NCBI GenBank assembly: GCA_964536535.1
Contig: CAZHXU010000001.1
Span: forward strand, 1 to 59,553
Reading direction: 5' to 3'
DNA: 59,553 nucleotides
DNA from: an uncultured Fusobacteriaceae bacterium
GTDB taxonomy: Bacteria > Fusobacteriota > Fusobacteriia > Fusobacteriales > Fusobacteriaceae
Below, piece after piece: positions 1 to 59,553 of this stretch. The notes beneath the pieces were generated by a model. It saw only the letters and a program-made list of their open reading frames with translations, did not search any database and was not told the DNA's origin. Within the stretch, counting starts at the first letter, position 1. Each line of letters begins with the position of its first letter. The position numbers and the translations under genes are program-made.

Positions 1-2784
1 TTCTCTAAAAGATTTAAAGAAATAATGACTTTGCCTATTTGAAAATATTGTAAAACCCCTTAACAACTCGTCAATTATTGCCTCAGGAGGATTAATCGTA
101 TTATTTCCAATATATCCATTTTTTCTATAATTATCAAAATCATCTTTTATAAGTTTTTCTAATAATTTTTTATAATCTATCCAAACTTTATTTACATCAT
201 TTGACGAATCTTCTACTTGATAACTTCCTCCATTTGGATTCATGCTCTTAGACAATTGAAAAACACTCAAATTAGTTTTTTCAAGCACTGCTATAGCTAC
301 TTTGTATATCAAGTCACTTTTTACTCGACCATTTTCACCTTCTCCGTAATATTCTACTATTAATGCATCAGAAACATCATCAATAATTCTACCACGTGAT
401 CTCGCTTCTTTTCTAATCAATGCAACTCTATCATAAAAACTCTCGATAAAAGAAATACAATTTGCACTTGCACTGTGACCTTTTGCTAGTTCCATAGCCA
501 TATCTAAATCATTAAGTCTCTCTTCTCCTACTAAAAAATTGTCTTCTTCATAAAAACTCTTCAAATAAAATAAATATTCTCTTTCTCTATCTTGCCTCTT
601 AATTTTATTGAGTGATTCATTCATTTTTTCAAAATAATATTTTAATTTTTCTTCATTATCATAACTAGTTATAAAAATAAATACATCTACTTTCCCACTA
701 GATACTAATCCATTCACTTTGTTATACATTCCATTATTTCCATGAAGGGTAATAACATTTTCTTTATGGTATTCAAGTAATATATTTTCTAAAACTCTTC
801 CTATTTTAGCATTAAATCTCTTTTCCATATACCTTATAAGAAGTATGTCCAAAACTTCTCTAGCTATCCTATAATCAGTATTTGTGCTTATCTTTAATTT
901 TTCCTCATCTTCATATGATTTTAAAAGCTTGTACCACTCATCATCTTCATGGTTTTCTTTTAAACTACCTAATTCTAAATCTCTCATTTCATTATATTCT
1001 ATTCCTTCAAATATACTACTAATAAATTTGAGTGGTTTATTTTCTTTATCTACTCTTAGCATATAGAAGAATAAATCCTTAAAACCTATCTTACCCTCTA
1101 AAGTTCTTAACATATCAAAGTTCTCTTGTCTTACGAGGTAACTATAATCGCCTTCTTTTAGCTTAGTATAATTTTCTAACATCTTACTCATTAACTCTTC
1201 ATTATTACTATCTATTTCTTTACCAGTTCTTTCTTCAATATAATTTTTTATATCTTCTATGCTAGCTTCTTCGCTATCACTCAACTGATTAACTAAGGCT
1301 TTTAATAATGTTTCTGATTCCTCTAGATAAATTAAATCTCCCTCTTTCAATTCACTTACTTTTTTAGATGTTTCGCACTGTTCTGAACTTTTATTTTTTT
1401 CAAATATAACAACTTCTTTTTCACCTTCACTCTCATTTATAGCTCTTTGTGCATAACTATCCATACTCATAAAGTCTAAGTGATATAATGAAAGATAACT
1501 ATTTATATCTATAAAATTATAAACTAAAAGATTAGATTCTACCTTTTCATATAGCTTAGAGGCTAGACACATCTTTATTGTTCTATTTTTTTCATCATTT
1601 TCTTTTACAGCCTCTTCATAGTCAGAAGCATATTTTAAATTAGTAACGCTACTTTTATTTGCAGAAATACCTTCCAAAGCTAACTTTATTCCTTTTTTTG
1701 CTACTAATGGAAGTTTACTTACTTTTTCCAATTCTTTATTACAAAATTCATCAATTTCATCTGCTGACTTTATTTCTAATCCAATAAAATCACTATTATC
1801 ATCTGCTAATCCAAATAATAATGCCTCTCTATTCCTTCGTACAGCCAATCCATAGTTCTTACTTGAATTACTAGCATATTGAATTTCAGCCCAGGCATAT
1901 GTTCTATAATAATATTCCTTTTCTTTATTGCTTTCATCTTTATATTTTATATAATTAGTTATATGGCTCTTTAGATTGTTCCCTATTACTCCAGATCCTG
2001 CATTATATACCATAGAAACTAAAGCATACTTCTGACAATCATTTAATTTATTATACTTCTCTTGACCTAATTTATTTTTAGTTAGGTTCTCGTATTTTGG
2101 ATACATTACTTTAAATAAAGATTGTACAAACTTTTTGCTTGGAAGAGAAAACTTCTCCATGTGCTTCACTATAGATTCAAATAAATTTTTTATTTTCAAG
2201 TATACTTCTCTTTTGGCCACAGTACTAAAGGAATAAGTATTTCCTGCTAAATCAGGATACCTTCTCAAAATATTAGTTTTATTATCAAAAGTTAATGTAT
2301 CTGGGAACGTACTAAACCCTTTTCTAACTACATATAGGTAAAATTGATGTTCTTCGCTATTTTTCTCTAATCCTTCAACAATATCAGATTTATACTTTTT
2401 TATAATTTCTTTTAAAGTATACTCTTTATTTATAGATTCACTACCTTCCGTAACATTACTATCTCTTCCTACAGTTACTATTGTTTCTGAATATTTAGTA
2501 TAGTTACATGTTATTTTATCTTCATAACTCCATTCTTCACCACTATCTTCCACAGCTTTATCCAAGTAGTATTGTATACTGTCTTCTGTTGTTGATTCAC
2601 CCCATTCTCTTACAGCCAAATCTAGTCCATAACCTACTGCATAATTTACTACTCCATCAAAATGAACTTTTAACAAACTACTTGAACCTACTGATTTTTT
2701 TTCATAATTATATAGAGGACCGTTTTCAAAGAGCTTTATCCAATCTTCTTTAAATTCATATGTAACATCTTCACTTAAACTCAT
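1..2784 (-). CDS. Large uncharacterised protein, C-terminus beyond window edge (>=928 aa), N-terminal GH24/phage-type lysozyme-like domain
   Basis: Absent from the ORF track because there is no stop inside the window. I checked every in-frame triplet of 1-2784 on the minus strand and found no stop. ATG at 2784 is preceded by GGAGAG (ggagagtaaaaATG). Motifs NYEKK..HFDGVVNYAVGYG, YALVSMVYNAGSG and YGLAVRRNREALLFG resemble the E..D..TIGYG, ALxSxxFNxGxG and GLxxRRxxE signatures of T4/lambda-type lysozymes. The remaining ~600 aa are unrecognised. No signal peptide. Confidence 0.7.
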   Translation of the reverse strand, partial: MSLSEDVTYEFKEDWIKLFENGPLYNYEKKSVGSSSLLKVHFDGVVNYAVGYGLDLAVREWGESTTEDSIQYYLDKAVEDSGEEWSYEDKITCNYTKYSETIVTVGRDSNVTEGSESINKEYTLKEIIKKYKSDIVEGLEKNSEEHQFYLYVVRKGFSTFPDTLTFDNKTNILRRYPDLAGNTYSFSTVAKREVYLKIKNLFESIVKHMEKFSLPSKKFVQSLFKVMYPKYENLTKNKLGQEKYNKLNDCQKYALVSMVYNAGSGVIGNNLKSHITNYIKYKDESNKEKEYYYRTYAWAEIQYASNSSKNYGLAVRRNREALLFGLADDNSDFIGLEIKSADEIDEFCNKELEKVSKLPLVAKKGIKLALEGISANKSSVTNLKYASDYEEAVKENDEKNRTIKMCLASKLYEKVESNLLVYNFIDINSYLSLYHLDFMSMDSYAQRAINESEGEKEVVIFEKNKSSEQCETSKKVSELKEGDLIYLEESETLLKALVNQLSDSEEASIEDIKNYIEERTGKEIDSNNEELMSKMLENYTKLKEGDYSYLVRQENFDMLRTLEGKIGFKDLFFYMLRVDKENKPLKFISSIFEGIEYNEMRDLELGSLKENHEDDEWYKLLKSYEDEEKLKISTNTDYRIAREVLDILLIRYMEKRFNAKIGRVLENILLEYHKENVITLHGNNGMYNKVNGLVSSGKVDVFIFITSYDNEEKLKYYFEKMNESLNKIKRQDREREYLFYLKSFYEEDNFLVGEERLNDLDMAMELAKGHSASANCISFIESFYDRVALIRKEARSRGRIIDDVSDALIVEYYGEGENGRVKSDLIYKVAIAVLEKTNLSVFQLSKSMNPNGGSYQVEDSSNDVNKVWIDYKKLLEKLIKDDFDNYRKNGYIGNNTINPPEAIIDELLRGFTIFSNRQSHYFFKSFRE

Positions 2785-2786
2785 TT

Positions 2787-4712
2787 TTACTCTCCTTCTT
2801 CACCGAATATATCTAACAATACTTGTTTATCATAATCCTTTATCTCTTCGATTTCTTCTATCTCTCCGTTATCATCTATATGATAAATTATCCATATTGG
2901 TACATCTAATAAAAACTCTCTAAAATCAGATGACGCAAGTATTCTAAAGCTACTTTCATACATTGCTAGTTCATAAAACATTCCAGAACTAAATACACTT
3001 TCATACTTATATAATTCTTCTTCAGATAGTGGTGCTACTTCAAAATATAAATTATACCCTTTCATTTTCTCTAATCCATTTAAGGAAGTATACCTAATTG
3101 ATGCAAAGTTTTTTAATCTAGGTTTATTTCCTAAAAAACTCAAATCATTAACTTTAAAATTTACATTTCTAAAACTTATCCATTCAAGAGAAAAGCAATT
3201 ATTTAAGTAGGTTAAGTCAATGTTATTTTCTTCGAATTCTGAGTTAATATACACATCTATCATCTTCAAATTCTGAAATTCTCCCAATGGTGAATAATCA
3301 CTTATCATATTTCCCTTTGATGTGATTATCTTCAAACTTTTTTTAAATGGCATCACCCTCATAAACTCTATATCTTTTAAACCAAGAGTTGAAATATCTA
3401 AATCTTCTAAATATGGCATATACTTAAGAAGAGAAAGGTGTTTAATCATCTCAGGTTTATTTAAATAGACTTTTCTAGTATTTATAGCATATTTATAAAT
3501 GTAATCTACATCTCTTTTCAAGTATAGGAGTTCTTCTGGTAAAAAACTCTCTATTGGGTCAATTATTGTTTTTTCATTAATTTTAAATGAGATAAAATAC
3601 TCACCTTTTTCAATAAAAATATCACCTTTTTTTACTTCATCCTCTAGATTTATACCAGCTTTGGCATAGATAATATCTAGTATTTCTAACCTGTTTAAAT
3701 GTTTCTCGATACTTACAGGTAGTACTATCCTTCTTTCTCTATAATTCTGTATTGTCCCTGTATACTCAAAAGTATTATTCCTCTTATATTCCAAATACTT
3801 TTTCAAATATTCCTTTCCTTCGTCTAGTTTACCTTTTTCTATGTATTTTTCTCCAAGATTTAAGTATAAGTTAGGTATATAATCAAGAGTTGATAAAACT
3901 TCTACTTGTTCTTCCTTAGTTAAATTAGATTTTACTATTTCAGGTATCTTGTCTGTTAATACTATTTCATTCTTTTCATTCAAATAAACATCTTCTTCTT
4001 TTCCCACTAATAAGAAGTATCTTCTTGCGTACTCCTTAGCTTCCATTTCTTGATTAGTTTTCATATATACACTTATTAAGCCCTCATAACTTGGGGCATA
4101 ATTTTCATCCATATCAAGAGCTCTTATAAATAACATCTCTGCTCTTAATAAGTTCCCCTCATTATATGATTGCCATCCTTTTTTTATATAACTATCTGGT
4201 AGTAGCTTATTCTCTATGAATACTTTCTTTATATCTCTATCTACAAGCACATCACGGATTTCTTGTGGAGTATTTTCAAATGAAAAATTATCAAACTTAT
4301 CAAAACTAATATATTTTTCTTTTTTAGTAAGATTTAAATATTTTTTAGCATATTCTTGTTCTTCATCATAACTATTTCCTTTAACTTTATCTCTTAACTC
4401 AAGTAAATTATAGTAAATAGAAGTTCTATTTTCATCATATTTCATCGCATATAGTAGATAATCTTTACTCTCTTCATACCTTTCTACTTTCATCAAAAAA
4501 TAAGCATAATCATTAAGTATCATAGCTGCTTTTTTATTTGATACTCCCTCTTTAAATACTTCATCGTACTCTATTCCGTAGTCCTCTAGGATTTGGATAG
4601 CTTCTACCACATTCCCTTCCCTATATATATTGAGTGCTTCTTGATGTATCTTAGCTATATCACCAAATGATATGTAAACAATTGCTATAAACATTAAAAT
4701 AATATTTTTCAT
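2787..4712 (-). CDS. Secreted TPR + leucine-rich-repeat (LRR) protein
   Basis: 641-aa ORF with a hydrophobic N-terminal signal-like segment MKNIILMFIAIVYISFG. N-terminal two thirds has TPR-like helical repeats (e.g. AMILNDYAYFLMKVERYEESKDYLLYAMKYDEN). C-terminal third has LxxLxLxxN-type repeats (LEDLDISTLGLKDIEFM, LKMIDVYINS, LEWISFRNVNFKVNDLSFL). Stop at 2787-2789 is 2 nt from the ATG at 2784 of the next gene. Confidence 0.7.
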   Translation of the reverse strand: MKNIILMFIAIVYISFGDIAKIHQEALNIYREGNVVEAIQILEDYGIEYDEVFKEGVSNKKAAMILNDYAYFLMKVERYEESKDYLLYAMKYDENRTSIYYNLLELRDKVKGNSYDEEQEYAKKYLNLTKKEKYISFDKFDNFSFENTPQEIRDVLVDRDIKKVFIENKLLPDSYIKKGWQSYNEGNLLRAEMLFIRALDMDENYAPSYEGLISVYMKTNQEMEAKEYARRYFLLVGKEEDVYLNEKNEIVLTDKIPEIVKSNLTKEEQVEVLSTLDYIPNLYLNLGEKYIEKGKLDEGKEYLKKYLEYKRNNTFEYTGTIQNYRERRIVLPVSIEKHLNRLEILDIIYAKAGINLEDEVKKGDIFIEKGEYFISFKINEKTIIDPIESFLPEELLYLKRDVDYIYKYAINTRKVYLNKPEMIKHLSLLKYMPYLEDLDISTLGLKDIEFMRVMPFKKSLKIITSKGNMISDYSPLGEFQNLKMIDVYINSEFEENNIDLTYLNNCFSLEWISFRNVNFKVNDLSFLGNKPRLKNFASIRYTSLNGLEKMKGYNLYFEVAPLSEEELYKYESVFSSGMFYELAMYESSFRILASSDFREFLLDVPIWIIYHIDDNGEIEEIEEIKDYDKQVLLDIFGEEGE

Positions 4713-4845
4713 TTTTTCTTATCTCCTCTTTTATCCAATTTTATTTCATTTAGCTTTTTTATTTAAAAATAATCATAAACTCTTATATTTCTAAAAATTT
4801 TAACATTTATTTAAATAATATTCAACATATAAAATATTATTTAAA

Positions 4846-4878
4846 TATAAAAAAAGAGTCTGATTAAATCAAACTCTT
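4846..4878 (-). terminator. Intrinsic terminator after U32 peptidase gene
   Basis: Minus strand AAGAGTTTGA-TTTAA-TCAGACTCTT followed by TTTTTAT, 17 nt after the stop. Confidence 0.7.
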
Positions 4879-4894
4879 CTACTCTATCTAAATA

Positions 4895-6112
4895 TTAGAT
4901 TAACATCCTAAACATATCCATTACTTCTACTTTTTCATCCAAATATATTTTGGCAATCGTATTTGGATTTACTGCGTCAACTTCCTCACCAGTTTTAGTA
5001 ATTATAAATTTGTCTATTTTTATCTTTAATGGTTCTCCTTTAGGTCTGATTACTTCTATTTCATCCACACCTGCAACCATTCTATTTCTTACTTCTATTA
5101 CAACTCCGCCATCTTCTTCTACTTCCAGAACTTTTGCTACTAATTTATGTGTTTGGCTATATGAATTTCTGTCATTATAGTTTTGAGCTGTTTCATCAGG
5201 ACGTCCGTGGTAGAAGCCATCTGTATAAAGTCTATGACTTATAGTTTGCAGTTCCTCTAACCATTTTGGATTATAAACATACTCTTCGTCACTGTAGTAC
5301 AAGTCTACAGCTTCTTTATATATCTTAGCTGTATTTGCTACATAATAGATACCCTTCATACGTCCTTCTATCTTCAGACTGTCTATTCCAAGATCAAGTA
5401 GTTTATCTATCATATCTATAGTACACAAATCTTTTGAGTTAAATATATGAGTTCCATGTTCATCTTCATAGATTGGATAATACTCATCAGGTCTTTTTTC
5501 TTCTACCAATTTATACTTCCATCTACATGCTTGTGCACAATCTCCTCTGTTTGCATCTCTACCAGTCATGTGGTTGCTAAGCAAACATCTACCAGAGATA
5601 GCGATACACATAGCTCCGTGTACAAATGCTTCTAATTCTATATCAGGTACTTTAGCTCTAATCTCAGCTAATTCTTCAAGACTTATTTCCCTAGCAAGTA
5701 CAACCCTTTTTGCTCCAAGGTCTTTCCACATCTTTACTGATCTCCAGTTTGTGTTACTTGCTTGTGTACTGATACTTATTGGGATATCCGAGTTTTCTTT
5801 TACTACTTGGAATACTCCAAGGTCAGCAACGATTACTCCATCTACTCCGATTTCTTCCAGTGTTTTTACATATGCTGGTAACAAATCTAACTCTTTGTTA
5901 TGAGCAATTATATTTAAAGTTACATATATCTTTTTTCCTCTTGCATGTGCATAAGCTACTGCTTCTCTTAATTCATCATCAGAAAAGTTAGTACTTCCTG
6001 CTCTCAGATTAAACATCTTTCCACCAAGGAATACAGCGTCTGCTCCATAGTGAAATGCCATCTTCATTTTTTCCATATTTCCTGCTGGTGCCAAAACTTC
6101 AGCTCTTTTCAT
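4895..6112 (-). CDS. Peptidase U32 family protein (collagenase-like / YdcP-type)
   Basis: 405 aa. N-terminus MKRAEVLAPAGN..AFHYGADAVFLGG, plus GVDGVIVADLG and SLKIEGRMK, are typical of the U32 family. Confidence 0.85.
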   Translation of the reverse strand: MKRAEVLAPAGNMEKMKMAFHYGADAVFLGGKMFNLRAGSTNFSDDELREAVAYAHARGKKIYVTLNIIAHNKELDLLPAYVKTLEEIGVDGVIVADLGVFQVVKENSDIPISISTQASNTNWRSVKMWKDLGAKRVVLAREISLEELAEIRAKVPDIELEAFVHGAMCIAISGRCLLSNHMTGRDANRGDCAQACRWKYKLVEEKRPDEYYPIYEDEHGTHIFNSKDLCTIDMIDKLLDLGIDSLKIEGRMKGIYYVANTAKIYKEAVDLYYSDEEYVYNPKWLEELQTISHRLYTDGFYHGRPDETAQNYNDRNSYSQTHKLVAKVLEVEEDGGVVIEVRNRMVAGVDEIEVIRPKGEPLKIKIDKFIITKTGEEVDAVNPNTIAKIYLDEKVEVMDMFRMLI

Positions 6113-6146
6113 ATCATACTCACCTCAATTTTTATTTCCAACATAT

Positions 6147-6175
6147 ATTATATGTATCTTTAAATAAAAAGTCAA
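6147..6175 (-). promoter_or_regulatory. Sigma70-type promoter for the U32 gene
   Basis: Minus strand TTGACT (6175-6170), 17-nt spacer, TATAAT (6152-6147), about 35 nt upstream of ATG 6112. Confidence 0.6.
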
Positions 6176-6477
6176 TATTTACTTTTTTTGTATACTTTTA
6201 ATTTTAAACCTATTTCTATTTACTATAGATACGCCTCTCTCTCTTCTTTTTTCTTGAAACTCTTTTAATTTTTTTTCTTCCTATAAGTTCCTATATAATA
6301 TCTAACTTGTTTTTTCTTAAATTTTACATGATTTAAGTCAATTTTTCATCATTTATTTCATTTATATTCAGAGGTTTATCTAATTCTCCATCAAACTCTT
6401 TTATTTCAAAGATTCTTTCAAACTCAAAATCCCCTAGAAATTCTTTTTCTTTCACATATTCATTTATGCCAATCGGT

Positions 6478-6750
6478 GCTAATCTGCCCTACCCTTTTCA
6501 TCCACTTTTTACTTTCTATTTCTCACTTCCTACTTTCCTTATTCGTTGACGTTTTTTCTTCTCTATCTCTTTGGCTTATTTCCATAAGCCCCTACCTTCT
6601 ACTTTCTATTTCCCTACTTTCTACTTTTCACTTCTATTTTCTTCCTTTGTACGGGCTAATCGTTGATTCGCCCTCTATCCTACTTCCTACTTTCCCTATT
6701 TTCATCTTCCTTTTCGTTGATTCGCCCTACATCCTACTTTATCTTATCCA
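6478..6750. repeat. Pyrimidine-rich (plus strand) degenerate tandem repeat tract
   Basis: CGTTGATTCGCCCT is exact at 6661-6674 and 6715-6728 (54-nt period). Related GCTAATCTGCCCTAC at 6478 and TTCGTTGACG at 6543. CTACTTTC is exact at 6530, 6599, 6614 and 6687, with near copies at 6510, 6621 and 6734. G is rare on the plus strand. The last unit overlaps the stop of the radical SAM gene. Confidence 0.75.
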
Positions 6751-8014
6751 ATCTATCATAAAAATCTGTCTTAGGATATTTTTCCAAATCTTTACAATAT
6801 TCTTTTGTCAAATTATAAGGGAGTGGCAACGTATCTAAGTTGTTTTCTTTATATAATTTATAGATATCTTTTGCTTTTTCTTCACAAATCCAACATGATA
6901 TGCACTTTTCAAATGTTTTTCTCATTCTATTATAGATGATTTCAAAATCTTCATCATGTATATTTCCAAAAGAGATATTCAAAAACTCACATGGTTGCAC
7001 ATCACCTTTTGCATTTAGATAAAACCTATCCGTTCCTCCTGCTGTACAACCATAGTGGTTTTTATCCTCTTCTATAGCTTGTGCTGATATGCTTGGATAA
7101 TCTATGTATTTTTTATCCAAGTTATACATATTTACCTTTTTCTTTAGTATATCCAAATCTTCATATGAATATTTATAGTCATTTTTACCAAGCCATGCTC
7201 CCGAAGGTTTAGGCATTATTAGTTGAATATATTCTATTCCTAACTCTTTTGCTTTTTCCATAATAGCTTCAAACTTCCCATTTTTATAATCTTCTTTCAT
7301 CAAACAAGCATTTGCTGTAGCCATTATTTCTACTTTTTTACAAAGTTTTATTCCATTGGTAAGTTTTTCAAAAGCATCTTGACGTCCCATAAAATCATTT
7401 AATACTTCTTCTCTATAATCATGAAGTGAAAACATTATAGCTTTCAGATTATACTTTTTTAATTCTGCCAATCGCTCTTTTGTAATTCCATCTCCAGTAG
7501 AGTTTACCCATATTTCCCCTTTGTTATCTATTGTCTGACACAGGGCTTTTAATCTGTCATACTTTATAAATGGATCTCCACCTTCTATATTAAAAAAAGC
7601 TATTCCTTTATCTACCATAGTTTTTATAGCTTCTACCAATTTGTCTATGTCAACATCCCTACCTATATCTAGCCTTTGATAACAATGTTTACATTTAAAC
7701 TTACATGCTGAAGTTATAGAAACTAGAGTTGTAACACATGGTAACTTTTCATGGAAAACTTTAAATTTATCTGCTGCTCTAAAAAAAGCTTTAGATGGAT
7801 ACTCTGGTATATAAAGACCAATTTTGGCTTTATTTCCGTCTTTAAGAAATTTATTGTTCTGAACACTACCCAAAAAAACTAACATTCTCTTTAAAAACTT
7901 AAAAAACTTCCCTTCAAACTTTCTCCCAAAATAATCTGGCAAATAATGAAAGAACACACCTATTATTATCTTAAAATTTATGATTTTTTTCCCAAAAGCA
8001 CTTACTTCTTTCAT
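6734..8014 (-). CDS. Radical SAM enzyme with C-terminal SPASM/twitch-like Cys motifs
   Basis: CKFKCKHCY (CxxxCxxC) after an ~95-aa basic/hydrophobic N-terminal extension. C-terminal GCTAGGTDRFYLNAKGDVQPCEF and CISCWIC. RBS GGAGGGAAT before the ATG. Confidence 0.8.
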   Translation of the reverse strand: MKEVSAFGKKIINFKIIIGVFFHYLPDYFGRKFEGKFFKFLKRMLVFLGSVQNNKFLKDGNKAKIGLYIPEYPSKAFFRAADKFKVFHEKLPCVTTLVSITSACKFKCKHCYQRLDIGRDVDIDKLVEAIKTMVDKGIAFFNIEGGDPFIKYDRLKALCQTIDNKGEIWVNSTGDGITKERLAELKKYNLKAIMFSLHDYREEVLNDFMGRQDAFEKLTNGIKLCKKVEIMATANACLMKEDYKNGKFEAIMEKAKELGIEYIQLIMPKPSGAWLGKNDYKYSYEDLDILKKKVNMYNLDKKYIDYPSISAQAIEEDKNHYGCTAGGTDRFYLNAKGDVQPCEFLNISFGNIHDEDFEIIYNRMRKTFEKCISCWICEEKAKDIYKLYKENNLDTLPLPYNLTKEYCKDLEKYPKTDFYDRLDKIK

Positions 8015-8022
8015 ATTCCCTC

Positions 8023-9051
8023 CTATATTAACCCTTGTTCTTTATACCAGTTCACTGTTTTTTCTATTCCTTCTTCCAAAGACGTATATTTGATAGGCCC
8101 TATTTTCTCTTCTACCTTTAGCCCCCTATATTCAATGTTGTCATAAAACATATTTATCCTAGCCCTTGTTAATAAAGGTGGATTTTTTATTTTGAATATA
8201 GTGTAAAATGCTTCTATTAAAAAAGCTATTGGATATATTAATCCCTTTTTTATATATTTAGGTTTATTCAAACTACTCTTTTGACAAAAAGTAGTATATA
8301 TCTCATCCATATACTTTATGTCTGGATTTGTAGCCAAATAAGATTCTACTCCTCTATTTTCTGCTTCAAATAATTTCAGGTATATATCTGCCAAATCTCT
8401 TACGTATATAACTGAAAATTTATTCTTTTTACTTCCAGGCATAATTTTCATTCCATCTTTGATACTTTTTATATATTGATAAAAACCTCCATTAACTTCA
8501 CCTTCACCATAGACCCAAACTGGTTCTATTATGACTATATTCATCTTATTTTTAATAGCATAATCGTTTATCAACTCTTTTGCCATACGTTTAGTATCAC
8601 GATAATAATTCATCTTTGATGGAAAAATTTTATCTAAAGTATATTTATAATGTGAATCTAATTTATATCTTTCATCTTTTATAATATGATTATTTTCTTC
8701 TCCATAAACAGAATTTGTCCCTGTTATTAATATTTTTTTTATTTCATTTTTTTTACAGATTTCTAATATGTTTTTTGTTCCATTTACATTTATTTCATAA
8801 AAATCTTTGTAATTACCCCAATCTTTTACTAAAGAAGCATTATGTATCAATCCATCTACACCATCCAAAGCTTTTTTCAAACTTTTTGTATCTCTAATGT
8901 CACCATAAAAGTATTCTATATCAAATTTTTTTAAAAGAGATAAATCACTATTTTCCCTTACCAAAACTCTTATTTCATATCCCTTTTCCAAAAATATCCT
9001 TACTAAATGATGACCTATAAATCCATTTGCTCCTGTTATTAATATTTTCAT
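8023..9051 (-). CDS. NAD(P)-dependent epimerase/dehydratase-family SDR (3-keto reductase-like)
   Basis: MKILITGANGFIGHHLV Rossmann motif; 342 aa. The ATG shares one base with the KAS stop (TAATG). Confidence 0.8.
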   Translation of the reverse strand: MKILITGANGFIGHHLVRIFLEKGYEIRVLVRENSDLSLLKKFDIEYFYGDIRDTKSLKKALDGVDGLIHNASLVKDWGNYKDFYEINVNGTKNILEICKKNEIKKILITGTNSVYGEENNHIIKDERYKLDSHYKYTLDKIFPSKMNYYRDTKRMAKELINDYAIKNKMNIVIIEPVWVYGEGEVNGGFYQYIKSIKDGMKIMPGSKKNKFSVIYVRDLADIYLKLFEAENRGVESYLATNPDIKYMDEIYTTFCQKSSLNKPKYIKKGLIYPIAFLIEAFYTIFKIKNPPLLTRARINMFYDNIEYRGLKVEEKIGPIKYTSLEEGIEKTVNWYKEQGLI

Positions 9052-10277
9052 TAGCTATACTTCCAAAATAACAAAGCACCATTATGCCCACCAAAACCAT
9101 AAGACATACTTAAAGCACTATTCACTTCTACCTTAATATCTTCCAATGGCAAGTTAATCCCTTCTATAGGATTTTTTATATGGTTTTTATGTATACGACT
9201 ATTTTTAATAGCATCTACACATATGATTGCTTCTAGTGCACCACTTGCTCCTATGTTGTGACCCAATATCCCCTTAGAAGAATTAACATAGGGTTTCTGA
9301 CCTAATACTTCTTTTATTACTTCTGCTTCTACTTGGTCATTAAGTATAGTTCCAGTCCCGTGACTATTTATATAATCTATCTCTTTCCCTCTAGTTATTT
9401 CTTTCATAAGTTCTTTGATTTTTTTCCCACTTTCTTCTATCTTTACTATATTAAATGCATCACTATTTTTTTTAAAATCTACTATCTCAGCATAAATAGT
9501 TGCACCTCTTTCTAAAGCGTGATTTAACTCTTCTAATACTAATATAGCTCCTGCACCATCTGAAAACAAAAAACCACTTCTACTTTGTGAAAATGGTTCT
9601 GCTATACCCCTATCTGATTTTGTTAATACACCAAGAGTATCAAATCCCCTCATAGAAGTTCCACTTCCGTCTTTCAGGTATTCTACACCTCCACTAATTA
9701 CTACTTTTGCTTTTCCCTCTTTTATCTCTTCATAACTTTTTCCAATAGCATATGTACCCGATGCACACGAAGCATTTAAGGTATAGTTTTCACCTTCCAA
9801 ACCAAATAATATAGATACCCATGCAGATGCTGCATTGGGCATAATGAGTGGTATAGATAATCTATTAAATCTGCCTATATTATTCACATGAGATTCATAC
9901 CCGTCAAAACATTCTCCTACACTAGATAATCCAAGACCTAAAATCACTTTTGCATCTATATCTACTCCAAATCCTTTGTCTTTTGTTATTATATCAAAGC
10001 CTGCATCTTCAAGAGCTTTGTAACTACCATATACAGCATACTTTGAGTTTCCGCCTAAAAGTTTATTATATACAGGCGTTAATCCTAAGTCTTCCATATT
10101 TATATTAGGTGCTGGTACTCTGTAGGTAGAAGTGAATTTATAGTTTTTTTCATATTCGGCAGGTATCTTTTCAGCTTTATTCTCCCCTTCAAATAAGCCC
10201 TCAAAAAATTCCTCTTTTCCTTTTCCTACTGCACTAATAGGACATAATCCTGTTACTACAACTCTATTCATAATCAT
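9051..10277 (-). CDS. Beta-ketoacyl-ACP synthase (KAS I/II, FabF-like)
   Basis: NRVVVTGLCPISAVG N-terminus. Cys-His-His triad contexts ASCASGTYAIG, NSHGTGT and GHNIGASG. Confidence 0.85.
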   Translation of the reverse strand: MIMNRVVVTGLCPISAVGKGKEEFFEGLFEGENKAEKIPAEYEKNYKFTSTYRVPAPNINMEDLGLTPVYNKLLGGNSKYAVYGSYKALEDAGFDIITKDKGFGVDIDAKVILGLGLSSVGECFDGYESHVNNIGRFNRLSIPLIMPNAASAWVSILFGLEGENYTLNASCASGTYAIGKSYEEIKEGKAKVVISGGVEYLKDGSGTSMRGFDTLGVLTKSDRGIAEPFSQSRSGFLFSDGAGAILVLEELNHALERGATIYAEIVDFKKNSDAFNIVKIEESGKKIKELMKEITRGKEIDYINSHGTGTILNDQVEAEVIKEVLGQKPYVNSSKGILGHNIGASGALEAIICVDAIKNSRIHKNHIKNPIEGINLPLEDIKVEVNSALSMSYGFGGHNGALLFWKYS

Positions 10278-10281
10278 ACTC

Positions 10282-11262
10282 CTATAATCTGTTAATTTTT
10301 TTTATATAATCTTTTATATTTTCAAAATCACGTGCTCTAAAATCTATCTTAGACAAGTCTATCTTTTTCCCCTCATATTCAAGCTCTTTATCTTCCTTTA
10401 ATATGTATCCTAACTTATGAAAATTCAGATTTTTTTCTTCTACTTCCTTCAAAAAATCCTCTTCATCTTCTTTTTTTAGAGTAAATAATAGTTCATACTC
10501 TCCTGCTTCACCTAAAAAAAGTATTAATGGATTTATTCCCATTAATTTAGCCAGTCTTCTACCTTTTTTATTTAATAAAGGATTTTTCACACTGTACCCT
10601 ACCTTACTTTCTCTGCTAAGTATTTCCAAAGAGTTAAATACACCATCACTAGTATCTATAGCACTTGTTCCGTATTTTCGCAGCAGTTTTGCTTTTTCTT
10701 TTGATACTTCAAACTTATCTTTTATTAACTTTGAATAATCACATTTGGGTAAAAAAGAAAAAAAAGCTTCGAGATTACCCAAACCTATAGCTCCTGTAAT
10801 ATATATTATTTCTCCTTCTTTTGCTCCACTACGAAATATAGGTTTTTCTACTTGCCCCAAAGCAACTCCTGTATAACTCCAACTTTCAGCTTTTCCAAAA
10901 TCTCCTCCCAAAAGGGCTACTTCATTGTTTCTTAATACATCAGATATACCCTTACAAAATTCCATCAAATAATCATCTTTCCAGTTTTGACCTAAAACCA
11001 TACTATGTAAATAATGTTTTGGTATACCTCCCGTAACATATATATCTGTAAGTGTTCCTGTAGCTATATTCCATCCTAACCTATAAGGATTCATTTCCAA
11101 AAACCTATCTTCTTTAGAAAATTCATCTATGTTTATACATAACTTTTGTCCAAAAATATTAAATACTTCTGAATCGGCTTCATTTATTTTGTTTATCTGA
11201 TCTGGGTTTTTATCAAATAAACTCCTAATTAATTTTATACTATTCCCTTCAAAATTGTTCAT
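10282..11262 (-). CDS. AIR-synthase-related (PurM/ThiL superfamily) ATP-dependent enzyme
   Basis: NIDEFSKEDRF..RLGWNIATGTLTDIYVTGGIPKHYLHSMVLG matches the ThiL/PurM N-domain pattern (D.f.e..hF..iG.k....SD.a..Ga.P). The C-terminal half has the GEYELLFT-type AIRS_C pattern. Confidence 0.65.
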   Translation of the reverse strand: MNNFEGNSIKLIRSLFDKNPDQINKINEADSEVFNIFGQKLCINIDEFSKEDRFLEMNPYRLGWNIATGTLTDIYVTGGIPKHYLHSMVLGQNWKDDYLMEFCKGISDVLRNNEVALLGGDFGKAESWSYTGVALGQVEKPIFRSGAKEGEIIYITGAIGLGNLEAFFSFLPKCDYSKLIKDKFEVSKEKAKLLRKYGTSAIDTSDGVFNSLEILSRESKVGYSVKNPLLNKKGRRLAKLMGINPLILFLGEAGEYELLFTLKKEDEEDFLKEVEEKNLNFHKLGYILKEDKELEYEGKKIDLSKIDFRARDFENIKDYIKKINRL

Positions 11263-12186
11263 CTATACCTCTTTTACTACAAGTTCTAGTTTATCTCTTG
11301 CTACGACTATCTTACAAGGTAGTTCTCCTTGGGGATCCCCGTCAAACTCTAACTTAATTTTATCTTTTGATTTCACTTCTACTCCCTCTGCAAATATTAG
11401 CTCTATGCCCCTATCCTTTTTAATATAGTCTCCTTTATATATTTTATAGATAGAATTTATCAAAGTTTTTATCCCTCTTTTTTTAACTATCATTATATAA
11501 AACTTCCCTTTTTCTCTATTTACTGCATCTTTTACTTTTATTCCAGAAGCAATTAATGGTGTTATGCCTACAGAGATATTATAAAAATCCTTTATTATTT
11601 TCTTTTTATCCCCATAGTTTATTTCAACTGTATCTCCCCTATAACTCATTAGTATAGATAATAATGATACAAATGTTCCTAAAAAATCTCCTATATAAGA
11701 CCTTATTCCACTATTTGCCCTTTTGGCTAACTCAGCTCCTAATCCTATATTAGCGCAACATGCAAAATATGATACTACTTTTTTATCTATATATTCTACT
11801 TGACCAAGTTCTATTTCTACTATTTTCCCCTTTGTTACTACTTCCAAAGCTTCTTCCAAAACTAATGGTATATTGTATGATTTACAAAAATCAGGGCTTG
11901 TACCTGTATAAATTATAGCTAATTTAGAATCAGATAATTTTTCTCCTTTATCATTATAAAATCCATTTATTACTTTATTTATAGTTCCATCTCCACCTAC
12001 TGCAACTATAACATCTATATTTTTTTTATTTCCATCCAATGATTTTTCATAAGCATCTTCTAAAGATTTAGTTTCATACAATTCAAAATCTAGAGATTTT
12101 TCTTCAAAATATTCTTTAATTAATGATTTTTTATAGGCATTTTTTCCACCTTTAGATTTTGGATTAAATATTATTAGATACTTCAT
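11263..12186 (-). CDS. Diacylglycerol-kinase-catalytic-domain lipid kinase (YegS/BmrU/sphingosine-kinase-like)
   Basis: VIVAVGGDGTINKVINGF (GGDGT motif); 307 aa. Directly abuts the next gene (11263/11262). Confidence 0.8.
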   Translation of the reverse strand: MKYLIIFNPKSKGGKNAYKKSLIKEYFEEKSLDFELYETKSLEDAYEKSLDGNKKNIDVIVAVGGDGTINKVINGFYNDKGEKLSDSKLAIIYTGTSPDFCKSYNIPLVLEEALEVVTKGKIVEIELGQVEYIDKKVVSYFACCANIGLGAELAKRANSGIRSYIGDFLGTFVSLLSILMSYRGDTVEINYGDKKKIIKDFYNISVGITPLIASGIKVKDAVNREKGKFYIMIVKKRGIKTLINSIYKIYKGDYIKKDRGIELIFAEGVEVKSKDKIKLEFDGDPQGELPCKIVVARDKLELVVKEV

Positions 12187-13346
12187 TATAAATCCTCTAT
12201 TATTTTAATAACATTAGTTATAGTGTCGCTTGTCAAGTTTGCTCCTGCTATTATTCTTATTCTTCCTTCTTTTGGTGGTACTGATGGTTCAACAAAAGGA
12301 GTTACTAATATGCCCTTTTCAAAGAATTTTTTTGCAATATTTATAGTATTTATCTTATCTCCACCTATAATAGAATTAATTGGTGATTTACTTTCTACTA
12401 TTTCAAAACCTTTTTTAACCAAAGCTTCTCCAATTAATTTTTTATACTCCCAAACTTTATTATTTATTTCTTCATAATCTTTTTTTAATATATCTAATAC
12501 TTTTTCTACTCCGCTTATTACCATAGGAGGTAGTGCTGTAGAATATATCAAATGTGGAAAGTAGTATCTAAGATATTCTATAGTTTCTTTATCTGCACCT
12601 ATTACTCCCCCAAGATTTGCTATCGCTTTCCCTAAAGATGCCGTATATACTACTCTTTTACTATTATTTATACCATTTAATTTCAGTGCACCTCTACCGC
12701 CACTTCCGATTACTCCTATTCCATGTGAATCATCAACTACTAATGTACAATTATACTTTTCACACAAATCTAACAGTTGATCTACTGGAGCCAACTGACC
12801 TTCTGTTGAAAAAACAGATTCAGTAACTATCCATCTATGATTATAATTTTGGGCTTTTTCCAATATTCCCTCTAGATGGACTAAATTATTATGTAAAAAA
12901 GCTCTGTTTCTACAACTTGCACTTTGTATCCCTTGTAATAAAGAAGAATGAATATAGTGGTCGAAAATAATTATATCTTCCTTTTCTGCTAACATATCAA
13001 AAATACCATTATTAGCTTGGTAACAAGATGGTAATAATATCGTTTCTTCTACTCCTACAAACTCTGCCAGTCTTCTTTCTACCCTTTTCCCTACACTACT
13101 ATAACCAACAGCTATAGGTGTTCCGCATAATGAAACCCCATACTTATTTATACTTTCTATTACTGCTTCTTTTACCCTTTGATCATCTGCTAAGCCCAGA
13201 TAATTATTTGATGCCAAGTTTATATATTCTTTCCCTTCAATAATTATCTTATCTGACAAAGCAGAATCTAAGCAACTATAATAGGGATCAAAAGATGTTT
13301 CTTCTTTTATTTTTTGTGTTTCATATATTGCTTCTACTCTCTTCAT
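12186..13346 (-). CDS. PLP-dependent alpha-oxoamine synthase (BioF/KBL/serine-palmitoyltransferase family)
   Basis: NNYLGLADD, DDSHGIGVIGSGGRG and the PLP-lysine context TASLGKAI. One-base overlaps at both ends (13346 and 12186). Confidence 0.85.
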   Translation of the reverse strand: MKRVEAIYETQKIKEETSFDPYYSCLDSALSDKIIIEGKEYINLASNNYLGLADDQRVKEAVIESINKYGVSLCGTPIAVGYSSVGKRVERRLAEFVGVEETILLPSCYQANNGIFDMLAEKEDIIIFDHYIHSSLLQGIQSASCRNRAFLHNNLVHLEGILEKAQNYNHRWIVTESVFSTEGQLAPVDQLLDLCEKYNCTLVVDDSHGIGVIGSGGRGALKLNGINNSKRVVYTASLGKAIANLGGVIGADKETIEYLRYYFPHLIYSTALPPMVISGVEKVLDILKKDYEEINNKVWEYKKLIGEALVKKGFEIVESKSPINSIIGGDKINTINIAKKFFEKGILVTPFVEPSVPPKEGRIRIIAGANLTSDTITNVIKIIEDL

Positions 13347-13573
13347 TAATTTACCTTTTCTTTTATCATATTAACTAATTGATTTATAGTCATTTCTGTG
13401 TCTAATTTATCTCTATCTAATATAATTCCAAATTCATCTTCTATTCCATCAGTTATTATCATTATTCCAAGTGAATCTACACCTATATTTTCTATAGTAT
13501 CTTCCATTTCAAACTCTACTTTTTTCTCCATATTTTTTTTCACTACTTCTAATATTCTATCTTCTATTCTCAT
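13346..13573 (-). CDS. Acyl carrier protein
   Basis: 75 aa with a GVDSLGIM phosphopantetheine-attachment (DSL) motif. RBS AAGGGAG before the ATG. Overlaps the end of the OYE gene by 17 nt. Confidence 0.85.
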   Translation of the reverse strand: MRIEDRILEVVKKNMEKKVEFEMEDTIENIGVDSLGIMIITDGIEDEFGIILDRDKLDTEMTINQLVNMIKEKVN

Positions 13574-14777
13574 TTTTTACTCCCTTATTTAATATACATT
13601 TTGTTTTTTTACCCGAATCTGTCATAATTGCACAGATATTACAGTTAATACACTTTGATTTATATTCTTTATTCTCTTTCAATTTTGATAAAAAATCACT
13701 TTCACATAAAAATGGTCTGGATAAACTAACAAAATCTATTCTTTTTTTACAAAAAGCATATTCTATTTCTTTCATAGTTCTAAATCCACCTACTGTAATA
13801 ATGGGTATATTTGTATATTTTTTAGCTTCTACTGCATACTCCAAATTATACATAGGTTTATAATCTATTATTTTTATCTTCATTAATGGATAAATAAATA
13901 TTCTCCAAGTTTTTTTCAAAAATCTATTTTCTATTTTATATATTGGATTGTGCTCTAATATTTCACTAATTGGTATACTTTTTCCTCTAAATATATTCAA
14001 AGCATAATCCATAGTTCCATAACTTATTTCAATTGCAAACACTTTTTTTTCATCCAAAAATTTTATTAATTCTACCAGTTCCTCTTTATCAAACTTTGGT
14101 CTCAAATCGTCACTGCCACTTATTTTTACTAAAATAGGATAAGTATCCCCACAGACTTTTTTTATTTCATCTATAATATCACCTAAAAACTTCGTTGCTA
14201 TTTTACCTTTACCTATTCCATATTCATCTTTTCTTTTATTAATAGCTTTAGTTAAAAATTGATGTATCAAATAACCATGAGCACAATGAAGCTGTATACC
14301 TGTAAAACCTATCTTTTTTGCATGTAATGCTGCTTCTCCAAATTTTTCTATAATTTCTTCTATTTCTTTTTTCTCAAGTTTTTTAGCCCTTTCACCAAAA
14401 TAAAAAGATTTTGTACTTGAGCTAGATACTATATCTTTTACCCTATATGATTTTGTTTGCCTACCTACATGAGCAAGCTGAACAAAATAATTAACTCCTT
14501 TAACTTTTGCATAATCACACAGGTTTTTATATCTTTTGACTTTGGAATAATTATCAAAACCAGCCTGTTTTGGCTGCATAGCTTTTCCATTATCCATTAT
14601 ATAAACAAAACCTGTAATTACCCCTCCTATTTTTTGGTCAAACAAATCTTTGTACAACATTTCATACTCTTTTGTTATGTATCCTTGGTCATCTGCCATA
14701 GCTTCAAAAGTAGCTGACCTAAATAATCCATTACTAAACTTTATATCTCCTATTTTTTTTTCATGAAATATACTCAT
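13557..14777 (-). CDS. Old-yellow-enzyme / NADH:flavin oxidoreductase TIM-barrel protein with Fe-S Cys motif (short FadH/enoate-reductase-like)
   Basis: VQLAHVGRQT and GIQLHCAHGYLIHQFL..NKRKDEYG are OYE signatures. C-terminal CINCNICA-x11-C. I place the start at ATG 14777 (MSIFHEKK), 1 nt after the UbiA stop, not at 14822 as in the ORF track. Confidence 0.8.
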   Translation of the reverse strand: MSIFHEKKIGDIKFSNGLFRSATFEAMADDQGYITKEYEMLYKDLFDQKIGGVITGFVYIMDNGKAMQPKQAGFDNYSKVKRYKNLCDYAKVKGVNYFVQLAHVGRQTKSYRVKDIVSSSSTKSFYFGERAKKLEKKEIEEIIEKFGEAALHAKKIGFTGIQLHCAHGYLIHQFLTKAINKRKDEYGIGKGKIATKFLGDIIDEIKKVCGDTYPILVKISGSDDLRPKFDKEELVELIKFLDEKKVFAIEISYGTMDYALNIFRGKSIPISEILEHNPIYKIENRFLKKTWRIFIYPLMKIKIIDYKPMYNLEYAVEAKKYTNIPIITVGGFRTMKEIEYAFCKKRIDFVSLSRPFLCESDFLSKLKENKEYKSKCINCNICAIMTDSGKKTKCILNKGVKNENRR

Positions 14778-14778
14778 G

Positions 14779-15747
14779 TTAGGCCCTACTATTACTGTAC
14801 AAACTAAATAAGAATTCAACAAAAATATATGATGATATAAATAAAACTAAAGCTAATTTTTCATTAAACAAACCTAATAAAGCTGCTTGTGAACAAGTAC
14901 AAGCTTTAAAATTTGTTTCTAAGGAAAAATATGTTTTTTCCCCTATTGGATTCAAATAAAATAAGATTCCTGTCCACAAAAATAAAAATGTAGATACTAT
15001 TCCTAAAAAGATAAATACAAATCCTACATTTCCTTTTATTACACCCAATTTATATAAAATAAGAAATAATGTTGTAGGAACTACAGAAACTATTAATGAT
15101 AAATATTTTGATTTCTTTAGTCCATATTTTACTATTAATGTTTTTTTTCCTGCTTTTTTATCTCCTTTATAATCTTTAAAATAAGTATAAAAAGTCATCA
15201 TTCCATTTATTGTTATAATTAATATTGATCCACCCCACAAATTCTTTGTTAAAGGCATTAATGGTAGATTTCCTGCTGCTAACATACCAAAAAATGAAGT
15301 TGTTAATATCATTACTCCAAAAACTATATTACCCAATATTCCTTTGCCTTTGGCATATTCATAAACTACATTAAGCCCTACTCCTGCTATCAAAGGGATT
15401 ACAGCCAAAGGACTTAGATAAAAATATGTATAAACAAGAATTAAAAAAAGAATTATTCCACTTGTTAACAATGCTTTTTTAGGATTTAACTGACCTGTTA
15501 CCATAGGTCTTTCAGGAGCGTTTATTCTATCTTCCTCCAATCCCAAATAATCATTAACAATCTGATTTATACCCCAACTTAAAAATAAAAGTGTAAGTAT
15601 AACAAGTTTTCTTTTTAATCCTAATTCTTCTAATTTCAATTCATTCACTATAGACTCATAATATGCTACTCCCAACCACCCTGGTATTCCTGTTACAAAT
15701 GCATAATATAATCTCATTGATTTAATATAATTAATTATAAATTTCAT
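14779..15747 (-). CDS. UbiA-family membrane prenyltransferase
   Basis: 322 aa, multi-TM. Motifs NDYLGLEEDRINAPERPMVTG and KDYKGDKKAGKKTL correspond to the two Asp-rich UbiA motifs. Confidence 0.85.
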   Translation of the reverse strand: MKFIINYIKSMRLYYAFVTGIPGWLGVAYYESIVNELKLEELGLKRKLVILTLLFLSWGINQIVNDYLGLEEDRINAPERPMVTGQLNPKKALLTSGIILFLILVYTYFYLSPLAVIPLIAGVGLNVVYEYAKGKGILGNIVFGVMILTTSFFGMLAAGNLPLMPLTKNLWGGSILIITINGMMTFYTYFKDYKGDKKAGKKTLIVKYGLKKSKYLSLIVSVVPTTLFLILYKLGVIKGNVGFVFIFLGIVSTFLFLWTGILFYLNPIGEKTYFSLETNFKACTCSQAALLGLFNEKLALVLFISSYIFVEFLFSLYSNSRA

Positions 15748-15779
15748 CTTTCTCCTTATGTGTATTTTTTAATAAGTTT

Positions 15780-15808
15780 ATTATATCTTATTAAAAATTT
15801 TAAATCAA
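15780..15808 (-). promoter_or_regulatory. Sigma70-type promoter of the nine-gene cluster
   Basis: Minus strand TTGATT (15808-15803), 17-nt spacer, TATAAT (15785-15780). RBS AAGGAGAAAG before ATG 15747. Confidence 0.5.
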
Positions 15809-15935
15809 GATTTATAAATTAGCCTTCAACTTTCTTCTAAAAGTAATGAAAATATTAGACTTATACACTTTTATCAAAAACAAATAATAACATCAAATTT
15901 CATCTTATAAATTTTTTATATCTCAAATATAACTA

Positions 15936-15962
15936 AATAAAAAAGAGACCCAAAAAGGTCTC
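15936..15962 (-). terminator. Intrinsic terminator after dnaB
   Basis: Minus strand GAGACC-TTTTTG-GGTCTC followed by TTTTTTATTT, 9 nt after the dnaB stop. Confidence 0.75.
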
Positions 15963-15970
15963 AATATCTA

Positions 15971-17305
15971 TTAGTCTATTTGGTCTGTATAATCAGCAAA
16001 CTTATTAAACTCATTTAAGAATGCTAGTTTAAGTGTTCCAACAGGACCATTTCTTTGTTTACCAATTATTACTTCGGCTATTCCCTTAAACTCACTATCT
16101 TCATTATAGTATTCGTCTCTATAAAGGAACATAACCATATCGGCATCTTGCTCTATGGCTCCCGAATCCCTAAGGTCACTTAGCATAGGTCTTCTATCTG
16201 CCCTTTGCTCAGGTGCACGTGATAACTGTGACAGAGCTATTACTGGTACATTAAGCTCCCTTGCAATTCCCTTTAGTGCCCTTGATATATCAGATACTTC
16301 TTGTTGTCTACTTTCTCCCTTACCTGCACCTTTTATAAGTTGCAGATAATCTATAAGTATCATATCAAGTTTCCCTGCTGCTTTTGCTCTTCTTGCAAGT
16401 GCTCTTATCTCAAGTACTGTTACATTAGGAACGTCGGCTATTTGTATATTCGAGTTAGCCAGTCTACCACTTGCTATCCCCAGTTGACCCCATTCTTGCT
16501 CGTCTATAAATCCATTTCTTATTTTACTAATAGGAATTTTTGCTTCTATAGCAAGTAATCTTTGGAATATCTGAGCATTACTCATCTCTAGAGAGAATAC
16601 TAATACACCCTTTGCTTGTTTAACTGCAGCACTCAGTGCCAAGTTAAGTACAAAAGCCGTTTTCCCCATAGATGGTCTAGCTGCAAGGATTACTAGGTCT
16701 GAATCATGAAATCCACTTGTCATATTATCAAATGATGCAAATCCAGAACTTATCCCTGTTGTTACACCTTTATTATTTACTACTTGTTCCAGTCTATCAA
16801 GCTCTGGACCAACTAGTTCACGAAGGCTAACAACTTCTTTATTTTCTTTAGTTTCACTTACTTTGAATATAAGTGATTCTGCTTTATCAAGTATAGTATC
16901 TACTTCTTCATAACCTTCTTGGGCCATTTCAACAATTTGAGATCCAATGTCCATAAGACTTCTAAGTGTTGCTTTTTCTTTTACTATCTTAGCATAGTTT
17001 ATAACATTAGCTGCAGTAGGTACAGATTCTATAATATCGTATAATACCTCTTCTCCACCTATCTCTTCAAACTTATTCTTTTTTTTAAGTCTATCCATCA
17101 GTATTACTGGGTCTATAGCTTGACCAGTATTATAACAATCAAGCATTACTTCATAGATATATTGATGAGCTAATTTATAAAAATCATTTATCTTTAATAT
17201 CTCTACTAAGTCTTCTAATACATCTTGTTTTAACAAAATTCCACCTAATACAGATTTTTCAGCTTCCAAACTATATGGTACAGTTCTTAACTTTTCAATA
17301 TCCAT
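15971..17305 (-). CDS. dnaB: Replicative DNA helicase DnaB
   Basis: PYSLEAEKSVLGGILL N-terminal motif, Walker A ARPSMGKTAF, QLSRAPEQR, GKQRNGP. Confidence 0.95.
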   Translation of the reverse strand: MDIEKLRTVPYSLEAEKSVLGGILLKQDVLEDLVEILKINDFYKLAHQYIYEVMLDCYNTGQAIDPVILMDRLKKKNKFEEIGGEEVLYDIIESVPTAANVINYAKIVKEKATLRSLMDIGSQIVEMAQEGYEEVDTILDKAESLIFKVSETKENKEVVSLRELVGPELDRLEQVVNNKGVTTGISSGFASFDNMTSGFHDSDLVILAARPSMGKTAFVLNLALSAAVKQAKGVLVFSLEMSNAQIFQRLLAIEAKIPISKIRNGFIDEQEWGQLGIASGRLANSNIQIADVPNVTVLEIRALARRAKAAGKLDMILIDYLQLIKGAGKGESRQQEVSDISRALKGIARELNVPVIALSQLSRAPEQRADRRPMLSDLRDSGAIEQDADMVMFLYRDEYYNEDSEFKGIAEVIIGKQRNGPVGTLKLAFLNEFNKFADYTDQID

Positions 17306-17346
17306 TATACTCCCTCACTTTTAGAATAATAAAGGGCATAGTATTA

Positions 17347-17796
17347 CTATTGCCCACTAATTATTACTTTTACTTGTGCTTTTACTTCAGGATGAAGTTT
17401 TACTTCTGCAGTATGCTCTCCTGTACTCTTAAAGTTAGCAGTAACTTTTTTCTTATCTACTTTAATTCCAGTTACTTTTTCAATTTCAGCTACTACTTCT
17501 TTTGCTGTAATTGCTCCAAATACTTTTCCGTTGTTTCCAACTTTAACACTTAAATTAAGAGTTTTACTTTCAATTTTTTTCTTTTCTTCTTCTGCTTCTA
17601 CTTTTTTATCCTCTTCCGCTTTAGCTTTTTTAGCTTTTTTAGCATCAAGTTTTTTAAGTTCTTCAGGTGTTGCAATTATCCCTTTGTTTTGTTTAACTAA
17701 GAAATTACTTGCATATCCTTCAGATACATTTACAATTTCTCCTTTTTTCCCTTGTCCAGCAACATTTTCTGTTAGTATAACTTGTACTTTTGCCAT
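17347..17796 (-). CDS. rplI: 50S ribosomal protein L9
   Basis: MAKVQVILTENVAGQGKKGEIVNVSEGYASNFL matches the L9 N-domain. 149 aa, immediately upstream of dnaB. Confidence 0.95.
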   Translation of the reverse strand: MAKVQVILTENVAGQGKKGEIVNVSEGYASNFLVKQNKGIIATPEELKKLDAKKAKKAKAEEDKKVEAEEEKKKIESKTLNLSVKVGNNGKVFGAITAKEVVAEIEKVTGIKVDKKKVTANFKSTGEHTAEVKLHPEVKAQVKVIISGQ

Positions 17797-18621
17797 CTAT
17801 TCTCCTCCTAATTTATTCTTATTGAAAAGGTCAAAACTTCCCAGTGATCCTAATACAAATAGTATAACTGGGGATAACATATATAAAAGTCCTCCAAAGA
17901 TTACTCCTAATATTTTTCCCTTTTCGCCTTCTTTTCTTTTTACTATATCTATTGCTACTTTAAACCCATATATAGTATACACACTTTGTATTATGCCAAG
18001 TACATTATCAATTATTATATTATTTACATTAGTAAATTTACCTAATAAAAATGCACCTATATACCATAAAAGGTGAACATAACTAAGTTTCCAATTTCTC
18101 TCTTTTTCCTTATTTACAAGTGCAACTGTCACTAAATAAGTAAAATATACATATACAAATAAAGTTTTAAATATTGCTTTAAATGAATTTATTATTGCTT
18201 CTTCTATAAGTGCTGTGTTTTCACTAAATCTTTCAGATAAAGCTTCTACACTTATATTCTTCGCCGTTTCTAATGTAGTATCTATAAACTCTTTATTAAA
18301 GTAATACACTCCAATTATTAATAAAATTGAAATCATAGTAGTAATTACGCTCTTATCAAATTCCCCTATTTTTACTTGATATTTTTCAAAGAAAAAATAT
18401 GCGAGTAAAATTATACCATAGATACTCGAAAATATCATTATAAATATTGGGTGTGCTATATAAACACTTATTCCTACAAAAGCCGAAAAAGCTATTGCTA
18501 AACCAGTTCTTCTATTTTTATCTACTTCTCTTATAATATGTGAAGTAAATAAAAAACCAAAGTATGGTGGCATAATTGCAAAAAAAGCATATGCCCAAGC
18601 TCTTATTAATGAAAAAATCAT
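17797..18621 (-). CDS. DUF2232 (YybS-like) polytopic membrane protein
   Basis: 274 aa with several hydrophobic segments. Sits directly upstream of rplI-dnaB, as yybS does in Firmicutes. Confidence 0.55.
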   Translation of the reverse strand: MIFSLIRAWAYAFFAIMPPYFGFLFTSHIIREVDKNRRTGLAIAFSAFVGISVYIAHPIFIMIFSSIYGIILLAYFFFEKYQVKIGEFDKSVITTMISILLIIGVYYFNKEFIDTTLETAKNISVEALSERFSENTALIEEAIINSFKAIFKTLFVYVYFTYLVTVALVNKEKERNWKLSYVHLLWYIGAFLLGKFTNVNNIIIDNVLGIIQSVYTIYGFKVAIDIVKRKEGEKGKILGVIFGGLLYMLSPVILFVLGSLGSFDLFNKNKLGGE

Positions 18622-18622
18622 C

Positions 18623-20206
18623 TTAAACCTCTTTCTTCCCCTCTTCTTTTTGATGAAGAGTTACTCTATTTCTACCATTATTTTTTGATGTATATAGAGC
18701 TTTGTCTGCTAGGTTAATAAATGCATTGTACTCCAGTTCTTCACAGTCACTAATATGAGCTACACCTACACTTATTGTTACCTTTAACTCTTGTTCATTA
18801 TAAATAAACAATCTTTTTTCTATATTTTTTCTTATACGCTCTGCTACAAGTAGAGCTGTTTCTGGTCCTGTTGCAAGCAACATTACCCCAAACTCTTCTC
18901 CACCATATCTACTTACTATATCAAATTTTCTAACTGAATCTTTTATTATTTTAGCTACTTCTTTGATAACAAGATCTCCAGCCAAATGACCATAAGTATC
19001 GTTAAACTTTTTAAAATAATCTATATCTAACATAAGAAGTGAAAATTCTTGATTATATCTTTCATATTTTCTTATTTCTTGATCTAATCGTTCTTTAAAA
19101 TATGTTTGTAAATATAATTTTGTCATAGAATCAGTAATTGCCATAGTATATAAAGTTGCATTATACAAAAATACTGATATTTGACCTCTAAGTGTTTCTA
19201 ATAGAGGTAAGTCTATATCTACCAAACTTTTAAATGCTATTATACCAAGTAAATTACTATTTGAAACTAATGGAATAATATATGGTATTCCTTCTTTACT
19301 ATTTTCAAATACTCTTGATATTTCTTTATAAAAATTACTTTTATTAACTAATTCTTTATTTTTATCTATTACTCCACCCAAAACATGTACTTTACATGGT
19401 TCACTAATGTTATTAATAACTATGTTTTCTTCATTTTCTCTTTCTAAGAAAAATCTTTCATTTTCATCATCATAGTTAAAAATAGCAATATCTTTTGCAT
19501 TAAATTTTTCTTCTAAAAGTTCTCTTATATATTCGTGAAGTTTTTTTACTTCAAGAGTAGTACTAAGTTTTGATGAAAAGGCATTAATAAGACCCAAATT
19601 AAAGTTTTTATCAAGTAATTCGGCATTTTTTCTTTCTATCATAGCTTTTTTTACTGCATTTTCTAATATTATCTCCACTTGACCTCTGATAGTAATCAAA
19701 AACTCTTCATCTACTTCACTATATGAACCAAAAGCTTTTTCTCCAAGTACTATAAACATAGTTTCATAATCAGAGTTATGAGCCATAAAAGTAAGACAAA
19801 AACCTTCATCAAATTCTTTAAATATCTCTGGAAGTACATTTTTATCATTCAAACTAGATATTTTAATAACATTTACACCATTTAACAAAGCTTCTTCTTC
19901 TTCTCTTTGTTTCATATCTATCCCTATTTTATCATAGGGGGTATAACAGTTTTTACTTCCATTAAAAGTAAGTTTTTTATCTTTTATTTCAAAACAAAGT
20001 CCTCTTTTTACCAAACTAACTTCAAATAACATATCAAGAATAAGTTTTTTTAAACTAGGTATACTATCTTCTTTAGCTATTGTTTTTGTTGTTTGGTTAA
20101 TGGCTAAAAATTTAAAGCTCTTTTCTGCATACTTTCTTTCCAAGATTTCATAATCTCTTTTTAAGATCTCCATTTGATCCATATTATTTTTCATTAGACC
20201 ACCCAC
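18623..20206 (-). CDS. Diguanylate cyclase (GAF-like sensor regions + GGDEF domain)
   Basis: C-terminal FNDTYGHLAGD and RYGGEEFGVML (active GGEEF), with an RKFD I-site 5 residues upstream. No TM segments seen. Confidence 0.85.
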   Translation of the reverse strand: MGGLMKNNMDQMEILKRDYEILERKYAEKSFKFLAINQTTKTIAKEDSIPSLKKLILDMLFEVSLVKRGLCFEIKDKKLTFNGSKNCYTPYDKIGIDMKQREEEEALLNGVNVIKISSLNDKNVLPEIFKEFDEGFCLTFMAHNSDYETMFIVLGEKAFGSYSEVDEEFLITIRGQVEIILENAVKKAMIERKNAELLDKNFNLGLINAFSSKLSTTLEVKKLHEYIRELLEEKFNAKDIAIFNYDDENERFFLERENEENIVINNISEPCKVHVLGGVIDKNKELVNKSNFYKEISRVFENSKEGIPYIIPLVSNSNLLGIIAFKSLVDIDLPLLETLRGQISVFLYNATLYTMAITDSMTKLYLQTYFKERLDQEIRKYERYNQEFSLLMLDIDYFKKFNDTYGHLAGDLVIKEVAKIIKDSVRKFDIVSRYGGEEFGVMLLATGPETALLVAERIRKNIEKRLFIYNEQELKVTISVGVAHISDCEELEYNAFINLADKALYTSKNNGRNRVTLHQKEEGKKEV

Positions 20207-20214
20207 ATATTTAT

Positions 20215-21726
20215 TTATTCGACTATTTCTCCTTCAAAAAAGTCCAAGACTTTTTCAACTAAAGGCCCCTTACCTTTGTTTTTCTCTTCTCTTTTTATTT
20301 CCCCAACTACTTCATATGCTACTTTTATATTATTGTTTATACTAGATTTTAGTACATCTTCTAACACTTGTCCATACTCTTTTTTTTCCATCATCTCTTT
20401 ATGGAATTTTGCTTCTGATGAAAAAGCTATTACTAAAGTATCCCCTTCTACCCTAGATACCATTGCCCTATCTAAAAAAGCTTTAAGAGTTATTTTTCTA
20501 TTTCCCACTTCACGAAGTATTTCTGCCCATTTTGATTTAATAAAGTTCAAGTCTAGATTAATATCTTCTCTATTTTCAGTTGTTCTTTCTACACTTCCAA
20601 CAGGTACTTCTACTATCTTTTCTACAACTTTTTCTATTACTTCTACTTTTGGACTACTTACTTCCTTTTCTATATAAACTATCTCTTTTTCTTTATTTAT
20701 ATTTTTTGGACTAATTTTATAAAGGATTAAATACCCTAATAATCTTTTGTCTTCTTCATACTTAAATCTATTTATTACTTCAAATATCTCTTCTATTATC
20801 CCAACTGTTCTATCTATACCTAATGAATTATTATCTTCCATAATAAGTTCTTTTAGATAATAAGCAAAATCTCTAAAGAACTCTTCTACATCTATACCAT
20901 TTTCCCAAAGTTTATCAAGTAAAACCATAGCTTCTTTTAGGTCATTTTTTGCTATAAGTTCATACAAATTTTCTAATTTTGCCCTAGGTATTACTCCCAA
21001 AGCTTTTTCAACTTTTTCTTTATCTATATCTTCACCTAAATAATAACTAATTATCTTTTCTAAGATAGATATAGCATCTCTCATACTCCCACCAGCTTTT
21101 TCGTGGATGAGTCTATAACTCTCTTTATCTATCTTTATTCCTTCACTAGTTGCTATTTCATCAAGTTTATTTCCCATTTCTTCAAGAGACATAGGCAAAA
21201 AGTCGTATCTTTGACATCTAGAAATAATAGTATCTAATATTTTATCTGGTTCTGTTGTTGCAAGGATAAATAATACATGACTAGGTGGCTCTTCTAAAGT
21301 CTTTAAAAGTGCATTAAAAGCTTCTTTAGTAAGCATATGAACCTCATCTATTATATAGACTTTTTTTCTTCCTTTTACTGGTTGATAATTGATTTTATCC
21401 TTTAATGACCTTATCTCATCTATACCTCTATTTGATGCAGCATCTATTTCTATAAGGTCTATAAAGTTTCCTTTATCTACAGCCAAACAGTTTTCACATG
21501 TATTACAAGGATTATCTGTAATTCCATTTGTAATACAATTAAGACCTTTTGCTATTAGTCTTGCAGTTGTAGTTTTCCCTACTCCTCTTGGACCAGTAAA
21601 GAGGTATGCATGTGCCATACGATTATTCTTTAGAGAGTTTTTTATAGTAGTAATTATTTCTACCTCTCCTGCTACCTCTGAAAAATCTTTTGGTCTATAT
21701 TTTCTATATAAAGTAATATGGTTCAC
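20215..21726 (-). CDS. dnaX: DNA polymerase III subunit gamma/tau
   Basis: YRPKDFSEVAGE, Walker A GPRGVGKTT, zinc module CITNGITDNPCNTCENC, KVYIIDEVHML, SRCQRY. Confidence 0.95.
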   Translation of the reverse strand: MNHITLYRKYRPKDFSEVAGEVEIITTIKNSLKNNRMAHAYLFTGPRGVGKTTTARLIAKGLNCITNGITDNPCNTCENCLAVDKGNFIDLIEIDAASNRGIDEIRSLKDKINYQPVKGRKKVYIIDEVHMLTKEAFNALLKTLEEPPSHVLFILATTEPDKILDTIISRCQRYDFLPMSLEEMGNKLDEIATSEGIKIDKESYRLIHEKAGGSMRDAISILEKIISYYLGEDIDKEKVEKALGVIPRAKLENLYELIAKNDLKEAMVLLDKLWENGIDVEEFFRDFAYYLKELIMEDNNSLGIDRTVGIIEEIFEVINRFKYEEDKRLLGYLILYKISPKNINKEKEIVYIEKEVSSPKVEVIEKVVEKIVEVPVGSVERTTENREDINLDLNFIKSKWAEILREVGNRKITLKAFLDRAMVSRVEGDTLVIAFSSEAKFHKEMMEKKEYGQVLEDVLKSSINNNIKVAYEVVGEIKREEKNKGKGPLVEKVLDFFEGEIVE

Positions 21727-21738
21727 ATTTCCTCCTTA

Positions 21739-23145
21739 TTACTCTAAGCCATAATTATTCATTTTAGTTCTTAGAGTATTTCTTGTTATTCCTAATATTT
21801 CTGCTGTTTCTACTTTTTTACCATTAGTACTTTCTAGCACTTGTCTTATAAGTTCTCTTTCTACCCTACTAATTATATTTCCATAGTAGTTTTTTTGATT
21901 ACTTTGTTTAAGTATCTCTATTTCACCTTCTATCCAATCAGCAAGTACCCAATCTTGTATATCTCCGTGTCTTTTAGATATTTTGGCACCTATTACTGCT
22001 GCTGGCAAATCTTCTACTAAGATACTATTCCCTCTACATAGAGCCATACTAGATTTTATTGTATTCTTAAGCTCTCTTATATTTCCTGGCCATTCGTACT
22101 TAAGTATTTTTTTAAGAGCTGGTTTAGATATCCCTTTGATATTTTGAGCATTTTCTTCATTAAATCTTTTAATAAAACTATCTACTAACATAGGAATATC
22201 ATCTTTTCTCTCACGTACTGGTGGTACATCTATACCTACTACTTTTAGTTTATGATACAAATCTTCTCTAAATTTACCTTCATTTACTAATTCTTCAAGA
22301 TTTTTGCTACTTGAAGCAATTATTCTTACTTCTGCTTTTAGTATATGAGAACCACCAATACGGCTAAACTCTCCCACTTGTAATACAGACAGTAATTTTG
22401 CTTGCATATCAAGATTAAGTTCTCCTATTTCTTTTAGGAATAAGGTACCATTGTGTGCTTGCTCCAAATAACCTTGTTGCACAGCTGTATTTACTTCATA
22501 AGTATCTATTTCATATCCAAAAAATTTCTTTTCTAATATATCCCCATGCAAAGTGGCACAATTTACTGTTACAAAAGTCATCTCTTGTCTGTCGCTAAAA
22601 TTATGAACTGATTTAGCTACTAGTTCTTTTCCACTTCCATTTTCTCCACTTATAAGTATAGGTACATTTGTATCTGAAACTTTCCCAATAACTTTATATA
22701 TATCTACCATTTCTTTTGTATTTCCTATAAGGACTTCATCCAAGTCTTCCTTATTGTACTCTATTTTTTCTGCTTTTAACTTCAAGTCTTTTACAGCTTT
22801 TTCAACTATTTTAGTTAGCGTATCCACATTAAATGGTTTTAATATATAATCATAAGCTCCTGCTTTTATACTACCTGCAACTATCTTCATATTAGATCTT
22901 TCTCCTACTATAAAAATAATTGCTTTTTTATGAAAATTAATAATTCTTTCTATTACTTCAAGAAGTTTTACATAACTAAGTTCATCACCTTCTAAGATTA
23001 TCACATCAGGTTTATTGTTTTTTACTTCTTCAAATACATCTGAAAAATTATCTATAAATCCTATATTTCCTTGAAACTTTCCTTGTAACTCATCTTCTTC
23101 TTTTTTAGAAAGCATAACTCCTAATACTCTCAAAGTTAACACCAA
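21739..23145 (-). CDS. NtrC-family AAA+ enhancer-binding-type regulator with degenerate receiver and no GAFTGA loop
   Basis: Walker A GENGSGKELVA, REDLYHKL..PPVRERKDDIP, C-terminal Fis-type HTH AEILGITRNTLRTKM. The track start at 23145 is TTG; ATG at 23115 (MLSKKEED) is an alternative. Confidence 0.8.
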   Translation of the reverse strand: MVLTLRVLGVMLSKKEEDELQGKFQGNIGFIDNFSDVFEEVKNNKPDVIILEGDELSYVKLLEVIERIINFHKKAIIFIVGERSNMKIVAGSIKAGAYDYILKPFNVDTLTKIVEKAVKDLKLKAEKIEYNKEDLDEVLIGNTKEMVDIYKVIGKVSDTNVPILISGENGSGKELVAKSVHNFSDRQEMTFVTVNCATLHGDILEKKFFGYEIDTYEVNTAVQQGYLEQAHNGTLFLKEIGELNLDMQAKLLSVLQVGEFSRIGGSHILKAEVRIIASSSKNLEELVNEGKFREDLYHKLKVVGIDVPPVRERKDDIPMLVDSFIKRFNEENAQNIKGISKPALKKILKYEWPGNIRELKNTIKSSMALCRGNSILVEDLPAAVIGAKISKRHGDIQDWVLADWIEGEIEILKQSNQKNYYGNIISRVERELIRQVLESTNGKKVETAEILGITRNTLRTKMNNYGLE

Positions 23146-23148
23146 CCT

Positions 23149-24150
23149 TTAATTTTTAGTTTTCAAATCAAACTCAACTTTTACTTTTACCCTACCATCT
23201 ACATATAATCCGTCTTTTTTAATCTCTAATTGCCAAGTTCTAGCAGCTTCTTCTACTGCTCTATCTATACTTGGATATCCACTTTTTGCTACAACTCCCC
23301 TAAATATAGTCATAGATCCTTTTATATCAAACTCTACTTCTACACTTCCACTTTGTGCATTTGAAAGAGCAGATTCAGGATAACTTGGGCTAGTGAATTT
23401 TCTAAATTCTACCATTCCACCATCTACATTTGTTGAATAATTAGCTATATTTTTAGGTAGTTTTGTTTCTGTATCTGTACCTTTTATATCTTTTATTGCA
23501 TTAATATTATCTTTCAAATTAGTAATTGCTGTAGCATCAGTATAATCTTCGCCGATTTTTACCTTTTCAAAATCGCCATTTGATATATTCTCATCTACTT
23601 CTCTAAGTTGTCTTTCATCTATATTAATATCAAGTTTGTCTTCACCTTTTAATCCAAGACTTTCATCAATATTAGTTTCTATCTTAACATCTTCAGTACT
23701 ATTAACTTCACGAAGAGCTCCTTCAACTTTAGTACTTGTTACATTTGTAATATCAAGATTTCTTTCTTTTCGAACAGGTCCAGTAAGAACAGGTAGTTTT
23801 TTCTTTACTTCTACTTTCTCTTCTACTTTTGCTTTTTCGACAACTTCCTTTTTGATTTCTTTCTTTTCTTCAACTACTTTTTTAGGCTCTTCTTGTTTTT
23901 TCACTTCTTCTTTTTTAAGTTGTTCATCTTTTTTCTTTACTTCTTTTGTTGTATTTGCTATTTTTTTCTCTTTCTCATCTGCAAAACTAACTAAAGAAGC
24001 TCTTATCTTCTCTTCTTTTACTTCTTCTATCCTAAATTCTTCATATACTGTAGGAATTAGGAGTATAAGTGCAATGTGGAGTAGAAGAGATGATAAAAAT
24101 ATTATCATAAATCTAAAATTTTCCTTATTATTATTTTCTGTATAATACAT
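23149..24150 (-). CDS. tonB: TonB/TolA-family energy transducer
   Basis: N-terminal TM FMIIFLSSLLLHIALILLIP, long Glu/Lys-rich spacer, C-terminal SPSYPESALSNAQSGSVEVEFDI TonB_C-like domain. Confidence 0.8.
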   Translation of the reverse strand: MYYTENNNKENFRFMIIFLSSLLLHIALILLIPTVYEEFRIEEVKEEKIRASLVSFADEKEKKIANTTKEVKKKDEQLKKEEVKKQEEPKKVVEEKKEIKKEVVEKAKVEEKVEVKKKLPVLTGPVRKERNLDITNVTSTKVEGALREVNSTEDVKIETNIDESLGLKGEDKLDINIDERQLREVDENISNGDFEKVKIGEDYTDATAITNLKDNINAIKDIKGTDTETKLPKNIANYSTNVDGGMVEFRKFTSPSYPESALSNAQSGSVEVEFDIKGSMTIFRGVVAKSGYPSIDRAVEEAARTWQLEIKKDGLYVDGRVKVKVEFDLKTKN

Positions 24151-24157
24151 AAGTCAC

Positions 24158-24595
24158 CTACTCTTTTTCTTCAGCTGCTATATCAAGTGAAAGTGCTCCT
24201 GCATTTTTAGCTGTAGACATAATTTCTACCACAGTTCCGTGGTCTATACTTCTATCTGCTTTAATAATAACGTTTTTTTCTTGACTATTTTCTATAAGAG
24301 TACTTAATTCTCCTTCTAAATCAGTCATTTTTATCTCTTTATTCATCCTCTTACCTGTACTATCCTTATAAGCTATTTCAAGATTTCTATCTTTGTCTAT
24401 AGCTACTAATATCTCTTTATAATCTGAGATTTCTTTTATAGTAGATTGGGGTAAATCTATCTTTACCCCTGCATTAATGTCTATAAATGTTGTTCCCAAC
24501 ATAAAAAAGATTAAAAGTAAGAATACTACATCTATTAGAGGAGTTAAATCAAGTTTTAAACCTTCACTTCTTCTAGTAACTCTTCTTATTTTCAT
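24158..24595 (-). CDS. exbD: ExbD/TolR biopolymer transport protein
   Basis: 145 aa; LDLTPLIDVVFLLLIFFM signature TM with conserved Asp. Confidence 0.9.
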   Translation of the reverse strand: MKIRRVTRRSEGLKLDLTPLIDVVFLLLIFFMLGTTFIDINAGVKIDLPQSTIKEISDYKEILVAIDKDRNLEIAYKDSTGKRMNKEIKMTDLEGELSTLIENSQEKNVIIKADRSIDHGTVVEIMSTAKNAGALSLDIAAEEKE

Positions 24596-24598
24596 ATT

Positions 24599-25216
24599 CT
24601 ACCTCTTTCTTAAAACATTAATAAGTTCTACACTTGATTTTTCTATATCATTTATTATATTATCTATTTTTTTATTAAAATAATTATAAAAAATAACTGC
24701 AGGTATTGCTACTGTCAGACCAGCTGCAGTAGTTATTAGAGCTTGTGATATTCCACTAGCCAAGATTTCAGGATTTCCTGTTCCTACTTTTGCTATATCT
24801 TTAAATGCTATTATCATTCCACTTACTGTTCCAAGTAGTCCTACTAGTGGTGTTACATTAGCAGTAACTCCAAGTAACCACATATGTTTTTCTAGTTTAG
24901 GAAGCATAGATAGAGCTACTTCTCTTGCTTTTTCTTCTAATATATCTACTTTAACTTCTTCACCAAAGTTTACTTCTGTAATTATTTCTTTTAATACTTT
25001 TGAACTTGAATTTGAGTATAACTCACAAAGTTCAATTGCTTCTTCTTTATTTCTTCCTTTAATTGCTTTTTCAAGCTCAAATTTAATATCTTCAGTATTT
25101 CCTCTTTCTTTTGTAAAGAAGTAGATAAATCTATCTACAATTACTGCAAATCCCAAAATTGATAATAATAAAATTACGTACATTAGTGGTCCACCACTTT
25201 TAAATATATCTAACAT
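24599..25216 (-). CDS. exbB: ExbB/TolQ/MotA proton-channel protein
   Basis: 205 aa, three TM segments. LGLLGTVSGMIIAF and ISQALITTAAGL motifs. Confidence 0.9.
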   Translation of the reverse strand: MLDIFKSGGPLMYVILLLSILGFAVIVDRFIYFFTKERGNTEDIKFELEKAIKGRNKEEAIELCELYSNSSSKVLKEIITEVNFGEEVKVDILEEKAREVALSMLPKLEKHMWLLGVTANVTPLVGLLGTVSGMIIAFKDIAKVGTGNPEILASGISQALITTAAGLTVAIPAVIFYNYFNKKIDNIINDIEKSSVELINVLRKR

Positions 25217-25224
25217 ATTTCCTC

Positions 25225-26889
25225 CTAGTATTTCATATTAAATCTTAATGAAAATCTTCTTCCATCTATTGGATAACCACTCATAACCTCTTTATCTTGA
25301 TCAAAAATATTTTCTATTCCAAATGAACCATTTACATTTTGGCTAAAGTTATAAACATTAAACCAGTCAACAGTTACAAATGAGTCTAATTCATTTTGTT
25401 TATTTAGATTAGCATACATATCCCCGTTATAATTGATTACTAATCTAGTTTCATACTTATCTATTTCATATACTGTAGCAAGATTTGCTTTTAATTGTGG
25501 TATATAACTTATTTTATCAAGAGTTGTATATAACAAATTAAGTTCACTTCTTAGATTATTTTCTAATATATAAGTACCTTTAAACCCAAAATCAAACCAG
25601 TTTAAAGTATCTCCAAAATTTCTAGCAATTATTGCATTTTCTCTATTTGTATCTACTTCTACTTGTTCAAAATATATTTTATTTGTTGAACTATTAAAGT
25701 TTGTAAATGCTTCTACAAATAAATTTTCATAAGTATAATTTGCACCAAATGTTCCTTGATATTTATCTTCTGTTTTTAATTCATTAAATGCTACTATATC
25801 ATTTACATAATTAAATTCATCTCTTATATCTTTGCTACTTTTAGTTCTATTATCTTTTTTTACAATTCCATAGATACTCAAGTTATCATTTATTTTTTTA
25901 CTTGCTTCAAAATCAGCAGAAAAATTAAATTCATCTTCTATATTTTCTTTAGTAGAACTTTCAAGTGCAAGACCAGCTTTAAAATCAAAGTCTTTTAATG
26001 ATTCAATCTTAAATCTGTCTCTACCTTCTAAATAAAGTGTTCCACTTTCACCTGTGTACATTTCGTCATATAAATAACCAAATCTTCCTTCAAGTAAATG
26101 ATTAGCACTTTCATCTCTAACAAGTTTTTCATACTCAGCCCAAAGGTTTACATTAGTATTTTTCCATTGTCTTGTATATTCACTTGTGCTTAGAGATACT
26201 GAATCAGATTCAGCATGATAGATATCAACATTCAAATTAGCCATATCTTCTTTTTCTTCAAAAAGTGTATAATTAAAATCTGCACTATACTCCGCTAATT
26301 TTCTACTTGATTCTACTTGACTTATTGAATTAACCATACCAGGATAGTTTTCATCTAATATTTTTATATCAAATTCACTCTTTAATTTTTTATAATCTAC
26401 TAAAACATTAAGGCTGTCTAAACTAACATTACTATTTTTTCTATCTTCACCTTTTACATCTCTATCTAATTTAATTCTATAGTCTATGTCTTCATAACTA
26501 TCTCCATATTGAAGACCATATTCTAAACCGTCTATTTCATTAAATCCAGCAAATCCAAAATAAAGATAATTATCTCTTCTGTTACTATCAAGTATATTTG
26601 AAACTTTATTTCCTATCTCTTCTTTTAAAAAGTCATAACTTGTTCCAAATGTTTCTGATAAATCTTCTACGCTTAAAATATCCTTTTCAAATCCTATTTC
26701 TGCTTCTATACCAAGATCTTTAAGGTCTATATCATTAAAGTCTATTTCAGACAATTCTTCCTTTAATTCTCTGCCTTCATCATAAACTTTTGTACTAATA
26801 CCTTCTACTTCTTTATTAACTTCAAATCCTTCTTGAGCATTTATAAATAGAGCATTTACTAAAAAAGTAAATATAATATATTTTTTCAT
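25225..26889 (-). CDS. Outer-membrane beta-barrel protein (TonB-dependent-receptor-like C-terminus, no recognisable plug)
   Basis: Signal peptide MKKYIIFTFLVNALFINAQ. Alternating aromatic/polar strand pattern. Terminal DGRRFSLRFNMKY with a C-terminal aromatic residue. Confidence 0.7.
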   Translation of the reverse strand: MKKYIIFTFLVNALFINAQEGFEVNKEVEGISTKVYDEGRELKEELSEIDFNDIDLKDLGIEAEIGFEKDILSVEDLSETFGTSYDFLKEEIGNKVSNILDSNRRDNYLYFGFAGFNEIDGLEYGLQYGDSYEDIDYRIKLDRDVKGEDRKNSNVSLDSLNVLVDYKKLKSEFDIKILDENYPGMVNSISQVESSRKLAEYSADFNYTLFEEKEDMANLNVDIYHAESDSVSLSTSEYTRQWKNTNVNLWAEYEKLVRDESANHLLEGRFGYLYDEMYTGESGTLYLEGRDRFKIESLKDFDFKAGLALESSTKENIEDEFNFSADFEASKKINDNLSIYGIVKKDNRTKSSKDIRDEFNYVNDIVAFNELKTEDKYQGTFGANYTYENLFVEAFTNFNSSTNKIYFEQVEVDTNRENAIIARNFGDTLNWFDFGFKGTYILENNLRSELNLLYTTLDKISYIPQLKANLATVYEIDKYETRLVINYNGDMYANLNKQNELDSFVTVDWFNVYNFSQNVNGSFGIENIFDQDKEVMSGYPIDGRRFSLRFNMKY

Positions 26890-29723
26890 TATTCTCCCCC
26901 TAAGTATTCTTTATATTGCTCTGCATGACTTTTATTTAGCCTTGCTAATTCGCTATAATAACTCTTAGCTACATCTATTTTTTCTCCGTTTATTGCATAA
27001 ACAAGTAGTTTTTCTACTACATAAGCATAATCTGGAGATGTTTTATAATTATCATAAAATTCTCTGTAGCTCTCTACTGCTTTAGCTTCATTTCCACTTT
27101 TTTCATAGTTTTCAGCTAATTTTATTAGGGTAATATCTTGTATATCACTTTCAGTATAAAGTAGTTTTATACGCATAAATGAAGCAATTGCTCTTGTATA
27201 GTTTTCTTCTTTTTCATAACTAAGACCTATATTATATTGAGCTTTGTCTTTTACTTTACTTGTATCAAAACTTAATACTCTCTCAAGAGTTGTTCTTGCT
27301 TTTTCATATTCGCCCCTAGCAAGATATATTCTTCCTAAGTTATAGTTACTCATATCTCCATATTCTTTATTATCTTTTATACTTATATAACTTTCTATAG
27401 CTTTTTCTATCTCTCCAGCTTTTTCATAGATTACACCTAACCAAAGACTTCTAAAGTTTTTATCTTTTACATTATCATTCCATTCTAAAGCTTTAGCTGT
27501 ATTACCATTATTAAAATAAAGTTCAGTAAGTGTTTTTGCACTCTGTTCTTTTACATTTGGATTATTTGTATTAGTATAAAGACCTTCATATTCTTTAATG
27601 GCTTTATCTTTTTCTTCTTCTAAAAGGTGTGCACTCGCTAGGATATAAGTAATATCTTCTTCATATTCACTATTAGGAAACTCTACTCTAAATCCATCTA
27701 TTCTTCCTTCAAGTTTTCCATAATTTCCTTCAAAACTCTCTATACGAATGAGCCAGTATGCTGCGTCTTTTGCATATTGTCTGTTTTTAGTTGTTGAATA
27801 TAAAGTTAGATAGTTTTCTCTAGCTTTATCATAGTTTTTTTCATTATAATATGATTCAGCTATCATAAATCTAGCAAAATCTGATTTTTCAGGATTAGAA
27901 AGTTGTTCTTCATAGATTTTTCTAGCATTTTCATATTTCCCAAGTCTAAAGTATGCTAAAGCTCTACTTTTTTCTACTTCTTCATTTGCAAGTTTATAAG
28001 CTTTTTTATCATACATTTCTATATTACTTAATGTTTTTTCATAATCTTTACTTACAAAACTTGTTTCTATAAGTTTAACTGTAGCTTTTTCTTTTGTTTC
28101 TTCAGATATTTCTCCACTATTAATCAGATAATTAAATGATCTTGTAGCTTCTACAAAATTTCCTAAACCTAAATAAGCTAATCCTTTTAAATAAACATTT
28201 TCTGGTGTTGGATCAAGTTTTTCAAGGAATACAAGAAGTTCATCATACTTACCTTGTCTAGAAAGTACTGTTACCAAATTCTCAGTTATAGTTTCATCTT
28301 CTTGTTTACTTAAAAAGTCTTTGTAAACTTTTTCTCCTTTTGCTAATTCACCATTTTCTACTAATAAGTTTCCTGTAATTAAATATATATCTTTTCTATA
28401 TTCTCTATCACTTGCATAAGCTTTGTTATAAAGAGTATATAATTTTTCTATATCAATAATATCTTTCATTCTATTATTTACTATGAATAATTTATACAAA
28501 TCTTCCAGCTTTTTACTTTCTTCATAAATATATGTATAGTATTTTCTAGCTGTTCTGTATTCTTCTATACTAAAAGCAGAGTCAGCTATAAAATAATAAA
28601 GTTGATTTTCAAAGTCTTTTTTAAGACCTTTTTCTTCTATACTTTGTAATAAGTTTACAACTTTTCCATATTCTTTTTGATTAAACAGTATATAAGCTTT
28701 GTAGTAATAATACTCATTTAAATATTTTTTATTTCCTTTTAATTTATCAAAAGCAAATAAAGCACTTTCATTTTTATTAAGACTAAGCCTTGCTCTTCCT
28801 AATAAATATGTAATATCATCATTTGCTCCTTTTGCAAGGGCTTTTTCATATGATGCTTCTGCTTTTGCAAAATTACTCTTTTTATAGTAATAATTTCCTG
28901 TATTTTGGTAAGCTAATGTTTCAAAATCACTACCTATTAATTCATTTGTGTAATAATCTATCTTTTCTTCATTATCTTTACCTATATAAATAAGGAGCAT
29001 ATCCCTTGCTGCCCTAGGGTAATAAGTAGAAGTATAATACTCTCTTTCTACTATATCATAAAATTCAAGAGCTTTATTTATATCATCAACTTGATAATAT
29101 GAATATCCAAGCATATAGTTTGCTGGAGCAAGTTTATCAAAATCATTCTTTTCTTTTGTTAGATATTCTTCTAGATATACAGAAGTTCTAAAGTATTCAC
29201 CTTTGTTATAAGAAATAAGTCCTAGATTAAATAATGCCAGTTTTTCATATGGTCCCTTTTCTCTTCTAATTCTATTAAATATATTTGTAGCTTCTACTAC
29301 CTTTTCTTCCTTATATAATGTAGCTCCTAGCTGATATAGACCAGCTTCTCTATACTTGTTACCCATAGGTATCTTAAGTACATATGCTTCCGAAGCAGTA
29401 TATTCCCCTTCTTTAATTCCTATTAAAGCAAGGTAATAGTTAGCTTCATCACTATAATTTGATTGTAACAAAGTATTGTATCTAAGTTTTGCATTGGCAT
29501 AATCACCACTTAAATAATAACTTTGCCCTAGCAAATTTTGAGCAGCACTATAGTGCTCTGAGCTAGGATATTTTATTAAAAATCTTTCTAATTCATCAAT
29601 AGATAATACATACTCCTTATTTTGAAATAACTTATAGATGTATTTTAAATCTTCTCTGTCACTAGCAAGAAGATTTTGAGATAAACTTGCTAATATGGCT
29701 ATTAATAATATCTTCTTTTTCAT
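26889..29723 (-). CDS. Very large secreted TPR-repeat protein
   Basis: 944 aa; signal peptide MKKKILLIAILASLSQNLLAS; TPR-like units throughout (..YYLSGDYANAKLRYNTLL.., ..GRIYLARGEYEKARTTLERVL..). Its stop overlaps the barrel gene start by 1 nt. Confidence 0.85.
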   Translation of the reverse strand: MKKKILLIAILASLSQNLLASDREDLKYIYKLFQNKEYVLSIDELERFLIKYPSSEHYSAAQNLLGQSYYLSGDYANAKLRYNTLLQSNYSDEANYYLALIGIKEGEYTASEAYVLKIPMGNKYREAGLYQLGATLYKEEKVVEATNIFNRIRREKGPYEKLALFNLGLISYNKGEYFRTSVYLEEYLTKEKNDFDKLAPANYMLGYSYYQVDDINKALEFYDIVEREYYTSTYYPRAARDMLLIYIGKDNEEKIDYYTNELIGSDFETLAYQNTGNYYYKKSNFAKAEASYEKALAKGANDDITYLLGRARLSLNKNESALFAFDKLKGNKKYLNEYYYYKAYILFNQKEYGKVVNLLQSIEEKGLKKDFENQLYYFIADSAFSIEEYRTARKYYTYIYEESKKLEDLYKLFIVNNRMKDIIDIEKLYTLYNKAYASDREYRKDIYLITGNLLVENGELAKGEKVYKDFLSKQEDETITENLVTVLSRQGKYDELLVFLEKLDPTPENVYLKGLAYLGLGNFVEATRSFNYLINSGEISEETKEKATVKLIETSFVSKDYEKTLSNIEMYDKKAYKLANEEVEKSRALAYFRLGKYENARKIYEEQLSNPEKSDFARFMIAESYYNEKNYDKARENYLTLYSTTKNRQYAKDAAYWLIRIESFEGNYGKLEGRIDGFRVEFPNSEYEEDITYILASAHLLEEEKDKAIKEYEGLYTNTNNPNVKEQSAKTLTELYFNNGNTAKALEWNDNVKDKNFRSLWLGVIYEKAGEIEKAIESYISIKDNKEYGDMSNYNLGRIYLARGEYEKARTTLERVLSFDTSKVKDKAQYNIGLSYEKEENYTRAIASFMRIKLLYTESDIQDITLIKLAENYEKSGNEAKAVESYREFYDNYKTSPDYAYVVEKLLVYAINGEKIDVAKSYYSELARLNKSHAEQYKEYLGGE

Positions 29724-29729
29724 AATCAG

Positions 29730-30293
29730 TTAGCTATTAGCCATCCTCCCCTCAATTTTATTCAGCTGTTTCAAAACCCCTTCAATTTCTTCCACTAAAA
29801 AATCAGTATTAAAACATGGACCATTTATACGTTTATTAAATATTCCATAACATGCCATTGGAAAAGCATCATATATTCCCGATACCAAGTCCCTTTCACA
29901 TGCTACAACTAATACTAATTTGGGTCTATGTTCCTTTAAAAACATTCTAGCAAGAGTCCCACCTGTTGCTACTTTTACATTTAATTTATACTGATCTTTC
30001 AACCTTTTTATATCCCCTATTTTACAAATCCCACAACTTTTACAGTTATCTATGTCACTTGTTATTTTGTGAGGACATGAATAATTTTGGACGCAATGAG
30101 GTAGAAGTATAGCTACTTCACTTGATTTTATCCCTTTTCCAAATGCTTTTTTCAATACTCTTTTATTATTAAATTCAATGAATTTGATAGATAATCTAGA
30201 GTTAGTCATTTGGTCTTTATTCCATCTTCTAACTAACAAAATAAGCAAGTAATATATTGTGTATAAACTCTTGTAAAAAAAATACTTCATCAA
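29730..30293 (-). CDS. DUF116-family Cys-rich protein
   Basis: 187 aa; N-terminal TM; LLPHCVQNYSCPHK..CKSCGICKIG..GGT..VVACERDL..GPCFNTD matches my recollection of the DUF116 pattern. Confidence 0.6.
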   Translation of the reverse strand: MMKYFFYKSLYTIYYLLILLVRRWNKDQMTNSRLSIKFIEFNNKRVLKKAFGKGIKSSEVAILLPHCVQNYSCPHKITSDIDNCKSCGICKIGDIKRLKDQYKLNVKVATGGTLARMFLKEHRPKLVLVVACERDLVSGIYDAFPMACYGIFNKRINGPCFNTDFLVEEIEGVLKQLNKIEGRMANS

Positions 30294-30559
30294 AAACTCC
30301 TAATGTGCCAAAAATTAAATCATACTTGTCTACACTAGCATAATTGTATCATAAATAGCATAATTAATCTAGACCTCTCCCTTTATTTTCTAGTCATTTC
30401 AAATTTTTTTTGGTTAATTTTTGATACAATTTTCAAAAGGATAATTTAGTATTTTCATCATTAGCATACTAAACTTTTATTAACATTTAAAGAAGTTAGA
30501 AAATAAAGTTTATTATAAAAATTATACTTTCTTTTTTTCTTTCTCATATAGTAGTTTTT

Positions 30560-30593
30560 TAAAAAATAAAAAAAGAGAGTTTAACTTCTCTCT
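30560..30593 (-). terminator. Intrinsic terminator overlapping the stop of the GGDEF gene
   Basis: Minus strand AGAGAG-AAGTTAAA-CTCTCT followed by TTTTTTTATTTTTT. Confidence 0.6.
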
Positions 30594-31597
30594 TTATCAA
30601 TATACAAATGTCTATCAGCATAATGTATCATCTCTTCTAGTGTGTTTTTTTGGTTACTACAAAGTCCTATGCTAAATTCCAAATTTATTCCTTTAAAATC
30701 TCTTTCTAAATACTTAAATTTTTTCTTTAATTCTTCTATAAATTCTTTTGTTTCAGTATAAGTTGTATTCTTAAAAATAAGCATAAACTCATCCCCACCA
30801 TATCTACCTATTAACAAATCATCACCATTTAATGATTTCAACAAGTTTCCTACTGCTACAAGGACTTTATCTCCAACTAAGTGGCCATAAGTATCATTTA
30901 TAAATTTAAATTTATTCAAATCGAGTATAGCTAGAGAAAATTCCTCTTTTGTTTTTTGTGAAACATTATATATTTCTTCTAATTTATTAATAATATACCT
31001 TCTATTATAAAGGTTTGTTAGTTGATCTGTTATAGACATAATTCTTAATTCTTCATCTCTTTTTAGAGAAGTCATTGTTATTTTATGTAGGATATATACA
31101 ATAATTATAATAACTGCTGTAATATTTATTCCCAAATCAAATGACCTATATACAATATCATCATATGTATAAAATTTTGCTGGATGAACTGTTTCATACC
31201 AGAGTAATAACTGAATTTGTACAACTGATATTGCTGTTATCAAAAGTTCTTTCTTTTTTTCTATTAAAAATGCACAAATGAACAATATGCCCAGTGTATA
31301 ATACGGAAATGCACTAGTTGAACCTGGAGAAGTATACCAGCCTAAAGGTATGTATATATTACATAAAAATATCATCAAACCTAGTCTAATTCCTTCTACA
31401 CTCTTACTCTTCCTAGTAAATATATGTAAAGTCAGAGTTATTATTCCCAAAACAAATGGTGCAATAATATTACTAATTGGTCTTCTGTTAAAAGTATTTA
31501 TTACTACAGATAAAAAAGAACCAATAGAAATAATAGCTGTAACTTCTCGCAAAACCAGAAGCTTCAGCTTATAAAACAAACTTTTTTCTCTTTCCAT
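30581..31597 (-). CDS. Membrane-anchored diguanylate cyclase (GGDEF)
   Basis: About 6 TM segments, then INDTYGHLVGD and RYGGDEFMLIF. I prefer ATG 31597 (MEREKS), preceded by AGGGGGGAAG. Confidence 0.85.
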   Translation of the reverse strand: MEREKSLFYKLKLLVLREVTAIISIGSFLSVVINTFNRRPISNIIAPFVLGIITLTLHIFTRKSKSVEGIRLGLMIFLCNIYIPLGWYTSPGSTSAFPYYTLGILFICAFLIEKKKELLITAISVVQIQLLLWYETVHPAKFYTYDDIVYRSFDLGINITAVIIIIVYILHKITMTSLKRDEELRIMSITDQLTNLYNRRYIINKLEEIYNVSQKTKEEFSLAILDLNKFKFINDTYGHLVGDKVLVAVGNLLKSLNGDDLLIGRYGGDEFMLIFKNTTYTETKEFIEELKKKFKYLERDFKGINLEFSIGLCSNQKNTLEEMIHYADRHLYIDKERS

Positions 31598-31831
31598 CTT
31601 CCCCCCTAATATAACACGCAACTATACCTCTTATATTACTTGATTTCACAGTAAAAATCAACATATGCTAAAATTAAAATATTTATTATAAAATTAATTT
31701 TTATTTTTTTAATACTAAATATTCAAAAGTACTATATTTTAAGAATAGTGTTTTTTTACCCCATTAATCAAGTAATTTATAAAGATAAATATATTTTATT
31801 TCTACTCATCTAAAAAAATTATAATTTACCT

Positions 31832-31865
31832 GTAAAAAAAGACTGATTTCAAAAAATCAGTCTTT
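31832..31865 (-). terminator. Intrinsic terminator after BMP paralog 1
   Basis: Minus strand AAAGACTGATTT-TTTG-AAATCAGTCTTT followed by TTTTTTT. Confidence 0.8.
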
Positions 31866-31892
31866 AATCTTATATATTTATAGATGTTGAGA

Positions 31893-32864
31893 TTAAAAAC
31901 TAATCTCTCCATTTATTATCATACCTCTTACTTGGTCAAGATTTACAAATGTTTCTTCATCAATTTTGTCTTTTGTATATCTCATATCACTAAGTGCTAC
32001 TCCACCTTCTTTGATTCCATAAACTCTTTCGCCTTTTACAAAATCACCATCTAAAAAGTCTTTTACAAATTCAAAAGTAACAATGTCTATTCTTTTTAAC
32101 ATACTTGAAAGAATATATCCCGGTGCCAAACTATCTTGATTACTATCTACACCAATAGCATAATATGATCTTTCTTTAGCTCCTTCAAATATCCCCATCC
32201 CAGATGCTCCACTGGCATGGAAAATAATATCTACACCATTACTATTTTGTGACAAAGCAATTTCTTTTCCTCTTACTGGGTCAGCAAAAGGACTTCCTCC
32301 ACCTACATAAGCATTATATACTTCTACTTCTGGGTTGATGTATTTTGCACCCATTTCAAATCCTTCTTCGAACCTTTTAATTAATGGTATTTCTAAACCA
32401 CCAATAAAACCTACTTTATTGCTTTTTGTTTCTAGTCCTGCAAGTACTCCTGCCAAGAATGAACCTTCTTTTTCAGAAAAATTAAGGCTAGCAACATTAT
32501 CTCCCTCTACCAAACCATCTACTATTGCAAATTTTACATCTTTATAATCTTTTGCCACTTTTTCTAATGGATCTACCATATAAAAACCTATTGTTATTAC
32601 TAAATCATATCCATTTTCTGCATAATCTCTAATATAATCTTCTATTTCTGCTGGTGTATTAGGTTCAACATAACTAAAGTCTATACCCAACTCTTCTTTA
32701 GCTCTTGTAAGCCCTTCATATGCAGAATCATTAAAACTCCCATCGCCTAATCCCCCAATGGATAAAACCAAACCTACTTTTGGTCCTTTTTTTCCTTCTT
32801 CTTTTTGTCCACATGCTACAAATGCAAATAAAACTAATGTAGCTAAAATAACTTTAAATTTCAC
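31893..32864 (-). CDS. BMP-family (PnrA/Med-like) substrate-binding lipoprotein, paralog 1
   Basis: Lipobox LFAFVACGQ; GLVLSIGGLGDGSFNDSAYEGL and GVDSNQD motifs. GTG start with AGGAGG RBS. Confidence 0.85.
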   Translation of the reverse strand: MKFKVILATLVLFAFVACGQKEEGKKGPKVGLVLSIGGLGDGSFNDSAYEGLTRAKEELGIDFSYVEPNTPAEIEDYIRDYAENGYDLVITIGFYMVDPLEKVAKDYKDVKFAIVDGLVEGDNVASLNFSEKEGSFLAGVLAGLETKSNKVGFIGGLEIPLIKRFEEGFEMGAKYINPEVEVYNAYVGGGSPFADPVRGKEIALSQNSNGVDIIFHASGASGMGIFEGAKERSYYAIGVDSNQDSLAPGYILSSMLKRIDIVTFEFVKDFLDGDFVKGERVYGIKEGGVALSDMRYTKDKIDEETFVNLDQVRGMIINGEISF

Positions 32865-32990
32865 ATTAACCTCCTAAAAATCAATTACAAATAATAATAT
32901 TCGATTTTTGTTAATTTTTATATGACATATGACACATTTTCCTTTTTAAATTTTGTTTTTTGTGATAAAATTTATTTTTATGGAGGAAAT

Positions 32991-33620
32991 ATGAATCTAG
33001 AATTTTATATAAATAAACATCAGCTATTTTTTTTAAAAAGTTTAGAAAGAATTAAATTGAAAGAGTATAAAAAAGGTGAGCATTTAATCTATGCAAATGA
33101 AAATTTAAATACCCTCATACTTTTATTAGAAGGAAAAGTAGAAGTTTCTGCTAATACTTTTGAAGGCAAAAAACTCTATGTTAATCTTATTGAATCTGTT
33201 GACATAATTGGAGATATTGAATTTTTAGTTGATAAAAAATCTCAATTTGATTGTATTGCAAATGAAAGAGTAATTACTATTCATTTACCCTTTGATATAA
33301 TAAGTAACAAACTAAAAAAAGAAGCTTCTTTTTGGGAATTTTTAGCTAAAAAAAGCAGTGGTAAATTGTATAGGAGTAATACTCATATGTTAAATACAAT
33401 AAATTATAAAGGTGAAAATTTAGTAGCTACTTACCTAACAAAACATAATGGTCAAATAACATATACTACTCTAAATGAGCTTAGTGAGTATTTTGGCATT
33501 AGTTATAGACAACTACTTAGGATAATAAAAAGTCTTGAAGATAGGGGGGGAATAGGTAGAAGTAAAGGGTCTATTTGGGTAGAAGATTTTAATCTAATAA
33601 ATTCATTAAGTATAAAATAA
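32991..33620 (+). CDS. Crp/Fnr-family transcription regulator
   Basis: cNMP-binding-like beta-roll region (LILLLEGKVEVSA..GDIEFL) and C-terminal HTH (LNELSEYFGISYRQLLRIIKSLE). Start placed at ATG 32991 after GGAGGAAAT. Confidence 0.7.
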   Translation: MNLEFYINKHQLFFLKSLERIKLKEYKKGEHLIYANENLNTLILLLEGKVEVSANTFEGKKLYVNLIESVDIIGDIEFLVDKKSQFDCIANERVITIHLPFDIISNKLKKEASFWEFLAKKSSGKLYRSNTHMLNTINYKGENLVATYLTKHNGQITYTTLNELSEYFGISYRQLLRIIKSLEDRGGIGRSKGSIWVEDFNLINSLSIK

Positions 33621-33622
33621 AA

Positions 33623-33648
33623 AGAGGTTGACTTATAAGTCAACCTCT
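33623..33648. terminator. Hairpin between convergent Crp-like and BMP-2 genes
   Basis: AGAGGTTGAC-TTATAA-GTCAACCTCT. The U-run is good for the minus strand (TTTTATTTT) and weak for the plus strand. Confidence 0.7.
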
Positions 33649-33653
33649 ATAAA

Positions 33654-34646
33654 TTAAAATTTGATTTCTCCATTTATGATAGCTTTTTTGATTTCATCTA
33701 ATTTAGCTATGTTTTCTGCTCCAACAACTTCTTTTGTGAATTCGAAGTCAGTAGTTCCTACACCGTCTTCTGCAACACCAAATCTTTGAAGTCCATTTTG
33801 GAATTCATTGTTTACTACTGCTTTAACTGTATTGTATACAGCAACGTCAACATTTTTCATCATTGAAGTTAATACTACTCCTGGAGCGATTCCATCTTGA
33901 TTAGAATCTACACCAATTGCATATACTCCAGCTTCTTTAGCTGCATCGATAACACCGATTCCAGTTCCACCAGCTGCATGATAAACAACATCTGCACCTT
34001 GTTTAATTAATGATAATGCATTTTCTTTTCCTCTTACAGGATCGTTAAATGGATTAGGTCCACTTGTATATAATACTCCTACTTTTGCATCAGGATTTAC
34101 ATGTTTAACTCCCATTTCAAATCCTCTTTGGAATTTTTGAATTAAAGGAATTTCCATTCCACCAACAAATCCAACGTTTCCAGTTTCAGAAACCATAGCA
34201 GCTATTGCTCCTACTAAGAATGATCCTTCATCTTCAGCAAATACTAATGATGCAACGTTATCTAAATCGATTACTTCATCTATAATGGCAAATTTAACAT
34301 CTGGGAAATCTGCAGCAACTTTTTGTGCAGCATCTTTCATTAAGAATCCAGTAGCTATTACTAAATCATATCCAGCTTCAGCATATTCTCTTAAGAATCC
34401 TTCATCTTCTGATGGAGATGCAGGTTCTACATATTTGAACTCTATTCCTAAGTCTTCTTTAGCCATTTCTAATCCTCTGTATGCAGAGTCATTAAATGAC
34501 TTATCTCCTAAACCTCCAGTTGATAAAACTATACCAACTTTAACTGTTTCTTTCTCTTCAGTTTTAGCCGCTTCTTCTTTGTTACCACCACAAGCAGTTA
34601 ATAACATTAAAGACGCTAATGATAGAAGTGTAAATATCTTCTTCAT
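33654..34646 (-). CDS. BMP-family substrate-binding lipoprotein, paralog 2
   Basis: Lipobox LLTACGG; VKVGIVLSTGGLGDKSFNDSAYRGL; GVDSNQDG. Confidence 0.85.
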   Translation of the reverse strand: MKKIFTLLSLASLMLLTACGGNKEEAAKTEEKETVKVGIVLSTGGLGDKSFNDSAYRGLEMAKEDLGIEFKYVEPASPSEDEGFLREYAEAGYDLVIATGFLMKDAAQKVAADFPDVKFAIIDEVIDLDNVASLVFAEDEGSFLVGAIAAMVSETGNVGFVGGMEIPLIQKFQRGFEMGVKHVNPDAKVGVLYTSGPNPFNDPVRGKENALSLIKQGADVVYHAAGGTGIGVIDAAKEAGVYAIGVDSNQDGIAPGVVLTSMMKNVDVAVYNTVKAVVNNEFQNGLQRFGVAEDGVGTTDFEFTKEVVGAENIAKLDEIKKAIINGEIKF

Positions 34647-34701
34647 CTTCTTCCTCCTCTTTCTTGTTTCGTTTTTGAACTTTTATATATCGAGCAAAAC
34701 A

Positions 34702-34730
34702 ATTATACCCTTTTTCAAAGGAAAATTCAA
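34702..34730 (-). promoter_or_regulatory. Sigma70-type promoter for BMP paralog 2
   Basis: Minus strand TTGAAT (34730-34725), 17-nt spacer, TATAAT (34707-34702). Confidence 0.55.
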
Positions 34731-34997
34731 GGATTATAAGTAATATAAAAGTTTTTTAATCTTTCAGACTTTATTTCCTTTTTATTATCTTACCCTTTAC
34801 AAGCATATTATATTTTTGTTAATAAATCAAGGATTTGTTTTATTTTCAATACGATTTGTATCAAATGAGTATGGTTTTCAAAATTTATTTTCTTATTAAA
34901 TTTATCTTTATTAAAAAATGCTTATTTCTATTAGGGTACAGTCAGTTTCTTAAGAAAATAAATAAAAGTTTACACTTGATCAAAATAAATATTTTCT

Positions 34998-35037
34998 CAA
35001 AAAAAAAGACTCAAATCTTTTTTAGATTTAAGTCTTT
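34998..35037 (-). terminator. Intrinsic terminator after BMP paralog 3
   Basis: Minus strand AAAGACTTAAATC-loop-GATTTGAGTCTTT followed by TTTTTTTT. Confidence 0.75.
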
Positions 35038-35049
35038 AATATTTTATTC

Positions 35050-36045
35050 TTATAATCTTTCAGATACTACAATTTCACCATTTATAATTCCTTTTTTTAC
35101 TTCTTCTACTCTCTCTATATTTTCCTCACCAATATAGTCTCTAGTAAATTCAAAGTTAGTTAAACCAACACCATTATTTTCAACATTAAATTTAGTAATA
35201 TTTGCTTCAAATTTTCCTTGGCTTAATTCTTTCACAACTTCATATATAGCTACATCTACTCTTTTTAACATACTTGTCAAAACGATTCCAGGTCTTACTG
35301 AATCTTGATTACTATCAACACCAATTGCATATATTTTTCTTTCAGAAGCAGCTTCAAATAATCCCATACCTGTTCCAGCAGCAGCATGGTATATTACATC
35401 TGCACCTTGGTCTGCCATAGATATTGCTATTTCTTTTCCTTTTGCAGGATCGTTAAATGGATTTGTTCCACCTACATAAGCTTCATATGTTTTTACATTT
35501 TCATTAATATATTTTGCACCTGCAAAAAAACCATTTCCAAATCTTTTTATTAATGGAACTTCTATTCCACCAATAAACCCAACTTTTCCATTTTCACTTA
35601 CTAAACTAGCTAAAGCACCTGCAAGGAATGACCCTTCTGCTTCATCAAATATAGCTGATTTTACATTTGGTAATTCTATTGGCTCATCTACCATTAAATA
35701 ATTCATTTCTGGATAATCTTTTGCAACTGCTTTCATTGAATCTGCCATTTGGAATCCTATTCCAATAACCAAATCAAAATCTGCTTCTGAAAAATCTCTT
35801 AAAAATGCATCAAATTCACTTGGGTTAGCTGGTTCTACATATTTAAATTCTATTCCTAAATCTTCTTTTGCTCTTGTTAGACCTTCATATGCTGAATCAT
35901 TAAATGATTTATCTCCTAATCCACCTGTAGAAAGTACTATTCCTACTTTAACAGTGTCCTTTTCATCTTCTTTTTTATCAGTTCCACCACATGCTACAAA
36001 TAACACTCCTACCAAAACTAATAATAAAACTTTAATATTTTTCAT
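35050..36045 (-). CDS. BMP-family substrate-binding lipoprotein, paralog 3
   Basis: Lipobox LFVACGG; VKVGIVLSTGGLGDKSFNDSAYEGL; GVDSNQDS. Confidence 0.85.
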   Translation of the reverse strand: MKNIKVLLLVLVGVLFVACGGTDKKEDEKDTVKVGIVLSTGGLGDKSFNDSAYEGLTRAKEDLGIEFKYVEPANPSEFDAFLRDFSEADFDLVIGIGFQMADSMKAVAKDYPEMNYLMVDEPIELPNVKSAIFDEAEGSFLAGALASLVSENGKVGFIGGIEVPLIKRFGNGFFAGAKYINENVKTYEAYVGGTNPFNDPAKGKEIAISMADQGADVIYHAAAGTGMGLFEAASERKIYAIGVDSNQDSVRPGIVLTSMLKRVDVAIYEVVKELSQGKFEANITKFNVENNGVGLTNFEFTRDYIGEENIERVEEVKKGIINGEIVVSERL

Positions 36046-36084
36046 ATTTCCTCCTTATATTATAAATGTATTCCAAACTTATTC

Positions 36085-36125
36085 AAAAAAAAACAAGTAT
36101 TTAACTTAATGTCAAAAACTTGTTT
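36085..36125 (-). terminator. Terminator/attenuator hairpin between the leader sORF and BMP paralog 3
   Basis: Minus strand AAACAAGT (36125-36118), 19-nt loop containing the sORF stop codon, ACTTGTTT (36098-36091), running into 9 T. Confidence 0.5.
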
Positions 36126-36199
36126 GTTACTAAACAAAAGAGAAAATTAAAATGAAAATATTTGGCTTTCTTCAAAAAATTCCTAATATCTTTTTTCAT
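36101..36199 (-). CDS. 32-codon leader-type small ORF (MKKDIRNFLKKAKYFHFNFLFCLVTNKFLTLS)
   Basis: Below the ORF-track size cutoff. ATG 36199 is preceded by AAGGAGGAAAAA. Downstream of a consensus promoter, with its stop inside the terminator loop. Confidence 0.35.
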   Translation of the reverse strand: MKKDIRNFLKKAKYFHFNFLFCLVTNKFLTLS

Positions 36200-36231
36200 T
36201 TTTTCCTCCTTACTCAAAATATATCTTTGCT

Positions 36232-36260
36232 ATTATAAAGCATTTTCTATAAAATGTCAA
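36232..36260 (-). promoter_or_regulatory. Consensus sigma70 promoter
   Basis: Minus strand TTGACA (36260-36255), 17-nt spacer, TATAAT (36237-36232). Confidence 0.65.
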
Positions 36261-36420
36261 TTTTTTTATAAACTTTTAATTCTTTTCAATTTTAGAAAAA
36301 GATGTTTTATTTTTCTACATTTTTTCTTTTTCAAAATAGAAAAAAATTTATATACTTTAAAATCTGCTATTTTTCTTAAAGAGTTATCTATCGTAGATTT
36401 TTTATCCTTTAGATTTCATT

Positions 36421-36519
36421 TACTTTTTTATCAAGACAAAAGTGACAAAGAATATTGAAAAAACTTCTAATTCACAAAAAAAGGACTAAATTCTCTCAAA
36501 TTAGTCCTTTGTCTTCAAT
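36421..36519 (-). repeat. Dispersed ~100-nt repeat, copy A (contains an AGGACTA hairpin terminator)
   Basis: The reverse complement of 36421-36519 aligns by eye with 59204-59300 at roughly 85 percent identity: ATTGAAGACAAAGGACTA..TAGTCCTTTTTTT..CTTTTGTCTTGATA. Confidence 0.8.
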
Positions 36520-36547
36520 ATAAAAGGACTATTTAAAAATAGTCCTT
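36518..36547 (-). terminator. Intrinsic terminator after tgt
   Basis: Minus strand AAGGACTA-TTTTTAAA-TAGTCCTT followed by TTATATT, 17 nt after the tgt stop. A second hairpin with the same stem lies at 36474-36509. Confidence 0.7.
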
Positions 36548-36564
36548 AATTTTATTTATAATCT

Positions 36565-37737
<1,173 letters not shown>

Positions 37738-37740
37738 CTA

Positions 37741-39912
37741 CTATCTCTTAACGCTTATTACTCCTTCGATTTTTCTCAAGCTATTTTTAACTTTACTTGC
37801 TTGATCAACATCAGCTACTTCAATATTTAATTTTACATTAACTATTCTTTCGCCATTTTCTATATGTGTATTTGAATTTACACCTAATAGATTTAGTTTA
37901 TGATCCGATATTACTTTTACAAGATCCATCAAACCATTTACTCTATCTAACATTATTACATTAAAAATAAAGCTGTATTTATTAACATTTTTATTTATCA
38001 ACTTTTTATCCCAATTAACATCAATTATTCTACTTTCTTCTTTTTCTGCTAAAGAGATAAAATTTGGACAATCTTTTCTGTGTATTGCAATTCCTGTTCC
38101 TCTAGTTACATAACCAGAAACTTCATCTCCAGGTAATGGTGTACAACATTTTGCAAATCTAATAAGAGTATTATCAGTACCATCAATAACGATACCTTGT
38201 TGACTTGTATCTTTTTTTCTTTTTTTCTGGTTTTCACTTATAATGTCTTCCAGGTCAACTTCTACTCCCCCTTCGCCCCTCCTATGTTCAATTAGTTTTT
38301 CCATATAACCTTCTACTTTCATTTTGTTTATTCCAAAATTAAATAGTAGTTCGCTAAAGTTAGGAACGTGGGTTTTTCTCAAATATTCTTTTGTCAAATC
38401 AGAATCTTCTACATCTTTAAACTTAATATCAAATTTATTAAGTTCTTTTTCTAATATAGCTTTTCCTTCTTTTACTTTTTCATCAAATTGTTTATCTTTA
38501 ATCCATTTTTTAATTTTTGATTTAGAAGACTGTGTAACAACTATGTTTAACCAGTCTTTTCCTGGTCCTTTAGCTGCTTTACTTGTAATAATTTCGATTT
38601 GATCTCCATTATTCAGTTTATAATCAAGAGGTACTATTCTTCCATTTACTTTTGCTCCTATACATTTATACCCTATTTGAGTATGAATATGGAATGCAAA
38701 ATCAAGTGGAGTAGCTCCTTTTGTCATTTCTATAACATCTCCAGCTGGTGAAAAAACAAATACTGTTTCATTTAATATATCTCCAGTAACTGTTTTTATA
38801 AATTCTTCCGAATTATCAGCTACATTTTGCCATTCTAGTATTTGTCTAAGCCATGAGTATACATTATCTCTTCTATTTTGTTTTGTTTTTTCTTTATAGT
38901 TCCAGTGAGCAGCAATTCCTTCTTCAGCTATTCTATGCATCTCTTTAGTTCTTATTTGTATCTCTACAAAACGACCTTGTGGTCCAACTACAGTAGTATG
39001 TATAGACTGATATCCATTAGCTTTAGGAACAGCTATATAATCCTTAAATCTTCCAGGAACTGGTTTCCAAAAATTATGTACTAAACCAAGAACATTATAA
39101 CACTCAGCTTCATTACTTACTATTACCCTCATGGCAATAAGATCATATAACTCATCAAAGTCTTTTCCTTGTTCATACATTTTTTTATATATGCTATAAA
39201 GATGTTTGGCTCTTCCATTAACATCTCCGTCTATATTATATTTATCAATTTCTGTTTGCAAAACTTTTACAACTTCATTTGTATAAGCTTCTCTTTCACG
39301 TCTTTTTTGATCTACTAATTTTACTATTTCTTTATATATTTTAGGCTCAAAATAATAAAATGATAAGTCTTCAAGTTCCCATTTTATCTTTGCAATCCCT
39401 AACCTATGAGCTAGTGGTGCAAATATTTCAAGAGTTTCTTTTGCTATTCTTTTTTGCTTTTCTGCTGGCATAAATTTAAGAGTTCTCATATTATGAACCC
39501 TGTCAGCTAGTTTTATTATTACTACCCTTACATCTTTTGCCATTGCAACTATCATTTTTCTGATATTTTCATGTTGTTTTTTTGTTCCTTCAGGCAAGTT
39601 ACTAAGTTTAGTAACTCCGTCTACAAGGTCTGCTACAACATCACCAAAATGATACCTAATATCTGCACTAGTAATAAGAGTATCTTCAACTACATCATGC
39701 AAAAAACCAGCCACTACTGTATCAGTATCCATATTCATACTAATAAGTATTTTGGCTACTTCTACTGGATGCAAAATATAAGCATCTCCTGATTTTCTAA
39801 ACTGACCTACATGTGATTCTTTTGCAAATTCATATGCAAGCATAATTTTTTCTATATCAAGACTTTGGCTACTTTTTTTAATTTCTTCTAAAATTTCACT
39901 TTTATACCCCAT
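37741..39912 (-). CDS. relA: Bifunctional (p)ppGpp synthetase/hydrolase RelA/SpoT homologue
   Basis: HD hydrolase motifs HPVEVA..HDVVEDT, synthetase DLIAMRVIV..YQSIHT, TGS and C-terminal ACT-like domains. The track start 39975 is TTG; I prefer ATG 39912 (MGYKSEIL). Confidence 0.9.
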   Translation of the reverse strand: MGYKSEILEEIKKSSQSLDIEKIMLAYEFAKESHVGQFRKSGDAYILHPVEVAKILISMNMDTDTVVAGFLHDVVEDTLITSADIRYHFGDVVADLVDGVTKLSNLPEGTKKQHENIRKMIVAMAKDVRVVIIKLADRVHNMRTLKFMPAEKQKRIAKETLEIFAPLAHRLGIAKIKWELEDLSFYYFEPKIYKEIVKLVDQKRREREAYTNEVVKVLQTEIDKYNIDGDVNGRAKHLYSIYKKMYEQGKDFDELYDLIAMRVIVSNEAECYNVLGLVHNFWKPVPGRFKDYIAVPKANGYQSIHTTVVGPQGRFVEIQIRTKEMHRIAEEGIAAHWNYKEKTKQNRRDNVYSWLRQILEWQNVADNSEEFIKTVTGDILNETVFVFSPAGDVIEMTKGATPLDFAFHIHTQIGYKCIGAKVNGRIVPLDYKLNNGDQIEIITSKAAKGPGKDWLNIVVTQSSKSKIKKWIKDKQFDEKVKEGKAILEKELNKFDIKFKDVEDSDLTKEYLRKTHVPNFSELLFNFGINKMKVEGYMEKLIEHRRGEGGVEVDLEDIISENQKKRKKDTSQQGIVIDGTDNTLIRFAKCCTPLPGDEVSGYVTRGTGIAIHRKDCPNFISLAEKEESRIIDVNWDKKLINKNVNKYSFIFNVIMLDRVNGLMDLVKVISDHKLNLLGVNSNTHIENGERIVNVKLNIEVADVDQASKVKNSLRKIEGVISVKR

Positions 39913-40080
39913 GTCATCACCGTCTCTTCTAATTCCCTCTATTATAGCATATATAAAATCAATTATTAACAACAAATTATTTAAATTACCCTAACTAGTC
40001 AAATATAATTTATCTAAAAAATAAGATGCTAATTTTTTTAGAATCTTACTTTTTGAATAAATTTTCTTTCTATAAAGTTT

Positions 40081-40105
40081 ACAAAAGCGACACTTTAGTG
40101 TCGCT
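40081..40105 (-). terminator. Intrinsic terminator after apt
   Basis: Minus strand AGCGACAC-TAAA-GTGTCGCT followed by TTTTGT. Confidence 0.65.
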
Positions 40106-40109
40106 ATTA

Positions 40110-40670
40110 CTAGTATTTTAATACTGAAAATACATTTTCACCATCTAATTTATCTCTACCATTTAATCCTTCTAATTCAATCATAAATGCTACTTCTTCG
40201 ATATCTCCACCTAATTGATTTACTAAATCAACCATAGCTTTAGCAGTTCCACCTGTTGCTAATAAATCATCAATTAAAACTACTCTATCTCCTTTTTCAA
40301 GAGCATCTTCATGGATTTCTATTGTATTTGAACCATATTCAAGTTCATATGATGCACTAATAGTTTTATAAGGTAATTTACCTTTTTTTCTAACTGGGAT
40401 AAAACCTGCACCTATATTATAAGCAATTGCAGCTCCGAAAATAAATCCTCTAGCATCGGCTCCAAGAACATATTTTATTCCTTTTTCTCTATATCTATCT
40501 GAAAATATATCTATAATTTCTTTTAATCCTTGTGGATCTTTTAATAAAGTTGTTATATCTCTAAACAAGATTCCTTCTTGTGGAAAATCTGGTATATCTC
40601 TGATTAAACTCTTTAAATTTTCAATATTTTTAGCCAATTTTATCCTCCTAAATTCTTTTTTACGACTCAC
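40110..40670 (-). CDS. apt: Adenine phosphoribosyltransferase
   Basis: [15 protein letters not shown] and PRPP motif [14 protein letters not shown]. Confidence 0.95.
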
Positions 40671-40770
40671 AACTTATAATTTTACATAAGTCTTCATATT
40701 TTGTCAAGGCAAAATAAGCTATAGTCTATTGTAGACTATTTATCATTACATCTGTAAAGATATTACACTT

Positions 40771-41208
40771 CTACTCCCATATATTTCCCAAATATAATAC
40801 ATTTTTTTGCCCATTTTTTACGTATTCCAATATTTCTTTTTTTACATTTGGATAGATAGTATAATCCTCCAGTTTTTCCACTTCTAAGTACTCTGCTCCA
40901 GCAAGTCTTTCTTCTTCAGCAACTTTTAATTCACCACTTTTATAAAAAACTTCAAAATAAACATTTACAATATGTTTATCCCCATCTGGAGCTATTGCTT
41001 CAGATATAAAAAGCATATTTCCAATAGTGATTTCAAAGTTTACTTCTTCTAAGTATTCTCTTTTAAGAGCTATTTCAAAAGATTCGCCGTAATCTACTCC
41101 ACCACCAGGTAAGAGATAATATTCTTTATTATTTTTCCTATGTTTAACAAACAATATTTTATTATCTTTTTTAAGTAATCCACAAACTCTTACCCTAGGC
41201 TCCTTCAC
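40771..41208 (-). CDS. NUDIX hydrolase
   Basis: Nudix box GGGVDYGESFEIALKREYLEEVN. The start overlaps the PP2C gene end by 14 nt. Confidence 0.85.
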   Translation of the reverse strand: MKEPRVRVCGLLKKDNKILFVKHRKNNKEYYLLPGGGVDYGESFEIALKREYLEEVNFEITIGNMLFISEAIAPDGDKHIVNVYFEVFYKSGELKVAEEERLAGAEYLEVEKLEDYTIYPNVKKEILEYVKNGQKNVLYLGNIWE

Positions 41209-43453
41209 TAATATTTCCTCCTTTAATTGCTAAAAGTGTAATATCATCATTTTGTTTGGCATCTTTTACAAAGTCTTTCAAGTTTCCATAAAGACTTTTA
41301 ATAAAATCTTCTGAATTTTTTTCAAAATTTTCTTTTACAAATTTTTCTACTCTTTCAAGTGTGAAAAATTCTCCATCATCTTTTCTAGCTTCTGCTACTC
41401 CATCTGTATAAAATAAAAATAAATCATCTATATCAAAATCTATCTCTATTCTTTCATATACTTCTTCCATAATACCAAGCACTATACTTTCACTAGGATA
41501 TTTTCTAAGTATCTTTTCTTTTTGATTATAATAAAGAAATGGATCATGACCTGCACTTGATACTTCTAATCTTTTTTCCGTAGAATTAAGCATAAAACAA
41601 GCTGCAGTTACAAACCTTCCCTCTAAATTCTCTTTTAATAAAACACTATTTATTCTTGTTAATATTTCTTCTGGTCTATATTCTCTAAATTCTTCGACTA
41701 TCATTCTAAATATAGTTCTTACTATACTTACAAGTAAAGAGGCTGGAATACCCTTACCACTTACATCAGCAATAAATCCTATTACTCTATTTTCATCTAC
41801 TTGAACAAGATCATAATAATCTCCACCAACTGCTTTTGCTGGTATATTTAGTCCATAAAAATTAGCATTTAGTACCCTAGGCATTTTTTGTGGAAACAAA
41901 CCAGATTGTATATGGCTTGCAATCTTTAATTGTTCTTCTTCTTTTTGTCTATCTATCTCTTTTACAAAATTATCTATATTTTGCACACTTATAGACATCT
42001 GATTTATAAGAGAAGTTATAAGATTTACATTTGCTGCAGTAAATTCATCTTGTTTATTAAATAAGATAACTCCACCCATTATCTCTTGTCCTATTATAAT
42101 AGGTGCTTCTACAAAGTTTTTAATATGTTTTTTTATATTCTCAGATAATTTAGAATAATTATCAAGTTTTGTTAGTTCATTTACAATTATTGCTTTTTCT
42201 GCTTTTTTCATATCAAAGAATAATTTACTTAAAACTTCATCTAATTCTTCATTTTCAATAAAATCTTTATCTGACCAATTTATTAATTTAGAAACTTTTA
42301 ATTTATCTTTTTCATAATAATAAGTAAGTGCAAATTCAGTTTCAGTAATTTCAAGTAAAGTATTTAGTATAGCTTCTTCTATATCTTCTTTATCATAGAT
42401 TTTACCTATTTTTTTACCTACTTCGTATAATGTTACTATTTCTTCATACATATTAGACATTTGCTCCAAATGTATTTCTAGATTTTCATCTGTTTCTTTA
42501 AGTTCTTTTTTCAACCTACTAATATCACAGTTTAATTTAGTAACAATATTTTCTTTTTGATACATTTGATAATACAGATCTATAATAGAAATAAATATAG
42601 TAAAGATTTTACCTAATATATCTAAAATAATCTCACTTTTTAATTCGTCTGGCTTCTGAGCTTTTATAAGAACAAATCCATGTACTTTATCTTCTACTTT
42701 CAAAACTGCCACCAAATCAAATGTTTTATCTCCAATTATTTTGTCTGTATATAAACCTTTATCAAGTCCTTCAAGTTTTTCAAGTTCCCACAAGTCTATA
42801 TCTTCATCTTCATTTGATATATTCTTAAATACTTCATAGTTTTCTTTAGTTTTCTTTACAACAAAAAGTTCATCTACTATAAAGGAATTTTTAAGATGAA
42901 ATGATAATTCTTCAAATATATCTTCATACTTTTTCACACCATCTCTAAAATCATTTATAAATTTTATAGATTGGTTTAAAAACTGACTAGCCAATTGACC
43001 TTCTGTTTTAATATATTTCAATTTTTTTTCAGTAACACCTAATTTGCTTTCTTTTTTCTTCATTTCATCTTCTCTCTTACTCTGCATCTCTTTATAATTC
43101 CTTCTATAGTTATCAAGCTCATTTGACAATTTATCTAGTTCTTCATTAAAAAAATATTCAAAACTACTAAAACTATCTAAGCCCATAAATTTTTTATATC
43201 CATCATTTTTTATGCTAAATTTATCGTTAATTTGGAGAGTTTTTTTTACAAGTTTATTATAAAAACCTTTAAGTCTAATTTCATACATAAAGTAGCTACA
43301 AAGAAGTACTACTAATTCTGATACATATATATAAATATATTTTTCCACATAAATGTCTGTATTGCTACCAAATCTAATTACTACAACTGGCATTAGTAGA
43401 AAAACAACAAATATTATCAGTTTATATACTACATTAACTCTCCACTCTTTCAT
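41195..43453 (-). CDS. Membrane-anchored GAF + PP2C/SpoIIE-family serine phosphatase
   Basis: N-terminal TM segments. C-terminal GGDYYDL, DVSGKGIPASL, FLFYTDGVAEAR and DDITLLAIK (RsbU/SpoIIE signatures). Confidence 0.85.
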   Translation of the reverse strand: MKEWRVNVVYKLIIFVVFLLMPVVVIRFGSNTDIYVEKYIYIYVSELVVLLCSYFMYEIRLKGFYNKLVKKTLQINDKFSIKNDGYKKFMGLDSFSSFEYFFNEELDKLSNELDNYRRNYKEMQSKREDEMKKKESKLGVTEKKLKYIKTEGQLASQFLNQSIKFINDFRDGVKKYEDIFEELSFHLKNSFIVDELFVVKKTKENYEVFKNISNEDEDIDLWELEKLEGLDKGLYTDKIIGDKTFDLVAVLKVEDKVHGFVLIKAQKPDELKSEIILDILGKIFTIFISIIDLYYQMYQKENIVTKLNCDISRLKKELKETDENLEIHLEQMSNMYEEIVTLYEVGKKIGKIYDKEDIEEAILNTLLEITETEFALTYYYEKDKLKVSKLINWSDKDFIENEELDEVLSKLFFDMKKAEKAIIVNELTKLDNYSKLSENIKKHIKNFVEAPIIIGQEIMGGVILFNKQDEFTAANVNLITSLINQMSISVQNIDNFVKEIDRQKEEEQLKIASHIQSGLFPQKMPRVLNANFYGLNIPAKAVGGDYYDLVQVDENRVIGFIADVSGKGIPASLLVSIVRTIFRMIVEEFREYRPEEILTRINSVLLKENLEGRFVTAACFMLNSTEKRLEVSSAGHDPFLYYNQKEKILRKYPSESIVLGIMEEVYERIEIDFDIDDLFLFYTDGVAEARKDDGEFFTLERVEKFVKENFEKNSEDFIKSLYGNLKDFVKDAKQNDDITLLAIKGGNISEGA

Positions 43454-43457
43454 AGTA

Positions 43458-44363
43458 TCATTCCTTTTCTACTTTTTTCAGTAACTCCTCTATTTCAACA
43501 ACTTTTGCTTTATTATCTAATTTATCATATATTTTTAATTCCATTCTCAAAACATCTGCGTCATATTTTAATTTTTCTGGAATCAAATTAACTATTTTTC
43601 TTGCTTCGTTATACTCAGCTCTCAAATAATATAATCTAGCTAGTTCGATAACAATAAATTTATTTGGACCATAACCAATAATATAATCTCTATATAAATC
43701 TTCTGCTTCTCTTTTTCTTGCTACATTTTCACTCAAATGTCTTCCATAAATATAAACTACTTCATAGTTACTTGGATTTTCTTTATATAATTTTGAAATA
43801 TACGGATGAAGTTCTCCTAATTTACCAAGTTCTAACAATACTTCTGAATATACTTTAGCAAACTCTATATCTTCTAACATATAATCTTTTATTTTTGTTA
43901 ATTCTGTATATGCATTATCATATTCTTCAAGTCTATAATAGTTAAACCCTATCATTTTTCTAATTTCATTTGTTACACTTTCGATACTTATATCTTCAAG
44001 TAATTTTAAAGATTCGTTATATCTTTGTTGGTTATAGTATAAAACTGACAAGTTATAAAGAGTTATTGAATCTTTAGGATCTACATCCAATATTTTTTTA
44101 TAAAATCTCTCTGAATTGTCATAATCATTTAATTTACTATAAGTAATAGCAAGTTGCCTCATAACAAAAGTATCTGTTTTATCTATCTTATAAGCTTTTA
44201 GATATTCATCTATTGCTAAACTATATTTCCCTTCTTGAGATGCATTCATTCCTCTAATCAGCGCATATTGTTGTGCTTTATAACTTTCTTTAACTTCTCC
44301 ATTTGAACATCCAACAATAACGAGCACTACTAGAGCTAATAGAATATTAATTTTTTTCTTCAT
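43458..44363 (-). CDS. TPR-repeat lipoprotein
   Basis: Start placed at ATG 44363 (MKKKINILLALVVLVIVGCSN lipobox) after AAGGGGAGAAAA. TPR units such as GKYSLAIDEYLKAYKIDK. Confidence 0.75.
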   Translation of the reverse strand: MKKKINILLALVVLVIVGCSNGEVKESYKAQQYALIRGMNASQEGKYSLAIDEYLKAYKIDKTDTFVMRQLAITYSKLNDYDNSERFYKKILDVDPKDSITLYNLSVLYYNQQRYNESLKLLEDISIESVTNEIRKMIGFNYYRLEEYDNAYTELTKIKDYMLEDIEFAKVYSEVLLELGKLGELHPYISKLYKENPSNYEVVYIYGRHLSENVARKREAEDLYRDYIIGYGPNKFIVIELARLYYLRAEYNEARKIVNLIPEKLKYDADVLRMELKIYDKLDNKAKVVEIEELLKKVEKE

Positions 44364-45045
44364 TTTTCTCCCCTTTATTTTGTAGTTTTTCAATATTCTC
44401 ATTTGGTATAATTGCCCCACCAGAGATGATCATTTTAAAAGCATCATCTATTTTTATATCTAAGTCTATAACTTCTTCTATAGGTACCACCAAAAAAACA
44501 CCTGATGTAGGATTTGGTGATGTTGGTATAAACAAGTTATAAAGTCCCTTTTTATTTAATGCATTCTCTGCTAACACATTTTCTTCACTAGTTACTAAAG
44601 CCAAGCTGTATATACCTTTTCTAGGATACTCTATAAGTACTGTTTTTTTATAGGACTTATTTTCTTTAGAAAATATAAGCTGACTTAATTGTTTAAAGGT
44701 TGAATATAATGATTTTGCCAAAGGTATTTTCAAAATCAGTAATTCTATTGATTTCATCTTACTTCTATTAAAGAAATGGCTTACAAAAAAACCTAAAACC
44801 ATAATAGAAAACATAATAATAAAAATTGCTATTGTTGCTACAATAAAAGAAACAAGCTCACTTACAGAAGCAAGCTTGGCATTATAGTCAACAAACATAT
44901 CGGAAATTGCTCTTATTGGTATTATTTTTTCCACAGTTTTTACTGCTAAGTTATATATAAATATAAGTACATATATAGTTGCAAATAGCGGTAACCCTGC
45001 TAATAAACCAGATATAAAGTATTTTCTTATGTTTTTAAAAAGCAT
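44347..45045 (-). CDS. DUF502-family membrane protein
   Basis: 232 aa, two long TM hairpin regions, GVFLVVP-type C-terminal region. Family call is from memory. Confidence 0.5.
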   Translation of the reverse strand: MLFKNIRKYFISGLLAGLPLFATIYVLIFIYNLAVKTVEKIIPIRAISDMFVDYNAKLASVSELVSFIVATIAIFIIMFSIMVLGFFVSHFFNRSKMKSIELLILKIPLAKSLYSTFKQLSQLIFSKENKSYKKTVLIEYPRKGIYSLALVTSEENVLAENALNKKGLYNLFIPTSPNPTSGVFLVVPIEEVIDLDIKIDDAFKMIISGGAIIPNENIEKLQNKGEKNEEKN

Positions 45046-45048
45046 TCC

Positions 45049-46314
45049 CTACACCTCATTTTTAATAATTAACACCTTAACTACTCTACGATTATCTACT
45101 TCTAAAACTCTTAATTCTAAGCCTTCATCTTCAAGTTTAACGAGATCTTTTTCTTCTGGTACCCTACCAAGAGCAGAATAAATAAATCCTCCTAAACTAT
45201 CATAATCTTCACTTTCAACTAATTTTATTTCTACAGCGTCATTTATTTCATCAATAGGTAACATTGCATCTACAATGTACTTGTTATCTCCTACTTTTTT
45301 TACACTTTCTTCATCTTCTTCATCAAATTCGTCATTTATTTCCCCAACGATTTCTTCAATAAGGTCCTCTATAGTTACTATTCCACTAGTTCCCCCATAT
45401 TCATCTACAACTATTGCGATATGTATATGTTTACTTTTAAACTCTTCTAACATTTCAACTAATGGTTTTGTTTCAGGAACAAAATATGCTCCTCTTACAA
45501 AGTTTTTAACTTCTACCTCTAACTGACCTTCCCTAATAACATTAAATAAATCTTTAACATAAACAACACCAATAATATTGTCTATACTTTCTTCATATAC
45601 AGGAATACGAGAGAATCCATTATCAATAACTTCATTCCATATATCATTTAGAGTTTTATTCCCTTCTACTGCAAACATAGTAGTTCTAGGAACCATTACA
45701 TCTCTTACTCTTGCATCTCCAAATTCAAAAATAGAATGTATCATTTCTCTTTCTTCTTCTTCTATTATCCCCTCTTGTTCTCCAACATTTACAAAGGATT
45801 TTATATCTTCTTCTGTAATCATTAGATTTCCATCAGTTATTTTTATATTAAACAACCTAGCAATTACTCTAGATATAAACATCAAAACTGATATTAACCA
45901 AGAAAATAAAAGGCTCATTGGATAAATAACAGAAATTACAAAAGAAGCTACCATAGTTGGGTATGACTTCGCAACAACTTTTGGAGTTATTTCTCCAAAA
46001 ATAAGTATAATTACTGTCATAAGTGCTGTTACAAGTAATATAGCTTCTCCACCACCAACTAATTTCATTGCAACTGTTGTTGCTATAGCTGATGACAAAA
46101 TATTTACAATGTTGTTTCCAATAAGTATTGCTGTTAACATCTTATTTGGTTTTTCTATCCATTTTTTAAGCAGTTTTGCTTTATGAAGTGATTTCTCCTC
46201 AATTTCTGGTAATTTACTTCTGTTAAATGCAGTTAAAGCTGTTTCTGATGCAGAGAAAAATCCCGACATCAATATAAGAATAACTAATAAAATAATCTGA
46301 CTATACGTTTCCAA
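45049..46314 (-). CDS. CNNM/CorC-type transporter (DUF21 + CBS pair + CorC_HlyC)
   Basis: N-terminal 4-TM DUF21 (FFSASETAL), CBS pair (VRDVMVPR..), C-terminal TIEDLIEEIVGEI and LGGFIYS motifs. Confidence 0.85.
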   Translation of the reverse strand: METYSQIILLVILILMSGFFSASETALTAFNRSKLPEIEEKSLHKAKLLKKWIEKPNKMLTAILIGNNIVNILSSAIATTVAMKLVGGGEAILLVTALMTVIILIFGEITPKVVAKSYPTMVASFVISVIYPMSLLFSWLISVLMFISRVIARLFNIKITDGNLMITEEDIKSFVNVGEQEGIIEEEEREMIHSIFEFGDARVRDVMVPRTTMFAVEGNKTLNDIWNEVIDNGFSRIPVYEESIDNIIGVVYVKDLFNVIREGQLEVEVKNFVRGAYFVPETKPLVEMLEEFKSKHIHIAIVVDEYGGTSGIVTIEDLIEEIVGEINDEFDEEDEESVKKVGDNKYIVDAMLPIDEINDAVEIKLVESEDYDSLGGFIYSALGRVPEEKDLVKLEDEGLELRVLEVDNRRVVKVLIIKNEV

Positions 46315-46341
46315 GTTTTAGTACACCTTCCTTATAAAATT

Positions 46342-46800
46342 CTAAAAACTCTCTATCAAATTTGTTTTGCTTATTAAACCTATTAATTCTTCTTTATCAA
46401 GAACTAAAGCAAATTCATAATCTTTTTCTAAAATATCTGTAACTACTTGATCTAGAGCTGTATCTTTTTCAACTTTTAATATATTTTTCCTCATTAATTC
46501 ACTTGCTTTAAAAGCTGTGATTTTTTCCAATTTTTCCTTAAAAACCCTTGTTCCCGGTAATGTAATGATTAAGTCATTTAGAGCAATAATTGGTGGTATT
46601 GGAGCTTTCTCTTTTTTTACCAAAAGATCATCTCTTGTTACAACTCCTACTACTCTTCCATTATCAATTACAGGTAGCTTTCCTACCCCCTTTGTTTTCA
46701 TAATTTCTAGTATTTCATGAAGATTGTTTTCTGGACCAATAGTAATTATATTTTTTGTCATTACTTCTACCAATTTTTTCATAAAAACACCTCTTCCCAT
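46342..46800 (-). CDS. CBS-pair domain protein
   Basis: VEVMTKNIITI..GKLPVIDNGRVVGVVTRDDL and a second CBS motif. An alternative start at ATG 46782 has a better RBS. Confidence 0.75.
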   Translation of the reverse strand: MGRGVFMKKLVEVMTKNIITIGPENNLHEILEIMKTKGVGKLPVIDNGRVVGVVTRDDLLVKKEKAPIPPIIALNDLIITLPGTRVFKEKLEKITAFKASELMRKNILKVEKDTALDQVVTDILEKDYEFALVLDKEELIGLISKTNLIESF

Positions 46801-46830
46801 TTTATCATAAAGCCTTATAAAAATAAACTA

Positions 46831-47289
46831 TTAATATGGTAATGTATATATCCATTCTTCAGTTGCTAAGTTGTATTTTAGAATCTCTTCTTCTCTAAAA
46901 AACAAATTAATTTCTCTTATTGCATTTTCTATGCTATCACTAGTGTGTATCACATTTTTTCCAATATCAAGCACATAATCTCCTCTTATCGTTCCAGGTA
47001 AAGCTTCTGAAGGATTAGTTGCACCGGCCATTTTACGAACTATTTCTATTACATTTTGACCCTCCATAACCATAGCTACTACTGGACCAGCAGTTATTGT
47101 ATCAATAAGTTCATCAAAAAAACCTTTTCCTATATGAGCTTCATAATGTTTCATAGCTAGTTCTCTTGACATTCTCATAAGTTTTAACCCTGCTATTTTT
47201 ACTCCTTTTTTTTCAAACCTAGTAATTATCTCACCAATAAGTTCTCTTTGAACTCCACCTGGTTTTATCATTACAAACGTTTTTTCCAT
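46831..47289 (-). CDS. ndk: Nucleoside diphosphate kinase
   Basis: [43 protein letters not shown] (active-site His). Confidence 0.9.
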
Positions 47290-47465
47290 AATCTCCCCCT
47301 TTAATTATTCTATATTAAATTATACTACATTTACTCTCCTATAACAAATTTTACCTAGCTTTTTATCAATTTGAAGGTATTTTTTTTCTAAAAAATCTAA
47401 AAATAATTTTTCACTTAATTTTTTCTTGATTTTTAATAAAATTTAAAAGAAAAGTTGAACTTTTC

Positions 47466-48041
47466 TTATACTCTAAATATCCACATGTCATTTAGAGATA
47501 AAAATTCAGTCCAACTCTTTTTTTCTTTTGCCCAGTTATAAAATTTTTTCAATATTTCATTTTCCATATTCTTGTATCTGTACATAGATTCTAATGTAAT
47601 TGCTTCTATAAAAGAATCATTTCCTACTTCTACTCTTTTATTATCTAATATACTAACCCGTTTTATGCTTTCTTCATTTTTACTTATTTTTAATTCTATT
47701 CCATTTAGTACTTCTAATTTGGGTATGTGTGAGGAAAAAATAATAAATAAAATTAGTAATTGAAAATCTAAATCAGGTGATTGCAAAAACATACTCAGTT
47801 TATTTCTATAATATTTTCTTCCTTCATCAGATATACTATAAACTCGCCTTTGGCATTCAAGTGCAAAATCACCTTCATTTATAAAGCCATTTTCTTCAAG
47901 TGCATCAAGTCTTTTTTTTATATCCGATTCTCTATAAAATATCCATCTTGATAAATTAACAAATTTCGCAATTTCATCTATCCTTTTTTGATTAGCTGGA
48001 TGCTCTGCTAAAACCCCCAAAATAAATATGTCTATTTTCAT
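47466..48041 (-). CDS. PadR-like winged-helix transcription regulator
   Basis: ILGVLAEHPANQKRI..RLDALEENGFI..RRVYSISDEGRKYY resembles the PadR wHTH pattern. Confidence 0.55.
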   Translation of the reverse strand: MKIDIFILGVLAEHPANQKRIDEIAKFVNLSRWIFYRESDIKKRLDALEENGFINEGDFALECQRRVYSISDEGRKYYRNKLSMFLQSPDLDFQLLILFIIFSSHIPKLEVLNGIELKISKNEESIKRVSILDNKRVEVGNDSFIEAITLESMYRYKNMENEILKKFYNWAKEKKSWTEFLSLNDMWIFRV

Positions 48042-48209
48042 CTAAAAACCCCCACTTCCATTAATATCATTATATAATATTTTTTATTCAAAAACAAACA
48101 TTACTTTTTCACAGTGGGATTAATAGTTTTTTATCTAAAGTTTTTTTAGTTATATTAAAATTTAATCTAGATATTAACTATTTTTCTACTTTTAAAGTAG
48201 AAAATAAAT

Positions 48210-49574
48210 CTAATTTTTCATTGCTTGTATTGGTGGACTTACTTGTCCTCCTCTATCAATTAGTTTTTCACAATTTAATGAATTAATTGGCATAATATCT
48301 GCTTCTCCTAATAAACCACCAAAAACTACTCTTTCTCCTACACCTTTTCCAGGTACTGGAATCACACGTACTGCAGTAGTTTTATTATTTACCATTCCTA
48401 TAGCCATCTCATCAGCAATAAGACCTGATATTACATAATCAGGTGTATCTCCTGGAATAGCTATCATATCTAAACCTACTGAACACACACTTGTCATAGC
48501 TTCAAGTTTTTCTAAAGTTAAATATCCTTTACTAGCTGCAGCTATCATTCCTTGGTCTTCACTTACTGGAATAAATGCTCCTGTAAGACCACCTACTCTA
48601 CTTGCTCCCATAGCTCCACCTTTTTTTACTGCGTCATTTAGTATTGCAAGAGCAAAAGTTGTTCCATAAGCACCAACTGATTCTATTCCAAATTCTTCAA
48701 GAATATTTCCTACACTATCACCAACTGCTGGAGTTGGTGCAAGTGATAAATCAACTATACCAAAGTTTATTCCTAATTCTTTTGCAACTTCTTTTCCAAC
48801 TAATTCACCCATTCTAGTAATTTTAAAGCTAATTTTTTTTATTGTTTCAGTAACTTCTTCTATACTTGCTTTTTTATCTACTTTACTAAGAGCTGCTCTT
48901 ACTACTCCCGGTCCGCTTATTCCCAAATTAAGAACTACTTCTTGTTCGTTAACGCCGTGGAATGCTCCAGCCATAAAAGGGTTGTCAGATACTGCATTTG
49001 TAAATACAACAAATTTTGCTGCTCCTAAGCCATCTTGATCTTTTGTTTCTTCTGCAAGTTTTTTTACTGTTTGTCCCATTAATTTTATTGCATCCAAATT
49101 AATTCCAGCTTTTGTAGATCCTACATTAACAGAACTACATACTCTATCTGTTTCTTTAAGTGCTTTTGGTATACTTTCAATAAGATATTTATCTCCTTTT
49201 GTATATCCTTTTTCAACTAAAGCACTAAACCCACCAATAAAATCTATTCCTATTTTTTTTGCAGCTTTATCAAGTGCTTTTGCAAATATTGTATAGTCTG
49301 TTGCATCTGTAGCATTTCCAATAATAGCAATTGGAGTTACACTTACTCTTTTATTAACAATAGGTACTCCAAATTTTTTTGATACTCTATTTGCAACTTC
49401 TACCAATTCACTTCCGTATTTAACTATTTTATTATATATATTATCTGCTGTTTTATTTGCGTCTTTTTCTATACAGTCTAAAAGACTAATCCCCATAGTT
49501 ACAGTTCTTACATCTAAGTTTTGTGTATCAACCATTTTTATCGTTTCAAGTATCTCTGTTGGTAATAAATGCAT
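48210..49574 (-). CDS. UPF0210 (DUF711) family protein, function unknown
   Basis: 454 aa. [28 protein letters not shown]-terminus is typical of UPF0210. Follows an ACT protein, as is usual for this family. Confidence 0.8.
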
Positions 49575-49585
49575 ATCTCTCCCCC

Positions 49586-49864
49586 TTATATTCTGTGCAT
49601 AGCTTTAAAAATTTCTTCATGTTGAACATAGATTTTTACACCTAATTCAGCTTCTAACAATAACAAGTCACTTTGAAATTCTTCAAGAGTATATCTTCCA
49701 CTTTTACCCTCAATTAACATTATCATAGCAAATAACTCATCTTCAAATATCGTTTGAGTAATATCTACTATATTCGCTTCTAACTCATTCAATTTTTTAG
49801 ATACTCCCGCTACAATTCCAACTTTGTCTCTTCCTAATACTGTCACAATTACTCTTCCTTGCAT
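49586..49864 (-). CDS. ACT-domain protein (UPF0237 family)
   Basis: 92 aa; [43 protein letters not shown] before the ATG. Confidence 0.8.
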
Positions 49865-49922
49865 AATATCCCTCCATTTTATAAATTAAACCCAGTGGTT
49901 TTTTTGCAGTTTTCTTTTTTAT

Positions 49923-50141
49923 AAAAATAAAAAAGAAGAGCCGTGCCCTCCTCTAGAGTATTGTAGAAAAAGACAGTTTTCCTGTCTTCTTCCCCTGTCC
50001 TTTTACCTGAGAGTGTTACTCCTTCGGTGCCATTTTGGTCTCTCCAGAGGCTCGTCCAGTAATGGTCCCATCCCTTAAAAGGATACCTGAAAGATTTACT
50101 TCTTCGGTGGTCTTTAGACACTCTCCCCTTACCTTCGTCCG
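49923..50141 (-). promoter_or_regulatory. Tandem glycine riboswitch (two aptamers) with terminator-type expression platform
   Basis: Minus-strand RNA. Aptamer 1: GGGGAGAGUGUCUAAAGACCACCGAAGAAGUAA..UUCAGGU..GGGAC. Aptamer 2: CUCUGGAGAGACCAAAAUGGCACCGAAGGAGUAACACUCUCAGGUAAAAGGACAGGGG. Both match the glycine riboswitch cores GGAGAG / CACCGAAGGAGxAA / CUCAGGxAAAAGGAC. Followed by AAGACAG-GAAAA-CUGUCUU-UUUCU and AGAGGAG-GGCACGG-CUCUUCU-UUUUUAUUUUU. Confidence 0.85.
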
Positions 50142-50154
50142 ATTTTATTTAATT

Positions 50155-50183
50155 ATTGTACTATTTTTATCATACACTGTCAA
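50155..50183 (-). promoter_or_regulatory. Consensus-like sigma70 promoter driving the glycine riboswitch
   Basis: Minus strand TTGACA (50183-50178), 17-nt spacer, TACAAT (50160-50155). Confidence 0.65.
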
Positions 50184-50184
50184 G

Positions 50185-51048
50185 TTACTTATTGAACAAA
50201 TATCTTACTTTTTCTTTTGTTTCAGCAAACAAACTCCAAAAAAAGTCGTCTTCTATACCTTCAGCTTCTTTTTCACTTACAAAATCAGAAATGTTAATCT
50301 CTTCTACTAATGAACCTTTATTAAATAGGGATAGTTTTGAAGTAGAAGAAAAAGCAATTCTATCATTCATACCACCTTTTATTTTATAATAACTTCTCAT
50401 ATCATTTGAGAAAAAATCTTTATAATACCATATACCATCTAAAGTTCTCATAACCAAACTTCCATTACTCGTCATATCTACATCTAAAAGTATATTTTCT
50501 GCTAATCTTCTTGTATTATCTATATTTAGAGAAATTTCTTTTACTAATTGTAAATTAAGAGTTCCTCCATCTTTTACTTTATCACTTGTGACTTTATAAA
50601 CTCTTGTTGTTGCAAATTGTCTAGTTAAAAAATAAATAAAACCATCATGATAAAATATTCCTTCTAAATCAAGAATTTTTCCCGAGGGGTATCTAATAGT
50701 TACAACATCTATATCATCACTATTAACAACTTTTCTATATGTTTTCGGTTTTTTTATTTTATACAATCTCATACCAATATTTTGATCATTATTAGCTGAT
50801 TCAAGGATAAATATATTCCCTTCATCATCTTCGGTAATATCTCTCCAGTTTTTTTGCAAAGTTCCCTTTAATCTTATTTTTCCATAAGTATCGTCTGAAA
50901 GGTAAAAATACAACAAACCTTCATTACCATTTCCTTTTTCTATAAACCAAAAGGTTGAATCATATCTTTTTGATTTAACTATTCCTTCTATATTGTCTGC
51001 ACATATTAATTCTAAAGATAAAATTAATAATATTATTAAAATCTTCAT
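50185..51048 (-). CDS. Secreted hypothetical protein
   Basis: Start placed at ATG 51048 (MKILIILLILSLELICADN signal peptide) after GGAGG. Beta-rich composition; no family recognised. Confidence 0.6.
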   Translation of the reverse strand: MKILIILLILSLELICADNIEGIVKSKRYDSTFWFIEKGNGNEGLLYFYLSDDTYGKIRLKGTLQKNWRDITEDDEGNIFILESANNDQNIGMRLYKIKKPKTYRKVVNSDDIDVVTIRYPSGKILDLEGIFYHDGFIYFLTRQFATTRVYKVTSDKVKDGGTLNLQLVKEISLNIDNTRRLAENILLDVDMTSNGSLVMRTLDGIWYYKDFFSNDMRSYYKIKGGMNDRIAFSSTSKLSLFNKGSLVEEINISDFVSEKEAEGIEDDFFWSLFAETKEKVRYLFNK

Positions 51049-51171
51049 TCTAACCTCCAAAAGATTCATTAAATAATATTAATTATATATTAAATTTTTT
51101 TTAAAAACAAGAAAAAAAGAGAATAATATTAGTATTTCTCACACTAAACTATTCTCTCTCTTATTCTACAA

Positions 51172-51588
51172 CTATTTTAAACTTCCACCTTGAAAATTTA
51201 ATTTGTATATTAACTTACTATTGTGATATATTTTTTCTTCTCCTTGAAAATAATCTACATCTCCTTTAACATTTAGTTTTGACTCATATGCTTCTTGAGA
51301 TATATCTTTTATTAAACCCAAATCACAACAACGATTTTTTATTACTTTTTCTAAAAACTCTTTAAAATCATCAGGAAGATTTTCACTAAGAGAAACTCCA
51401 TAATAATTTAAACCCCAAAGTAATTTATCACCTTTTTTTATTACTTCTTGACCTATACAGTCTTTGTTCATTTCAATAGTATTAATATATTCTAAATCTC
51501 CTTGTATATATTTAGTTATACCTTCTACTGAATATTTGTGTTCCTTTTTCACCATTTCTAAAAAGTTTTTTATCTCGATTATATTCAT
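51172..51588 (-). CDS. Hypothetical cytoplasmic protein
   Basis: Start placed at ATG 51588 (MNIIEIKNF) after AAGGAGGGGG. No family recognised with confidence. Confidence 0.5.
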   Translation of the reverse strand: MNIIEIKNFLEMVKKEHKYSVEGITKYIQGDLEYINTIEMNKDCIGQEVIKKGDKLLWGLNYYGVSLSENLPDDFKEFLEKVIKNRCCDLGLIKDISQEAYESKLNVKGDVDYFQGEEKIYHNSKLIYKLNFQGGSLK

Positions 51589-51827
51589 AGATATCAACCC
51601 CCTCCTTTTCTTTACCATCACCTAAGAATATTTTACAATATTTTTACAAAAAAATAAAGCATTTGAGAAAAAAAAAACAAAATTTTAATTTTTCTTAAAT
51701 ATTTTTTAGTTTCTAAAAAGAAGTTTATTATCTATTTTAAAAAGACTTTTTTATACTACGTCTTTTTATTTGATTATTTTCTAAACTTTTGATTATCTTT
51801 ATTAGTGAATAAAATAACTAAATTAAA

Positions 51828-52166
51828 CTAAATTAAGCATGTTCTTCTTATGAATTTTTCAACTGATTCATAAGTGCCAACACCTGTTTTTATATCCATC
51901 AAAATGCCATTACTAAAAAGGATTAGCGTTGGTAAAGCCCTTATCATGAAGCCTTTTACTATCATCGGACTTTTTTCTCCGTCTAATTTATATATCTTTA
52001 ATTTATCTTCTAATTCTCCCAATACTCTTTCCATTACTTCTTCACCTTCTACTGAATGTTTGTCTCCATCTAGATATAGGTATAAAATTACTAGTCCTTC
52101 GTTACCATATATTTTTTCATTAAATTCTTCTTCTACCATAGAAGAAATTTTTTTTCTTTTTTCCAT
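51828..52166 (-). CDS. Thioredoxin-fold-like protein lacking the CxxC motif
   Basis: 112 aa. GLVILYLYLDGDKHS..IYKLDGEKSP..FMIRALPTLILFSNG follows the thioredoxin beta-alpha-beta pattern, with DGDKH where WCGPC would be. Confidence 0.45.
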   Translation of the reverse strand: MEKRKKISSMVEEEFNEKIYGNEGLVILYLYLDGDKHSVEGEEVMERVLGELEDKLKIYKLDGEKSPMIVKGFMIRALPTLILFSNGILMDIKTGVGTYESVEKFIRRTCLI

Positions 52167-52226
52167 TTTTACCTCACACTTTTGTATTATTTATATTAAA
52201 AAAGTTGACCTTTTGGTCAACTTTTA

Positions 52227-52685
52227 TTAATCTATCAAGAATAATTTATCGCCTTTTTTAACTGCACTACCGTCAGTTAACAATGCTTTTGTAATAGTTC
52301 CACTTTTATCAGCTTTGATTTCATTCATCATCTTCATAGCTTCTACTATACAAAGTACTTGTCCTTCTACTACGTTATCTCCTACATTTACAAATACATC
52401 TGCATCTGGAGATGGTTTTGCATAAAATGTTCCTACCATTGGAGAACAAATTGCATGTGAATTACTTGTATCTTCTTCTGGAGTTTCAACATTTGCAGCA
52501 ACTTTTGCTTGAGTATGTTGTACATGATGTTGTACTGGTACGTGAACAGGATTTGCTACTACCGGTACATCTTCTCCTCTTTTCAACTTAAGCTTAACTT
52601 CTTCACTTTCAAAAGCAAATTCAGTAATGTCATTTTCCTCTAAGCTTTTTACTAATGTTTTTAAAGTTTCAATATCAAATTTCAT
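52227..52685 (-). CDS. accB: Biotin carboxyl carrier protein (AccB-type)
   Basis: Start placed at ATG 52685 (MKFDIETLKTLVKSLEENDITEF) after GGGGGAAG. Pro/Val/His-rich linker; biotinylation motif CIVEAMKMMNEI. Confidence 0.85.
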   Translation of the reverse strand: MKFDIETLKTLVKSLEENDITEFAFESEEVKLKLKRGEDVPVVANPVHVPVQHHVQHTQAKVAANVETPEEDTSNSHAICSPMVGTFYAKPSPDADVFVNVGDNVVEGQVLCIVEAMKMMNEIKADKSGTITKALLTDGSAVKKGDKLFLID

Positions 52686-52704
52686 ATCTTCCCCCTGCTT
52701 TTTG

Positions 52705-53145
52705 TTAGTTATTTCCAATAATTCTAAGGTCTCTAACACCTTGGATTCCTCTTATTGCTTCTAATCCTGCTTCAACATCTCTAAGTCTTTCTTCTTTTGT
52801 TTGAATAGAAAGTGTAGCTTCTGCAATTCCATCAACAGGTATATTTTGAATAATAGTTAAAATATTCATATTAGAACCTGAAATTGCATTTAGTATTTTA
52901 GCAAGGACACCTGGATGGTCATCCATACAAAGATACAAACTAAATACAGTATCTCTCCCACCTTCAAAAAATGGTTTAATATAATCTTTATATTTGTAAT
53001 AAGTACTTCTACTTATCCCAATTCTTTTTATAGCTTCATATTTTGAGATATTCTCTTGCTGTATCAAATCATTTACTTCTATTACTTTTTGTATAGATGT
53101 AGGTAGAATCTGTCTATCTACAATATAAAATTCTCTCTTTGACAT
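52705..53145 (-). CDS. UPF0735 ACT-domain protein (PheB-like)
   Basis: MSKREFYIVDRQILP..STYYKYKD HTH-like N-terminus plus ACT domain LCMDDHPGVLAKILNAISGSNMNILTI. ATG 53145 after AAGGTGA. Confidence 0.75.
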   Translation of the reverse strand: MSKREFYIVDRQILPTSIQKVIEVNDLIQQENISKYEAIKRIGISRSTYYKYKDYIKPFFEGGRDTVFSLYLCMDDHPGVLAKILNAISGSNMNILTIIQNIPVDGIAEATLSIQTKEERLRDVEAGLEAIRGIQGVRDLRIIGNN

Positions 53146-53285
53146 AATAATCACCTTTATTTAGTATTCATATTCCATACAATAATAACATTTTTTTGTT
53201 ATAATTTCAAGAGAGAGCCTATTTTTTTATTATAGACATCATGTTACAAATAATTTATTAAATAATACCTGTAATATTATTCTTT

Positions 53286-53307
53286 ATTTAAAAGGGTCCG
53301 AAGACCC
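53286..53307 (-). terminator. Intrinsic terminator after ychF
   Basis: Minus strand GGGTC-TTCG-GACCC followed by TTTTAAAT. Confidence 0.6.
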
Positions 53308-53324
53308 ACTCAAATCATTTTTAA

Positions 53325-54419
53325 TTATACATTAAATAAGAATTCCATAAGGTCTCCATCTTTTACAATGTATTCCTTACCTTCTAATCTTAGCACTCCT
53401 ACTTCTTGAGCACCTTTCCAACCTTTATTAGTTATAAAGTCATCAAAACCAACAACTTTTGCCCTAATAAATCCTTTTTCAAAATCAGTATGGATTTCTC
53501 CAGCTGCTTTAGGAGCTGTATCTCCTATTCTTATTGTCCAAGCTCTTACTTCTTTCACACCTGCTGTAAAATAAGTTTGTAATCCTAATAATTTAAATCC
53601 AGCTCTAATAAGTCTATTAAGTCCTGGCTCTTCTACTCCAAGTTCTTCAAGGAACATTCCTTTATCTTCTTCTTCCATTTCAGAAAGTTCAGCTTCTACT
53701 TTTGCAGAAACTATTACAACTTCCGATTCTAATTCTTTTGCATACTCTCTTACTTTTTCTACATATTCATTTCCTGTAGCCAAATCATCTTCTGAAACAT
53801 TTGCAGCAAACATCATTGGTTTAAGAGTTAAGAATTGGTAACCTTTTATAAGTGTAAATTCATCTGTAGTAAACTCTAAAGTTTTTAAAAGTTTCATTTC
53901 TTCTAAGTGATTTTTACATTTTTCAAGTACTGGCATTAATGCTAAAGCTTCTTTATTTTTTCCTCTTACTAATTTTCCTTGTTTTTCTATTGCTCTTTCA
54001 ACTGCTTCAAGGTCAGAAAAAATAAGTTCTCCATTAATTACTTCTATATCTCTAATTGGATCTACAGACCCATCAACATGGACTATATTTCCATCTTCAA
54101 AACATCTTACAACTTGGCATATAGCTGCTGTATTTCTTATGTTACTTAGGAATTTATTTCCTAATCCTTCACCTTTACTTGCTCCTTTTACAAGACCTGC
54201 AATATCAACAAATTCAACTGTTGCAGCAAGTGTCTTTTGTGGTTTAATTATCTCTGCTAATTTATCTAATCTAGAATCTGGTACAGTTACCATTCCTACA
54301 TTTGGTTCTATTGTACAAAATGGGTAGTTAGCCGCTTCTGCTGCTCCCGCTTTTGTTATAGCATTAAATAGAGTCGATTTCCCTACATTTGGTAATCCTA
54401 CTATTCCTATTCCGATCAT
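53325..54419 (-). CDS. ychF: Ribosome-binding ATPase YchF
   Basis: [27 protein letters not shown]-terminal TGS-like [29 protein letters not shown]. Confidence 0.95.
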
Positions 54420-54744
54420 AGTCTTCCTCCTATAAAAACATTTCCACTCATTTTATCATACCTAATAAAATTTGTAAATAAAATATACTTGTCTTTAAAG
54501 GTAATTATTATATTAAATAAGCTTATTAGATTAGCATAAAAATCTGTTTTTATAGATTTTTATTATTCGAAAACTATTCTTTTTTTTCATTTGGAACCTA
54601 ATAAATATATCTAAAAGATTAAAATAAATAGTTCTTCTTTATATATTTTTCCAAAGAAAAAAATACTAAAAATTAAGATTCTTTTATTTGTATTTTCTAT
54701 AATTTTATATTATACTCTATATTACAACAATTAGGAGGTATAAG

Positions 54745-55119
54745 ATGGGATTAATGTCGGGTCTACTTGGAAATGCTAGCCAAATTAGCAATGAACAAGT
54801 TGAAAAAGATTATGGTTTATTGTTTATTGAAGGTGAAATTATCGAAACTGCTTTTTTACTTATCAGAGATGTATTTATCTTTACAAATAAAAGATTAATA
54901 TTAGTAGACAAACAAGGAATCACTGGTAAAAAAACTGAAGTTATGTCTATCCCATATGCAAAAATCAATACGTTTAGTGTTGAAACAGCTGGTCATTTGG
55001 ATTTAGATGCTGAACTTAAAATATGGATCTCTGGAGTTTCTTTGCCAATTAGTAAAAGATTTAACAAAAAAACAAATATTTATGACGTACAAAAAATACT
55101 TGCAACACATGTATTATAA
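54745..55119 (+). CDS. Bacterial PH-domain (YokE-like) protein
   Basis: 124 aa. LLGNAS...IIETAFLLIRDVFIFTNKRLILVDKQG..KTEVMSIPY pattern of bPH-type proteins. RBS AGGAGG. Confidence 0.6.
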   Translation: MGLMSGLLGNASQISNEQVEKDYGLLFIEGEIIETAFLLIRDVFIFTNKRLILVDKQGITGKKTEVMSIPYAKINTFSVETAGHLDLDAELKIWISGVSLPISKRFNKKTNIYDVQKILATHVL

Positions 55120-55127
55120 AGTAAACT

Positions 55128-55163
55128 GAGTTAGTTTTATAAGCTAACTCTTTTTATTTTTTT
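55128..55163 (+). terminator. Intrinsic terminator after the PH-domain gene
   Basis: GAGTTAG-loop-CTAACTC followed by TTTTTATTTTTTTT. Confidence 0.7.
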
Positions 55164-55195
55164 TAAAAAATAGTATAATACCTTCGAGGTGAAAT

Positions 55196-56386
55196 ATGAA
55201 GAAATTATATATATTTTTATTCTTTTCTATATTAATCTATGGAAAAAATGTTGTTTTATGGCATAGCTGGCAAGATAATAATAAAGAACTATTAGAACTA
55301 TTTATTGAAGAGTATAATGAATTAATGGTCGAAAAGGGAGAAAACACTATTATAAAAAGTTATTATTACCCCTTTGATCAATTATTAGAGAAGTATACTG
55401 AAACTACTTCTGCTTTTACTGGTCCTGATATACTAATTGGAAAACACGACTGGATTCCTTCTCTAAGTCTAAAAAAGAAGATAGAACCTCTTGACAATTA
55501 TTATACAAACAAGTATTTTTCTACATTTTTAAAAAATACTCTTAATCTAGGAAAATACAAAAATAATGTATATGGTATTCCACTAAAAGTAGATAATATA
55601 TTTGTTGTATATAACCCCAAATATTTTGAAGAAGAACCAAAAAACATAGATGATTATAGAAAAATTATGGAGCAATTACCAACTGGAATTAGTCCACTTA
55701 GTTACCAAGTAACTAATAGTTATTTCCATATTCCTCTTTTAACAAGTTTTAATGGTTCCTACTTAGGAAAACAAAATGAACTCCTTTTTACATCTGATGA
55801 GTTTTTAGATTCATTATACGCCCTTAGAGATTATCTACAAGAAGGTCTTATTAAAAATATTAGTTCTGAAGAATTACTTATTAACTCATTTAAAAATGGA
55901 ACTAGTGCAGCAATTATTACTGGACCTTGGGCACTTGATAAATTAAAAGATTCAAAATTTAAAATTGCTCTTTTACCCCAATTTAACTCTGAGTACAAAA
56001 CTTTATCGCCATTAAATGCTGATATACTTATGGTTTCAGAAAACAGCCCCTACAAAAGAGCATCTGTAGAGTTTATCGAATTTTTGACAACTTATAATAA
56101 CCAAATTAGATTAATAGACATAGGTCTTACTCCTACAGTCAAAGTAGATACTAGTTATATAAAAATACGTGAAGACGAAGAAAAATTAAGAAAAATATTA
56201 GAACAGTATAGTTATTCCTATTTATTGCCACATAGTCCAGAGATGACTTGGGCTGTATGGGATTATGCAAATTTACTTCTTGATAAAGTAGTTAAAGGAG
56301 AAGAATCTATCACTCGAGAAGTGTATAGAGCTGAAGCTGAAGCAAAAGAAATAATTCTATTGGAAAAAAATAACTTTTCAGAATAG
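55196..56386 (+). CDS. Extracellular solute-binding protein (family 1, sugar/maltodextrin-like), orphan
   Basis: Signal peptide MKKLYIFLFFSILIYG. VVLWHSW, PDILIGKHDWIP and GPWAL motifs are typical of MalE-like SBPs. No permease or ATPase adjacent. Confidence 0.7.
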   Translation: MKKLYIFLFFSILIYGKNVVLWHSWQDNNKELLELFIEEYNELMVEKGENTIIKSYYYPFDQLLEKYTETTSAFTGPDILIGKHDWIPSLSLKKKIEPLDNYYTNKYFSTFLKNTLNLGKYKNNVYGIPLKVDNIFVVYNPKYFEEEPKNIDDYRKIMEQLPTGISPLSYQVTNSYFHIPLLTSFNGSYLGKQNELLFTSDEFLDSLYALRDYLQEGLIKNISSEELLINSFKNGTSAAIITGPWALDKLKDSKFKIALLPQFNSEYKTLSPLNADILMVSENSPYKRASVEFIEFLTTYNNQIRLIDIGLTPTVKVDTSYIKIREDEEKLRKILEQYSYSYLLPHSPEMTWAVWDYANLLLDKVVKGEESITREVYRAEAEAKEIILLEKNNFSE

Positions 56387-56426
56387 AAATAATTTTTTTA
56401 TTTGTATACATAAAGTAGATAATATT

Positions 56427-56460
56427 AAAAGGACTAATAAAATTTAGTCCTTTTTTTTTA
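56427..56460. terminator. Bidirectional hairpin terminator with AGGACTA stem
   Basis: AAAAGGACTA-ATAAAATT-TAGTCCTTTTTTTTT between convergent genes. Confidence 0.75.
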
Positions 56461-56465
56461 TAAAT

Positions 56466-57539
56466 TTAGTTATGTCTTTTTTCTAAAATGTAACTATCAT
56501 TAATACTATTTATTTCGCTCAAGTAGTTACTTACTAAAATACTAGTTTTGTAAGGTAATTCATAAGCAGTTTCATTTCCAAAAGCAAAATAAATTCCTTT
56601 TCCTTCTTTTATATATTTTGGAATAACAACTGTATATTCTCTTCTTTCATCTACTAAACTACCTTCTACTTTTACTTCCTTTAACTTCCCATTTTTATTT
56701 CGTTCAAATATCAAACCAGCACTATGTAAAAATTCACGGTGGTTTGGAGGTAGAAGTAAAAAGTTTTCTACTAATTCTACTAATTTATCCCCTCTAATCC
56801 TAGTAAGATAAAGTTCTTCTTCTTTTATTACTCTTTTAATATCTTTATATTTTATTTGTCCAATTTCAATTACATTATCAAAAGCTAAACCTGGCATCAA
56901 AACAACTTCGCTGCCAACATAGTCTTTTATACTATCTACTACTATTTGTGCACCCAAGTTTTCCATTCTATTACTATATGTAAAATCAAGTGTTTTTAAT
57001 GTCGTACCTACTTCAAGATTTTCATTTGAATTTAGCCTATCTTGTAAACTTTCAAGTGGCATCAAAGAATGTATCATATCTTTTTCTATAATAACTAATT
57101 TATCCAAGTTGTTTTCAGATAAAACTCTTTTAGTAACATCTTCAAAACCATCTTCTTTATGAGAATAGTATCTTACTAAATTATTTTTCCCATCTCTTAC
57201 TTCCTCTAATTTTTCTCCATTTTTTTCATAATACCAACTTATTCTTTTTATTTCATTATTTTTATCTTTAAATATTACTATACTTATTTCTCCATTGTTA
57301 TAAAAGTACTCTTCTACTCCCAGTAATACTTCCTCTTCCAATACTTCATAAACATTTCCTTTTGATACTGTACCATCTTTATCTTTAACATAAATTACTT
57401 TTCTAAGTAATTCACCAAAATTATTATAATAATTTTTCCCAATAACTTTTTCATCTTCAAAGATATCGTCTGTTCTATATATTCCTACTTGTCCAAAAGA
57501 CACAGCAGAAATTAGTAACAAAGTTATTAATATTCTCAT
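56466..57539 (-). CDS. Secreted protein: MORN/YwqK-like repeats + 5'-nucleotidase C-terminal-like domain
   Basis: Start placed at ATG 57539 (MRILITLLLISAVSFGQ) after GGGAGG. Repeats of the type YYNNFGELLRKVIY / YFYNNGEISIVIF / YYEKNGEKLEEV. C-terminal half (GQIKYKDIKRVI..LTRIRGDKLVELVE) resembles 5_nucleotid_C. Confidence 0.45.
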   Translation of the reverse strand: MRILITLLLISAVSFGQVGIYRTDDIFEDEKVIGKNYYNNFGELLRKVIYVKDKDGTVSKGNVYEVLEEEVLLGVEEYFYNNGEISIVIFKDKNNEIKRISWYYEKNGEKLEEVRDGKNNLVRYYSHKEDGFEDVTKRVLSENNLDKLVIIEKDMIHSLMPLESLQDRLNSNENLEVGTTLKTLDFTYSNRMENLGAQIVVDSIKDYVGSEVVLMPGLAFDNVIEIGQIKYKDIKRVIKEEELYLTRIRGDKLVELVENFLLLPPNHREFLHSAGLIFERNKNGKLKEVKVEGSLVDERREYTVVIPKYIKEGKGIYFAFGNETAYELPYKTSILVSNYLSEINSINDSYILEKRHN

Positions 57540-57780
57540 GTCTATTCCTCCCACTCATTTTTTTATATTATCGACCAAATACCTATAATACTTAACTTTA
57601 TTCTACTTAGCTTAAGTATATTATATACAAATTAGTACTTTTTCAAATAATTTTTCCTTTATTTTTTATTTTAACAGATTTTTTTCAAAAAAACGTACTT
57701 GTTTTTATATAAGGTATTTTGTTTCTAGGCATTTTGTGTTATTATAGTGTGGTGAAAGATGATATCTCTAAGGAGGAATT

Positions 57781-59169
57781 ATGAGTATTTTTAACAAAAT
57801 GCAGAAACTAGGAAAAGCTCTTATGCTTCCAATTGCTATCCTTCCTATTGCTGCAATATTAGATAGATTAGGCGGGGATTTACTAAAAATAAATTTTATT
57901 CAAGCAAGTGGTTCAACACTTATAAACCCAGATAATTTAACCCATTTATTTGCTGTTGGAGTAGGTATTGGACTAGCAAAAGGAAATGCAGGTGCTGCTG
58001 GGCTTTCAAGTTTAGCTGCCAATTTTATTCTTATTGCTGGTGCAAAGAGTATAAATGCAGATATTGATATGGGTGTTTTAAGTGGTTTTATTAGTGGTTT
58101 TATTGGAAGTAGTATGTATAACAAATATCACTCAAAAGAATTACCCGAATCTTTTGGTTTTTTTGGAAAAGAAAAATTTGCTGCAATAATGACTATTATT
58201 TATTCTGTTTTTTTAGCTGGTTTATTTGGAGTAATGTGGCCAAATTTACAGAGAATAATTGATAATATAGGAATTACTGCTGCCAACTCAAATTCTATGG
58301 GGCCATTTGTTTTTGGTTTTTTAAATAGATTACTTATACCATTAGGTTTACATCAAGTTATTAACTCTATATTTTTCCATCAGTTAGGAACTTTTGTTAC
58401 ATCTTCTGGTGAAGTAATAACTGGAGATTATTTTAGATTTTTAGCAGGAGACCCTCTTGCTGGAAAATATCTTGCAGGTTTTTATCCTGTTATGATGTTT
58501 GGTTTACCTGGTGCTTGTTTAGCTATGTATCTTAGTGCTAAAAAAGAAAATAGAAAAAAAGTTGCTGGTTTATTACTTACAGTATCTTTAACTTCTTTTT
58601 TAACTGGTATTACTGAACCTCTAGAATTTAGTTTTATGTTTATAGCTCCATTATTATATCTTATACACGCTATACTAACAGGACTAAGTTTAGCACTTAC
58701 TAATTATATGGGTGTTCTACATGGTTTTGCTTTTTCTGGTGGTTTTATAGATTTTGTAACAAATAGCTCAAAAGCAACTAATGCTTCTGCTATTATACTA
58801 ATTGGATTTTTCTTTTTCCTTATATATTTCATTATTTTTTATTTTACTATAAACAAGTTTAACTTAAAAACTCCTGGAAGAGAGTTGGTTACTAAAGAAG
58901 ATAAAAAAGAGAAAAAAGAAGATAAAAAAGATGATATTATTTCTTTAACACCAAAAATAGTTTTAGCTCTAGGTGGAAGACAAAATATTATATCTACAGA
59001 TGCCTGTATTACTAGACTTAGGTTGGAGCTTATTAATAGAGATTTAGTAGATATAAACGAACTTAAGAAACTTGGTTCAAAAGGAGTTATCAAATCTGGA
59101 AAAACTAGTATACAAGTTATCTATGGCTCTAAAGCTAAAGATATTGCAAAAGCAATAAAAAACCTATAA
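57781..59169 (+). CDS. PTS EIICB component, glucose/N-acetylglucosamine family
   Basis: MQKLGKALMLPIAILPIAAIL N-terminus, GITEPLEFSFMF motif, C-terminal EIIB with ACITRLRL phospho-Cys motif. Confidence 0.9.
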   Translation: MSIFNKMQKLGKALMLPIAILPIAAILDRLGGDLLKINFIQASGSTLINPDNLTHLFAVGVGIGLAKGNAGAAGLSSLAANFILIAGAKSINADIDMGVLSGFISGFIGSSMYNKYHSKELPESFGFFGKEKFAAIMTIIYSVFLAGLFGVMWPNLQRIIDNIGITAANSNSMGPFVFGFLNRLLIPLGLHQVINSIFFHQLGTFVTSSGEVITGDYFRFLAGDPLAGKYLAGFYPVMMFGLPGACLAMYLSAKKENRKKVAGLLLTVSLTSFLTGITEPLEFSFMFIAPLLYLIHAILTGLSLALTNYMGVLHGFAFSGGFIDFVTNSSKATNASAIILIGFFFFLIYFIIFYFTINKFNLKTPGRELVTKEDKKEKKEDKKDDIISLTPKIVLALGGRQNIISTDACITRLRLELINRDLVDINELKKLGSKGVIKSGKTSIQVIYGSKAKDIAKAIKNL

Positions 59170-59203
59170 TTTTGATAAAAATTTATTAATATTTATATTT
59201 AAA

Positions 59204-59300
59204 ATTGAAGACAAAGGACTATTTTTTAAGAATTTAGTCCTTTTTTTATGAAATAAAAGTTTTTCATTATTCTTTTTTACTTTTGTCTTGATACAAAAGC
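59204..59300 (+). repeat. Dispersed ~100-nt repeat, copy B (includes the PTS gene terminator hairpin 59213-59247)
   Basis: ATTGAAGACAAAGGACTA-loop-TAGTCCTTTTTTT...CTTTTGTCTTGATACAAAAG. Aligns with the reverse complement of 36421-36519. Confidence 0.8.
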
Positions 59301-59553
59301 AACCAACACTAAATTTCAAAACTCGCTCTTAGGAGCTCAAACAGCTCACAATTCTTAACGTTCATTTCCTTAAACAATCTAATTTTTTTATAAGTGTAAA
59401 GAACTTATTATTCCTTTAAAATTACCCTTTATTGCTTGTTTTAATATGTGCATCGTTCGACTAAAGGCATAAATACCTAAGTCTCACTAAATCTGCGGTA
59501 AAAGAAATTAGAGAAAAAATAAAATTTATTTAAATAAATTTCTTTAGAACAAA

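Follow-up and report, generated by a model that had tools for sequence, protein, structure and literature searches.

What is produced by nine closely spaced genes that unite a membrane prenyltransferase, a pyridoxal-phosphate (PLP) enzyme, a lipid kinase and a radical SAM enzyme in the genome of an uncultured Fusobacteriaceae bacterium (GCA_964536535.1)? The genes occupy positions 6734-15747 on the minus strand of the window, i.e., the whole analyzed stretch of 59,553 nt from contig CAZHXU010000001.1, numbered along the forward strand (Table 1). In transcription order, they encode a UbiA-family prenyltransferase (UbiA), an Fe-S flavoenzyme of the old yellow enzyme type (OYE), an acyl carrier protein (ACP), an alpha-oxoamine synthase (AOS), a DAGK-type lipid kinase, a ThiL-like PurM-family protein (AIRS), a ketoacyl-ACP synthase (KAS) with a Cys-His-His triad, an extended short-chain dehydrogenase/reductase (SDR), and a twitch/SPASM radical SAM protein (rSAM). 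An earlier note on this DNA had described such a cluster, and its observation was confirmed: all nine open reading frames were found on that strand and in that span, each family name is upheld by Pfam far above the gathering scores, and the motifs it had named are real and conserved in 55-82 orthologues. The junction lengths it had given were also right as a set, but not in their order: from UbiA to rSAM they are +1, -17, -1, -1, 0, +4, -1, and +8 nt, the 17-nt overlap lying between OYE and ACP rather than between UbiA and OYE. The overlapping or abutting gene ends indicate that the nine form an operon.

Table 1. Features of the nine-gene block and its boundaries (window numbering)
Feature	Position	Strand	Length	Remarks
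dnaB intrinsic terminator	stem 15945..15962	-		7-bp G+C-rich stem followed by the T-run TTTTTTATTT; upstream edge of the inserted block
Promoter-like TTGATT-17-TATAAT	15808-15780	-		10/12 match
AAGGAG ribosome-binding site	15757-15752	-		downstream of the promoter-like site
UbiA-family integral membrane prenyltransferase, DGGGP-synthase-like	14779..15747	-	322 aa	Pfam UbiA, 88.7 bits
Short OYE-type FMN ene-reductase	13557..14777	-	406 aa	accessory; Pfam Oxidored_FMN, 138 bits
Dedicated ACP	13346..13573	-	75 aa	accessory; DSL motif; Pfam PP-binding
PLP-dependent AOS	12186..13346	-	386 aa	core; Pfam Aminotran_1_2, 152.8 bits
Soluble lipid kinase	11263..12186	-	307 aa	core; Pfam DAGK_cat/YegS_C
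ThiL-like PurM-superfamily ATP-utilizing enzyme (AIRS)	10282..11262	-	326 aa	core marker gene
FabF/FabB-type elongating KAS	9051..10277	-	408 aa	accessory; Pfam ketoacyl-synt, Ketoacyl-synt_C
Extended SDR, epimerase/3-beta-HSD family	8023..9051	-	342 aa	core; Pfam Epimerase, 127 bits, and 3Beta_HSD, 114 bits
rSAM with twitch/SPASM-type auxiliary-cluster domain	6734..8014	-	426 aa	Pfam Radical_SAM, Fer4_12, SPASM
Non-coding tail, rSAM stop to U32 peptidase gene	6113..6733	-	621 nt	

Both signals by which the cluster had been delimited, the dnaB terminator and the TTGATT-17-TATAAT site, are present. The latter is called promoter-like here: its position supports it, but statistics do not, as hexamer pairs of this kind occur at chance frequency in this AT-rich DNA (58 found vs. 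57.4 expected) and are equally frequent in shuffled sequence. The non-coding tail has a purine-rich sense strand with degenerate GTAGGA-type repeats and contains the 14-mer GGGCGAATCAACGA twice; no terminator was found in it, and comparison with Rfam gave no match at E<=1. The tail probably belongs to the inserted segment. Close Fusobacteriaceae relatives retain the upstream synteny and lack the block, and in Hypnocyclicus the U32 peptidase gene directly follows dnaB. The block in this genome is thus a horizontally acquired insertion, and these empty sites argue for its mobility. Neither the insertion nor the correct junction order had been recognized before.

Conservation of the genes as a block had been set beforehand as a test, and it is upheld across phyla: the block occurs with conserved gene order in anaerobes from at least 13 phyla. 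The six genes for UbiA, AOS, DAGK, AIRS, SDR, and rSAM are present in 39 of the 43 related loci with full flanks, all eight large genes in 33 of them, and the complete nine-gene set also in L002, L003, L085, and L090. Recurrence as one block in dozens of unrelated genomes places the arrangement far beyond chance. Public automatic annotations such as 'KAPA synthase-like', 'glycine C-acetyltransferase', and 'radical SAM protein' would suit the view that paralogues of housekeeping genes (bioF, thiL, fabF, dgk, ubiA) came to lie side by side by chance in a single AT-rich genome and share no pathway. This explanation, to which we assign practically no probability, is refuted by co-conservation with gene order kept over that phylogenetic range; the operon junctions, the scores of all members below equivalog cut-offs, and the presence or absence of the unit as a whole insertion also speak against it.

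The six genes constitute the core, while those for ACP, KAS, and OYE are accessory. OYE is missing from two otherwise complete loci (L039 and L046), and KAS is absent from L004/L072, L035, L057, L071, L083, and L084. An ACP frame lies in the equivalent position in 46 related loci; none was called in the Spirochaete locus L004. The earlier note had missed both this dispensability and the core status of the ThiL-like protein with its intact active site. In Bacteroidota, the gene order is cyclically permuted, with DAGK and AIRS at opposite ends of the operon. Draconibacterium-type loci carry a deeply divergent version, in which AIRS is 36% identical, AOS (about 30%), UbiA (about 25%), and DAGK are only distantly related, the SDR is of the classical type, and the radical SAM protein is of the B12 type; these loci seem to have arrived at the same logic independently, from parts that are not orthologous. 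The flanks of related loci share no further biosynthetic gene, so the set looks self-contained. In the same flank survey, neither a polyprenyl-diphosphate synthase nor a GGGPS nor a head-group transferase proved to be linked to the block.

None of the nine proteins meets an NCBIfam equivalog cut-off. In agreement with the earlier proposal of an undescribed pathway, curated family models assign none of the genes to a known one, and a full-text literature search found no description of this gene set. Our tentatively preferred reading is that the block may be a self-contained, horizontally mobile operon whose product is a so far undescribed lipid in the membranes of anaerobic bacteria, with an amino-alcohol backbone joined to an isoprenoid. 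We infer every chemical step of this route from family membership, whereas the gene content, its conservation as a unit, the division into core and accessory genes, the insertion in this genome, and the assignments of families and active sites are directly shown. The AOS would condense an acyl thioester with an amino acid to an alpha-amino ketone; the acyl group would reside on the dedicated ACP, KAS optionally extending or tuning it, or on the housekeeping ACP where the ACP and KAS genes are missing. The extended SDR would convert the ketone to a vicinal amino-alcohol (a sphingoid-type base), the DAGK-type kinase would phosphorylate a hydroxyl, and UbiA would attach an isoprenoid, drawn from the prenyl diphosphates of the cell, to the resulting single-chain lipid phosphate, a step parallel to the archaeal conversion of GGGP to DGGGP. 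The ThiL-like enzyme might add a second phosphate to one of the pathway's phosphomonoesters, giving a diphosphate that serves either as a pyrophosphate head group or as an activated intermediate, and tailoring could involve C=C reduction by the Fe-S OYE and O2-independent oxidation, desaturation, or C-C chemistry by rSAM.

The AOS has conserved DDSHG and SLGK motifs, the latter with the PLP lysine, and scores below the NCBIfam cut-offs for bioF (304 vs. 426 bits), KBL (282 vs. 460), CqsA (204 vs. 428), ALAS (189 vs. 339), and three serine palmitoyltransferase (Spt) models (267, 205, and 157 bits vs. 640, 500, and 670); in the PDB, it matches KBL, BioF, and Spt about equally well. It thus lies outside the BioF, KBL, Spt, CqsA, and ALAS equivalogs and is not demonstrably an Spt; its equal distance from BioF and KBL points to no particular amino acid or chain length. 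The SDR, a probable keto-reductase, has conserved TGxxGxxG and YxxxK motifs, and its nearest NCBIfam models, all below cut-off, are the lipid-acting HpnA, OleD, and SdmB. The kinase is similar to DgkB (2qv7, E 2e-19) and retains the GGDGT motif. UbiA is the only one of the nine proteins with strongly hydrophobic segments, of which it has several. The lipid and membrane character of the product is suggested by these segments, by the DgkB/YegS-family kinase, and by the proximity of the SDR to HpnA, OleD, and SdmB.

The sphingoid-base logic without a ceramide synthase, proposed earlier, is reasonable, but the AOS scores no better with the Spt models than with BioF or KBL. Caulobacter offers a precedent: there, a specialized ACP supplies Spt, and a dehydrogenase and a ceramide kinase of the DAGK type act after it (PMC11324152), so that ACP, AOS, SDR, and kinase mirror AcpR/Spt/CerR/CpgB. 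In Bacteroidota and Cloacimonadota, Spt, bCerS, and CerR are often not co-localized, and Cloacimonadota have Spt-like genes with neither bCerS nor CerR nearby (PMC11334938); one Cloacimonadota contig bears the block. A canonical ceramide or ceramide-phosphate pathway, with the N-acyltransferase encoded elsewhere and the extra genes serving for tailoring, is nevertheless quite improbable. As the earlier note had observed, a ceramide-synthase-like acyltransferase is missing from the block; its conserved flanks likewise have no acyltransferase or ceramide-synthase-like gene, and a bCerS-like gene was not found within or beside any of about 50 loci. An AasR-type acyl-ACP synthetase is missing too, the AOS stays far below all three Spt cut-offs, and UbiA and the ThiL-like protein, both invariant core members, occur in no described sphingolipid pathway. 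Transfer of the complete unit into genomes with block-less relatives also argues against a distant partner.

The products suggested earlier, on inference, were an amino-lipid, either prenylated or ether-linked, and a signal of the alpha-hydroxyketone type with a prenyl tail. The DGGGPS-like UbiA and the lipid-kinase family speak for the former, while reading the product as a diffusible signal gained no specific support. An alpha-hydroxyketone signal of the CAI-1/LAI-1 type, or another small metabolite released from the cell, prenylated or not, is very unlikely: CqsA and LqsA do belong to the AOS family, and a gene for an XRE-type HTH protein precedes the operon in 23 Bacillota loci, but this regulator is absent outside Bacillota, including the window, the CqsA score is less than half the cut-off, and no CqsS-like sensor kinase or exporter is conserved nearby. 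A product that stays in the membrane is suggested instead by the lipid kinase, by UbiA as an integral membrane protein, and by how large the set of enzymes is.

The amino-alcohol lipid reading is also supported by UbiA, which is closest to archaeal DGGGP synthase. Its best NCBIfam models are an archaeal prenyltransferase (82 bits) and DGGGPS (70 bits), both far under their cut-offs, and its sole PDB sequence match is Methanocaldococcus jannaschii DGGGPS (6m31, E 1.4e-12), with which both Asp-rich motifs align. Its nearest relatives are thus O-prenylating enzymes, not the aromatic prenyltransferases UbiA, MenA, and MqnP. Motif 1 reads NDxLGxxED, with Gly in place of the middle Asp (cf. NDxxDxxxD), motif 2 reads KDxxGDxxxxKxT, and both are conserved in 59 orthologues.

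AIRS is similar to the thiamine-monophosphate kinase ThiL of Aquifex aeolicus (1vqv/3c9r, E about 1e-17) but is not a ThiL equivalog (TIGR01379, 131 bits vs. a cut-off of 184). Residues D30, D46, D73, and R144 align with ThiL D27, D43, D71, and R142, and D203-x-S205-D206 aligns with D207-x-S209-D210, all being invariant in a four-sequence alignment. Among 82 sequences of the family, D203 is kept in 80-95% and the other six in at least 95%, so all checked ThiL catalytic residues are intact, which also speaks for the lipid reading. The family is small, with 91 representatives at E<=1e-30 among 1.84 billion.

These two enzymes allow a different order of events, in which five core enzymes act in line: AOS and SDR would make an alcohol, DAGK its monophosphate, and the ThiL-like enzyme its diphosphate, which UbiA would use as a non-isoprenoid electrophile, transferring the alkyl group to an acceptor or cyclizing this group. 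To our knowledge, every UbiA-superfamily enzyme binds a diphosphate substrate, and the two kinases of the block could build one where no prenyl-diphosphate synthase is present. Phytol kinase and phytyl-phosphate kinase feed the UbiA-type VTE2 in plants, and PRPP feeds the UbiA-type DPPR synthase in mycobacteria. The intact ThiL residues imply phosphoryl transfer to a phosphate-like nucleophile, DAGK and AIRS abut exactly (0 nt) in the main arrangement of the genes, AIRS is retained even where distant paralogues take the place of AOS, UbiA, and SDR, and the conserved atypical motif 1 could reflect an atypical diphosphate. However, UbiA chemistry known so far needs a stabilized (allylic or oxocarbenium) cation, which a saturated amino-alcohol diphosphate does not offer, and the possible installers of an allylic system, rSAM and OYE, vary between loci in type or presence. 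Both Asp-rich regions also align closely with those of DGGGPS, whose substrate is an ordinary prenyl diphosphate, and Bacteroidota separate DAGK from AIRS. We consider this order of events rather unlikely.

The accessory genes bear on yet another possibility, a prenylated N-heterocycle or quinone-like redox or bioactive molecule of the membrane: KAS and ACP would supply a beta-ketoacyl-ACP, AOS would add an amino acid, the product would cyclize with help from the PurM-like, cyclo-ligase-type protein, and UbiA would prenylate the ring. KS/ACP proteins with the UbiA-type AuaA in aurachin biosynthesis and the PigJ/PigH step of prodigiosin biosynthesis are parallels. PurM itself closes a ring in an ATP-dependent reaction, aromatic rings are what most UbiA enzymes prenylate, the Fe-S flavoenzyme and rSAM suit redox tailoring in anaerobes, and NCBIfam comparison showed weak similarity of KAS to PigJ and AmcF models and of ACP to AmcB. 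But several loci that are complete in other respects do without ACP or without KAS, which scores 266 bits with fabF (cut-off 494) and has a conserved triad; the AIRS active site is of the ThiL type, not the PurM or HypE type, UbiA is nearest to O-prenylating enzymes, and the lipid kinase would have no role. Such a product is improbable.

The two redox enzymes would serve for tailoring within the preferred lipid route. OYE (ATG start; the longest frame begins at TTG 14822) has PDB matches to YqjM-type enzymes and FadH; its HxAHGYL motif and the C-terminal four-Cys Fe-S motif CxxCxxC-x11-C are conserved in 55 orthologues. Against this route, the two active-site His residues suggest that the substrate is an enone or enoyl compound rather than an isolated prenyl double bond. 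rSAM, which belongs to the core in the present cluster version, has about 90 unmatched N-terminal residues with two helices and the CxxxCxxC motif at 104-111. In 30 homologues, C104/C108/C111, C159, C225, C237, C323, C342, and C377 (C380 in the window) are invariant. Foldseek comparison of its AF2 model (pLDDT 91.7) with PDB gave SkfB, SuiB, viperin, anSME, BlsE, DesII, and MoaA as best matches (TM about 0.5) and no B12 domain. Also against the route, the two versions of the cluster use different classes of rSAM, so this enzyme cannot have a central part in building the backbone.

The earlier interpretation of the cluster is partly supported, its descriptive claims and the tests set for it having come out in its favor. 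Further observations weigh against the amino-alcohol lipid reading. UbiA falls far short of the DGGGPS cut-offs and its motif 1 departs from NDxxDxxxD, no model places the AOS in the Spt clade, the lack of linked genes for a polyprenyl-diphosphate synthase, GGGPS, or head-group transferase counts the same way, and the ThiL-like enzyme is not strictly needed in this scheme, yet is the most faithfully conserved marker, which fits an in-line diphosphate donor better. If the amino-alcohol lipid reading is nonetheless true, the product of the operon would be a new amino-phospholipid.

The cluster consists of nine minus-strand open reading frames between the stop codon of dnaB (15971) and the start of a gene for a U32 family peptidase (6112), in a window of about 28% G+C whose minus strand holds nearly all genes. 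The GC skew of the window, -0.2 to -0.43 per 2 kb, is very strong and uniform, and weaker only at about 54-58 kb. A glycine riboswitch aptamer (Rfam RF00504, 54 bits) was also found at 49985-50057 on the minus strand; the same-strand DUF711 open reading frame 48210-49574 starts (49574) approximately 410 nt downstream of it.

Genes of the nine-gene operon and features on its 3' side
Feature	Coordinates	Strand	Remarks
UbiA prenyltransferase (UbiA)	14779-15747	-	first gene in transcription order
Fe-S ene-reductase (OYE)	13557-14777	-	second gene
Acyl carrier protein (ACP)	13346-13573	-	third gene
Alpha-oxoamine synthase (AOS)	12186-13346	-	fourth gene
DAGK-type kinase	11263-12186	-	fifth gene
ThiL-like PurM-superfamily protein (AIRS)	10282-11262	-	sixth gene
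Ketoacyl-ACP synthase (KAS)	9051-10277	-	seventh gene
SDR	8023-9051	-	eighth gene
Radical SAM enzyme (rSAM)	6734-8014	-	ninth and last gene
Non-coding tail	6113-6733 (621 nt)	- (sense)	purine-rich, repeat-bearing, 3' of rSAM
U32 peptidase family gene	4895-6112	-	own TTGACT-17-TATAAT site (6175-6147)

The whole operon is compact, with nine genes in 9 kb and one putative promoter assigned by position. The junctions, in transcription order, are +1, -17, -1, -1, 0, +4, -1 and +8 nt; recomputation returned the set of lengths given in the earlier note, whose order did not hold, the -17 belonging to the OYE/ACP junction. For OYE, the ATG at 14777 yields a protein of 406 aa and agrees with an independent gene call on the source contig, while the longest open reading frame begins with TTG at 14822. 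The terminator reported behind dnaB was found at 15945-15962, and the TTGATT-17-TATAAT site proposed as the promoter is present as well (15808-15780), with AAGGAG at 15757-15752 ahead of the first ATG. Promoter-like matches are no commoner in the window than in shuffled sequence (58 versus 57.4), so that it is position that supports the promoter call. No terminator was found after rSAM. The tail that follows this gene is 79% purine on the sense strand over its first 275 nt and contains, besides a 26-nt repeat (6660-6685 and 6714-6739), degenerate repeats of the type GTAGGA/AGTAGAAAGTAGG. It had no match to a known RNA in Rfam; GGA motifs are plentiful in it, an abundance that may recall CsrA-sponge RNAs.

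DnaB of the window is 84% identical to that of a Fusobacteriaceae MAG, 74% to that of Hypnocyclicus thermotrophus and 72% to that of Cetobacterium, by which the window can be placed in the Fusobacteriaceae. Comparison with empty sites (L087, L088 and L089, neighbourhoods fetched from other genomes) showed that relatives whose DnaB is 89% and 84% identical share the complete upstream gene order (genes for TPR, ExbB, ExbD, TonB, sigma-54 activator, DnaX, GGDEF, hypothetical, L9 and DnaB proteins), but that the cluster is missing behind their dnaB. In Hypnocyclicus, 26 nt separate dnaB from the next gene, which encodes a U32 peptidase and has 73% identity to the one 3' of the cluster. The segment of approximately 9.86 kb that lies between these two genes in the window (6113-15970) is therefore an insertion, a horizontally acquired unit. 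GC and GC3 of the inserted segment are indistinguishable from those of the host, and neither flanking direct or inverted repeats of at least 11 nt nor an integrase or transposase were found at its ends. The U32 peptidase family includes O2-independent hydroxylases, and the adjacent gene was considered as a tenth member of the operon; it was rejected, being unlinked to the block elsewhere and the ancestral neighbour of dnaB.

Pfam assigned each of the nine proteins, far above the gathering score, to the family claimed for it from the sequence. None of the nine reached a curated equivalog cut-off in NCBIfam (June 2026 release), which contains no model specific to this gene set; assignments to the biotin, thiamine, CAI-1, ALA, menaquinone, heme o, chlorophyll or canonical Spt pathways were therefore rejected. 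UbiA, the only one of the nine proteins with strongly hydrophobic segments, is a polytopic protein with the two Asp-rich motifs of its superfamily (Pfam UbiA 88.7 bits, cut-off 34.2). Its best NCBIfam match is the prenyltransferase model PRK12884 (82 bits, cut-off 269), and it scores well below the DGGGP synthase equivalogs PRK12882 (70 versus 296) and PRK12883 (58 versus 353). The sole sequence relative in PDB is DGGGPS of M. jannaschii (6m31, E 1.4e-12), with which both diphosphate-binding motifs align, the first as NDxLGxxED, a variant kept family-wide. DGGGPS is the nearest characterised relative of UbiA, though UbiA is not a DGGGP synthase equivalog.

The AOS matches the BioF (TIGR00858, 304 bits versus 426), KBL (282) and Spt (267) models at about equal distances, all under the cut-offs; with the Spt models of the CFB, beta and alpha groups it reaches 267, 205 and 157 bits (cut-offs 640, 500 and 670). 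Solved structures of KBL, BioF and Spt match it about equally well and thus single out no substrate for it. A prenylated N-heterocycle, also weighed as the product of an operon with an AOS and a UbiA, seems improbable. The DAGK-type kinase is a lipid kinase of the DgkB/YegS type, and the SDR is an extended, 3-beta-HSD-type protein to which, among the models, those of the lipid enzymes HpnA, OleD and SdmB come nearest. The Cys-His-His triad is present in KAS. OYE is a protein of the Fe-S OYE/FadH type, with an Oxidored_FMN TIM barrel (Pfam 138 bits), a His-pair substrate site (HxAHGYL) and a C-terminal four-Cys cluster motif (CxxCxxC-x11-C), both sites being conserved in 55 orthologues; FadH and BaiCD have NAD(P)H/FAD domains at the C-terminus, which OYE lacks.

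AIRS is closest to thiamine-monophosphate kinase (ThiL), at 131 bits versus a cut-off of 184 (TIGR01379) and E about 1e-17 with the structures 1vqv and 3c9r. It shares with ThiL the fold and the Asp/Arg/Ser constellation: D30, D46, D73, R144 and D203-x-S205-D206 align with ThiL D27, D43, D71, R142 and D207-x-S209-D210, which we take, from the A. aeolicus ThiL work, to be the catalytic residues of ThiL. The aligned residues of AIRS are invariant in a four-sequence alignment (A1) and at least 95% kept in an 82-sequence family alignment, except D203 (80-95%). As these residues are conserved, AIRS probably works like ThiL without being ThiL. It differs from ThiL in its score and in belonging to a small separate family (91 representatives with E<=1e-30 among 1.84 billion) never found among thiamine genes; its context was the operon described here in all 80 fetched loci, the best 80 of 120.

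The rSAM has the CxxxCxxC motif and a C-terminal auxiliary-cluster motif (CX9-15GX4C ...) of the SPASM/twitch radical SAM enzymes; C104/C108/C111, C323...G337-x4-C342 and C377 are invariant in 30 homologues, and C380 is also present in the window protein. As only four auxiliary-cluster cysteines were seen, the motif suggests one auxiliary cluster, twitch-like. With a pLDDT of 91.7 the AF2 model is confident. Its first approximately 90 residues, which contain two helices, were unmatched; otherwise, among the best 50 structures retrieved by Foldseek, the fold resembles only twitch/SPASM enzymes of a generic kind (SkfB, SuiB, viperin, anSME, BlsE, DesII and MoaA at TM about 0.5, and also EpeE and PqqE), so that no specific reaction can be read from it. 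A function as tetraether/ring synthase or B12 methylase was rejected on this resemblance; no tetraether synthase was among those 50 matches, and a B12 domain was not found in the protein.

Both AOS and rSAM have hundreds of metagenomic homologues at about 50% identity, all generically named. When 185,579 species genomes were scanned with an alignment of the ThiL-like protein, 120 relatives were confirmed; the best 80 of these 120 loci, at 21 kb each, were fetched and compared by tblastn with the nine window proteins, and the core and large genes were counted in the 43 loci with full 10-kb flanks. UbiA, AOS, DAGK-type kinase, AIRS, SDR and rSAM occur together in 39 of the 43, across many phyla, and all eight large genes (all except ACP) in 33; the block is co-conserved in relatives, the opposite of which the earlier note would have taken as a refutation. 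The same nine genes in the same order were found in a Clostridia MAG (L002), in locus L085 and in a Cloacimonadota contig (L090, from JGI 3300009692, its rSAM protein being named Cloacimonadota by NCBI), and with UbiA displaced in Acetivibrio alkalicellulosi (L003); the version in a Spirochaete MAG has seven genes and lacks ACP and KAS. In 46 loci an ACP open reading frame occupies the position expected for it. Some otherwise complete loci lack KAS and ACP, and two lack OYE, so these three genes are accessory to a core of six. Carriers in Bacillota include many Desulfosporosinus, Acetivibrio, Herbivorax, Petroclostridium and Alkaliphilus peptidifermentans; other carriers belong to Omnitrophota, Bacteroidota, Acidobacteriota, Latescibacterota, Sumerlaeota, Auribacterota, Desulfobacterota, Oligoflexia, Spirochaetota, Cloacimonadota and Delongbacteria. 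Among the carriers are the strains Desulfosporosinus hippei DSM 8344, D. lacus DSM 15449, Alkaliphilus peptidifermentans DSM 18978, Acetivibrio alkalicellulosi DSM 17461 and Mangrovibacterium lignilyticum BM_7.

The gene order in Bacteroidota is a cyclic permutation, AIRS-[KAS]-SDR-rSAM-UbiA-OYE-AOS-DAGK (e.g., L074, L078, L081 and L071), which suggests two modules, UbiA to DAGK and AIRS to rSAM, joinable in either order. The four exceptions among the 43 full-flank loci are Draconibacterium-type, having a 36%-identical AIRS beside a classical SDR, a B12-type rSAM and only distant relatives of AOS, DAGK and UbiA. This second, deeply divergent cluster of Draconibacterium and Bacteroidales (L064, 9998-16372; also L055, L069, L075, L077 and L082) encodes an AOS of 430 aa, a UbiA of 368 aa and a B12-binding class-B radical SAM enzyme, with a flavodoxin/ferredoxin-type open reading frame upstream, and lacks OYE. 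It is the same functional set, put together a second time from non-orthologous parts, and strongly indicates joint action of AOS, reductase, lipid kinase, ThiL-like enzyme and UbiA. Gene fusions among cluster members were not found in the best 80 of 120 loci, and no other biosynthetic gene (such as one for an acyltransferase, prenyl-diphosphate synthase or head-group transferase) and no exporter gene was conserved within 6 kb in about 80 loci. The sole recurrent flank gene, limited to Desulfosporosinus/Clostridia loci and absent from the window, encodes a small XRE-type HTH protein, which may be a dedicated regulator; it is located immediately upstream of UbiA (L024, 4494-5078, and 22 other Bacillota loci, e.g., L002, 7081-7524).

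Bacterial ceramide synthesis in Caulobacter involves AcpR, AasR, Spt, the CerR dehydrogenase, the N-acyltransferase bCerS and the ceramide kinase CpgB (PMC11324152, PMC11334938). As in that pathway, a dedicated ACP, an AOS for the committed step, an NAD(P)-dependent reductase (here the extended SDR, a core gene and putative counterpart of CerR) and a DAGK_cat-type lipid kinase are encoded in one locus, and the sequence AOS, SDR, DAGK-type kinase follows the logic of Caulobacter AcpR/Spt/CerR/CpgB (PMC11324152). In contrast to it, the AOS lies outside the Spt equivalogs, the BioF and KBL models scoring as high or higher; a bCerS-type acyltransferase was found neither in the block nor among the open reading frame families conserved within 6 kb in about 80 loci; and, beside an ACP that is dispensable in some loci, the adenylate-forming synthetase (AasR) is absent from the block and its conserved flanks. 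UbiA, the ThiL-like kinase and rSAM of the core, together with the accessory OYE and KAS, have no counterpart in the described pathway. With an AOS below the Spt cut-offs and with neither bCerS nor AasR, the operon does not belong to the Spt/CerR/bCerS pathway, but is partly similar to it in working. A canonical ceramide pathway completed by a remote acyltransferase would share these likenesses and is, given the same differences, quite improbable.

The archaeal ether-lipid pathway comprises G1P dehydrogenase, GGGPS, DGGGPS, CarS, geranylgeranyl reductase and the Tes/Grs radical SAM enzymes, with DGGGPS adding the second chain to GGGP, a single-chain lipid phosphate (PMC9385802). The block resembles it in a UbiA closest to DGGGPS, accompanied by a flavoenzyme reductase and a radical SAM enzyme, as are GGR and Tes/Grs. 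It differs in that GGGPS, G1P dehydrogenase and CarS are absent from the block and its conserved flanks; in a reductase that belongs to the Fe-S OYE type and not to the FAD enzymes of the GGR type; in a generic twitch/SPASM rSAM, unlike Tes or GDGT-MAS; and in a presumed backbone of AOS-made amino-alcohol instead of glycerol phosphate. Since these three enzymes are lacking there, UbiA is below the DGGGPS cut-offs and rSAM is not Tes-like, the operon does not belong to the archaeal lipid pathway either, but again is partly similar in working.

Nor is the operon part of thiamine, biotin or CAI-1 synthesis. BioA, BioD and BioB are lacking, and rSAM is not BioB-like. CqsA/LqsA, which make CAI-1/LAI-1, are likewise alpha-oxoamine synthases using an acyl thioester, a likeness that would suit a diffusible signal as product; however, the AOS scores 204 bits versus 428 with the CqsA model (PRK07179), no cognate sensor is linked, the flanks have no conserved sensor kinase, and the operon encodes eight further biosynthetic enzymes, which leaves such a signal very little probability.

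Plant and cyanobacterial phytol salvage relies on the phytol kinase VTE5, the phytyl-phosphate kinase VTE6 and the homogentisate phytyltransferase VTE2; VTE5 and VTE6 are CTP-dependent integral membrane kinases with folds unrelated to DAGK_cat or PurM/ThiL. The operon is similar in that two successive kinases (alcohol to phosphate to diphosphate) would be functionally coupled to a UbiA-superfamily transferase, and differs in that its kinases are a soluble protein of the DAGK_cat family and one with the PurM/ThiL fold and in that its alcohol would stem from AOS/SDR chemistry instead of chlorophyll breakdown. The main rival to the scheme favoured below, in which the two kinases build the diphosphate substrate consumed by UbiA, gives every core enzyme a job, but calls for a feature that stabilises a cation, and none is obvious in the conserved core; we regard it as rather unlikely.

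The comparisons directly show the unit with its core and accessory genes, the fact that it is mobile, and the family and active-site assignments; from them we infer the chemistry. Tentatively, the product may be a prenylated amino-alcohol phospholipid: AOS would condense an acyl thioester with an amino acid, the SDR would convert the ketone to an amino-alcohol, the DAGK-type kinase would phosphorylate the latter, and the DGGGPS-like UbiA, in the place of the ceramide synthase, would add an isoprenoid chain to this single-chain lipid phosphate, with OYE and rSAM as tailoring enzymes suited to anoxic life. This amino-alcohol scheme is the most economical, and the ThiL-like enzyme is its weak point: the intact active site of AIRS implies diphosphate formation. 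Lipids are not known as substrates of any PurM-superfamily enzyme. Somewhat doubtful, though conceivable, is the fuller reading of a mobile operon, shared by anaerobes of many phyla, for a new class of membrane lipid, an amino-alcohol phosphate joined to an isoprenoid chain by the archaeal-DGGGPS-like UbiA, with AIRS, which would be the first PurM/ThiL member directed at a lipid, forming a lipid diphosphate. Its product, with a fatty-acid-derived, sphingoid-type backbone, would be a natural sphingoid/archaeol hybrid crossing the 'lipid divide'.

In Cloacimonadota, neither bCerS nor CerR was found near an Spt-like gene in any of 33 MAGs, and replacement by non-homologous proteins was suggested (Ding et al., PMC11334938). 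DGGGPS homologues of Cloacimonetes are co-localised with GGGPS (Villanueva et al., PMC7852524), a gene context different from that of the operon. It is possible that these Spt-like genes without bCerS/CerR (PMC11334938) and DGGGPS homologues (PMC7852524) are linked to the operon, which, on the hybrid reading, could explain Spt-like genes without these partners in Cloacimonadota and other anoxic-zone bacteria.

The supposition that the gene set had not been assigned to a characterised pathway agrees both with the curated models and with the full-text literature, largely outside subscription journals, where enzyme names, sphingolipid and archaeal-lipid terms and carrier genera retrieved no description of it. 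The finding is real and non-trivial: a putative operon for an amino-alcohol lipid, whose logic is akin to that of sphingolipid synthesis in bacteria. It can be tested directly in cultured carriers, which is practical, as several of them are in culture collections and the operon is compact. If the proposed route is true, the operon would be a concrete, testable candidate for the 'alternative non-homologous proteins' of Ding et al. (PMC11334938), and the substrate range of two enzyme superfamilies would be widened, that of PurM/ThiL to a lipid and that of DGGGPS-like UbiA to a non-glycerol backbone. If the lipid is new, its route would have been missed by surveys of bacterial lipid potential based on Spt/bCerS/CerR, GGGPS/DGGGPS, Tes and Ger/PlsA. 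The carriers, such as Desulfosporosinus, Omnitrophota, Cloacimonadota, Prolixibacteraceae, Latescibacterota, Acidobacteriota and Fusobacteriaceae, typically live in anoxic sediments, groundwater, digesters and guts, habitats in which many orphan lipid biomarkers are still without a source organism.
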